This document shows positions 1 through 64,000 of a DNA stretch of 64,000 nucleotides, in pieces; within the stretch, counting starts at the first letter, position 1; each line of letters begins with the position of its first letter. Location: assembly GCA_964016885.1 (NCBI GenBank), contig OZ024751.1, forward strand, positions 35,526,001 through 35,590,000, in the 5' to 3' direction. The notes under the pieces were generated by a model that worked only from the letters and a program-made list of their open reading frames with translations, made no database searches and was not told where the DNA came from. The stretch comes from Eledone cirrhosa (Eukaryota). The position numbers were made by a program, and so were the translations under genes.

Positions 1-4
1 TCCA

Positions 5-167
5 TAGGCTATTACAATGACCCACCTGTATAAAACTATAGGTTCTAACCTCCAATAGGCTATTACAATGACCCACCTGTATAAAACTATAGGCTCTAAC
101 CTCCAATAGGCTATTACAATGACCCACCTGTATAAAACTATAGGCTCTGACCTCCAATAGGCTATTA
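5..167. repeat. 51-bp minisatellite, ~3 copies (cut by window start)
   Basis: TAGGCTATTACAATGACCCACCTGTATAAAACTATAGGCTCTAACCTCCAA recurs at 5, 56, 107. Confidence 0.9.
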
Positions 168-394
168 CGAAAACACACAAGACCGTAGAGCCCATTTGAT
201 GGTTTGATAATTATGCTGATGATGGTGATGATGATGATGATGATAACGATGATGATGATGATAAAAGTTTTATTTCCTATTCAGTCAATTATACCCAGTT
301 TTTCTTTTTTGGTTTTTATTGGTGTGAGTGAGTGTGTGTGTGTGTGTGTGTGTGAGTGAGTGTGTGTGGGTCTGTGTATGTGTGTGTATGTGTT

Positions 395-439
<45 letters not shown>

Positions 440-585
440 GTGTGATGGTTTCTAACCATCACTCAAGGAGACTTGAGAGAAAAGTTTAAATATATTGGTT
501 TCTAAATATCTAGGTCAACAGAACTATGACCTACGTGAGTATCAATAGTTTTTTTTTTTCACTGGGCAGGAGGCCAAATTATGTA

Positions 586-1058
586 GGAAACTGTAATGTT
601 GTCTATATGGTCGGCCATTTTACTAGAAAACTGTAATGTTGTCTATATGGTCGGCCATTTTACTAGAAAACTGTAATGTTGTCTATATGGTCGGCCATTT
701 TTCTAGAAAACTGTAATGTTGTCTATATGTCGGCCATTTTACTAGAAAACTGTAATGTTGTCTATATGGTCGGCCATTTTACTAGAAAACTGTAATGTTG
801 TCTATATGGTCTGCCATTTTACTAGAAAACTGTAATGTTGTCTATATGGTCGGCCATTTTTCTAGAAAACTGTAATGTTGTCTATATGGTCGGCCATTTT
901 ACTAGAAAACTGTAATGTTGTCTATATGGTCGACCATTTTACTAGAAAACTGTAATGTTGTCTATATGTCGGCCATTTTACTAGAAAACTGTAATGTTGT
1001 CTATATGTCGGCCATTTTACTAGAAAACTGTAATGTTGTCTATATGGTCGGTCATTTT
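586..1058. repeat. 39-40-bp minisatellite, ~12 copies
   Basis: Unit GAAAACTGTAATGTTGTCTATATGGTCGGCCATTTTACTA in tandem; explains ORF 915-1214. Confidence 0.95.
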
Positions 1059-1699
1059 ATCAACAGCCACTCCACGCCGCAAAAGACGACAGAGAAAAAA
1101 AACAAGGAATTTAATCGGTATTTTATTGTTTCTACCATCTTGACAAATTACGTTAGCTTTTTATTTATTTATTTAATCAATTTAAATGTCCGTATAGAGC
1201 TAGTAAGCCACTAGGGGAAGTATCTAGTAATTTTTACAGTTGAGAAACATACAAATAAAAATAGAGAGAGATAAGTGGATATAAAAATAATAAGTATAAG
1301 AATCACATAGGTATGGATATGAAGGTTATATGTATATATGCATGTGTGTTATATATGTGTGCAGTGGCGGACTCGGTCTAAAAATATTGGTTGCCAGGAG
1401 ATGAAGGGGGCCGACCTACATATAGAATGTTATTTAATTTTTATAATGAATAAATAAGATTTTCGAAAAATACATAAGTGGAAACAAAACAGTGCAATCA
1501 GATTTTTGCGGAAAAATATCTTACCTTCTCCAATAAAAAATATTACGTATTTTGCGAAATCCAGAGACTTTCAATAATGACAAAAAGTCGACCCTAAATA
1601 TTGCTAATAGCTCTAGGAAAGCCATGAAAGAAACCACATTTTTTTAACTTTGAATTTGAAAGTAGGTTTATAATTATCAATTTTCATTATACTTTTGTA

Positions 1700-1775
1700 G
1701 ATGTCTCGATGGCCTAGTTGGAAGAATCGTAGACGGTGTTGATCCTGGTCTGAAGTTCGATCCTGGTCGGGAGTA
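1700..1775 (+). promoter_or_regulatory. tRNA-like Pol III internal promoter unit inside hAT-like element
   Basis: A-box-like TGGCCTAGTTGG (1710-1721), B-box GTTCGATCC (1755-1763), T-run at ~1792. Confidence 0.5.
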
Positions 1776-1834
1776 GGGTTCCCACTAAACCTTTTCAGTT
1801 ATTAAATAAAATAAAAACTGAAGAAGATTACATA

Positions 1835-1912
1835 TACTTCTTGACCAGGATTGAACCCAAGGCCCGGATCGCCACCGTCTCTAGTACCTACCGCTAGGCA
1901 ACAGAGACAACT
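1835..1912 (-). promoter_or_regulatory. Second, inverted tRNA-like Pol III unit inside hAT-like element
   Basis: Minus strand reads TTGCCTAGCGG...GGTTCAATCC, a diverged paralogue of 1700-1775; minus-strand T-runs at ~1808-1817. Confidence 0.5.
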
Positions 1913-2265
1913 ACGAAAAACTTATGAAAATTCATACCTATAAACCTACTTTCGAAATTTTCAAAACAAAGTGTTGTGAATGTACAACGACTGATTCCAG
2001 TTATTTGTACTTTCGTATATTTTGGGGAATTGGTGGCCCAAATGATTTGCTTAATGGTTTTATTTATTTTTCTCTTAGATTTCAGGTATTTTTTTAAAGC
2101 AAAGCATTGGCCCTAAAATACTAGAGTGGGCCCTGCAATGCTACTGTGGGCCCTTACAATGCTACCGTGGACCCCTAGGACCCACTTGCCTTTGGGCAAC
2201 CTGGTAACCTGGCCAGTCCGCCACTGTATGGGTGTGTCATATATGCAAGTTATAAATATGTATGT

Positions 2266-2394
<129 letters not shown>

Positions 2395-2548
2395 TAATTA
2401 AAATAACAGATTAAAGTTTAAGCAAAGAATCGCTGCTTTCACCCTTAACGGGATCTTCTGAAACTCAGTGTGTGTGTGTGTGTGTTATGTGTTAGGAGGA
2501 CTAGATAATATAATACATCGATAGCTCAATAGATAGACTAATAGACAG

Positions 2549-2637
<89 letters not shown>

Positions 2638-3005
2638 TACACACAGACAGATAGATAGATAGATAGATATAGAGACAGATAGATGCATAAATAGAAAGAT
2701 GCATAGATTGAGAGATATATAGATACATAAATACACTCACATACATACCAACATACATATATTCACACTTTCACATAGACACACACATATACATACATAC
2801 ACACACACACATACATACGTTAATACAATTGTCCCAATTTACAAGTAGCTGGACTCCATCAAAGAGTCTCATGTTTGTCTATTATGAGCATATAACATCA
2901 AATTAACCCTCAATGATCTCTGTATGGAATTACTAATAATTTCATATATAATTCATACATAAAATGATAAATGACCAGGCAGTCCTCTTCCATGTTATGT
3001 TGGCT

Positions 3006-3750
3006 CATATTCAGAGACGGCGTCTCCATATTTAGAGACGGCGTCTCCATATTCAGAGACGGCGTCTCCATATTTAGAGACGGCGTCTCCATATTTAGAG
3101 ACGGCGTCTCCATATTCAGAGACGGCGTCTCCATATTTAGAGACGACGTCTCCATATTTAGAGACGGCGTCTCCATATTTAGAGACGGCGTCTCCATATT
3201 TAGAGACGGCGTCTTCATATTTAGAGACGGCGTCTTCATATTTAGAGACGGCGTCTCCATATTTAGAGACGACGTCTCCATATTTAGAGACGGCGTCTCC
3301 ATATTTAGAGACGGCGTCTTCATATTTAGAGACGGCGTCTCCATATTTAGAGACGGCGTCTTCATATTTAGAGACGGCGTCTCCATATTTAGAGACGGCG
3401 TCTCCATATTTAGAGACGGCGTCTTCATATTTAGAGACGGCGTCTCCATATTTAGAGACGGCGACTCCATATTCAGAGACGACGTCTCCATATTTAGAGA
3501 CGGCGTCTCCATATTTAGAGACGGCGTCTCCATATTCAGAGACGACGTCTCCATATTTAGAGACGGCGTCTCCATATTTAGAGACGGCGTCTCCATATTT
3601 AGAGACGGCGTCTCCATATTTAGAGACGGCGTCTCCATATTTAGGGACGACGTCTCCATATTTAGAGACGGCGTCTCCATATTTAGGGACGACGTCTCCA
3701 TATTTAGAGACGGCGTCTCCATATTTAGATACGGCGTCTCCATATTTAGA
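3006..3750. repeat. 21-bp minisatellite with internal palindrome, ~35 copies
   Basis: Unit CATATTTAGAGACGGCGTCTC (contains GAGACG-G-CGTCTC); source of ORFs 2910-3761 and 2971-3768. Confidence 0.95.
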
Positions 3751-3779
3751 GCGGTGGACAAACTCTGAAGGTGTCCAAT

Positions 3780-3876
3780 TGGCAGAGTCGTTAGAGCGTC
3801 AGATGGAATGTTTTCTAGTATCTGTCACGTCTCTCTGTTCTCCCCCTCTCTCTCTGAGTTCAAATCCCGCCGTGGC
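3780..3876 (+). mobile_element. SINE 5' (tRNA-derived head) fragment
   Basis: TGGCAGAGTCGTTAGAGCGTC...CTGAGTTCAAATCCCGCCG matches the head of the fuller copies at 41325 and 47827. Confidence 0.7.
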
Positions 3877-3900
3877 TAATGCAGGAACGGAGTTATATAT

Positions 3901-3948
<48 letters not shown>

Positions 3949-4024
3949 ATATATATATATATGACGCTAGTTGGGTTTGGAACCAGAGTGTTCCATCTAG
4001 TAGTAGTATAGGATATATAAGACA

Positions 4025-4145
4025 TAGGAAAAGAGTCAGGGCCCCGACGGCTGAGCTCCGGCCGTTTCGTTAGACTCGAACTAAGCCAGCAGTATTAGAA
4101 CGGCGGGAATGGTCCACCTGGTATCTTACCACACTTTCTTTGTTA
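4025..4145. mobile_element. Hairpin family H1, rearranged partial copy (putative Penelope-like remnant)
   Basis: TAGGAAAAGAGTCAGGGCCCCGACGGCTGAGCTC plus ...CTTACCACACTTTCTTTGTTA end, homologous to 4658-4854. Confidence 0.65.
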
Positions 4146-4189
4146 TATGTATAAGACGCTAGTTGGGTTTGGAATCAGAGTTTTCCCTC

Positions 4190-4228
<39 letters not shown>

Positions 4229-4233
4229 AAGTG

Positions 4234-4269
<36 letters not shown>

Positions 4270-4372
4270 GTGTGTATAATGGTAACTATGGTGCTTCCAT
4301 AGGCGGTATGCCAAAATTAGCACTCAATATTCATACAGAGCAGAGTGTGGATAGTATAAAAATAGTATAAAA

Positions 4373-4638
4373 ATAGTATAAAAAAACTAAAAATCAGTGA
4401 TGCATCTGGACTCAGTTTATTGCGTGTTACAATTGTTTCGCTGGCAGGTTGCAAATTTTCTCAGTGAGAAAATTTGCTCCGAACGAACTGCCCGTGTCCG
4501 AAGGAACCTGCAGCCGTAGAATCAGCCAGATCCATACAGTGATCATGTCTCGAGTTGCCGGTAAACAATCGTAACACGCAATATATATATATATGTAAGT
4601 CCAGATACATCACTGATTTTTGTTTTTTTTTATACTAT
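4373..4638. mobile_element. Fold-back element next to (TA)n carrying a hammerhead 3' half
   Basis: Arms AAAAATCAGTGATGCATCTGGACT / AGTCCAGATACATCACTGATTTTT and TATTGCGTGTTACAATTGTTT / AAACAATCGTAACACGCAATA; minus strand reads GAAA-CAATTG-TA. Confidence 0.55.
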
Positions 4639-4657
4639 ATATATATATATATATATA

Positions 4658-4854
4658 TAACGAAGGAAATGTGGTAAGGAACCAGGTGGACCATAACGCA
4701 CCAAAGTACTCAATACTTAGGGTAGTAGAGTGGGTAATAGGAACGAGTAGGACCCCGACGGCTGAGCTCAAGCCGTTTCGACGGCTAATTCTGGACTCAG
4801 AATTAGCCGTCGAAACGGCTTGAGCTCAGCCGTCGGGGTCCTACTCGTTCCTAT
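4658..4854. mobile_element. Hairpin family H1 full copy (~195 bp, asymmetric fold-back, putative Penelope-like remnant)
   Basis: Perfect 57-bp inverted repeat 4737-4793 / 4798-4854 with GACT loop; arm contains GAAAC-GGC-TTGAGCTCA-GCC-GTC; flanked by (TA)n. Confidence 0.8.
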
Positions 4855-4994
4855 GTATATATATATATATAGTACTACAGCCATCAATTGCAATCATGTA
4901 TGTATGACTCGATAGTACGTGCCATGCTGTCAATAACGAGTTTATGTGTGTGTGTATCTAATATATATATATATATATTTATATTATATATACA

Positions 4995-5102
<108 letters not shown>

Positions 5103-5103
5103 C

Positions 5104-5159
<56 letters not shown>

Positions 5160-5589
5160 TATAATATATATACACACAGATGGGCGTGTATCTATCGCTT
5201 TTTATAGAATATTTCTCTTTGGTCTTCCGTTCTTCAGTTCTATATATGGCAATCATCTACACACGTGACTTTTCCTTTATGGAACTTCCAACAGAAGACT
5301 TGCTTTTGTTTTTGGTCGTCATATTTTCTTACTTTCTCCCAATAACGTTGACGGGGTACAATGAAAGATTCTTAAAAAAAAAATAACTGAATCTGACTAT
5401 AATTGATTGAGTTACATCAGAGAGTCTTGTATTAGTGGTGTAGTGGTAGGGGATAGGACACGATGGTCAGGGGAGAGGAGATGTGTGATAGGAGGGGAAG
5501 AAATGAGGGTTGATAACAGGGAAGAACATATAATATGAGAGACAGAGAAGCGTATATATATATATATATATATATAAATATGTGTGTGA

Positions 5590-5707
<118 letters not shown>

Positions 5708-5801
5708 TTAAATTTATTAGAACTGCACTGAAAATGATTATATTGAAGTTTTAGGGGAAAAACAACAACAAAAAGCCAACAAAACGCAAACAGATGACAA
5801 C

Positions 5802-5869
<68 letters not shown>

Positions 5870-5953
5870 AAACATTTTCTAACTCAGAAAAAAGAGAAAA
5901 AAATAAAAGGAAAAAAAAATATTTTTCTTCCTAATAATCGCCTTTTTCTCCCT

Positions 5954-6112
<159 letters not shown>

Positions 6113-6330
6113 GTATCTATATATTCTTTACAAGGTTTCTTATATTTCTTTGGTAGCAGAATATTCTAGAAATATTCCTGATTATTCATTAAAAAAGTAA
6201 TCTTTCCCTTTTTACCGTTTTTATCTTTGGTATTTAATGGAACACTAGAAACTGGCAACGATGAGACTGATACGTGATTGTACTTCGATCAACAGCAATA
6301 ATATTGATTTGGCTTTTTTTAATTGGGTAT

Positions 6331-6576
<246 letters not shown>

Positions 6577-6667
6577 TAATATAATATATGTAAAATATGT
6601 ATAGAATATATGTAGACAAAATAATCAAAAGATTTGTGAAAAGGGTACAGTCGATTATATATATATA

Positions 6668-6786
6668 GTTAGAGAATTGGATTCACAATCTTGAGGTTTT
6701 GAGTTCGATTCCTGGACCGGGCGATGCGTTATGTCCTTGAGCAAGACACTTTATTTCACGTTGCTCCTTCTACCTGGAGTTGCGAC
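6668..6786 (+). mobile_element. tRNA-derived SINE with CORE-like segment (partial)
   Basis: B-box GAGTTCGATTC followed by TGTCCTTGAGCAAGACACTTT. Confidence 0.6.
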
Positions 6787-6880
6787 CGATAGATAGTATT
6801 AGCAACTGGAAAGACTAACGGAAACATTGTTTCCTCGGTCCGATTTGACGAAAGTCAATCGATCTTTATATATATATATA

Positions 6881-6995
6881 TACGATATTAACAAATGGAA
6901 ACTATATTTATAAAACCATATTTATTTCATTATACATATTTAAATGTGAAATAAATATGGTTTTATAAATATAGTTTCCATTTGTTAATATCGTA
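6881..6995. mobile_element. Hairpin family H2, short copy
   Basis: 49-bp arms 6881-6929 / 6947-6995 homologous to the outer arms of 61084-61391; adjacent to (TA)n. Confidence 0.75.
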
Positions 6996-7083
6996 TTTTT
7001 ACTCCAAATATTTGTTGAGTGCTTTATATCAGTTATAAAAATATTTGCTTGTTGTATGCCAACAATTTAAATAGAACTTTTAC

Positions 7084-7162
<79 letters not shown>

Positions 7163-7170
7163 AATACAGG

Positions 7171-7222
<52 letters not shown>

Positions 7223-7312
7223 ACTAGATTGCGCGAGTATAATGTGTGTATACTAGATTACCCGTGTATATTAGATCACGTGTATATATTAGATTAAGTG
7301 ACTATATATATG

Positions 7313-7418
<106 letters not shown>

Positions 7419-7618
7419 CACAACACGATATCCTAATACATGTTTATAATAATCCTAAAGTTTACATGCAACAGTAACTTCGATGATAAATATAAATGGA
7501 AGGAATTCCACCATTTTTCTTCAGATTAATCAACTGGGAAGAAGTTATTTTTGGTGTAAGCATCTTTTAGAATCACAGAAAACTATTTAGAATAATCTTC
7601 AGTCACTTATGCCTATCA

Positions 7619-7662
<44 letters not shown>

Positions 7663-7853
7663 GCCAGTCTGTCTGTCTGTCTGTCTGCCAGTCTGTCTGT
7701 CTGTCTGTCTCTCTGTCTGTCTGTTTGTCTATATGTATGTATAACTGCCTGCCTGTCTCTTTTTCTGTCTGTCTGTCAGCCTGTATGCTTGTATGTATAT
7801 ATACACACACACACGCACACACACGCACACACACACACTCTCACACGCACACA

Positions 7854-7948
<95 letters not shown>

Positions 7949-8008
7949 ATTATTATTATTATAAAATATCAGGAGGCTGGACTGGTGTAATGCCTTAAAA
8001 GGTTTATT

Positions 8009-8066
8009 ATACTATGATCATTTCAATGACCGGGTTCAGTATGAATCCGGGAACATCATCAGGTAT
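8009..8066 (-). ncRNA. Minimal type-I hammerhead ribozyme motif
   Basis: Minus strand: ATAC-CTGATGA-[stem II with CCGG/CCGG and TTCA/TGAA]-GAAA-TGATCA-TA-GTAT; palindromic stem III. Confidence 0.6.
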
Positions 8067-8195
8067 TCTAAATTTAACAAAGGAATATAATAGACAAAAT
8101 CCATGAGGCTGAAAATCAGAGACAGGAGGGCGACCGAACACTTAGCCCGGTCAGCCCCCGCTCAAGTGATGATTATTATTAAGTCTTCACACATA

Positions 8196-8646
<451 letters not shown>

Positions 8647-9068
8647 GTGTGTGTGTGTGTGTGAAGATATTTGCGGTGTCTCTGTTATACACTATTCCCA
8701 TATCGATATATTTCAGAATAGATACGTTTATTTAAAAGTTGCACGTTCTACCAAAAGAAATATTTTCGTGAAATCTCAACAAACAATTTTCTAACATTTC
8801 TCTTCCAAATCTACTTTTTATGTTGTTTGTCTTTTTATTTTGAAATAGGAATATTTTTTTTTTAGAAAATAGATGAGTCATAGTTTCATATATATGAAAA
8901 TACATTTTTATATATATATCATATTTGTATATATATATATATATATATGACACATGTATAAAATTATATTTTCATAGTATATATGTATATATATATATAT
9001 ATATGACACAATATGTTGAAAAGGTAACACACTAGAGAGAGATAGTGCGCCATCAATAAAACAGGGTA

Positions 9069-9129
<61 letters not shown>

Positions 9130-9256
9130 TATGAATAATAATTTTATATATGAAATTATATATTATATAAGAAATGATTTTACGTATGAAAATATGATTT
9201 TATACATGAATATATTTTTATATTTGAACGAAATTTAAAATGTTGACAGATAATAA

Positions 9257-9257
<1 letters not shown>

Positions 9258-9287
<30 letters not shown>

Positions 9288-9354
9288 CTTCTTCTTCTTC
9301 TTCTTCTTCTTCTTCTTCTTCTTCTTCTTCTTCTTCTTCTTCTTCTTCTTCTTC
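9258..9354. repeat. (TTC)n microsatellite
   Basis: Pure TTC run; gives poly-K ORF 9180-9392. Confidence 0.95.
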
Positions 9355-9403
9355 AACACTATATCATTCTTTATACACATATATACACCCACACATATAT
9401 ATA

Positions 9404-9450
<47 letters not shown>

Positions 9451-9851
9451 GGAGGTGAGTTTTATTGTAGTACAATAAAGCAATGCAGATATCGGATAAG
9501 AAGCACTCTACAGTTTGTAGGACTGGAGTATACATAATATATAAGATCAAAAGATGGTTAAAGGAGTTCCATGTATTTTATTATGCGCATTTCAAAAACA
9601 AACATCATCATGCAATAATATTTGTGTTTTCATCAGATAAAACAGGAGGACATGATATGAAGGCTAAAAAACACTTGTGGATAGTGCAGTTTTAAATCAA
9701 CATATGAGAAGTAGTTTTAGATTGATGTGTGATATTGGGAAAAATATTTTATTTAGAGAGAGGGGGGGGGGAAGGATGAAAAAAAGGGGAGGAGATGAGA
9801 GTGAAGGTGGAGAGGGAGAGATGGGTGATAGAGAGAGAGAGATAGTTTTTA

Positions 9852-9924
<73 letters not shown>

Positions 9925-9926
9925 GT

Positions 9927-9958
<32 letters not shown>

Positions 9959-9981
9959 AAACTATTCACTTGATCAGACAA

Positions 9982-10070
9982 CTGGTATATGTGCTTTTGT
10001 ACCTGTAATGGAATTCTATCGGTTTCAACGATGGAGATGCATTACAGGTACAAAACCACACATTAACCAG
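9982..10070. mobile_element. Small fold-back element with degenerate hammerhead 3' half in its loop
   Basis: Arms TTTTGTACCTGTAATG / CATTACAGGTACAAAA; loop on minus strand reads GAAA-CCGA-TA; next to (TA)n. Confidence 0.4.
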
Positions 10071-10082
10071 GAATTAAATTTG

Positions 10083-10422
<340 letters not shown>

Positions 10423-10450
10423 GTGTGTGATATATACGTATATATATATA

Positions 10451-10644
10451 TAACAAAGAGGGTGTGGTAAGATAGGAGGTGGACCATAACGCACCAGAGT
10501 ACTCAATACTTAGGGTAGTAGAGTGGGTAATAGGAACGAGTAGGACCCCGACGGCTGAGCTCCGGCCGACAGATAGATCCGAACATGTTCGAATCTAGCT
10601 GTCGAAACGGTCGGAGCTCAGCCGTCGGGGTCCTGACTCTTTTC

Positions 10645-10647
<3 letters not shown>
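10451..10647. mobile_element. Hairpin family H1 copy with arms of two different subtypes
   Basis: Left arm TAGGAACGAGTAGGACCCC, right arm GGGGTCCTGACTCTTTTCCTA. Confidence 0.75.
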
Positions 10648-10693
<46 letters not shown>

Positions 10694-10712
10694 CACACAC
10701 ATACACATACAT

Positions 10713-10815
10713 GCCGAAGTTAACTTTGCCTTTCATCCTTACGGGGTCGATAAAATAAAGTACCAGTAATGTACTGGGGTAATTGCTGGCCTTGTGCCAA
10801 TAGTAGAAACAATTA
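10713..10815 (+). mobile_element. SINE (Meta/MESC-like core), 5'-truncated
   Basis: AACTTTGCCTTTCATCCTTACGGGGTCGATAAAATAAAGTACCAG...GGCCTTGTGCCAATAGTAGAAAC. Confidence 0.8.
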
Positions 10816-11223
10816 TATATAAGTTCTATATAGTAAAGATATGTATGCATTGTCGATAACCCACAGCTTATTACGAAATCCCATTCCTTTGCAAGTTACA
10901 GCACATTTCATGAGAATTTTAATTAGCTTGTATAAAGGTTCACTTGCTATTGACGTACAACTGTGTTGAATAAGTGTGTGGGTGTCCGGTTTGGAGTGGG
11001 TGTCCGGTTTGGTGTGAACTTCACGTAATGACGTCACCTTATTGGTGCACTCTCTTGTGTAAATGTTTAACAAATTCAATTTGAAGATGTTTAGCGAAAA
11101 TTTTGTGCAAAGGCGGCTATAATCTTGAGGCTGCTTGTTTCAACGTTTGTCAACCTAGCAAGGTAGAGCAATAATTTATTAATAGACCAGGCTATACATG
11201 TATATATGTATATATGTGTGTGA

Positions 11224-11256
<33 letters not shown>

Positions 11257-11287
11257 AAGCATTCTATCCGATGTTCTAACGACTGTA

Positions 11288-11378
<91 letters not shown>

Positions 11379-11569
11379 TTTCTGAATTTATTTATCTGAA
11401 AACGTGTGTTGAAACCGCTATTGTTATACTTTGGGAGGGTCATGTTGCCAATAAGAAACACACGCACCAGTTGCTTTCACTCCAATTTATTATAAATTAA
11501 ATTTATATATTTAAGAATTTATAAATTTCCGGTTGGTTGGTTCCATAACCGGATGGTTGTTCATATATT

Positions 11570-11612
11570 GTCAAAGTTCTTTCGTCACACATTCTGTGAG
11601 CTCTTCAGTGAC
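11570..11612 (-). ncRNA. Minimal type-I hammerhead ribozyme motif within a probable retroelement 3' end (11376-11665)
   Basis: Minus strand: GTCA-CTGAAGA-GCTCACA-GAATG-TGTGAC-GAAA-GAAC-TT-TGAC; segment bounded by (TA)n and (CA)n. Confidence 0.6.
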
Positions 11613-11677
11613 TGGGGATTCTTTTCTTTGTTTTGTGCCTCTCCTTTGTTCTGTCCTACGCCATCTTGTTTTTGTGT

Positions 11678-11769
<92 letters not shown>

Positions 11770-11925
11770 TGGCAGAGTTGTTAGAACGTGGGATAGAATG
11801 ATATGCGGCATTCGTTCCATCTCTCTCGGCGATCTCAGTTCAGATACTGTCGAGGTTAACTTTGTCTTTTATCTTTTCTGAGGTCGATAAAAAATGTCCC
11901 AATCGAGTATTGGGATCGATTCTTC
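11770..11925 (+). mobile_element. SINE (Meta/MESC-like), diverged
   Basis: TGGCAGAGTTGTTAGAACG head; GAGGTTAACTTTGTCTTTTATC...GGTCGATAAA core. Confidence 0.7.
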
Positions 11926-12022
11926 TTACATATATATCTTTTTCACACTTCTCTCTCTCGCTCCATCTCTGGAATACATCGGCTGTGTTCAGACCTGGAG
12001 AAGGAATGGGTTTCACCAGGAG

Positions 12023-12345
12023 GTCCAAGAGACACTCTATACCACAATAGCACCCCTACTCCACCAAGTGTTACAGACACCTCCAAGAGACACTCTATAC
12101 CACAATGGCACCTTTACTCCACTACAAGTGACAGACTCCTCCAAGAGACACTCTATACCACAATAGCACCCCTACTCCACCAAGTGTTACAGACACCTCC
12201 AAGAGACACTCTATACCACAATAGCACCCCTACTCTACCAAGTGTTACAGACTCCTCCAAGAGACACTCTATACCACAATAGCACTCCTAATTCACCAAG
12301 TGTTACAGACACCTCCAAGAGACACTCTATACCACAATGGCCCCT
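12023..12345. repeat. ~58-bp minisatellite, ~5.5 copies
   Basis: CTCCAAGAGACACTCTATACCACAATAGCACCCCTACTCCACCAAGTGTTACAGACAC repeated. Confidence 0.9.
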
Positions 12346-12950
12346 CTAGGACTCAACCAGGAGTTACAGACCCACACACATTTCCAAACTGGTAGCCTAT
12401 CATGTACATCTTAGCACCAGTCTTTTGTTTAGGTTCCACAGTTTTTATAATATTCAGGAAAACAGAATCCATTAGCCGTTTTCTATCCTCCAGTGAGTGG
12501 CCGCCATGTTACTTATGTGACGTCATCAAAACTACTTGGGAAAGACATGAACTTTGTATGGACTGTTTCAGAAGTTTTTCATCATTGTTGTTGTTTTTGT
12601 TGTTGTTGTTGTTGTTGTTGTGGTGGTGGTGGTGGTGGTGGTGGTGGTGGTGGAGCAGGTGGTGTGGTGGTTTTGATGGTGGTGGTGGTGGTGGAGGTGG
12701 TGTGGTGGTTGTGATGGTGGTGGTGGTGGAGGAGGAGGTGGTGTGGTAGTTTTGATGATGGTGGTGGTGGTGGAGGAGGAGGTGGTGTGGTGGTTGTGAT
12801 GGTGGTGGTGGAGGTGGCTATTTGCATTTAATTCACCATAGGGTGCGACTGTCGTACGTCTGTTGGTCGGAGAAACATTCACCATGGTTATTTACATTTA
12901 ATTCACACAATTGGGTGGGTGTCACCCTCCGACACTCCCCGTCTGCTGGG

Positions 12951-12981
<31 letters not shown>

Positions 12982-14240
12982 TGTGTGTGTGAGAGAGAGA
13001 GAATGTGTGTGTGAGAGAGAGAGAATGTGTGTGTGAGAGAGAGAGAGATTGACTGGTTTTACCACTGACACCAGCTAAAACAGTTGTAGTGAAGACATAG
13101 GATTAGATAAAGGTTAGTGAGAGAAAGATCGAGAAAGGTTGGTTAGGGTTAAGCACAGGAAAAGGAAAATGGAGAGAATTCAACATATATGCCTTCACTC
13201 ACATTCGACTGTCAGTCACTCATAGGACATTTTGACTCACTCACACTCATACTGTTCTTTTTATCTCAACTCAACCTCCTCTCAAGTTTTACTTTACTTT
13301 TCAAAAATCTTCGACACCTCTCTCCTCACTCTCTCTTATAATCTGTCTTTCTGTTTAGCTTTTACCGCTCTCATTATACTTTGTATTTTTCTATCTCTGT
13401 CACCCACTCACTCTCTTTAAACTCTCTCTCTCTCTCTCTGTCACTCACTCCTCTTCATTTCCTTTCTTACATTTCAAACCAACACTCATCTTATATAAAA
13501 GCACACTCCTCTATGTGAATAAAAGCTTAGCTTTGACATATACATACATACACACATACACACATACACACATACAGGCATACACCCCTACATACATACA
13601 GATGTACATACCTACATACACACATACACACATACAGACATACACCCCTACATACATACATATGTACATACCTACATACACACATACATACATACACACA
13701 TACACACATACACACATACAGACATACACCCCTACATACATACAGATGTACATACCTACATACACACATACACACATACACACATACAGATATACATACC
13801 TACATACATACATACAGATATACATACCTACATACATACATACTGACGGCTGAATACATAAATACATACATACCCAACCGGCCTGATATTGTTGTTTGGG
13901 ACCACAGATTAAGAGCAAGTCCTGTTGTAGAAGTCAGTTGCCCACTTCATGTCAATGTTGTAAGAAAAATACAAGAGAAAAAAAGGACCCCATAACCTTC
14001 AAACATTTCCTGGACAAATTCCTCCCCTAAAAATCCCAGATAATCCCCTCTCCCTTACACCCGGATATATTTTCTCCAAACAACAAGTCTTTATTCATGT
14101 GGGTTAAGGTGTCCAAAGTATGGGCTCATAAGACTTCACCAGGGGATGATTTATCTGGACCAATACTTGCTGAAACCTATCAAAGACATCAAAGTTAAAC
14201 TCACACACACACACACGCACACACACGCACACACGCACAC

Positions 14241-14335
<95 letters not shown>

Positions 14336-14362
14336 CACGCACACACGCACACACACGCACAC

Positions 14363-14411
<49 letters not shown>

Positions 14412-14412
<1 letters not shown>

Positions 14413-14634
14413 CTAGGGCGGGTAAAATTCCCGTTATCCATGGACGAGTTCTCTCCAGCGGTCTCTGTCCCTCATTATCGCTGCCATGTGAGACCAGTGT
14501 CTATCTTTAGGGCATCAACATACGTTAACCTCGGTCTTCCTCTTCCAGTGTGTCCAGCTCTGAGTTCTTCATCCTCAGTGTATACTGATTAATGTTCACA
14601 GCCATCCTCACCATTCTCGTGTAGCACCCATCCA

Positions 14635-14637
<3 letters not shown>
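14412..14637 (-). mobile_element. RTE-clade LINE 3' end, internally deleted
   Basis: Minus-strand translation GRGRPRLTYVDALKIDTGL...MAAIMRDRDRWRELVHG; flanked by (TA)n. Confidence 0.7.
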
Positions 14638-14683
<46 letters not shown>

Positions 14684-14686
<3 letters not shown>

Positions 14687-14955
14687 ACTCTGGATGTCGG
14701 TGAGCATGTCCAGCTAACCTCAGTCTCCTCTGTGTCACTTTTGAGCTGACTTTTGGGATGCTCCCATACAGCTCTGAGTTTTTCATCCTCAGTGTATACT
14801 GATTAATGTTCAGAGCCATCCTCAGCATTCTCGTGTAGCACCCATCCACCATCTGAGTGAGTTTCTGTTGGAGACGCAGGACATGGCAGCGATAATGAGG
14901 GACAGAGACCGCTGGAGAGAACTCGTCCATGGATCTCGGGAATTTTACCCGCCTT

Positions 14956-14959
<4 letters not shown>
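14684..14959. mobile_element. RTE-clade LINE 3' end with an inverted upstream segment
   Basis: Minus strand 14684-14870 encodes VDGCYTRMLRMALNI...RRLRLAGHAHRHPEL; plus strand ~14876-14958 encodes QDMAAIMRDRDRWRELVHGSREFYPP*. Confidence 0.7.
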
Positions 14960-14993
<34 letters not shown>

Positions 14994-15098
14994 GAATAAT
15001 CGAGTATCGAAAAATCGGCGCACGAGTTCACGATAAACAAAATTCGACATGAGTGGCAGAGGGCTCAATAATGCAGATAAATCAGAGCTATATATATA

Positions 15099-15151
<53 letters not shown>

Positions 15152-15572
15152 TCTATTATTTTCTCTCGTTCAATTTTCAGGTGCAATAAGCAATTAAAGA
15201 GATGAATCGCAGGATCACCTTTAATTACAAGTCCACCATCTTAACTCACAAGGCCACACACCTACACAATAGTAACATTGTGGATACAACCATAATACAA
15301 CGACTGAGTCTATACGTGCTAGAAATACCAGCCAAATTTCCTCAAATTATTTCTTGGTTGTGACAGCAACACCCTGAAGAACATCATCATCATCAACATC
15401 ATCATCATCATCATTATCGCAACACAATGACTGAGCCTCTACAGAGTCTTAGAGCGTATTAGAAATAGCAGCCAAATTTCCTTCAAGTCATTCTGCTCCG
15501 TCTTCTTAAAATAGAGAAGGGTACATTAGCTAACATATTACTAGATATCCACTCCCTCGCACCCTCCACCAC

Positions 15573-15609
<37 letters not shown>

Positions 15610-15793
15610 TCACTGTCCATAACAAAAGCGGGGATGGTCATGGCTGACATGTGTTTGATCGTAGGTGTCTGCTTGATCAGGATTGTCATAAAACTCAACA
15701 AAAACAACGACATGAAAATATACCGATAATAGTCACCGAGTCACCAATAGACCTGTCACACCCTACACAACCATAGAACACAATAAAATAAAC

Positions 15794-15828
<35 letters not shown>

Positions 15829-16196
15829 GTATATATATATACATATATATATATATATTAGTTTATGAAATATGTATAGTGTTTTCGCGGAATTATCATT
15901 TTAAAGAAAGTTTCCAGTCCGGTTTTCCACACCCATACCAACGACGCCGCCACCATCGTCTCTACCATCACCTCCACCACCACTTTATATGACAACCGCC
16001 TCCACCATCGCCTTAACCACCACCACCACCACCACCACCACCACCACCACCACCACCACAGCAGCGGTGTTGTGTGTGTGTGTATATGTGTGTGTGTGTG
16101 CCTATCTGTTTGTAGGCGTGTGTGTGTATTATATACACGACCGCTGTTTATTAATATTTTTGAGTTGTCCTTTTTGATTTTTCAAACCCAATTCAG

Positions 16197-16760
16197 CGAC
16201 CCAGTGACCCAGCAACACAGTGACCCAGCGACACAGAGACCCAGCGACCCAGCGACCCAGCGACACAGAGACCAGCGACACAGAGACCCAGCGACCCAGG
16301 ACCCAGCGACACAGAGACCCAGCGACCCAGGACTCAGCGACACAGAGACCCAGCGACACAGAGACCCAGCGACCCAGCGACCCAGCGACACAGAGACCCA
16401 GCGACACAGAGACCCAGCGACCCAGCGACCCAGCAACACAGAGACCCAGCGACCCAGCGACACAGAGACCCAGCGACACAGAGACCCAGCGACCCAGGAC
16501 CCAGCGACACAGAGACCCAGCGACCCAGCGACCCAGCGACCCAGCGACCCAGCGACCCAGCGACACAGAGACCCAGCGACACAGAGACCCAGCGACCCAG
16601 CAACCCAGCGACCCAGCGACCCAGCGACCCAGCGACCCAGCGACACAGAGACCCAGCGACCCAGCGACCCAGCGACCCAGCGACACAGCGACTCAACGAC
16701 ACAGAGACCCAGCGACTCACCGACCCAGTGACTCAGCGGCTCAGCGATTCAGCGACTCAG
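16197..16760. repeat. 8-bp satellite (GACCCAGC / GACACAGA variants)
   Basis: Tandem array seen directly. Confidence 0.9.
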
Positions 16761-16927
16761 CGATCCAGTACTCTAGTTGGTTCAATACCACAACGACTCA
16801 ACATTCCAGTTGTCCAATGGATCTGAGGCTCAGCAGCCCAGTGGCCTCTGCTCAAACCGGACAACAAGTCCAGTCCCCTTCTGTGGGAAGATTTCATCAC
16901 CCCCACCCACGAAAAACGGTAATGTAG
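16761..16927 (+). CDS. Possible terminal coding exon of an unknown gene (low confidence)
   Basis: Non-repetitive open frame IQYSSWFNTTTTQHSSCPMDLRLSSPVASAQTGQQVQSPSVGRFHHPHPRKTVM* after CAG (16758-16760); AATAAA at 16964; pyrimidine-rich acceptor-like site at ~16170-16196; no recognised homology. Confidence 0.2.
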
Positions 16928-17586
16928 CCGGAACAATTGCGAAGCCTCTAGCAGATAGTTTCTAATAAAGCAGTGATGTGGTGGAGTTGTTTGTGGCGGT
17001 GTTAAAACTAGGCAGATGACATATATAACTAGAAACCCCACCAAAAAAAAACACACACACAACAAATAACAAACAACAACAGAAAAACAATACAAACAAT
17101 AACAACCATAATAAAAAAATATAATAAAAAATAAATTTATAAAACAACAAAGAAATACAAAAAAAAATAAGAGAAAGGAAGTCGCCTCAGTTTCCCAATT
17201 ATAGGATTATCATTATTATTATTGTTGTATGTATATATTTTCAATTGTTCAAAGCACATGTTCTATATTTGATCTCCTCTTACTACCACCACTCTTACTA
17301 CTCCTACTCCACCTCCTCCTACTCCTCCTGCTCAGCTTTCTACTTTGTCCTTCCTCTCTTCACCTCCTCTCTCTATCTAGTCACTCTCTCTCTCTATCTA
17401 CACTCGCGTTCTAGCTCTATCTATCTATCTGTCTCTACAACCCACCATAACAACATTTACACTGGAGTTATGGCGCGGAGGCCACATGAAATTTTTACCG
17501 GCTATCGGAGGAATTCTCTACTAAATAATAGACAAGGTAGGGAATAAACCTTGTTGAACTTGAGATATCGATAAATGTACTAACAC

Positions 17587-17647
<61 letters not shown>

Positions 17648-17840
17648 GTTCATGTATGTTTATATATATACATATGTATATATGTATATATATACATATG
17701 TATATATATATATATATATATATAGTGAGTGTATATATGTATGTATACATATGTGTGTGTATAAATATATATATATATATGTTTGTGTATGTATATATGT
17801 GTATATATATATATATCTATATGTGCGTTTATATACATTT

Positions 17841-17941
<101 letters not shown>

Positions 17942-18073
17942 CTTTTTCTGTAGTACTCGTGAAAATATATTTGTCTCAGGGAGATTTCTACTCAAAGAAA
18001 TAAGAGACTTCTGTGGGGTATATAGTGTGATTTATTTTGAATTCCCTTTACATTTACACGTCTCAACACCATC

Positions 18074-18120
<47 letters not shown>

Positions 18121-18871
18121 TATGTATGTATATACACCCGAACACACACACACACACACACATCTATATATATACACACACGCATACATATATGTGAATG
18201 TATATTTCTAGTATCTATCTCTGTGTGTTTAAGCATGTCTATGTGCGTGTGTTTGTGTTTGTATGTGTATGTGTTTGAATGTTTTTGTGTGTGTGTGTGT
18301 GTTTGCTTGTGTGTGTGTGTGTTGGTTTGTGTTTGTGTGTGTGTGTGTTTGTTTGTTTGTTTGTGTTTGTGTGTGGTTTTGTGTATGTTTATCGATACCT
18401 AACCTTTTAGCATCGCAATCGATGTATGTACATATGTATATATGTAAGTTTATGTATATACACACATACACACACGTCCATACACACACACACCTAACTT
18501 AGCCCGCTACAGTCAATCTATTCCATACAATTTGGTAGTCTCCTGCACCAAAACAAATCTGTATTCGCTGCTGTTTCGCACTCCCTACCCTCATTCAGTA
18601 GCTAGCAAACTCGGCCCCTAAACGACCCTTAAAGTCCTTATAGACCTGACAATACCTTACAGACCTCACAGGTAGAGGGGAGAGGCTTTAACTGGGCCTT
18701 TATTTTACCGACCCGACCCCCGAGGGGAAGGACGAAAGGGATAGCTAATGCTGGAACGATTCGAATACGGAAACTAATTCGCTGAAATAACTACTGCAAG
18801 GTATTATTTAGTGGAAAGCTCTTTTATAATCCCTCAGACTGACCGGCCTGGACTAGGATACTTATACTTAT

Positions 18872-18990
18872 AGGTGATCGATATCGGAAAGATGAAGAGC
18901 AAAGTTGATCGCGATTAGATTTGAACTCTGAACGGGAAGAGCCGGAACAAATACAGCAAGGTATTTATTCCGATGCTCTAACGACTCAAC
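18872..18990 (-). mobile_element. SINE, diverged
   Basis: GATTTGAACTCTGAACG...GATGCTCTAACGACTC is the reverse complement of the SINE head. Confidence 0.65.
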
Positions 18991-19031
18991 ACACACATAC
19001 AGACAGAGAGAGAAGCACACACACGCACACG

Positions 19032-19078
<47 letters not shown>

Positions 19079-19240
19079 GCGTGTGTGTATAGACGTGTTG
19101 TATACTTTACACACACTCACACATATATGTATATATACAAATATGTATATATACAAATATTTCTTGTATGTAAGCATGTAATGTTTATGTGTGTGTGTAA
19201 ATGCAAGTGTGTATATACAAGTGTATATATATATATACAA

Positions 19241-19283
<43 letters not shown>

Positions 19284-19316
19284 AGTGTGTATATATATAT
19301 ATATATATATATACAA

Positions 19317-19377
<61 letters not shown>

Positions 19378-19378
19378 A

Positions 19379-19439
<61 letters not shown>

Positions 19440-19719
19440 AGTGTATATATGTGTATGTATGTACCATATAAGTGTATGTATATATATTTGAAATAAGAGG
19501 GGAGGGTGTGAGGATGATTGTTGATTTGCCAAAATGTGTCGTGATGATATATGGGAAAGCTGGAAACTTGGTGTATATATATATATATATACACCATATA
19601 TATATATATAAGCACTCACATACATCTATATATGTATGTGTATTATAGGGTAAAATATTAAGCGTATATATATATATAACACATATATATAAATACTTAC
19701 ATACACATACATATGTGTG

Positions 19720-19767
<48 letters not shown>

Positions 19768-20107
19768 CACACACACACACATATATATTACATATACACA
19801 CTGATTATTTGTATTGAGTGGTCATTTACTTTATGTTTGTGTGTTTTAACTACTATGGTATTTTAAACACCCATTCCACTATATGTATGTAAGAGTGTGT
19901 ATGGCTGTGTATTTGTCTGTGTGTGTGTGTGTGTGTGTGTCTATGTGTGTGTATGTGAATGTGTGTACGGGTGTGTGTGTGTTAGTATGAATGTGTTTGT
20001 TTTTATTTATTATATAAAGGAATAACGAAGAAGTGGGTTATTGCAGTGCCTGTATGTATAATGTAAAATAATCAACCTTAACAAGTGGTGCGTCATCACT
20101 TTATATA

Positions 20108-20240
<133 letters not shown>

Positions 20241-20427
20241 GGAATACTGTTGGCTTTTTGCTACACTAATTTCTATACTTTTCATTTATATATATATGTA
20301 TATATATATATATAGTCTGCGGGGCTGAGACCGGGGAGACCACTAATAATGGGAGTACTCAATGCATGCAGAGTGGGTATAGAAACCACAAGGTACAGCG
20401 GTCGGGATTCCCCCCCCCCCCTCTCTC

Positions 20428-20483
<56 letters not shown>

Positions 20484-20903
20484 GTATATGTAATGTATAT
20501 AAGATATTTAATAGCTTGTAAGATAGTCACCATGATAGTATTACTAAACACACCTAAATGTTTGTACTCGATTCCTTGAAAACAGCTGGAAACAATACGA
20601 TTACACGCATACACACACATACATACACACACATATATACACACACACAGAACAGGCACACACACATATACACACTCACACATATATACAGGGGGGTCGG
20701 GGAATGACCACAGATATTACCAGATTTCCCATTGTGGTTAGGTGTGCTAAAACACAGGGCCCCGTTGGCGAGGACGGGAGTCCATCTTCCTGCCAAAACA
20801 TTTTCTTATCTCCTTCAGGGCTCAAGTAAGGGGCCTCATAATTTAACTAACACCAGGGCATCATTTATCCTAAATCCGACACTGTATATTATATATAGAA
20901 ATA

Positions 20904-20970
20904 ACTTCTACAGGACTAGGACGTTCCCGATGATTTCATACGAACGAAACAGTTCTAGCCTTGTAGAAGT
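20904..20970 (+). mobile_element. Hairpin family H3 copy with degenerate hammerhead
   Basis: Arms ACTTCTACAGGACTAG / CTAGCCTTGTAGAAGT around CCGATGA-TTTC-ATAC-GAAC-GAAAC; homologous to 22951-23001. Confidence 0.5.
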
Positions 20971-21022
20971 CATCCCTTTATAAAATAAATAAATATATAT
21001 ATATATATATAAAGTAATTTTA

Positions 21023-21236
21023 GCCTGATAGCGGGGTTTAGAACCCTCTAAGAAATGGTTACGTCCCTTTACGGTTTGAGTTCAAATCTCGCCGAGGTTA
21101 ACTTTGCCTTTCATCCTTACGGGGTCGATAAAATAAAGTACCAGTAATGTACTGGGTAATTGCTGGCCTTGTGCCAAAAGTAGAAGCAACTAATCTTTTT
21201 CCATTCCTTACAGGGCTCTAAGCCCCACTATCAGGC
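21023..21236. mobile_element. 36-bp inverted-repeat pair enclosing a SINE fragment (21059-21192, +)
   Basis: GCCTGATAGCGGGGTTTAGAACCCTCTAAGAAATGG vs reverse complement GCCTGATAGTGGGGCTTAGAGCCCTGTAAGGAATGG. Confidence 0.6.
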
Positions 21237-21952
21237 AAACATTTCTTTAGTCAGAAAATACGGCGAAAGCTTCTATTTCTAATTTCAAACTCTCTCGCTG
21301 TTTCAAAACATACTTACATATATATAAAGTATTAATAATGATCGATGCCGAATATATGAGCCAGTGTATTCAGTGTAAATATAGTTCACAGCCATGCGAC
21401 ATGTTTATATCCTAACTATAACACATGTCTCGCTAGCTAGTCATATCTTTCTACACCTTTCATACCGTTGTACGCTTGTGTAGATGTATGTATGTTTGTG
21501 TATATTATAGATGTATATATGTATGTATGTTTGTGTAGATGTGTATATTATAGATGTATGTATGTTTGTGTAGATGTATAGATGTATATATGTATGTATG
21601 TTGGTGTAGATGTATAGATGTATATATGTATGTATATTTGTGTAGATGTATAGATGTATATATGTATGTATGTTTGTGTATATTATATATATCTATACCT
21701 CAAACACCCCCAGACAGGAGCCCTAAATATATATAATTGTTTCTACTATTGGCACAAGGCCAGAAATTACTCAGTACATTACTGGTACTAAATATATATG
21801 ACAATCTCAATCATTTGAAGGGGTCTGACTTATTTTTTAATTTTTAGACTGTTTTTGTGGTCAGGAATTTTAGTCAGACCCCTTATATTTAACTTGCTTG
21901 AGGTTGTCTATATCCCTAGTAGATCGATATTTTATCGACCTGTCTGAGATGT

Positions 21953-21988
<36 letters not shown>

Positions 21989-21989
21989 G

Positions 21990-22045
<56 letters not shown>

Positions 22046-22498
22046 TCGCGCATTCCCCCCTCTTCCCCCTATCCTCTAACCAACTGTCATTTATCAACCG
22101 TCTTTCTGACTCTCTCTCTCCATCCCACTCCCCCTCCCCACTATATCCCCCCCCCCTCACTCCCCGACCCTCGGTCAAATGTCATTCACCACCACGTGCC
22201 CTCGACAATAATCACAACAGCACGTCAGTTCAAACGGAAGAGCGCCCAACTACATTACACATTACAACAACAACAGCAACAGCAACAACTGTTTCCTGGC
22301 TATGTGTTTCAATGTTGTATATACATATTTCCTAGTTCGATGAAATAGGTACCAGTAATTTACGGGGGTTTTGGTCTCAGTCAAGTAGTTCACCTTACAA
22401 ACAGTTGGCTGTATGTCCAGTTATATATCTATCGATACTGAAAATAGCATCTGTTGTAGTTATTAATGTTATATACACCTGCTAATACATACATATTT

Positions 22499-22537
<39 letters not shown>

Positions 22538-22912
22538 TACACACAGCCATACATATATACACATATATACACATATATACACATACTTGCATGCATACAT
22601 ACGGACAAGCGCATGTGTATGCGTCTCTCTCTCTCTTTCTCTCTCCATCACTCCTTGCCCCGTGTCCCTCTCTCTCTATATATATATGTGCGTGTATGTA
22701 TATATATTTGGGTGTATATACACAGGTATACACCCAAATGTAAGTATTTTCCCACACGTGTCTATATTAAGTCGTTGTACTCATTAATATGGTAATCGAT
22801 TCCTGGGATAGTAAAATGTATGCTCTGTTTAACTACATTGAGCTATACCTTTTACTGTCATTTCTATAATACGAAGAGGGTGTTTAACTCCAACACGCTC
22901 CAGTATTTTAAC

Positions 22913-22949
<37 letters not shown>

Positions 22950-22950
22950 C

Positions 22951-23001
22951 AGATTCCTGATGATTTCTAAAGAATGAAACAGTTCTAGTCCTGTAGAATC
23001 T
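22951..23001 (+). ncRNA. Type-I hammerhead ribozyme motif (family H3)
   Basis: AGATTC-CTGATGA-TTTC-TAAA-GAAT-GAAAC-AGTTCTA-GTC-CTGTA-GAATCT immediately after (TA)n; T-T mismatch at the base of stem II. Confidence 0.5.
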
Positions 23002-23083
23002 CATCTATATTAAAACTTTTATACTCTGCTATGTATTACTTACTTACTGTGGTTACCTCCGATTCAACCCGGAATAACTTACC

Positions 23084-23122
<39 letters not shown>

Positions 23123-23147
23123 ATGGTTCTGTGTAGACCCCCCCCCC

Positions 23148-23195
<48 letters not shown>

Positions 23196-23225
23196 ATGGT
23201 TCTGTGTAGAACCCCCCCCCCCCAC

Positions 23226-23286
<61 letters not shown>

Positions 23287-23407
23287 TGTTGTGCTTGTGC
23301 GACATTTTCAGGTATATTTATAGAATAACCTCCCCCCCCCCATCACCCTCACTAACGGTCCATTTCACTGACCCAATAATCTGCCAGACATTTGGATGTA
23401 TCTACTT

Positions 23408-23458
<51 letters not shown>

Positions 23459-23796
23459 ATAACATATAACACTCTCTCTCACACACACACTCACACACAC
23501 ACACACACATACAGTCTCACTCACACCTTCACACACACACCAGTGTCTCTTCTCTCCATCTCTCGCTTTCTTTTTTTTTCTCATACATATACATACATAG
23601 GTACATACACACAGACACACACATACATAACTGCGACACGGACATATATGCACACACACAGACACATACATACACACACACATACACATACACAGACACA
23701 TACATACACACACACACACACACAGACACACACACAGACACATACATACACACACACAGACACATACACATACACACAAAAAGATGTGGGAAATTG

Positions 23797-23925
23797 GTAG
23801 AGTGGTTAGAATGTCAGATAGAATACCTTGCGGTATTGGTTTCGGCTCTCTGGTATCTGAGTTCAAATCCCACCCAGGTCAACTTTGCCTTTCATCTATT
23901 AGAGGTCAATAAAAAAGAGGACCAG
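23797..23925 (+). mobile_element. SINE (Meta/MESC-like)
   Basis: TGGTAGAGTGGTTAGAATGTC...CTGAGTTCAAATCCCACCCAGGTCAACTTTGCCTTTCATC. Confidence 0.75.
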
Positions 23926-24139
23926 TCAATTCTTCTTCTCTATCTCTTTTTCACACTTGCCCCTTCTCACTTCCTCTCTCTTCCTTTCCTTCTCCAGAAG
24001 AAGGATCAACTGTGTTCCCACCTGGGGAGGAGGAGATGGGACCCACCAGATTTAATATGTCCAGCATACTCTACTATATGTCACTACGGCACCCCTTTCG
24101 ACTCCATTAGGGCTTACCGGTTCATACATATATACATGA

Positions 24140-24435
24140 TGATGGCTGCCCCCTCGTTATCGAGTATGGCCATTGCACGATATACCATTATTAATAATTA
24201 TTAATTAATTCTATCGTGCAATGCCTGTGCGTGAAGATATTTTTAAAGTGAGGAAAGACTGTGCACTGAGCCAATCCCACTCTCTGAGCGACAGTAGCTA
24301 TAACCTGAAAAGAAGAAAAGATCAACATCATCGGTAACTACTGAGCTCCAGGGTTTTATATCGGAGTTACCCAGTTTCTTGAGTTGCCTTCTCCTAGAAG
24401 AATGCCCTGACAAAGGCTAGGGGTCCTTCACTCTC
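24140..24435. repeat. Unclassified dispersed repeat (homologue at 28848-29255)
   Basis: Shared blocks TGGCTGCC..CTCGTT.TCGAGTA.GGCCA, TCAACATCAT.GG, CCTTCTCCTAGAA...TGACAAAGGCTA.GGG. Confidence 0.6.
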
Positions 24436-24780
24436 AGTGGTTTAACCACGCCATCGGGTGTCCAGCCCGATTATTTCTACACACATACATACACACAAAC
24501 GTATATAATACATGCATACACGCATACACAGACATATACACTTGCACACACACTTACACTCATACAAACAAGCACCCTCACCCACACACAAACATAGAAA
24601 CACGTGCTGTACGGTGCGGTCATTATTAACTACCGTAATACACTGGGTAATTGCTGGCCTTGTGCCTAAAGTAGAAACAATTATTAACTGAACTCACACA
24701 CAATTTTAATTATTATATATAAACATACAAACGGGCACACCCAAGATGTTTACATACACAGATGCATGTACTTGGTGGCA

Positions 24781-24841
<61 letters not shown>

Positions 24842-25103
24842 ATGCACATCAAAGACACGGACACCGGTGTTCGTACAGGTATATTCATAGCATTAATACA
24901 CTTTTCTCACAGACACTAATACATATATGCATAAATATCGGATCTCGTGCGAAACTATTTACCACACACACACACACACATACACACACTCACACACACA
25001 CACACACACACATGTATGTAATGTATGTATGTATGTATGTTTATAAGCATAGCTAAATATATCACCTGAAGCATAAAGAACGTGTGTGTGTATGTATATA
25101 TAT

Positions 25104-25160
<57 letters not shown>

Positions 25161-25181
25161 ATATATATATATATATATATA

Positions 25182-25359
25182 TAACGAAGGAGGTGTGGAA
25201 CAAGATGGACCATAACGCATCAGAGTACTCAATACTTAGGGTAGTAGAGTGTGTAATAGGAAAATGTTTGACCCTACGGCAGAGCTCAAGCCGTTTCGAC
25301 GGCTATAAATAGCCGTCGAAACGGCTTGAGCTCTGCCGTCGGGGTCAAACATTTTCCTA
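25182..25359. mobile_element. Hairpin family H1 copy
   Basis: TAACGAAGG...TAGGAAAATGTTTGACCC...GACGGCTA-TAAA-TAGCCGTC-GAAACGGC...GGGTCAAACATTTTCCTA in (TA)n. Confidence 0.8.
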
Positions 25360-25367
25360 CATATAAA

Positions 25368-25426
<59 letters not shown>

Positions 25427-25506
25427 TAATTATGCGAACCTAATGAATGTGGAAGGTAATTATCCCGACCCAAAACAAAACCAATTGTTTGTCAGTGAAA
25501 CTATTG

Positions 25507-25828
25507 CATACCATGTGACCAAACTATACCATACCATGTGACCAAACTATACCATACCATGTGACCAAACTATACCATACCACGTGACCAAACTATCCCA
25601 TACCATGTGACCAAACTATACCATACCATGTGACCAAACTATACCATACCACGTGACCAAACTATCCCATACCATGTGCCCAAACTATACCATACCACGT
25701 GACCAAACTATTCCATACCACGTGACCAAACTATTCCATACCACGTGACCAAACTATTCCGTACCATGTGACCAAACTATTCAGTACCATGTGACCAAAC
25801 TATCCCATACCATGTGACCAAACTATTC
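25507..25828. repeat. 23-bp minisatellite, ~14 copies
   Basis: Unit CATACCATGTGACCAAACTATAC. Confidence 0.95.
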
Positions 25829-26288
25829 CTTTGCCGCGTAAATATAACGACTTTCTCAGTCTTTTGTAACGAACGACTCTCACCACCACCGCCATCTCCA
25901 CCACCACCACAGTACCCGCCACACCACCACCACCACTAACACAACCACCACCTCCACCACCACCACAGTACCCGCCACACCACCACCACCACTAACACAA
26001 CCACCACCTCCACCACCACCACAGTACCCGCCACACCACCACCACCACTACAAAAGACATATCTCTATTGACACCCCCACCCCCACCACCACCACCACAC
26101 CACCACAACAGTCAATGTGTGGGGTGGGGGTTGACACATATATCCATAAATGGCCGTGAAGCAAATAATTAGATATGGTTGATTGGTTTTCCTTTATATT
26201 TGTTTGCAGTTTTTACCTAAATACCACAAAACATCAGATCTTCATATAACCTCAATGTGACTCACGTTTATTTCAAATGGAATAATTA

Positions 26289-26457
26289 CCCTATTTCCCG
26301 GCGCCGAAGACGCTTCGTCCTCGAGGTCCGACCCTAATTTTGACAACCAAAAATTCGAAAAGATATAATAAACAACTCTCGGCCTCCAGGACACACACGG
26401 TAGACTTGTGAGACTTATTTTAGGGGAAAGTAGCGTCTTCGGCGCCGGGAAATACAG
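26289..26457. mobile_element. Tc1/mariner-superfamily MITE (Tc2/pogo-like)
   Basis: TIR core TATTTCCCGGCGCCGAAGACGC / GCGTCTTCGGCGCCGGGAAATA; TA on both sides. Confidence 0.75.
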
Positions 26458-26974
26458 TAAATAAATGAAAGTCGTTTGTTATAAACAACAATAAGTCATT
26501 TCATAGGAAAACAAGGATCAATTCCAGGTGATACCACTGGTATTCAGATAGGGAGGGTAGAGGGTGTAACAGCCCTGGGCAGGGTAGGGTTTAGATCTTG
26601 GGGGAGCCTCGGAGTACTTCAGGTTTAGATGACCCCCTTATACACAAAAGGTTAGAATACACAGCAAGCCCCCAATTTTACATATCAATGTTCAGCTTGG
26701 TGCAAGTAATTGGAATTGAAAAGTTATACATACAGGTGTTACATTTTAAAATTCTAACCGTCCTTAAACTAAAAAGCTCAGCTAAGGGCACAAATAAATT
26801 GCTACGGGTGCCACTGGTGAGGGCACCCTCTACAGGGAGCCGGCGCTATATAACCTCCTTTGGCCCTCATTAAATCCCACCCTGGCTCCGGGCCTCCATG
26901 TCGGGGTGTAGGTGGTGATGCATTTTTATTAGCAACTTGTGAAAAGGTCCTTTCCAAAACTGAAATTAATTATT

Positions 26975-27125
26975 TCTGATTTAGGCACAAGGCCAATAAT
27001 TATTGGGGGGGGGGGGTTGTTGATTAAATTGACCCCAGTGTGTTACTGGTACTTTATTGTATGGTGGTTTGGCTGAATTATCAGAGCATCGGACCAATGC
27101 TTTGTGTTATTTGTTCAAGCCTTTG
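26975..27125 (-). mobile_element. SINE 3' part plus adjacent head fragment
   Basis: TTTCTGATTTAGGCACAAGGCC...GACCCCAGTGTGTTACTGGTACTTTATT. Confidence 0.65.
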
Positions 27126-27365
27126 CATAAATCTATATCTATATCTATGATTTGATGAGAGACACTGTAGTTAAGGTCGAGTGATCAGCGGACTTGAGAC
27201 TCAGCTGACCAATGAAACAATTGTTGATACTGTAAATAAAACCCTTCCTTGTACAGCCGACCATCTTATTCTTCAGTCTTTCACTATATATATGTGTATA
27301 TATGTGTGTGTGTGTGTGTACATGTAGATCTATGTTTATATGTATATATAAAAATATGTATATAA

Positions 27366-27401
<36 letters not shown>

Positions 27402-27485
27402 GTGCTTGTCTCTGTGTGTGTGTACATGTAGATGTATGTTTATATATATATACTTGTATATATAAAAATATGTATATAAACACAT

Positions 27486-27517
<32 letters not shown>

Positions 27518-28070
27518 GTGCTTGTCTCTGTGTGTGTACATGTAGATGTATGTTTATATATATATACTTGTATATATAAAAATATGTATATAAATACACA
27601 CAGACAAGCACATATATATATATATGTGTGCTTGTCTCTGTGTATGTGTGTGTATGTGTGTGTATGTGTGTATGTGTGTATGTAGATCTGTATCAATATA
27701 CGAGAATACCATATCAGGACAACACCAGTATATTATTATTGTTGTTATTGTTGTTGTTATTGTTATGGAGGAGAAGATAAAAGGAATATCCGTCGTTCTG
27801 ACGATTCTATCAATAGTTACTGTCACCATCGATCAGTTAGTTAATAGACTCAACATATACTGATAACTTTGTTATACAGTATGGTAGACTACATCACACG
27901 ACTACCGTAGATAGACATACAGATACATACACATACATACACATACATACACATAGATACACACACACACGCCCAGACACACACATCTATATACTCATGA
28001 CCAGAATGTCCTGTATATCTTCTCTGCCAGATTATTTTCAAGTCCAACAAGATTATTTCATAGTTCCCCT

Positions 28071-28745
28071 GTTCTATAGTTCTATTATACTCTACACAGT
28101 TCTATAATGCTCTACACAGTTCTATTATACTCTGCACAGTTCTATTATACTCTGCACAGTTCTATTATACTCTACGCAGTTCTATAGTTCTCTACACAGT
28201 TCTATTATACTCTACGCAGTTCTATATTTCTCTATACAGTTCTATTATGCTCTACACAGTTCTATTATGTTCTACACAGTTCTATTATACTCTACACAGT
28301 TCTATTATACTCTACACAGTTCTATAGTTCTCTACACAGTTCTATTATTCTCTACACAGTTCTATTATGCTCTACACAGTTCTATTATACTCTACACAGT
28401 TCTATAGTTCTCTACACAGTTCTATTATTCTCTACACAGTTCTATTATGCTCTACACAGTTCTATTTTTTTCACTACACAGTTCTATTTTTTCACTACAC
28501 AGTTCTATTATGCTCTACACAGTTCTATTATTCTCTACACAGTTCTATTATTCACTACACAGTTCTATTATTCACTACACAAGTCTATTATTCTCTAAAC
28601 AGGTCTATTATTCACTACACAGTTCTATTATTCACTACACAAGTCTATTATTCTCTAAACAGGTCTATTTTTCACTACGCAGTTCTAATATTCACTACAC
28701 AGTTCTAATATTCTCTACACAGTTCTATTATTCTCTACACAGTTC
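28071..28745. repeat. 20-bp minisatellite, ~33 copies
   Basis: Unit TTCTATTATACTCTACACAG, with variants changing along the array. Confidence 0.95.
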
Positions 28746-28847
28746 TCAGCCAGGTTTGAAAATACCCCAAAACAGGCTGTCATGAAGGCCTCCCTACAAC
28801 TCCACCAGCAGTTACGGATACATACATACATATGTACAGACATACAT

Positions 28848-29255
28848 GGTGGCTGCCAACTCGTTTTCGAGTACGGCCACTACTTTATATCCATGTAGGA
28901 GAACCCCTACCGATGCGCTGAACGAATGTGACTTTTTAGTCCAGCCAGCGACTTGAAAACTCTGGTACAAAGACTACACTTGTGACCATTATTGACACAT
29001 AGTGCAAGGCCCATGGTACCATGTGATGACAAGTGCAGAGAGATCTCCAGATATAAAGCAATGCCTGTGCTGTGAAGCTTTTATAGTGAGCAAAGGCACT
29101 GCACAAAGCCAGTCCCACTCTCTTAACCAAGATGATATTTACCAAAAAGAAGAACAAGTCAACATCATTGGATACCATCAGGGTTGCAGGTGTTATATCA
29201 GAGTTTTCCTTCTCCTAGAATTCTGCCTTGACAAAGGCTAAGGGGTCATCTCTCC
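28848..29255. repeat. Unclassified dispersed repeat (homologue at 24140-24435)
   Basis: Same conserved blocks as 24140-24435. Confidence 0.6.
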
Positions 29256-29380
29256 CAGACATACATACATACATATGTACAGCCATACATACATATGTAC
29301 AGACATACACATACATATACATACATATATTTACATATACATACATATATATATATATATGACCCTCCCCAAGTATAACA

Positions 29381-29428
<48 letters not shown>

Positions 29429-29430
29429 AT

Positions 29431-29477
<47 letters not shown>

Positions 29478-29624
29478 TATGTATACATACACACACACAT
29501 ATATACATAGATTGGTGTGTCTATCGGTCTATGTTGCAGCAGGCCATACTAACACAAGACTGTAACTGCTGCATAAACACGATCTGTCAATATTCCTTAA
29601 ATAGTATTGTAAACGTCAGTCAAT

Positions 29625-29830
29625 AATAATAATTCTTTTTACTTTAGGCACAAGGCCAGCAATTTGAAGGGGAGGGGGAGAAGTCGATTAAATTGACCCA
29701 GTGCATTACTGGTGCTTTATTTTATCGACCCCGTATGAAAGGATGAAAGGCAAAGCTAACGTAAAAGGGACGTAACTATATGCCGCAAAGTATGTTGTCA
29801 GACGCACTACCGATACTGCAATCCACTGCC
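29625..29830 (-). mobile_element. SINE (Meta/MESC-like), near full length
   Basis: AGGCACAAGGCCAGCAATTTG...TTTATCGACCCCG...GGATGAAAGGCAAAG...GCAATCCACTGCC. Confidence 0.8.
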
Positions 29831-29892
29831 CCCCCCCCCCCATATACATACACATACACACACACACATACACATATATATATATACACACA

Positions 29893-30135
29893 CACGAGAT
29901 GTTTGTCCCAAAAGTAAGGGTACTGATGTTTTATTTAAATGTACATTAGACCTACATGAAATTACAAGTTCCTTCAAAATACGACTCTTGGGAAGCCACA
30001 CAGAGGGTCGAACATTTGTTCCATTAATCCCTGCAGTACCAGGAGTCATTTTTCTGTGAATGTCTTCAGTTCGTCGGTTACAATTTTTTGTATGTTTTCC
30101 ATAGTCTCAAAATGATGACCCTTCAACTGAGAGAC
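29893..30135 (-). mobile_element. Mariner transposase 3' remnant with terminal repeat
   Basis: Minus strand encodes LKGHHFETMENIQKIVTDELK...CVASQESYFEG (mariner C-terminal pattern); terminus CGAGATGTTTGTCCCAAAAGTAAGG. Confidence 0.75.
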
Positions 30136-30646
30136 CCTTTAACTTAGAGGTTCTTTAACTTAGAGGTCCTTTAACTTAGAGGTCCTTCAACTGAGAGACC
30201 CTTTAACTTAGAGGGCCTTTAACTTAGAGGTCCTTCAACTGAGAGACCGTTTAACTTAGAGGTCCTTTAACTTAGAGGTCCTTTAACTTAGAGGTCCTTC
30301 AACTGAGAGACCGTTTAACTTAGAGGTCCTTTAACTTAGAGGTCCTTTAACTTAGAGGTCCTTCAACTGACAGACCCTTTAACTTAGAGGTCCTTCAACT
30401 GAGAGACCCTTTAACTTAGAGGTCCTTTAACTTAGAGGTCCTTCAACTGAGAGACCCTTTAACTTAAAGGTCCTTTAACTTAGAGGTCCTTTAACTTAGA
30501 GGTCCTTTAACTTAGAGGTCCTTCAACTGAGAGACCCTTTAACTTAGAGGTCCTTCAACTGAGAGACCCTTTAACTTAGAGGTCCTTTAACTTAGAGGTC
30601 CTTCAACTGAGAGACCCTTTAACTTAGAGGTCCTTTAACTTAGAGA
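30117..30646. repeat. 16-bp minisatellite seeded from the mariner remnant
   Basis: Units GAGGTCCTTTAACTTA / GAGGTCCTTCAACTGA / GAGACCCTTTAACTTA. Confidence 0.9.
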
Positions 30647-30712
30647 CGAAGTAAGAATCACCCAGATCTAGATCTGGGTTGTTATTGTTGTTGTTTCTAA
30701 TTGAAAGTGATG

Positions 30713-30749
<37 letters not shown>

Positions 30750-30865
30750 ACACATACACACATATATATGTCACACATATATATATATAAATATGTCACA
30801 CATACACACACATATATATATATATATATGTCACACATATATATATATATAAATATGTCACACAT

Positions 30866-30896
<31 letters not shown>

Positions 30897-30910
30897 AATA
30901 TGTCACACAT

Positions 30911-30944
<34 letters not shown>

Positions 30945-31040
30945 GATGTCTTATTTTACTAATGCAGTCACTCTCATTTGCGACTGTGTACGTAGAGATA
31001 TGCACGAGTTTGCACGATCCTATGAATGTATACACACACA

Positions 31041-31131
<91 letters not shown>

Positions 31132-31571
31132 GTTATATGTATGTGTTTATATGTGTGACTGAGTGAGACATTATACAGGAAAAGTACCGAAATGTTGGAA
31201 TTTCCTCTCTTGAAAACCAGATGAAATATCTCTGACATTGACCTTAACTTGTTTTAACTTCTGTCTCTTTCTCTGATTCACACACACACACACACACACA
31301 GTCACAGACACAGCCATAACTACACCCCAACACACGGCCATACCTAACACCCCAACCACACAGCCATATCTCTCACCACACAGCCATAACTACACCCCAA
31401 CCCCACAGCCATACTTAACACACCAACCACACAGCCATACCTAACACTTTAACCACAGCCATTAACACAACTCCTACATTTATCGTCTGCTTCAGGTGTC
31501 GGCCATTTTTCTTCAGACTAACACGATCAGTTTTCACTTCATATTTCAATTTTATATTTTATTGGTTTATT

Positions 31572-31921
31572 GCTGGCTGGTTGGTTGGTCGGTTGGTTGG
31601 TTGGTTGGTTGGTTGGCTGGCTGGTTGGCTGGTTGGTTGGTTGGTTGGTTGGTTGGCTGGTTGGACGGTTGGTTGGTCGGTTGGTCGGTTGGTTGGTCGG
31701 TTGGTCGGTTGGTTGGCTGGTTGGTTGGTTGGTTGGTTGGTTGGTTGGTTGGTTGGTTGGTTGGTTGGTTGGTTGGTTGGCTGGTTGGTTGGTTGGTTGG
31801 TTGGTTGGTTGGTTGGTTGGTTGGTTGGCGGGTTGTTTGGTTGGTTGGTTGGTTGGTTGGTTGGTTGGTTGGTTGGTTGGTTGGTTGGCGGGTTGTTTGG
31901 TTGGTTGGATGGTTGGTTGGT
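31572..31921. repeat. (TTGG)n microsatellite
   Basis: Seen directly. Confidence 0.95.
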
Positions 31922-32099
31922 GTCTCTATCTCACTTTCTCCTCCACCCCTTTCTCTCTCAACTACTTTACTCTGAAGATGTATATTAACCCATATGATGT
32001 GTCTGAGTGTAAAGAGAGATGCCGTGAAACATATATATACACCAGGTTCGAACACAAAGGAACCAAACTCCCACTCTCCCCATCTCTCACTAACATGAG

Positions 32100-32345
32100 C
32101 AAATGGGGGCCCCGATGGACAGAATAGAGAAGGCGTTTCCCCAGAGGATAGTGGGATAGACGCGCTGGAAGAGCCAACTCTGTACCGATGGTGGTGAGTA
32201 GGGAGGTGGCCCTAGGGCCAAGGGCACCAGAAGCTGATGGGGGGGGGGGGGTAGACAGGTGACTCTAGGGCCAAGGACACCAGAAGTCTTCACTGCGACG
32301 GGTTCAACTGCAAACCTGTCGGAGAGCCACCGATATTTTACTGCA
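32100..32345 (-). mobile_element. CRE-like non-LTR retrotransposon endonuclease 3' remnant (degraded)
   Basis: KYRWLSDRFAVEPVAVKTSGVLGP...WLFQRV...GNA; homologous to 44233-44716. Confidence 0.6.
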
Positions 32346-32387
32346 GTATCGCAGATATTGGGAACACTGCTTGACTTTCGTTTTAAT

Positions 32388-32573
32388 ATCACCACCACCA
32401 CCACCACCATCTCTATCACCACCACCACCACCACCACCACCACCACCATCTCTATCACCACCACCACCACCACCACCACCACCACCACCACCATCTCTAT
32501 CACCACCATCTCTATCACCACCACCACCATCTCTATCACGTCCACCACCATCTCTATCATCACCACCACCACC

Positions 32574-32639
<66 letters not shown>

Positions 32640-34655
32640 ATTTCCATTACTAGATCAACTATCTCATCTATTATATTAATGGTAGTTCCCAAAGTAATAA
32701 GTGGTTGAGTTGGTGGTGTGGTGTGGTGGTGGTGTTGTGGTGTGGTGTGGTGGTGGTGGTGGTGGTGGTGTGGTGGTGGTGGTGTGGTGGTGTGGTGGTG
32801 GAGGTGGTGTGGTGTGGTGGTGGTGTTGTGGTGTAGTGGTGGAGGTGGTGTGGTGTGGTGGTGGTGTTGTGGTGTGGTGTGGTGGTGGTGGTGGTGGTGG
32901 TGGTGTGGTGGTGGTGGTGTGGTGGTGGTGGTGGTGTGGTGGTGGTGGTGGTGTGGTGGTGGTGTTGTGGTGTGGTGTGGTGGTGGTGGTGGTGTGGTGT
33001 GGTGGTGGTGGTGTGGTTGAGTTGGTGGTGTGGTGTGGTGGTGGTGTTGTGGTGTGGTGTGGTGGTGGTGGTGGTGTGGTGGTGGTGGTGTGGTGGTGTA
33101 GTGGTGGAGGTGGTGTGGTGTGGTGGTGGTGTTGTGGTGTGGTGGTGGTGTGGTGGTGGTGGTGTGGTGGTGGTGGTGGTGTGGTGGTGGTGGTGGTGGT
33201 GTGGTGGTGGTGTTGTGGTGTGGTGTGGTGGTGGTGGTGGTGTGGTGTGGTGGTGGTGGTGTGGTTGAGTTGGTGGTGTGGTGTGGTGGTGGTGTTGTGG
33301 TGTGGTGTGGTGGTGGTGGTGGTGTGGTGGTGGTGGTGGTGGTGTGGTGGTGGTGGTGTGGTTGAGTTGGTGGTGTGGTGGTGGTGTTGTGGTGTGGTGT
33401 GGTGGTGGTGGAGGCGGTGTGGTGTGGTGGTGGTGTGGTGGTGGTGGTGGTGTGGTGGTGGTGGTGGTGTGGTGGTGGTGTGGTGGTAGTGGTGGTGTGG
33501 TGGTGGTGGTAGTGTGGTGGTGGTGGTGGTGGTGTAGTGGTGTGGTGTGGTGGTGGTGGTGTGGTGGTGGTGGTGTGGTGGTGGTGGTGGTGTGGTGGTG
33601 GTGTGGTGTGGTGGTGTGGTGGTGGTGTGGTGGTAGTGGTGGTGTGGTGGTGGTGGTAGTGTGGTGGTGGTGGTGGTGTGGTGGTGGTGTGGTGGTAGTG
33701 GTGGTGTGGTGGTGGTGGTAGTGTGGTGGTGGTGGTGGTGGTGTGGTGGTGTGGTGTGGTGGTGGTGGTGTGGTGGTGGTGGTGGTGTGGTGGTGGTGTG
33801 GTGTGGTGGTGGTGGTGGTAGTGTGGTGTGGTGGTGTGGTGGTGGTGGCGGTGTGGTGGTGGTGTGGTGGTGGTGTGGTGTGGTGGTGGTGGTGGTAGTG
33901 TGGTGGTGTGGTGGTGGTGGTGGCGGTGTGGTGGTGGTGTGGTGGTGGTGTGGTGTGGTGGTGGTGGTGGTAGTGTGGTGTGGTGTGGTGGTGGTGGTGG
34001 CGGTGTGGTGGTGGTGTGGTGGTGGTGTGGTGGTGGTGGTGGTGAGGATGATAATGGAGATGGGGAAGGTGTAAGATCAAATGTTAGATCGATATCTGGG
34101 ACTGACGGTGTTCGTAGTGATGGTTGTTGTTGTTGTTGGTGGTGGTGGTGATGGTGATGGTGGTTGTGGTGGTGGTGATGGTGATGGTGGTTGTGGTGGT
34201 GGTGATGGTGATGGTGGTTGTGTTGTTGTTGTTGGTGGTGGTGATGGTGGTTGTTGTTGTTGGCGGTGGTGGTGGTGGTGGTTGTATTGTTGTTGTTGGT
34301 GGCGGTGTTCGTGGTGATGGTGGTTGTGTTGGTGGTGGTCGTGGTGGTGACGGTGGTGTGGTGGTGGTGTTCGTGGTGACGGTGGCTGTGTTGGTGTTGG
34401 TGTTGGTGTTGGTGTTGGTGTTGGTGTTGATGGTGGCGAGATCGATAATGATGATCTTAATGGCAGTTATCGAGGTAATAAAACTTATTTCACTACCATC
34501 ACGAACAACTCACACCACACACCACCACCACCACCACCACTACCATCACCACCATCACCACCATCACCACCACCACCGGCATCACCATCACCAACATTAT
34601 CATCACCACCATCATCATCATCAACAGCACCAACAACCACCGCCACCACCGAGGT
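32388..34655. repeat. Large compound CAC/GTG/CAA low-complexity array with strand switches
   Basis: (CAC)n/(CAA)n 32388-32638, (GTG/GTGTG)n 32701-34435, (CAC/CAT)n 34512-34650. Confidence 0.95.
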
Positions 34656-34747
34656 AATATCAAGATAACGCCCCACCTCCACCACAACAAACCACCCAAA
34701 ACCATCCGTATTCCCCTCACTGCCAAATAACTATTAACTTTACCATT

Positions 34748-34900
<153 letters not shown>

Positions 34901-34907
34901 TATGTTA

Positions 34908-35016
34908 TGTAATAAACAACATAAGATAATTATTTCATTTACCAGTGGTTTCTTGAAAGCAACCAAAGAAAGAAACCACTGGTAAATGAAATAATTATCT
35001 TATGTTGTTTATTACA
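34908..35016. mobile_element. Hairpin family H4 with hammerhead 3' half
   Basis: ~47-bp arms TGTAATAAAC...CCAGTGGTTTCTT / AAGAAACCACTGG...TTATTACA; arm reads GAAA-CCACTGG-TA; adjacent to (TA)n. Confidence 0.7.
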
Positions 35017-35081
35017 CAACTAATAAGCTCTGTAATTCACACAGAGCACTCTTTTTTCCTGGACCTTTCCGACGGATTTAC

Positions 35082-35158
<77 letters not shown>

Positions 35159-35272
35159 GTTTGTATATGTATAATAAAGCCAAAACAATGCAGGTATGGA
35201 CATAGAATAAAGAATGCAAATGCAAAAGATATTGTTGACAATTAGTCTTTTATCTTAGATTTATTTAAATGT

Positions 35273-35308
35273 CCTTAATTTTCGAGATAATATCTCTTCT
35301 TCGGAGGG
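35273..35308 (-). ncRNA. Degenerate minimal hammerhead motif
   Basis: Minus strand CCT-CCGAAGA-A-GAGATA-T-TATCTC-GAAA-AT-TA-AGG; one core substitution (CCG for CTG). Confidence 0.35.
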
Positions 35309-35391
35309 AAGTAAAGCGGTTAAACCAGTGTTCTAAATAGCTTTCCAAGTCAGTTTAATATATATATATATTAATATATATATAATATATA

Positions 35392-35465
<74 letters not shown>

Positions 35466-35473
35466 TATATATA

Positions 35474-35507
<34 letters not shown>

Positions 35508-35527
35508 TATATATATATATATATATA

Positions 35528-35569
<42 letters not shown>

Positions 35570-35591
35570 TATATATATATATATATATATA

Positions 35592-35643
<52 letters not shown>

Positions 35644-35737
35644 ATCCTTGGTGAGGTGTGATCAGCCACAGTTGGTTTATTCTACCATTTCCGTGTATTG
35701 GCACCATTAGGCATACACACACACACACACACACACG

Positions 35738-35778
<41 letters not shown>

Positions 35779-35819
35779 ATATATATATATATATATGTGT
35801 GTATATATATATATATATA

Positions 35820-35866
<47 letters not shown>

Positions 35867-36022
35867 AACGACTTTTTTTAGCCGTTGTTCGCACCAACCT
35901 GAGGCATATGGCCCTTAAAGCGATGAAATGCCTGGGACGGTTGGAGGGTCACTGATGAAGGACTTACTTTTTCATATGCCCCACCATTTGCAACGGGCAG
36001 CCTATTATTATTATATATATAT

Positions 36023-36055
<33 letters not shown>

Positions 36056-36062
36056 CACTGTG

Positions 36063-36163
<101 letters not shown>

Positions 36164-36171
36164 GTGTACAT

Positions 36172-36210
<39 letters not shown>

Positions 36211-36237
36211 GTGTATACATATATATATCTGTATATG

Positions 36238-36309
<72 letters not shown>

Positions 36310-36629
36310 CATATACAGATATATATATGTATATAAATATATATATATATACATACATACATACATACACAGATGTGTGTGTGTGTGTGTGTGTGCGTGT
36401 GTGTGTGAGTGTGTGTGTGTATAATTAGCGCTATCAACTTGACTGTAGCCGCCATTTGGCAGAGAAATTACCGCTACAAGGTGACGATGGAAGTGAAAGT
36501 GAAACTAGCCACCTTGTTAGTTGAGATGATAGGGTGTAGTATATTGACTGGTGTACTATACTACACTTACTATTGACGGGTGTATATATAGGCAGACACA
36601 TATACACATATATACATATATACACACAT

Positions 36630-36727
<98 letters not shown>

Positions 36728-37061
36728 GCATACTATACTTTACTATGGTGCCTTAGTGTATGTACAATGCTTGCTAGTGTATGTGTGTGACTATCTCTCT
36801 CTCTCTCTATCTGTCTCTCTCGATATATTTATACAAACATATATAGGTACATATACACATATATAGATACATACACACACACACACGTATATATATATAT
36901 ATATACACACATAGACATGTGTGTATATACATATATATATGTGTGTGTATGAGAGGTGAGAGATTGACACATGAACAAGGTATACTCCCATGAAGACATT
37001 GTACCGCACGCACACACACAAACACAGTGCGATACACACACACACACTACAACACAGTGCA

Positions 37062-37125
<64 letters not shown>

Positions 37126-37246
37126 CAACACAGTGCAATACACACACACACACACACTACAACAGTGCAATACACACACAAACACACGGAAGTGTCGCAG
37201 TAAACAAAAATCTGCAGCGGAAGTCTGTAATAGTTTATTGACGATA

Positions 37247-37770
37247 TTGTTGTTGTTACTGTAGCTGCACATTGTTGTTGTTGTTGTTGTCACTCTACAT
37301 TGATGTTGTTGTTGTTGTTACTGTAGCTGCACATTGTTGTTGTTGTTGTTGTCACTCTACATTGATGTTGTTGTTGTTGTTACTGTAGCTGCACATTGTT
37401 GTTGTTGTTGTTGTCACTCTACATTGATGTTGTTGTTGTTGTTACTGTAGCTGCACATTGTTGTTGTTGTTGTTGTCACTCTACATTGATGTTGTTGTTG
37501 TTGTTACTGTAGCTGCACATTGTTGTTGTTGTTGTTGTCACTCTACATTGATGTTGTTGTTGTTGTTGTTACTGTAGCTGCACATTGTTGTTGTTGTTGT
37601 CACTCTACATTGATGTTGTTGTTGTTGTTACTGTAGCTGCACATTGTTGTTGTTGTTGTTGTCACTCTACATTGATGTTGTTGTTGTTGTTGTTACTGTA
37701 GCTGCACATTGTTGTTGTTGTTGTCACTCTACATTGATGTTGTTGTTGTTGTTGTCACTCTACATTGATG
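37247..37770. repeat. ~61-64-bp compound minisatellite with variable (GTT)n
   Basis: TTACTGTAGCTGCACATT(GTT)nGTCACTCTACATTGAT(GTT)n, ~8 copies. Confidence 0.9.
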
Positions 37771-38243
37771 TTGTTGTTGTTGTCGTTGTTGTTGTTGTCA
37801 CTGTACATTGATGTTGTTGTTATTGTTGTTGTTGTTGTCACTGTACATTGATGTTGATGATGCTGCACATTGTTTTTGTTGCTGTTGTTGTTGTTACTAA
37901 TACTGCTGCACCTTCCTGCTGTTATCTTCAAACTGTTGTTCGTTTTACTGCATGTTGCCATTGTTGTTGTTGTTGTTGTTGTTCTACTGTCACTGCAGTT
38001 GTTGTTGTTGATAGTGTTACTGCAGCTGTTGTTGTTGTTGTTGTTGTTCTACTGTCACTGCAGTTGTTGTTGTTGTTCTACTGTCACTGCAGTTGTTGTT
38101 GTTGATAGTGTTACTGCAGCTGTTGTTGTTGTTGTTGTTAGTCTTAGTGGAATGAACTTCCGTCGGTTTCGACGATGAACATTCCAATTGTTTCACCAAC
38201 GAAACAACTTGGTCATGAAATCAATGTGTTAAGTAACCGAACA

Positions 38244-38356
38244 TTGCAGAGACACGTGGACCCTTATTGCACAGACACGTGGACTCTTATTGCACAGACA
38301 CGTGGACCCTTATTGCACAGACACGCGGACCCTTATTGCACAAACACGTGTACCCT
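38244..38356. repeat. 23-bp minisatellite, ~5 copies
   Basis: Unit CAGACACGTGGACCCTTATTGCA. Confidence 0.9.
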
Positions 38357-38479
38357 TAAAACGTGATTTCAGCATGACACAGTGTACGATAATGCCGGTT
38401 CTTTGAATTAGGGGTACAGTTCATCTGACGGGCTTCCAAACAGTTTCTGTCTACCCTAAATTTCACTGACAAGCCATGG

Positions 38480-40365
38480 ATAGACGTGAGACTACGGTAA
38501 ATGACATAGGTAGACGTGAGACTACGGTAAATGACATAGGTAGACGTGGGACTACGGTAAATGACAGGTAGACGTGGGGCAATGGTAAATGACATAGGTA
38601 GACTTGGGACTACGGTAAATGACATAGGTAGACTTGGGACTACGGTAAAGGACATAGGTAGACTTGGGACTACGGTAAAGGACATAGGTAGACTTGGGAC
38701 TACGGTAAAGGACATAGGTAGACTTGGGACTACGGTAAATGACATAGGTAGACTTGGGACTACGGTAAAGGACATAGGTAGACTTGGGACTACGGTAAAT
38801 GACATAGGTAGACGTGGGACTACGGTAAATGACATAGGTAGACGTGAGACTACGGTAAATAACATAGATAGACGTGGGACTACGGTAAATGACATAGGTA
38901 GACGTGAGACTACGGTAAATAACATAGATAGACGTGGGACTACGGTAAATGACATAGGTAGACGTGAGACTACGGTAAATGACATAGGTAGACGTGAGAC
39001 TACGGTAAAGGACATAGGTAGACTTGGGACTACGGTAAAGGACATAGGTAGACTTGGGACTACGGTAAAGGACATAGGTAGACGTGAGACTACGGTAAAT
39101 GACATAGGTAGACGTGAGACTACGGTAAAGGACATAGGTAGACGTGGGACTACGGTAAATGACATAGGTAGACGTGAGACTACGGTAAATGACATAGGTA
39201 GACGTGAGACTACGGTAAAGGACATAGGTAGACTTGGGACTACGGTAAAGGACATAGGTAGACTTGGGACTACGGTAAAGGACATAGGTAGACTTGGGAC
39301 TACGGTAAAGGACATAGGTAGACTTGGGACTACGGTAAAGGACATAGGTAGACTTGGGACTACAGTAAAGGACATAGGTAGACTTGGGACTACGGTAAAG
39401 GACATAGGTAGACGTGAGACTACGGTAAAGGACATAGGTAGACTTGGGACTACGGTAAAGGACATAGGTAGACTTGGGACTACGGTAAAGGACATAGGTA
39501 GACTTGGGACTACGGTAAAGGACATAGGTAGACGTGAGACTACGGTAAAGGACATAGGTAGACTTGGGACTACGGTAAAGGACATAGGTAGACTTGGGAC
39601 TACGGTAAAGGACATAGGTAGACTTGGGACTACGGTAAAGGACATAGGTAGACTTGGGACTACGGTAAAGGACATAGGTAGACTTGGGACTACGGTAAAG
39701 GACATAGGTAGACGTGAGACTACGGTAAAGGACATAGGTAGACTTGGGACTACGGTAAAGGACATAGGTAGACTTGGGACTACGGTAAAGGACATAGGTA
39801 GACTTGGGACTACGGTAAAGGACATAGGTAGACGTGAGACTACGGTAAAGGACATAGGTAGACTTGGGACTACGGTAAAGGACATAGGTAGACGTGAGAC
39901 TACGGTAAAGGACATAGGTAGACTTGGGACTACGGTAAAGGACATAGGTAGACTTGGGACTACGGTAAAGGACATAGGTAGACTTGGGACTACGGTAAAG
40001 GACATAGGTAGACGTGAGACTACGGTAAAGGACATAGGTAGACTTGGGACTACGGTAAAGGACATAGGTAGACGTGAGACTACGGTAAAGGACATAGGTA
40101 GACTTGGGACTACGGTAAAGGACATAGGTAGACTTGGGACTACGGTAAAGGACATAGGTAGACTTGGGACTACGGTAAAGGACATAGGTAGACGTGAGAC
40201 TACGGTAAAGGACATAGGTAGACTTGGGACTACGGTAAAGGACATAGGTAGACTTGGGACTACGGTAAAGGACATAGGTAGACGTGAGACTACGGTAAAG
40301 GACATAGGTAGACGTGGGACTACGGTAAAGGACATAGGTAGACGTGGGGCAATGGGAAATGACAT
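38480..40365. repeat. 30-bp minisatellite, ~63 copies
   Basis: Unit GACATAGGTAGAC(TTGGG/GTGAG)ACTACGGTAAA(G/T); source of the 669-aa and 602-aa ORFs. Confidence 0.97.
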
Positions 40366-40666
40366 TTAGCCAAGAGGCCAGGCCATGGAATCGAACTCGA
40401 GACTTAATGATTACGAAGCAAGCTCTTTAGTGAGGGAGGTAGGAATGTAGGACGACACTCATTGGTTGTTGATTCTTTAGTCTTTTAGAACATTGATAAA
40501 TGTCTTGTACCCCGGCCAGACAGATAATCAATATCTCGTGTGTGTGTATGAGTGTGTGTGTGCATGTATGTGTGTGAATGTATGTATGTGTATGTATGTA
40601 TGTGTATGTATATATATATGTATATGTATATATATATATGCATACATATATATATATATGTATGCA

Positions 40667-40733
<67 letters not shown>

Positions 40734-40739
40734 GTATGC

Positions 40740-40771
<32 letters not shown>

Positions 40772-40878
40772 ATTTATGTTTGTATATGTATATATATATA
40801 TATGTTTGTATATGTATATATATATATATGTTTATGTATATGTTTGTATATATATATGTTTATGTATATGTATGCATG

Positions 40879-40909
<31 letters not shown>

Positions 40910-40947
40910 CTATCTATCTATCTATATCTATATATATATATATATAT

Positions 40948-41054
40948 AAGGCCAGCAATTACCCAGTGTATTACTGGTACTTTATTTTATCGACCCCGTA
41001 AGGATGAAAGGCAAAGTTAACCGCGGCGGGATTAACTTTGCCTTTCATCCTTTC
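40948..41054 (-). mobile_element. SINE with local fold-back inversion
   Basis: AAGGATGAAAGGCAAAGTTAA-CCGCGGCGGGA-TTAACTTTGCCTTTCATCCTT. Confidence 0.75.
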
Positions 41055-41126
<72 letters not shown>

Positions 41127-41319
41127 GTTTCTACTTTAGGCACAAGGCCAGCAATTACCCAGGTTAGTGTGGTTGTAGTTTAAAAGTCTAGTTCTATTAC
41201 TGCCTAGCTTAAAGAATTCTCAATTAATGTAAATATATAGAAGGGTAACAGTGAGGTGTTCTATAGAATTGGTCTGCTGACTAAATTAGAAACCATTATT
41301 CTACATATCCTGAGGGCAG

Positions 41320-41540
41320 TAGTTTGGCTGTAGGATCGGTAGAGCGTCCGACAACATTCTTAGCGGCACAGAGTTACGGCTCTTTACCTTCTGATTTCAA
41401 ATTCCGCCGAGGTTAACTTTGTCTTTCATCCTGACGAGGTTGATAAAATAACGTACCAGTAACACACTGAGGTCGATTTAATCGACTTTCCTCTCCGCTC
41501 ACTCCAATTATTGACCTTGTGTCTAAATCAGAAACCATAT
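41320..41540 (+). mobile_element. SINE (Meta/MESC-like), full length, diverged
   Basis: Head, core GAGGTTAACTTTGTCTTTCATCC and 3' end GACCTTGTGTCTAAATCAGAAACC present. Confidence 0.8.
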
Positions 41541-41939
41541 TTTTTACTCATCTTCAATATTCTTGAACTTCTCTCTGTCACTTTAATCAACCGGAAGACT
41601 ATTTCACGTCGCTTATGCCCTCGAATAAACAAAAGTTTTAAAATGTCACACAATTTTAATGTCCATGTTGTCCATGGAAGCCAAAAACAAACTAAATAAA
41701 CAAACAATCATAAAAAACGTAAAACCATTTTGATGTGAGGAATATGAGAAAGCTAAAAAGTTAATCTATTAAACGTCAAGACTACGGAGAAATTGTAATC
41801 TGTTTTTTATTTACATTACAGAAGGTTAACCTAAGTACCAGTAATGTACTGAGTAATTGCTGGCGTTGTGCCAAAAGTTGAGACAATTATTACATTGGAT
41901 AAATAATACACATAATAAATCTTAACTTTAATTACTGTA

Positions 41940-42140
41940 ATAATGGTTTATGATACAGGCACAAGGTCAACAGTTTAAGGGAGGGGATGTCGATTAATTC
42001 GACCCAGTGCATTACTGGTACTTTATTTTATCGACCCCGTAAGGATGAAACTTCGGCGGGATTTGAACTCAGAACGTAAAGGGCTTAACTCTATGCCTTT
42101 TTATTCTTCTGGGGTCGATAAAATAAAGTACCACTAACTT
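41940..42140 (-). mobile_element. SINE followed by an inverted core fragment
   Basis: GGTACTTTATTTTATCGACCCC (~42017) vs GGGGTCGATAAAATAAAGTACC (~42111). Confidence 0.75.
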
Positions 42141-42177
42141 ACTGGACTTTAATTTAAACATCTTTGCTTCTACTCAA

Positions 42178-42488
42178 TGTTGTGTCCTTGAGCAAGTCCC
42201 TCCAGTCCACTCACCTGTCCTTCAGCAAGTCCCTCCATTTCACATTGTTCCAGTCCACTCTGCTGTCCTTCAACAAGTCCCTCCAGTCCACTCACCTGTC
42301 CTTCAGCAAGTCCCTCCATTTCACATTGTTCCAGTCCACTCTGCTGTCCTTGAGCAAGTCCCTCCAGTCCACTCACCTGTCCTTCAGCAAGTCCCTCCAT
42401 TTCACATTGTTCCAGTCCACTCTGCTGTCCTTCAACAAGTCCCTCCAGTCCACTCACCTGTCCTTCAGCAAGACTCTCCAGTCCATTC
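42178..42488. repeat. Higher-order tandem repeat derived from the CORE-like SINE segment
   Basis: TGTCCTTGAGCAAG...TTTCACATTGTTCCAGTCCAC resembles the SINE body at ~6732-6786. Confidence 0.75.
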
Positions 42489-42829
42489 AGCTGAAATATT
42501 AAACTTTATAAATAAATCCGTGTCTTTCCTTCATCTTATTGATATTTCTCAATCTCAATATCTTTTTACGTATCACTCACTTAACCTTCTCCTTTTTACA
42601 TTGCAGTTGTTGTTGTTGTTGTTGTCATTGTTGTCATTGTTGTCGTTGTTGTTGTTGTTGTTATCATCGTTGTTGTTGCCTGACATTGTGTAATTCTAGT
42701 TAAGTAATCAACTCCCGACATTTAATAGATTCTTGTCAATTCAAAAACCCAGTTTTCGGTACAATGACCGTGTTAAACAACTAATTACTCTTTTACTTTT
42801 CCAGCCATTCGGCTGTGGCCTTGCTGGGG

Positions 42830-44108
<1,279 letters not shown>

Positions 44109-44232
44109 CGTTTGTGTGTGTTTGCATATATAATACACACACACACACATACACATACAGTCACACACACACACACACTGTTATTATCAGTTACATATGT
44201 TTACATACATGTCTATATGTCTGGTTTTGGGG

Positions 44233-44716
44233 TTTTTTTTTCTTTTTTCACGTTAGAAACTTTATTGTGTTGTATGAGATGAAAGAATGGTATTCAACTA
44301 ATGTATTGGTACGCGATGGGGCCCACCCACAGCCCCGGCGGACGGAATGGAGAAAGCGTTTCCCCCGGAGGACGGCAAGGGAGACGCGCTGGAAAAGCCA
44401 CTCCAACTCGCGGGGCTCACACCTGCGGCTGGCCAGCTCAGCGCCTATGGTGGTGAGTAAGGAGGTGGCCCTGGGGCCGAGGACACCAGAAGTTTCCATG
44501 CCAGGGGAACGACCGCAAACCTGTCGGAGAGCGACCGGTATTTGAGGAGTTTGGCCCCCTCAGCCCGGCGTGCAGCAGAACCTGGGTCAGTCGCAGACTG
44601 CACCAGGTTGCGGCTGCAGAAAGTGTCGGTGCAAGTGGCATCCCAGACGAGGGGTTTGCCACTGGGAAGATGGTCCTGCCATCTGGCCCTTTTGCCGTCC
44701 CCTCGATCCAGCGTCT
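44233..44716 (-). mobile_element. CRE-like non-LTR retrotransposon 3' end (restriction-like endonuclease domain), frameshifted
   Basis: Minus strand: DGKR/PDG...LVWDATCTDTF...[14 protein letters not shown]...METSGVLGP...[12 protein letters not shown]; AATAAA (TTTATT 44261-44266) and A-rich tail (T-run 44233-44248). Confidence 0.75.
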
Positions 44717-44979
44717 GAGGATTTTAATTTTTTTTCAATTTTTGTTAAAAAAAAATCAATCAGTTGGTATAAATTGATCTATTTATATATCTATCGCTAT
44801 ATTAACTATCTATCCATTTATATATCTATCTATCCGCCTGTCTGTCTATCTATCTATCTGTCTCTATCTACTTTATATCTGTATATATTTCTCTCCTCGC
44901 TATCAATCTCTCTTACTCTCCGTCTCTCTTTCTATTACTATAAATATATAATTCTGTCTCCCTCCCTCTATCAGTCTTC

Positions 44980-45047
<68 letters not shown>

Positions 45048-45079
45048 ATCTCTCTCTCTATATATATATTCCTGTCTCC

Positions 45080-45110
<31 letters not shown>

Positions 45111-45134
45111 CCCCGTCTCCTTCTCTACCAGTCT

Positions 45135-45179
<45 letters not shown>

Positions 45180-45215
45180 ATCTCTCTCTCTCTATATATA
45201 TTCCTGTCTCCCTCG

Positions 45216-45251
<36 letters not shown>

Positions 45252-45784
45252 CATCCCCGTCTCCCTCTCTACCAGTCTCCCTCTCCCTCTCTCCCCTCCC
45301 TATATATATATACAACATCTGTTTTGTATCTCTCCCACTCTACATAGCGATGCTACTTTATCCATTTAGCGACATCAAAGAATGCCACGTACTTTTCATA
45401 TTAGTACATTATAAAGAGGTCACAGGAGGCTGTGCAATAATTACAATTATACACACATAAATATATATATATATATATACACATATATATACACATATAT
45501 ATTACACATGTAAATATATATATATATATATGTATATAGATAGATAAGTGAGGAGATGAATAGGTAGACAGAGAAATATATATGTGTGTGTGTGTGTGTG
45601 TATATGTATACACACACACATATATATACACCCACCCACACACACACACATATATATACACACACCCACACATACACGTACACACATATATATATACACA
45701 CATATATATACACACACTTAACTCTATGCCGCCAAGCATGGTGTGTGACGCTCTACCAATTCTGCCAATCGACCACCTTTTCAA

Positions 45785-45978
45785 ATAATAATAATAAAAA
45801 TGTTTCTACTTCGGCAGAAGGCCAACAATTACCCCAGTACATTACTGGTACTTTATTTTATCGACCCCGTAAGGATGAAAGGCAAAGTTAACTTGTGCGG
45901 GATTTGAACCGAGAACTAAAGGGACGTAACTTTATGCTGTAAAGCACTCTACTGATACTGCCAATCCACCGCCGCATA
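45785..45978 (-). mobile_element. SINE (Meta/MESC-like), full length
   Basis: Reverse complement GGCGGTGGATTGGCAG...GGTTCAAATCCCG...TTTGCCTTTCATCCTTACGGGGTCGATAAAATAAAGTACC; neighbouring fragments at 45715-45780 and 45990-46054. Confidence 0.85.
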
Positions 45979-46064
45979 ATAATAATAATAATGGTTTCTA
46001 ATTTAGGCACAAGGCCGGCAATTTTTGTATGGTTGAGGAGGAAGTCGACCTCGACTGGTAGATA

Positions 46065-46864
46065 AATTTCTTTATTAGCCACAAGGGCACAAAAGAAGGG
46101 GACAAATACAAATTGGGAGTTTACATACAGGTATATGAAAATAAAACTATGAATAAAATAACAAATAACAATTGAAATCCCCAATAGGGGGGAGGCGTTA
46201 CACAGGGGTTGTACACACCCCGAAAAAATGTACAACCCTCATTTTCAGGAGTACGAAGAGTGAGTACCCCTTTCCTCTCTTCCTCTTTTTACTCAACCTA
46301 CAGGCTTATATAGAGAGAAGGCCCAACCACTCGGGCCATCTTTGCCACATTCACCCACCTTTTATAAAATTTGATGGGGTACAGCACCTCTCTCTCCATC
46401 CTGATTCTTCTTCCAAAATGATATTTGAAAAAACGAATCAGTTGCTCGCCGGAGAGAAAGGTGTCTGACCTCAGCTCTTTTAACCTCGTCCACCATATAA
46501 CCTCTTTCACCATAGCCATAACACATAGGAAAACCGCATCTCCCTCGTTTTTGAAGGAGGGTGGCGGTTTGATCATGACAATGGACTCGGTGGTCAACTG
46601 GATTGGTCCCACCCGCAACAATAGTTGTTCTACATAGACCCACAGGTCGGTAACGCCCGGGCAGTGTACAAATGCGTGCGCGACGTGTCTGTAGAGCTTG
46701 TCTCGAACTGGTAGAGCTCCTCGGTAGCACTGCCAGGCCAGGGACTTTTGGAAGTTGTCCATTGGTCCCGGGCGGAAGGTCTTACCGAACAGACTGGCCA
46801 GTTCGTCCTCCTGTACGCCTAGAGTTTCTCCGAGCGTGTCGTCGCACTTGCTGCGGACCAACCC
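46065..46864 (-). mobile_element. Tx1/L1-like LINE, 5'-truncated (ORF2 C-terminus plus 3' UTR)
   Basis: ORF 46298-46861 has NFQKSLAWQCYRGALPV...HAFVHC...LW...WWTR (zf-RVT-like C-terminus, internally deleted); flanked by CTGGTAGATA at 46055-46064 and 46865-46874. Confidence 0.75.
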
Positions 46865-46930
46865 CTGGTAGATAGATAGATATATATATAGATAGGTAGA
46901 TAGATAATAGGTAGATAGGTAGATAGATAG

Positions 46931-47112
46931 ATTTCTTTATTTGCCACAAGGGCGCACAAGAAAAGGGGACAATACAAAGATACATGCCGGGGATTTTACA
47001 TACAATCGTGTAAAAATATTATTAAACCAAACAAATTTAACAATCGAAATCCCCGATAGGGGGGAGTCGTTATAAATGGGTTGTTTTATAGATAGAACAA
47101 CCCTCAACTCCA
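46931..47112 (-). mobile_element. Second 3'-UTR-only copy of the same LINE
   Basis: TTTCTTTATTTGCCACAAGGG...GAAATCCCCGATAGGGGG homologous to 46067-46245; bounded by GGTAGATAG / (TAGA)n. Confidence 0.7.
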
Positions 47113-47125
47113 GGTAGATAGATGT

Positions 47126-47158
<33 letters not shown>

Positions 47159-47826
47159 TAGTTAAGCAGTGGAACCTATGCTAGTTAAGTATTTTAGTAG
47201 ACGGTGTGTGTGTGGGGGGGGGGGGGGGAAAGCTAGGCTGATCAAACCAACACATGGATAATTAAATCGATAAAGAAATAAGATAAATGATTGAATTGGT
47301 TGATTGATGAAGAAACAGACATGCGGTACTGCTTGATAGAAATTGTTGATTGATTGGGTGGGCGGGGTGGTGGTGGTGGGTGGTTTGATGGGGGTGGTGT
47401 TGCTGGGCTGGTTGGGGGGTGTGGGTGGTTTGGTGGGGGTGGTGTTGCTGGGCTGGTTGGTGGTGGTGGTGGTGGGGGGGGGGTCGCTGGGCTGGTTGGT
47501 GGGGTAGTGGATGTATGGGCTGGTAGGTAGGTAGGTTGGTTGGTTGGTTGGTTGGTGAGGTGGGGGGTGGTGGTGTTGGGGTTAGTGGGTGGTTTGGCTA
47601 GTTGGTTGATTGGGTGGTGGTGGGTGGTTTAGTTGATTGGTGGTGGGTTGGGTTGTTGGTTGGTTAGCTGGCGGGTGTGTGGGGTGGTTGATTGATTAGT
47701 TGGTGGGTTGGTAAGTTGGTGCATTGTTTGGTGGGTTGGTAGGTTGGTAGGTTGGTTGGTGGGGTGGTGGACGAGTGGGCTGGTAGGTTGGTAGGTTTCA
47801 AATCCCACCAAGGTTATTATTATTTG

Positions 47827-48020
47827 AGGGCGGTGGATTGGCAGCATAGAGTTATGGTCCTTTACGGTCTGAGTTCAAATCTCGCCGTGGTTAGCTTTGC
47901 TCCTTATCTTTACATGGTCGATAAAATAAAGTACCAGTAATCCACTGGGGTCAATTTGATCGACTTTCCTTTCCCTTTCAAATTGCTGGCCTTGTGCCAA
48001 AAGTAGAAACAATTATTATT
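47827..48020 (+). mobile_element. SINE (Meta/MESC-like), full length
   Basis: GGCGGTGGATTGGCAG...CTGAGTTCAAATC...GGTCGATAAAATAAAGTACCAG...GGCCTTGTGCCAAAAGTAGAAACAATTATT. Confidence 0.85.
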
Positions 48021-48321
48021 TGAAAGTTCCTTTGAATTCTGCTTCTTCCCCAAATCTTGTCAAGTGTCAACCTGACATCTGAGGCAAAACTTGGTGCAAC
48101 CAAATGTCATAGAAATGATGCGACAAGGGCCTAAACCGCAGTAAATGTCTTTACAAGGTATTTAAATTGGTAATGGCCCTTCCAAGGACATGGACAGTAC
48201 CAGTCAGTACAATCTCCCAAGATCACCTCCCAGGTATCTGCTCCAAATATATTTTAGTTCCCTTTTTATCATTCCAAGGGAACCGACTATCACTTTAACA
48301 TGCCACATGTTATTATTATTA

Positions 48322-48730
48322 TAGCAGTATCGATAGAGCATCAGACATGATTTGTGGCATAGTTACGTCCCTTTACGTTCTAAGTACAAATCCGGCTTAG
48401 GTACAGCTTTGCTTTTCATCCTTACAGGGTCGATAAAAGAAAGTACCAGTAATACACTGGGGTTGGTTTAATCTACTTCCCCCTCCCCTTCAAATTGCTG
48501 TCCTTGTGCCAAATGTAGAAACAATTATCATTATTGGTATAAAGTGATAGTACCAGTGATCTACTGGGTCGTTAAGATCCCTTCCCCCTAAATTGCTGTC
48601 TTTGTCTCTAAATTAAATCATTATTATAAAATAAGCTATCAGTCAAATATCGGGATCGATTTAATCGAACCCTCCTCCCCCTTCCTCGTTTAAAATTTCT
48701 GGCCTTGTGCCAAAATCAGGAATCATTATT
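48322..48730 (+). mobile_element. SINE copy followed by two additional SINE 3' ends
   Basis: Copy 48322-48530; further 3' ends ~48550-48620 and ~48640-48730. Confidence 0.75.
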
Positions 48731-48867
48731 CAAGTATTGATTTCTGTGAAATTAAAATATGAGGAAGTTTATTATTGAACTTATTAATCAACTATTGGAA
48801 TGTTTAACCCGTGTAAATGATTAATTAAAATTGGCAATATTTAATTAATAAATATATTCCTCAACTA

Positions 48868-48975
48868 ATTTCAGTCGTTAGACTGCGCCCATGCTGGAGC
48901 ACTACATTAAAGGGATTTAGTCGATCATTTCCCCCATAGTACTTTATCAATCTCTTTGTGTCGAACCGCTAGGGT
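48868..48975 (-). mobile_element. Second SINE family, 3' fragment
   Basis: TTTCAGTCGTTAGACTGCGCCCATGCTGGAGCAC...CGAACCGCTA; opposite-strand homologue at 49962-50105; related fragment at ~42790-42832. Confidence 0.6.
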
Positions 48976-49029
48976 AAATATATAGATAAAGACACACACT
49001 CACACATGCACGCACATACACACACTCTT

Positions 49030-49074
<45 letters not shown>

Positions 49075-49125
49075 GAGCACCTTAATAACTGTGGCGATAC
49101 CCGATTGAACCCGGGACTAATATAC

Positions 49126-49263
<138 letters not shown>

Positions 49264-49285
49264 TATATATATTTATATATATATA

Positions 49286-49344
<59 letters not shown>

Positions 49345-49833
49345 CAGTATACATACATTCATCTGTGTATGTCTGAATGTTTCCATGTATACGTTTTAAT
49401 GTTTATATTATTTACAGTGTAAACAAACCGGCTGTATATATATATATATACACATACGTAATATATATATTTACACATACGTAATATATATACATTATAT
49501 ATATATACACACATACGTAATATATATATACACTATATATACAACTGCAGGTGGCATTCACTATTACCACCCGTTGTCTTTATTCAATAAATATTTATAA
49601 CTGGTGTTGATGTTGCTGTAATCAAATATTTTCACTCACTGCCCCTGCCTCTCTCTCTCTCTCTCTATCTATCACTATTATAAGCAAATGTTGGGCCCAC
49701 ACGTTGGCTGCCCCGACTGACACAATATATATACGTGTGTGTACGAAACTGCCTTGTTCGGGGGTGGCTGAGTATTTCCTTTGTTTCGTACGCAACTGTC
49801 ATATATATTATATATATATATATACACACACAT

Positions 49834-49865
<32 letters not shown>

Positions 49866-49961
49866 ATATATATATATACACACACATATATATATATAAT
49901 ATATAATATATATAATAAAATTTCCGTGTCTGTGTTTACGTTCACGGTTTGTTTATGTATT

Positions 49962-50105
49962 GTAACTTAGCGGTGCGATAAAATGTGATCGATAAAAGAA
50001 GTAGCAGAAAAAACAAGGCAGAGATCGATATCATCGATTGCTATCGCTTCAAGGCAGTGCCCCAGTATGGCCGCAGTCAGATGATTGACACCGGTTAAAA
50101 AATAA
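49962..50105 (+). mobile_element. Second SINE family, 3' fragment
   Basis: GTAACTTAGCGGT...TTCAAGGCAGTGCCCCAGTATGGCCGCAGTC. Confidence 0.6.
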
Positions 50106-50809
50106 GAAAAAAAGAATACGTGTATGTGTTCAATATATGAATATTGTGTGTGTATATGTGTGTGTGTAGAATATATGATTATTGAATGCGTGTGTGTAAT
50201 ATATGTTATGTGAGTGTATATATGTGTGCGCACTGACTGGCCTTCACCGCCTATCTGTATGTATAACGTAGTTTGTGGCGGTGTATAATATAGCTTGTAT
50301 GTTAGTGTTTAGTGGTATGTGACCGCAAGTACTTCCATGTCGGACAAGTCTAGGTGTTGGTCGCCTGGTCATGATAAAACGGACAGGGATCTTTACAGGT
50401 TTGGGGTATTATTTAGGGGGGTACCTCTCTATCATGGAACACCTATCTACCTAAAGAGCCGAATTGTCACCAACGAGCTGAACCGATGTTACACAGGGTA
50501 GGGGGTATCTACCCTGGAACCGAGATAACCTTTAAAACCCCTCCACCCCAGTATATTGATAATAATATTGATAATAATAAAAGGACTGTCATCTACCAGG
50601 ACTTGGTGTTAGACCGATGTGAGGAAATGTTATCTAATATACACCATACAAGTGTTCATTATAGAGGTGGGTAAATATGTTCATATTGTCTACATATGTG
50701 TATATATCTGCCTGAGTATGTATGTATATATGTCTTGGTGTATATGGGTATGCATATATAATCTGTCTTGGTGTATGTATATATATCTCTCTTGGTGTAT
50801 ATGCGTGCG

Positions 50810-50856
<47 letters not shown>

Positions 50857-51090
50857 TGCTGTATGTATATATATCTCTCTGGGTGTATATGCGTATGTAT
50901 GTATGTATGTATAGAAATATATATATATTTATAGGTGTATATGTGTATGTATATATATCCGTATATATTTCTGTGCGTATGTATATATGCTTATGTATAT
51001 ATATCTGTGTGTGTATGTGTATATATTTATATGTATGTATATATATGTGATGTATTGTGTATGCATATGTGTTTGTATGTATATAAGTAC

Positions 51091-51144
<54 letters not shown>

Positions 51145-51279
51145 GTGTGTGTGTGTATAGTTTCATATATGTAATGTATATATTTATGTATTTGCTAATA
51201 TACGTGTATATGTATATAAACATTCACCTGTATTATTTATTCCCCCCTCTCTTTCCTCGTATATGTATATATATGTATA

Positions 51280-51319
<40 letters not shown>

Positions 51320-51464
51320 CGTGTATGTGTGCATATGTATATATATATATGTATATATACGTATATGTGTGTGTGTTTGCATATATATACATCTGTGTGT
51401 GTGCGTATATTTACATATGTGTGTGTGTAGGTGTATACTACGCATATATATTTAAGCATGTATA

Positions 51465-51634
51465 CAATGGAAGCCGCTTATTGTGATCAGGCGTAATGTT
51501 ATCAACCGGTAACGACAGTTGATGGGTCCAGTGTTATTTACCTTCTTGATGTTAATAACAGATATTTAAAAAAAAGCATTAATATTATTATTGAAACGGC
51601 TTTGTTCCAAAGTGATCACATTAAGCGGCTTCCA

Positions 51635-51637
<3 letters not shown>
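51465..51637. mobile_element. pogo/Tigger-like MITE
   Basis: TIRs CAATGGAAGCCGCTTATTGTGATCA / TGATCACATTAAGCGGCTTCCACT; preceded by TA. Confidence 0.7.
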
Positions 51638-51729
<92 letters not shown>

Positions 51730-51820
51730 TGTGCGTGGTATCGTATTCTCTTGAATTACAGCGTAGATCTCACGTACGCATGAGTAGAGAGGCTTTTCAT
51801 TTCATTCATGCCCTTGGGTG

Positions 51821-51872
<52 letters not shown>

Positions 51873-52064
51873 AATACATATATATATATATATATATATA
51901 TAAGTAAAGGGATATTTAATTTGTTGGTAATTCAACAAATATATTTATAACAGATTCGAAGCACTCGACAGTTTTTCTGGAGTATAATATCACTGACATT
52001 AATAAATATATATATATATATATATATATCACACCCTCGGAACTCTCTTCCTAACCTATTTATC

Positions 52065-52095
52065 CTGAAGAAGGGCTTATGCCCGAAACATCGTT
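52065..52095 (+). ncRNA. Hammerhead core motif in a (TA)n-flanked 150-bp insert (52030-52182)
   Basis: CTGAAGA-A-GGGC-TTAT-GCCC-GAAA-CA-TC; probable CpG decay of GAAACGTC; stem I not evident. Confidence 0.5.
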
Positions 52096-52178
52096 CCCCA
52101 CCTCATCCCACTCTCAAGAGCGTGAACCTAATAAACCTTTATTTGTCTGCCTCTCTCTTTTGTTCCCGTCTAAATTTG

Positions 52179-52228
<50 letters not shown>

Positions 52229-52600
52229 TGTATATACACAACATGCATACATACATATATGTCAATTTTGTACGCTATAAAAACCCTTTATATACACACC
52301 AGGTGCACTTTACAAACCCTTTTTAAAAATCATTTTATATATATATGTGTGTGTGTGTGTATGTGTGTTTACGAGTTTATATATATGTATATCTATATAT
52401 GAGTGTAGGGGGAGTGTTTGTGTATATGTGTGTGTATGAGTTTATCTGTATATCTATATATATATATATATATGTGTGTGTAGGGGGAGTGTTTGTGTAT
52501 ATGTATATGTGTGAGTTTATATATATCTGTATATATATATGTGTGTGTAGGGGGAGTGTTTGTGTATATGTATATGTGTGTGTGAGTTTATATATATCTG

Positions 52601-52631
<31 letters not shown>

Positions 52632-52758
52632 AGGGGGAATGTTTGTGTATATGTATATGTGTGTGAGTTTATATATATCTGTATATATATATATGTGTGT
52701 GTGTGTGTGTAGGGGGAATGTTTGTGTATATGTATATGTGTGTGTGAGTTTATATATA

Positions 52759-52793
<35 letters not shown>

Positions 52794-53031
52794 AGGGGGA
52801 ATGTTTGTGTTTGTGTATATGAATGTATGTGTACATGTGTGGGTATGAGTTTGTGTGTATGTAAATATGTATGTATGTGTATATATATATATATATGTGT
52901 GTTTGTGTATGTGTATGAGTATGTAAATATCGGTGAAATAGCTTTACTGTTGCATCACTCATTTCCCTTCGATGGATGTCATTGATTCTAATCAATGAAC
53001 TTTCTCTATTGCACCAGTATTTATTTACATA

Positions 53032-53110
<79 letters not shown>

Positions 53111-53174
53111 CATACTGTGTATATATATATATATATATATATATTTACATACCGTGTATATATATATTTACATA

Positions 53175-53217
<43 letters not shown>

Positions 53218-53226
53218 TTTACATAC

Positions 53227-53272
<46 letters not shown>

Positions 53273-53444
53273 AATGTTTACATACTATATATACATAAAT
53301 ATTTACATACTATATATATATATTAATATTTACATACTATATATATATATTAATATTTACATACTATATATATATATTAATATTTACATACTATATATAT
53401 ATATATAAATATTTACATACTGTATATATATATATTTTTTTTTT

Positions 53445-53640
53445 TAGGAAAAGAGTCAGAACCCAGACGGCAGAGCTCAAGCCGTTTCGACAGCTATTTC
53501 TAGTCCAGAAATAGCTGTCGAAACGGCTTGAGCTCTGCCGTCGGGGTTCTGACTCTTTTCCTATTACCCACTCTACTACCCCAAGTATCGAGTACTCTGG
53601 TGCGTTATGGTCCATTTGGTTCCTTACCACACCTCCTTCG

Positions 53641-53643
<3 letters not shown>
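53445..53643. mobile_element. Hairpin family H1 copy
   Basis: TAGGAAAAGAGTCAGAACCC...GACAGCTATTTCT-AGTCC-AGAAATAGCTGTC-GAAACGGC...GGTTCTGACTCTTTTCCTA...CCTTCGTTA. Confidence 0.8.
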
Positions 53644-53678
<35 letters not shown>

Positions 53679-53772
53679 CGGGGTAACAAATAATAGTTAT
53701 ATGCAGTCCACTTAGGTGTAGTGCAGTTATGGTACTCCGGGTAGTGGATGTCAACCGTGTCACTCTTCTTTC

Positions 53773-53835
<63 letters not shown>

Positions 53836-53907
53836 CCTGTCAACCTCTAAAAACCCAAAAGGGGAGTACCATGAAAAAAACGCCCCCAAATTGGGGGGGA
53901 TTTTACA

Positions 53908-53977
53908 TAATTGTTTCTACTTTTGGCACAAGGCCAGCAATTATTCCAGTGCATTACTGGTACTTTATTTTATCGAC
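53908..53977 (-). mobile_element. SINE 3' part cut by the assembly gap
   Basis: TTGTTTCTACTTTTGGCACAAGGCCAGC...TTTTATCGAC. Confidence 0.75.
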
Positions 53978-54177
53978 NNNNNNNNNNNNNNNNNNNNNNN
54001 NNNNNNNNNNNNNNNNNNNNNNNNNNNNNNNNNNNNNNNNNNNNNNNNNNNNNNNNNNNNNNNNNNNNNNNNNNNNNNNNNNNNNNNNNNNNNNNNNNNN
54101 NNNNNNNNNNNNNNNNNNNNNNNNNNNNNNNNNNNNNNNNNNNNNNNNNNNNNNNNNNNNNNNNNNNNNNNNNNNNN
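53978..54177. other. Assembly gap (200 N)
   Basis: Run of N. Confidence 1.
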
Positions 54178-55518
<1,341 letters not shown>

Positions 55519-55593
55519 CACACACATCAGACGTCATGTAAGAACAACTGAATGAAACAAGAAAGCATCCTCGATACCGCATTATTTCTGCAG

Positions 55594-56100
55594 TCTCTCC
55601 CCCCCCCCTCTCTCTCTCTCCCTCTTCCTCTTCTCTGGCTCTCTTCCTCTTCTCTGTCTCTCTCTCTCTTCCTCTTCTCTGTCTCTCCCTCTCTTCCTCT
55701 TCTCTGTCTCTCTTCCTCTTCTCTCTCTCTCTTCCTCTTCTCTGTCTCTCTCTCTCTTCCTCTTCTCTGTCTCTCTCTCTCTTCCTCTTCTCTGCCTCTC
55801 TCTCTCTTCCTCTTCTCTGCCTCTCTCTCTCTTCCTCTTCTCTGTCTCTCTCTCCCTTCCTCTTCTCTGTCTCTATCTCCCTTCCTCTTCTCTATATATC
55901 TTCCTCTTCTCTGTCTCTCTCTCTCTTCCTCTTCTCTGTCTCTCTCTCTCTTCCTCTTCTCTGTCTCTCTTCCTCTTCTCTGTCTCTCTCTCTCTCTTCC
56001 TCTTCTCTGTCTCTCTTCCTCTTCTCTGTCTCTCTCTCTCTCTCTCCTCTGTCCCTCTCTCTCTCTCCATCTCTCTCCCTCCCTCACCCCCCCTCTCCTA
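55594..56100. repeat. Polypyrimidine compound satellite (CTCTTCCTCTTCTCTGT...)
   Basis: Seen directly. Confidence 0.9.
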
Positions 56101-56182
56101 TATCAATATATACTCTATGTTTACATCAGTCCATTCATCTATCCACCCATAGTGATGCTGGGTTCCTTTCCTCCCACTCACT

Positions 56183-56612
56183 TCTGTTCAGGTTTCCCCA
56201 CCCCAGGGCTAATGTCTCTCATCTTTTCAAGTTTCCCCACCCCAGGGCTAATGTCTCTCATCTTTTCAGGTTTCCCCACCCCAGGGCTAATGTCTCTCAT
56301 CTGTTCAGGTTTCCCCACCCCAGGGCTAATGTCTCATCTTTTCAGGTTTCCCCACCCCAGGGCTAATGTCTCTCATCTGTTCAGGTTTCCCCACCCCAGG
56401 GCTAATGTCTCTCATCTGTTCAGGTTTCCCCACCCCAGGGCTAATGTCTCTCATCTGTTCAGGTTTCCCCACCCCAGGGCTAATGTCTCATCTTTTCAGG
56501 TTTCCCCACCCCAGGGCTAATGTCTCTCATCTGTTCAGGTTTCCCCACCCCAGGGCTAATGTCTCATCTTTTCAGGTTTCCCCATCCCAGGGCTAATGTC
56601 TCTCATCTTTTC
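56183..56612. repeat. 37-39-bp minisatellite, ~11 copies
   Basis: Unit CAGGTTTCCCCACCCCAGGGCTAATGTCTCTCATCT(G/T)TT. Confidence 0.95.
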
Positions 56613-56964
56613 AACTATTATTTTATAGGGATTGACTATAACTATTGTAGTAATATTGCCTTGGGACGCACACATATCAAATTCCACACACACACATTCA
56701 ATCCCCCCACCCCTCCCCCACACACATCCCCCATCACCACCACCACCACCACCACACACACATTCAATCCCCCCACCCCTCCCCACACACATCCCCCATC
56801 ACCACCACCACCACCATCCACACACACATTCAATCCCCCCGCATCACCACCACCACCACCACCACCACACACATTCACCCCCTCTCCCCACAAACACATA
56901 TTCACCCCCCCTACACACATTCACCCCCTCCTACACACACATTCAACTCATCCCCACCCCCACA

Positions 56965-57101
56965 CACGAGGGTTTGCTGAAAAGTTCCTGATTTGACCGC
57001 TGCTACAGAGGGCCTGGTTTAAGGCCCAACCTTCTGAGTTCTTTTTACAGGGCTTAGAAAAACTGAAGGACCGCTGCAATAGATGTGTGAATCTAAGAGG
57101 T
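56965..57101 (+). mobile_element. Mariner-derived short remnant or MITE
   Basis: Terminus CGAGGGTTTGCTGAAAAGTTCC; encodes FLQGLEKLKDRCNRCVNLRG (mariner C-terminal pattern); followed by SINE fragment 57105-57230. Confidence 0.65.
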
Positions 57102-57246
57102 CCTCTTTGCTTTTTATCGTTCCAGGGTCGATAAAAACAAAGTACCAGTCATGTACTGGGGTTCATTTAATCAACTTTCCCCTCCCTGAAAAATTGTTGG
57201 CTGTATGCCTACATCAAAAATCATTTTTATTCTTATTGTTGTTTTT

Positions 57247-57568
57247 AGTAGCAGCAGTAGCAGTAGCAGTAGCAGCAGCAGTAGTAGCAGCAGTAGTAGT
57301 AGTAGTAGCAGCAGTAGTAGTAGTAGTAGCAGCAGTAGTAGCAGCAGTAGTAGTAGTAGCAGCAGTAGTAGTAGTAGCAGCAGTAGTAGTAGTAGCAGCA
57401 GTAGTAGTAGTAGTAATAGTAACAGTAGTAGTGGTAGCAGCAGCAGTAGTAGCAGTAGTAGTAGCAGCAGTAGTAGCAGTAGCAGCAGTAGTAGTAGCAG
57501 TAGCAGCAGCAGTAGTAGTAGTAGCAGTAGTAGCAGCAGCAGTAGTAGCAGTAGCAGTAGCAGCAGCA
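57247..57568. repeat. (AGT/AGC)n microsatellite
   Basis: Seen directly. Confidence 0.95.
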
Positions 57569-57867
57569 GGTGTTGTGTGATAAGAAGAGAAGCTGTAGTA
57601 AAGAGGTATTTGGTAGCTTAACATAAACTGAAGGTCAATATCAGCTAAAGTCAATACTACTAGAGTTAGTACATTTTATGGGGTGGCATAGCCATCATCA
57701 CCACCATCACCATCTCACCACCATCACCATCATCACCATCACCATCATCATCACCACCACCACCACCACCATCACACCACCACCACCATCACCACCACCA
57801 CCATCATCACCACCACCATCATCACCACCATCATCATCACCACCATCATCATCATCATCATCATCAT

Positions 57868-58008
57868 TAATTGTTTCTACTTTAGGCACAAGGCCAGATA
57901 TTACCCAGTGCATTACTGGTACTTTATTTTATCGACCCCGTAAGGATGAAAGGCAAAGTCAACCTCGGCGGGATTTGAACTCAGATCGTAAAGGGACGTA
58001 ACTCTATA
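57868..58008 (-). mobile_element. SINE (Meta/MESC-like)
   Basis: TTGTTTCTACTTTAGGCACAAGGCC...GGATGAAAGGCAAAGTCAACCTCGGCGGGATTTGAACTCAG. Confidence 0.85.
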
Positions 58009-58540
58009 TCATCATTAATACCAGTTGAAGTCAACAGTAGTATATCATATCATCAGTATCCATATCAACATTAACCCTTTTGATACCAAACCACCTGAAA
58101 CCAACTGGAACCAGTTGGAACCACCCAGAATTTATTATACAAATCTACTCATTTTAAAATGTTTTTTTACTGATATTAAATCCTTCCATTATAATTTTAT
58201 TTAAGTAATGTTTTAATTATTGGTTGGCCATTGTCTGCGGAATTACCTTTACCATTTTGTCTGTGGGGCACAGTCGAAAGACTGCTGTGATCTTGGTGTA
58301 GAATCTGTCACTCTCTTTCCTTCCCCCTTTCTTCTTCCTTTGTCTAATAGTCCCTCACTCTTCCTCTCATTTATGGCATTTATAGTCCTTTCTTATGCTG
58401 CTTTCTTTTTTTGTATATTATCGGCTTACTAATGAAGGAGTTATTTTATTTAATTCTTCCAAATACTTAATTATTTTCAAAATTAATTGAAACATATAGG
58501 CATTCCTGTTAGGAGTAACCGTTTCCAATTGATTAGTTTT

Positions 58541-58700
58541 GCATCCCCAAGCGAGACCCATCGAGGCTCATGGGTTTCCAACCAGTTGGTTTTTGCCCGT
58601 AAAATTGTCTAGCAATTCTTTCCTAAGACATCCTAACCACATGTCCATAGTTTCATAGTTGTTATCTCTCAATTCAGAGAATTAGCAGCTCTACCTGGAG
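58541..58700 (-). mobile_element. RTE-clade LINE fragment (degraded)
   Basis: Minus strand ...YGHVVRMS*ERIARQFYGQKPTG; shares CCAGTTGGTTTT(T)GCCC.TAAAAT with 61683-61910. Confidence 0.6.
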
Positions 58701-58774
58701 TTTATTACATTAGAAATATTGTGAAGAAGGAATCATATCAATTGAAGTCAACACCAATACATCTATCATCACCA

Positions 58775-58856
58775 CTAAGGTGAAGTGTCTTGCTGAAGCA
58801 CATGATGCACTGCACTGCTCAGTCTGAGAATCGAAAACCATGACCATATGATTGTA
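58775..58856 (-). mobile_element. CORE-like SINE fragment
   Basis: GTGAAGTGTCTTGCTGAAGCAC...GAGAATCGAA, reverse complement of the 6668 family. Confidence 0.5.
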
Positions 58857-59765
58857 AAACCTTCAGCCTTTATTTTTTAAATAAAAAGCCACACCCAAGT
58901 TATCAAATTTTCCATTAGAGGCCACCGAATGAAACATTGGAAACTTGTGTATCAAAGAGGCTATACACATCAATAATTTGAGCCACCTCCTTAACAGTAG
59001 GTGTAAATTACATGAAACTGATTGGCTATTGTGACTATAACAGATTCACATATCACCAACCCTCTCACCCAATATCAATGCAAAATAGCACCACTCATCA
59101 TCACCAACCCACGTCCTTTTCTCTCTTTCGAGTTAGGATATATATACACATATATGGAGAGAGAGCAAGAAACGATCATCTGATCTGGCTTGTCATACAA
59201 TGGGACAACTTGTCTAACCCCATGCTAGCAAGGAAAAATGGATGTTAAACAGTAATGATGATGATGATATATATGTGTGAATGTATATAATATATATGAT
59301 TACATCATAATGTAGATGCTGTAATTATTCATCATATCAATAGTTTAACCCCTGCCAACTCGGTGTTTGCTGCAAATCAAATATGAAGCAGTTCAATAAT
59401 CAATAATGATCAAATAATATAATATATGAACCAATATAATAACTGAGGTGCTACACTTTACTATATTATATGAGTATCTTATCAAATATCTTATATTGGG
59501 GTGCTGAGGTGGCTACTTTTTGTCATGGCACTGACATGACTACCTTACAGAGTGGACTGGGTGCTTTTTGTTGTCACCAGCACTACCACCCCAATGGGTT
59601 GACTGGTTGCTTTTTTTATGTTCCGCCATTATGACTACCTTACAGGGTGGACTGGGTACTTTTTTATCATGTCACCTGCACTACCTATATATATATATAC
59701 ATATATATAAAATAATTAAGTCAAATATGTAAAATTTGGCTTCATTTATTATAAATTATAGATAT

Positions 59766-59820
59766 ACTGCTATATATATTTCGGTGACAGCCATCATTGA
59801 CTGTGACCTCTTCAGGCAGT
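59766..59820 (-). ncRNA. Minimal type-I hammerhead ribozyme (best-preserved copy)
   Basis: Minus strand: ACTGC-CTGAAGA-GGTCACAGTCA-ATGA-TGGCTGTCACC-GAAA-TATATA-TA-GCAGT: 5-bp stem I, 11-nt stem II (one C-C mismatch), palindromic stem III, AUA cleavage triplet. Confidence 0.75.
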
Positions 59821-59953
59821 CCGAATTGGTGTGGAAAAGACAGGTACACATGTTGTTGAAGTGTGTTTTGCTCCGTCAATACATCGATATGTCCAGCTCC
59901 TGGTTGTGTTGTTATTTCTCTTAGGAACTGGAATCAAAATCTATATATATATA

Positions 59954-60027
<74 letters not shown>

Positions 60028-60639
60028 CAGAAAGGTTCTCTAGTCTCTTCTGCAAACATTGCCTTTATGTGTGAAATTGCATACCAGAAGGTGGCTGAAG
60101 AAGTCTAGAAATGTAATTTGTCTTATGTAACTGTTTTTCTGTGTGCGTGTCTCTCTGTCTGCTTGTCAACCTCTGTGTGTGTATGCGTGTGTGTTTGTGT
60201 GTGACAAAGAAACCAACATGTACACAGACAACTCAACAGAAACACCCACTTGACACATATATATATATTTTTTTATTGATATATGATATATGTATGACAC
60301 ACACAGACAGACATACACTCAGACATACAGATGTACACAGACATACACACAGACAGACATTTACACACAGACAGACAGATATACACACAGACAGATATAC
60401 ACAGACAGACACACACACATGTATGACATATGTAGGTTAGTTGTTAATGAGGTTGGTAAGTAGGATGTATGTAAGGTATGTGGTTTAGATAACCTGCTTT
60501 TAATCTGAATGAAATATCATCTTAAGAATGTATCAACATTTTTATGATGATATATATATTCCTATATATATCATCATCATCATCGTTTAACGTCCATATT
60601 CCACGCTTGCATGGGTTTGGAATATGGACGGGTTTGGAA

Positions 60640-60704
<65 letters not shown>

Positions 60705-60835
60705 GTGAGGTTTTTTTTACAAAATGAAAAATAACCGAGGTGTCCTACACGAGTGAAAGTATAAAGAAAAAAAGATGAAATCGAAAATGCAACTGGAGTC
60801 TTATTTAAAAATAAATATATATATTTATTTGGTTC

Positions 60836-60871
60836 CTTTACCGGTTTCGCAGTTCTTCTGCTTTTCAAAAG
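60836..60871 (-). ncRNA. Degenerate minimal hammerhead motif
   Basis: Minus strand CTT-TTGAAAA-GCAG-AAGAA-CTGC-GAAA-CCGG-TA-AAG; two core substitutions; palindrome ACCGGT. Confidence 0.4.
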
Positions 60872-60958
60872 TAGAGTTGAGATGGAGGGTCTGTGGTTTT
60901 TCTCAATATATATTATATATATATATTCCTATATATCATAATACATATTTTTAAACTT

Positions 60959-60998
<40 letters not shown>

Positions 60999-61083
60999 AA
61001 AGTTATATTTAAATTGTTGGGTTACAACGAGTAAATATTTATAACTGATTTAAAAGCACTCAACAAGTATTTGGAGTATATTT

Positions 61084-61389
61084 ACGATATTAAATAAATG
61101 GAAATTATATTTATAAAACCATATTTATTTCATTATATATATTTCAGGGATATCATATTAAAAATATGTTATGCCTTCTTCAGACAAAATACAATATAAA
61201 CAGTCTTATAAATAACTTTTCAAATGCAAGTCGATGTTGAAAGGGTATGTCGAATCTATCTATTTATAAGACTGTTTATATTGTATTTTGTCTGAAGAAG
61301 GTATAACATATTTTTAATATGATATCCCTGAAATATATATAATGAAATAAATATGGTTTTATAAATATAATTTCCATTTATTTAATATC

Positions 61390-61391
<2 letters not shown>
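61084..61391. mobile_element. Hairpin family H2: 131-bp inverted repeat, each arm holding a complete hammerhead motif
   Basis: Near-identical arms 61084-61214 / 61261-61391; right arm TATTTTGT-CTGAAGA-AGG...CCT-GAAA-TATATA-TA-ATGAAATA (61284-61349); abuts (TA)n. Confidence 0.8.
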
Positions 61392-61428
<37 letters not shown>

Positions 61429-61682
61429 TGTCATTTATTTTGTCTGACCTGTTTAGCTTGACTTGTTTTTTGGCTTAGGTGGTCTATGGCTTCTTGACCG
61501 CCTTCTCAGTTTTGTACGGCCTTTATAACCTATGTTTAGTGCTCTGGTCTTTTTTAGCCCATGGAGCGCTTGCCAGCATGACTCAGAATTTGTGTTACGT
61601 TTCGCTTTTTCTACCCGCTGAAATGCGATTCTTGCTGAATTTATATTTGTATATAATCCTATACATAGAAATACATATATAT

Positions 61683-61910
61683 CTTCTTCTTCGTCCATCT
61701 TTTCCTGAGAGGGTCGTGGGGCCAGAGTCCTGAAACACTCCTTCTAACTGGTCCTGTCAGAAGCAACTATCTGCAACCTCATGTCTGGCTGGATCCCCAA
61801 ACAAGACCAGCCAAGCTCATGGATGTTATCCAACCCTCTAGCTCAGCCTCTACCCCTGGGTCTCCTGCCAGTTGGTTTTGCCCATAAAATCTGTCCAGTG
61901 ATTCTTTCCC
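61683..61910 (-). mobile_element. RTE-clade LINE 3' end
   Basis: Minus strand ILWAKPTGRRPRGR...LGWSCLGIQP...SDR...LAPRPSQEK with a (GAA)n tail. Confidence 0.7.
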
Positions 61911-62311
61911 GAGATATATATATATTCCTATACATAATAATATATATTTTTATCAAAGTCTTGTAGTTTGCTTGAAGTATTGTGGAATAAGAAATATAAA
62001 TTTAACTAAGAAATAAGTTTAAATATTTGGAAGCCTGACAATGTATGTGAGATTATAAGTGCCAAGGTAATAAGAATTAGAGAAAATAGAATAAAAGAAC
62101 TGAGAAAAGAGTGAGAATGGTAAAGTTTTACCTTAGCAATTTTATTAATCCCAAATACTTTCGGATTTACCATCCATTATCATTCCTTTATATATATATA
62201 ATATACTTGATAAAACACATTTGTGTGTTGAGGGCACTGTTGTACTGTCTAACTTCATCTTCTCCTTTGAGCCTGATGCCACAAAGTGTATATACAGTCA
62301 GGATTTTACAT

Positions 62312-62539
<228 letters not shown>

Positions 62540-62869
62540 GCTATTTTCTTTTATTTAATATAAATATATAAATATGTTTAAAATTTCTCAAAATGTCTTT
62601 TGATTCTATAAATTCCATTGTATTAGACAATCCATACAACTGGTGCCTTGTTTAGTTCAAAAATTCAGTTTGAATCTTATTTCTAAAGAATTTCTCATAT
62701 ATTGAAACAAAATGCTTCTTGGGAAATTATAAAACGTGGAAAAAATTTGAGAACTTTTGTATTCTTTTAGTAACTTCTGTCCTAATCTAGTGAATCATAA
62801 ATACATGGGGATATATTGTGCAATGAGATTTTAAATATGAATATATACAACAGGATTGTGTGGGAGACA

Positions 62870-63170
62870 TTTTGAATATCTTCTTGTTAGATATAGAAGG
62901 TGGAGTGGAAAGAAACTCCATATTGAAAATTACTTGTAATGTTTGGCCTACTGTGATCACTTGGGACAACGCCAATGACCTGATATTCTTGCAAGATGCG
63001 GCCCCTCCCCCTCATATTACATGGACTGTCTGTGAGTGGCTTGACGTCCATATTTCCAGGATGCTGGCTGGGTCATCACGATCCACATGATTGACCAGCA
63101 AGAAGCCCTGACTTAATGCCAAGTGAATTATTTTTTTCCTGTTTGAGTGGGTGAATGAAGAAGTCATTTC
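62870..63170 (+). mobile_element. Tc1/mariner-superfamily transposase catalytic-domain remnant
   Basis: LIFLQDAAPP.H...VCEWLD...FPGCWLG...*PARSPDLMP (FQQDGAPPH and WPARSPDL motifs), with frameshifts and a stop. Confidence 0.7.
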
Positions 63171-63328
63171 CATAAATAATAAAGATGCCTACACTCTATC
63201 AACGTATTAAGTACATTTATTAACTGTGACTACTAACACCCCTCCCTCCCCCCACCCGACCACCACCATTCAGGAACCTATATCTATCTATCTCTCTCTA
63301 TATATATATACATGTACATATATATATT

Positions 63329-63515
63329 TAATTAGAAATTAAACAACACAATATATAACTACTCCATTACCAAAGGTTTCAGGACTCCAGACAATATTAA
63401 CATACGTCTAGTTCGTTCCTCTGATGAGTGAACTAGGCGTATGTTAATATTGTCTGGGGTCCTGAAACCTTTGGTAATGGAGTAGTTATATATTGTCTTG
63501 TTTAATTTCTAATTA
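63329..63515. mobile_element. Hairpin family H5: ~86-bp inverted repeat with a hammerhead motif starting in the loop
   Basis: Arms 63329-63414 / 63430-63515; loop GTTCCTCTGATGAGT; plus strand CTGATGA (63421)...GAAA (63464)-CCTTTGG-TA-ATGGAG; adjacent to (TA)n. Confidence 0.75.
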
Positions 63516-63575
63516 GATAGCTCTGTTCTATACATAGAGCACTCTTTTTTCCTTTGCTTTTTCTTCGGAAATACT

Positions 63576-63636
<61 letters not shown>

Positions 63637-63770
63637 TCTATATATATAGTCATGTCAGTGTGTGTGTCTAGCTGTTATCCTGTCCCACTCAGTCTAGACT
63701 TCACTCACCATTAGATGTAAAGGCCAACCAAATGTTAAAACATTAAAATTATCTCTTGCTTTTCTGGAGC

Positions 63771-63815
<45 letters not shown>

Positions 63816-64000
63816 CTCAAAAGAAAGACATTCAAATCTGTTCCATTTTGGAACATAATAAAATCAGATTATTTGATTCTGTATTGACATTACCATCATC
63901 ATCATCGTTGTTGTCATTGTCAGCGTAGTCATTATTGATGTTGTCATCACCGCTGTCTCTATCTTGGCATTGTTATCGTCATCATAATCATTGTCACCAT

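What the first reader, a model, noticed from the sequence alone, without database searches (positions are those of the whole stretch)
4658..4854. Family H1: six copies of an asymmetric fold-back element with its axis in the presumed hammerhead stem II
Seen: copies at 4025, 4658, 8274, 10451, 25182 and 53445. All share one end TAAC(G/A)AAG and a short arm that stops at TTCCTA, next to or near simple repeat. The arm reads GTC-GAAAC-GGC-TTGAGCTC(A/T)-GCC-GTC-GGGGT, which is hammerhead GAAA, stem III with a GAGCTC palindrome in its loop, and a GUC cleavage triplet. The CUGANGA half is missing from every copy and is replaced by the mirror arm. Inference: cDNA snaps back on the stem II hairpin and copies itself, giving a reproducible half-ribozyme hairpin. 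Alternatively the hairpin unit is itself a mobile non-autonomous family.
Basis: partly seen in the sequence, partly recalled or inferred. Interest (0 to 1): 0.75.

Follow-up and report, generated by a model that had tools for sequence, protein, structure and literature searches.

The report
Penelope hairpins stop inside their ribozyme
These 200-base hairpins are the shortest insertions of a Penelope-type jumping gene, and both halves stop at one spot inside its ribozyme-like motif, likely the start of its RNA, which suggests that each insertion is copied from both cut DNA ends and offers a test of how these elements move.

Summary
The six copies are real. H1 is the 3' end of a (TA)n-targeting Penelope-like element (PLE) with Hydra-clade motifs: RT plus GIY-YIG, 3.6-kb tandem unit. 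Uninverted parents exist, but their hammerhead core is UUGANAA or CUGAGAA, not CUGANGA, with stem I ACCCC/GGGGU. The axis is not stem II: 67 of 89 tail arms stop 2-16 nt into loop II, 0 of 89 at 17-52, and no full-loop snap-back was found. It is not a mobile unit or MITE: 48 of 52 short junctions differ. An extra C after GGACT (56 C, 9 T of 100) at an initiator-like TTAGTC/TCAGTC suggests a copied RNA cap. One-sided tails (55 of 66), longer non-tail arms (22 of 69) and three two-family chimeras favour two RNA-templated strands joined at their 3' ends. Against this, the 4658-type join is oriented 94:6, as snap-back predicts. RNA start and ribozyme activity are untested. The scan reported similar readings on other DNA of this genome.

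The parts
4658..4854 (.). Minimal fold-back insertion of a Hydra-type PLE in (TA)n
4658..4737 (-). 80-nt one-sided tail; in a tandem parent it continues into the next unit, 91 nt before the first ATG; inferred to lie between two RT start sites
   Evidence: PMC11167929
4738..4797 (-). Tail-bearing arm, 60 nt, from the inferred RNA +1 (A opposite T4797) to TTCCTA; carries the 3' half of the hammerhead-like motif
4794..4798 (+). Junction GACT|C: last templated bases of loop II plus a C that no parent has at this position (inferred copy of the cap G, or first base of the partner arm)
4798..4853 (+). Non-tail arm in RNA sense: stem II 3' strand TAGCCG 4804-4809, GAAA 4812-4815, stem III 4815-4819/4829-4833, predicted cleavage after C4834, stem I 3' strand GGGGT 4835-4839, end TTCCTA 4848-4853
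   Evidence: sequence; parent structure
4024..4145 (.). Internally deleted copy: non-tail arm 4024-4069, unassigned middle, tail remnant 4109-4145
8273..8525 (.). Probably compound copy: non-tail arm 8273-8334 ending GGACT+C, TA-containing spacer, tail arm 8401-8525 of another subfamily
10451..10647 (.). Diverged fold-back, tail on the left, different central sequence
25182..25359 (.). Fold-back, tail on the left, axis at the edge of the stem II 3' strand
53445..53643 (.). Fold-back, tail on the right, axis in loop II

Best explanation
H1 hairpins are independent, minimal insertions of a Penelope-like element, and they likely form when both ends of a cut in a TA repeat prime reverse transcription on the same capped element RNA, run off its 5' end inside hammerhead loop II, and are then joined head to head. 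Shown: the parent element, the shared stop zone, the one-sided tail, varied junctions and the excess of C. Inferred: (1) the RNA starts at the A of TTAGTC/TCAGTC (loop position 6), with a second start near position 10, so it carries only the 3' half of the ribozyme at its 5' end; (2) the two RT start sites lie 60 nt (TTCCTA) and 140 nt (TTCGTTA) downstream of that start, and using this 5'-proximal copy of them gives short cDNAs like retroviral strong-stop DNA, while using the copy at the far end of a tandem transcript gives the long class; (3) joining is ordered: the tail strand usually keeps its full end plus the cap-derived C and is extended on the other cDNA.
For: Parent: H1 arms are the 3' end of an RT + GIY-YIG element with inverted ends 0.4-3.8 kb apart; L134 is a tandem in which the tail runs into the next unit. 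Stop zone: 67 of 89 tail arms stop at loop II 2-16 (64 of them at 10 or less), 0 at 17-52, 22 run beyond 52. Arms are short or long together: 52/2/1/14, Fisher p=1e-11. Arms are of the same subfamily in 44 of 46 pairs. Cap sign, by hand tally of 100 listed of 8039: after GGACT, C 56, G 35 (9 are read-through), T 9; about 23 C against about 3 T remain after removing rows that the partner arm or a microhomology deletion could explain. C follows 6 of 87 stops at positions 2-5 and 7-10. L1 full-length insertions carry an extra cap G (PMC11702581, passage). Two strands: exactly one tail in 55 of 66 pairs against 33 expected, p=4e-8; non-tail arm reaches further in 22 of 69, by over 3 kb in L220; 14 against 15 among short pairs with both arms at 2 or more; T-runs at the inner end of the non-tail arm with no A-run on the tail arm (L140, L166); three fold-backs join an H1 arm to an arm of another hammerhead family (L031, L044, L050). 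A purified PLE protein cuts and extends both strands and starts RT at two internal RNA sites that bound the tail (PMC11167929).
Against: The exact 4658-type join is strongly oriented: the arm after GGACTC lacks the tail in 94 of 100 listed of 434 (hand tally; the upstream arm's tail is not shown there). This rejects symmetric joining and is what intramolecular snap-back predicts; my model needs the added assumption of ordered joining. Among 50 short pairs GGACT+C is on the tail arm in 6 and the non-tail arm in 1 (9 partners unclassified), so the clean cap sign is a minority. 25 of the 56 C rows could be the partner's own first base. In one search only C or T could be scored at position 6 (10 against 2), so the Fisher value overstates it. 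Stops spread over 2-16 rather than one base. Private variants are rarely mirrored (3 mirrored, 45 and 46 one-sided), so they say nothing on template. Chimeras and unequal arms could come from later deletions. The initiator consensus is recalled, not from a call. The pattern forces tail arms to reach position 2.
Confidence: 0.55

Rival explanations
1. Snap-back at the RNA end: one cDNA starts at the tail end, runs off the RNA 5' end in loop II, adds C, folds back on 1-3 bases and copies itself to TTCCTA, where it joins the TA repeat.
For: 94:6 orientation of the 4658-type join; +C mostly on tail arms; same subfamily on both arms; short-with-short coupling.
Against: Non-tail arm holds parent sequence that the tail arm lacks in 22 of 69; in 5 long elements the tail is on the shorter arm (L091-L094, L096); unmirrored T-runs; flipped joins exist (6 of 100; L104, L109, L127); two-family chimeras; no reason for a self-copy to stop at TTCCTA, whereas a second RT start explains it. 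It may still make a share of the shortest hairpins.
Confidence: 0.22
2. Same two-strand insertion, but the stop is an RT stall or an RNA break in the U-rich loop II just past stem II, not a capped start.
For: Spread of stops; A-runs after the UUU patch (16 of 17 stops at position 9 are followed by A); slip-back repeats at junctions.
Against: Does not explain C after position 6; independent stalling would not couple the two arms; the gap at 17-52 is sharp.
Confidence: 0.13
3. Short hairpins are longer inverted insertions that later collapsed by central deletion.
For: Long palindromes are unstable (established knowledge); deletions in arms are seen (L105-L111).
Against: Deletion gives no fixed stop zone, no gap at 17-52, no added C or A-runs; long inverted copies of the same subfamily persist.
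Confidence: 0.07
4. The 197-bp hairpin is itself a mobile non-autonomous unit (MITE or copied hairpin RNA).
For: 40 of 40 scored hits are 99-100% identical over the whole unit, on many contigs.
Against: That search ranks by identity. Unranked, 2 of 100 tail arms have this join, 48 of 52 short junctions are distinct, and the same join recurs in different subfamilies, so it is made repeatedly. Termini are not inverted repeats.
Confidence: 0.03

Closest known systems
Hydra clade of C-terminal EN+ Penelope-like elements, including Hydra-1_Obim (Craig et al. 2021, PMC8557442; section 11, passages and supplement hits read)
   Same: RT then GIY-YIG, RW(K/R), DKT, CxCX5C linker, CxxC and CxH, (TA)n targets, hammerhead in the terminal repeat, inverted truncated copy, tail at one end.
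   Different: Unit about 3.6 kb (clade generally under 3 kb); RWR in place of RWK; tail 80 nt against 30-40; core UUGANAA/CUGAGAA with a 32-nt loop II against ctgaagag and an 8-nt loop in Hydra-1_Obim; protein visibly homologous but not the same family (compared by eye). Three quarters of the sampled insertions are doubly truncated at one site.
Minimal PLE hammerheads, U3-A8 variant (Cervera and de la Pena 2014, PMC4209133; parts 1-2 of 4 read)
   Same: Type I motif in the pLTR, U3-A8 core, long helix II with a bulge, short helix I, palindromic loop III; the paper also notes pairs on opposite strands 100-700 bp apart.
   Different: 5-bp helix III, long loop II, about half of the 4658 subfamily has C3 with A8; H1 hairpins keep only the 3' half; activity untested.
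PAc (Poseidon of Anolis) in vitro mechanism (Frangieh et al. 2024, PMC11167929; parts 1-2 of 4 read)
   Same: Both strands cut and extended; two internal RT start sites bounding the tail; hammerhead cleavage not needed for insertion.
   Different: The paper reports no strand difference in start site and does not describe joined inverted products; H1 shows one-tail-per-element pairing and run-off inside the ribozyme.
L1 twin priming and cap-derived extra G (PMC11702581, passages read)
   Same: Second DNA end primes on the RNA; extra base from the cap at full-length 5' ends.
   Different: L1 twin priming inverts without duplicating; here both strands copy the same stretch, giving a palindrome.
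Metazoan non-LTR retrozymes (10.64898/2026.07.22.740005, part 1 of 5 read)
   Same: Small, non-coding, hammerhead-related PLE derivatives.
   Different: Retrozymes are head-to-tail arrays with whole ribozymes; H1 is a head-to-head single insertion with half of one and no sign of its own replication.

Membership tests
EN+ Penelope-like elements | ORF with PLE-type RT and GIY-YIG endonuclease | tested here: met
   Reading-frame pieces in L091, L092, L134, L135. Pfam is weak: GIY-YIG E=0.069 in 1 of 5 fragments, below cut-off, no RT hit. 7 longer homologues at E<=1e-20, none named as PLE. No intact ORF was found.
EN+ Penelope-like elements | Tandem pLTR, inverted truncated copy, one-sided tail | tested here: met
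   L134 tandem; inverted ends in 13 of 13 regions chosen for paired hits; one tail in 55 of 66 pairs.
Hydra clade | DKT, CxCX5C linker, CxxC and CxH motifs, no CCHH | tested here: met
   HSDKTG, CNCPDRSTC, CNLC, CKH; one Cys only inside the GIY-YIG core.
Hydra clade | RWK motif | tested here: inconclusive
   RLRWR in L092 and L134: conservative change.
Hydra clade | (TA)n insertion preference | tested here: met
   30 of 30 loci; most of the 90 by eye.
Hydra clade | Placement in the RT phylogeny | not tested
   No tree built; reference proteins were seen only in a supplement.
Type I hammerhead (parent element) | Core boxes, G10.1-C11.1, three helices, NUH site | tested here: met
   Core columns 46-64 of 70 conserved while N7 takes all four bases (7 of the 70 rows are hairpins, not parents); stems I-III can pair, -18.6 against MFE -25.7 kcal/mol. 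Rfam finds nothing at E<=10.
Type I hammerhead (parent element) | Compensatory changes in stems | tested here: inconclusive
   The 6-bp CGGCTA/TAGCCG core does not vary in the 40 rows beyond point changes, and the pattern fixed part of it; an apparent A/T covariation did not hold.
Type I hammerhead (parent element) | Self-cleavage | not testable with these tools
   Needs an in vitro assay, alone, as dimer and with protein.
Type I hammerhead (H1 hairpin itself) | 5' core box and stem I 5' strand | tested here: not met
   Absent from all six window copies.
MITE | Terminal inverted repeats and a fixed internal sequence | tested here: not met
   Ends differ by an 80-nt tail; centres vary.
MITE | Target-site duplication | tested here: inconclusive
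   Hidden by TA repeats on both sides.
Non-LTR retrozyme | Tandem units each with a whole hammerhead | tested here: not met
   Head-to-head single units with half a motif.

The most novel reading that the evidence does not exclude
PLEs of this clade make a retrovirus-like strong-stop cDNA: the promoter fires inside the hammerhead, so the RNA's 5' end carries half a ribozyme; both cut DNA ends prime on that one RNA at two fixed sites, the tail strand displacing the other; and tens of thousands of H1 hairpins are fossils of strong-stop pairs that were joined instead of transferring to the far pLTR. This would explain inverted repeats, one-sided tails and possibly pLTR regeneration in one scheme.
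Probability: 0.3. Interest if true: 0.75.

Novelty: new variant of a known kind. Interest (0 to 1): 0.5.

Why it matters
Craig et al. 2021 name the origin of PLE tandem/inverted structures and tails as unresolved, and the 2024 in vitro work leaves the later steps unvalidated. This family offers thousands of natural products with a narrow stop zone, a candidate cap signature and a one-tail rule, which give base-level predictions for the existing in vitro system. For annotation, such hairpins should be read as PLE insertions, not MITEs or microRNA-like stems. The element type, inverted copies and U3-A8 core are already in print; I did not find the run-off and paired-start reading in searches, which cover only the held library.

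Tried and rejected
CTGANGA parent search: 34 hits, mixed junctions and another family's sequence, no conserved parent among the 30 viewed. Parent holding the 4658 loop as its natural stem II: 8 hits, all deleted or duplicated hairpins. Full-loop stem II snap-backs: none among stored loci; the 6 pattern rows are 3 elements with junction inserts. Rfam on the window gave only sub-threshold hits in the 150 of 570 rows shown, and nothing on the parent motif. Neptune assignment, my first reading, dropped for Hydra. Stem II covariation, noted, withdrawn. Splice-acceptor reading of TTTAG in loop II rejected: most stops include the AG. Mirrored-mutation test uninformative. RNA data: no RNA holder listed; no reads were laid. 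One search had a coordinate bug and was replaced; one search had a miscounted gap. Rows dropped: of 100 listed matches, 91 were fetched in 90 loci, L184 was not recovered by the script and L210 was counted once (n=89); 19 had no partner found and 1 had a tailed partner; long-arm lengths are lower bounds because internal inversions cut the extension; L142, L144, L148 were removed because they had been chosen by tail; L207 and L212 (long spacers) were left out of the 50 short pairs.

Full report
Observation. The six copies are present at 4024-4145, 4658-4854, 8273-8525, 10451-10647, 25182-25359 and 53445-53643. At 4658 two 57-nt arms pair without mismatch round a 4-nt loop, and one arm continues into an 80-nt tail. 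Four copies are simple fold-backs; 4024 is internally deleted and 8273 is probably compound. The genome is 3.0 Gb; its microsatellite load suggests an octopus (my inference). All 40 scored hits to the unit are 99-100% identical, and the 30 fetched sit in TA repeats with the same two ends. Five elements in 200 kb of arbitrarily placed stretches give very roughly 75,000 in the genome; one subfamily alone has at least 4,886 tail arms.

Parent. A loop extension seen in two loci matched 945 places, many in facing pairs 0.4-3.8 kb apart. [quoted passage not shown] L134 is a tandem of about 3.6-kb units of a close subfamily (96-97% to the H1 arm) in which the tail runs into the next unit, 91 nt before the first ATG. 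Motifs DKT, CxCX5C, CxxC, CxH, no CCHH and (TA)n targeting match the Hydra clade of PLEs; RWK is RWR; no tree was built, no intact ORF was found, and Pfam support is weak. It is not Hydra-1_Obim by eye.

Ribozyme. Read-through copies show ACCCC, TTGANAAG, two bases, CGGCTA, a loop, TAGCCG, TC, GAAAC, stem III, GTC, GGGGT (40 rows). In rows not chosen on the core, it is TTGANAAG in 44 of 70 and CTGAGAA in 13 of 70, with N7 free. U3-A8 is a published PLE variant (PMC4209133). The 34 CTGANGA hits are junction noise or another family. Rfam does not detect the motif, covariation is not shown, and activity is untested.

Where the fold lies. I numbered loop II from the 3' strand of stem II; the 5' strand is at 33-41. 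Of 89 tail arms taken in genome order, 67 stop at 2-16, none at 17-52, and 22 run further. No stored locus shows a full-loop snap-back. So the axis is not the stem II hairpin. Junctions vary: 48 of 52 short ones are distinct, 2 of 100 listed equal 4658's, and that join recurs in several subfamilies, 434 times by one pattern. The hairpin is therefore made anew each time and is not a mobile unit.

Why there. After GGACT (position 6) parents have A or G. Among 100 listed of 8,039 arms with another base than A, I counted C 56, G 35 and T 9; about 23 C and 3 T remain after removing rows that the partner arm or a deletion could explain (by hand). C follows 6 of 87 stops at neighbouring positions. 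In sense, position 6 is the A of TTAGTC or TCAGTC and position 10 the A of TCATT, both like the invertebrate initiator (recalled). An extra cap-derived base marks full-length L1 ends (PMC11702581), and D. virilis Penelope is transcribed from within its pLTR (PMC2377424, passages). I infer a capped RNA start inside loop II, 60 and 140 nt upstream of the two element ends. Limits: stops are spread, 25 of the C rows could be the partner's base, and there is no RNA evidence.

One strand or two. For two RNA-templated strands: one tail in 55 of 66 pairs against 33 expected; the non-tail arm reaches further in 22 of 69, once by over 3 kb; short pairs split 14 to 15 once ascertainment is evened; T-runs at the inner end of the non-tail arm lack a mirror; three elements join an H1 arm to another family's arm. 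A PLE protein extends both strands from two internal RNA sites (PMC11167929). Coupled arm lengths (52/2/1/14) and matching subfamily (44 of 46) point to one RNA per insertion. Against: the 4658-type join has the tail on the following arm in only 6 of 100, and +C is on tail arms 6 times against once. That excludes symmetric joining and fits snap-back. An ordered scheme, with the tail strand finishing last and being extended on the other cDNA, fits both sets, but it was fitted after the fact.

Comparison and novelty. Inverted truncated copies, one-sided tails, TA targeting and hammerheads are described for PLEs (PMC8557442; PMC3846280, parts 2-3 of 5). The octopus repeat paper lists Penelope-like families but has no passage on hammerheads or palindromes (PMC13282606, passages). 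I found no account of run-off inside the ribozyme or of paired start sites in searches. Earlier notes of this scan on other DNA of the genome reach similar readings; they are unchecked AI notes and are not counted as support.

Verdict. PLE origin is close to certain (about 0.95); the full mechanism 0.55; interest 0.5.

Noticed in passing
L031, L044, L050 (left arms); L168, L219, L245; window 59707-59930: A second hammerhead family with a canonical CTGAAGA...GAAA core also makes fold-backs in (TA)n with a one-sided tail; three elements join one of its arms directly to an H1 arm, and one diverged arm lies in the window.
   Followed up: partly
L140, L161, L163, L214, L142 junctions: A-runs, AAAT stutters and short slip-back repeats of arm sequence at the inner ends, reminiscent of repeat addition by a telomerase-related RT at a template end.
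   Followed up: partly
parents of the 4658 subfamily, e.g. L141, L179, L220: About half carry CTGAGAA (C3 with A8) instead of TTGAGAA, which may be an inactive core, yet they inserted.
   Followed up: no
window 4390-4622: An unrelated element with about 23-bp inverted ends around a 200-bp interior that ends in a short TA run, just upstream of the finding.
   Followed up: no
window about 3100-3750: Tandem array of a 21-bp unit with an internal palindrome.
   Followed up: no
L032, L039, L043, L053 upstream of the H1 arm: Near-perfect 48-177 bp palindromes of other sequence directly abut a single H1 arm.
   Followed up: no
L134 (G000 C14:25.09 Mb) and L122/L123 (C14:25.39 Mb): Tandem near-full-length PLE array present twice 300 kb apart; one unit has lost stem III by deletion.
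   Followed up: partly
L034 upstream of 1500: A GIY-YIG fragment of a different PLE family, antisense to the adjoining non-tail H1 arm: possibly another two-family join.
   Followed up: no
window 53978-54177: 200-N assembly gap followed by about 550 bp of near-pure TA repeat.
   Followed up: no
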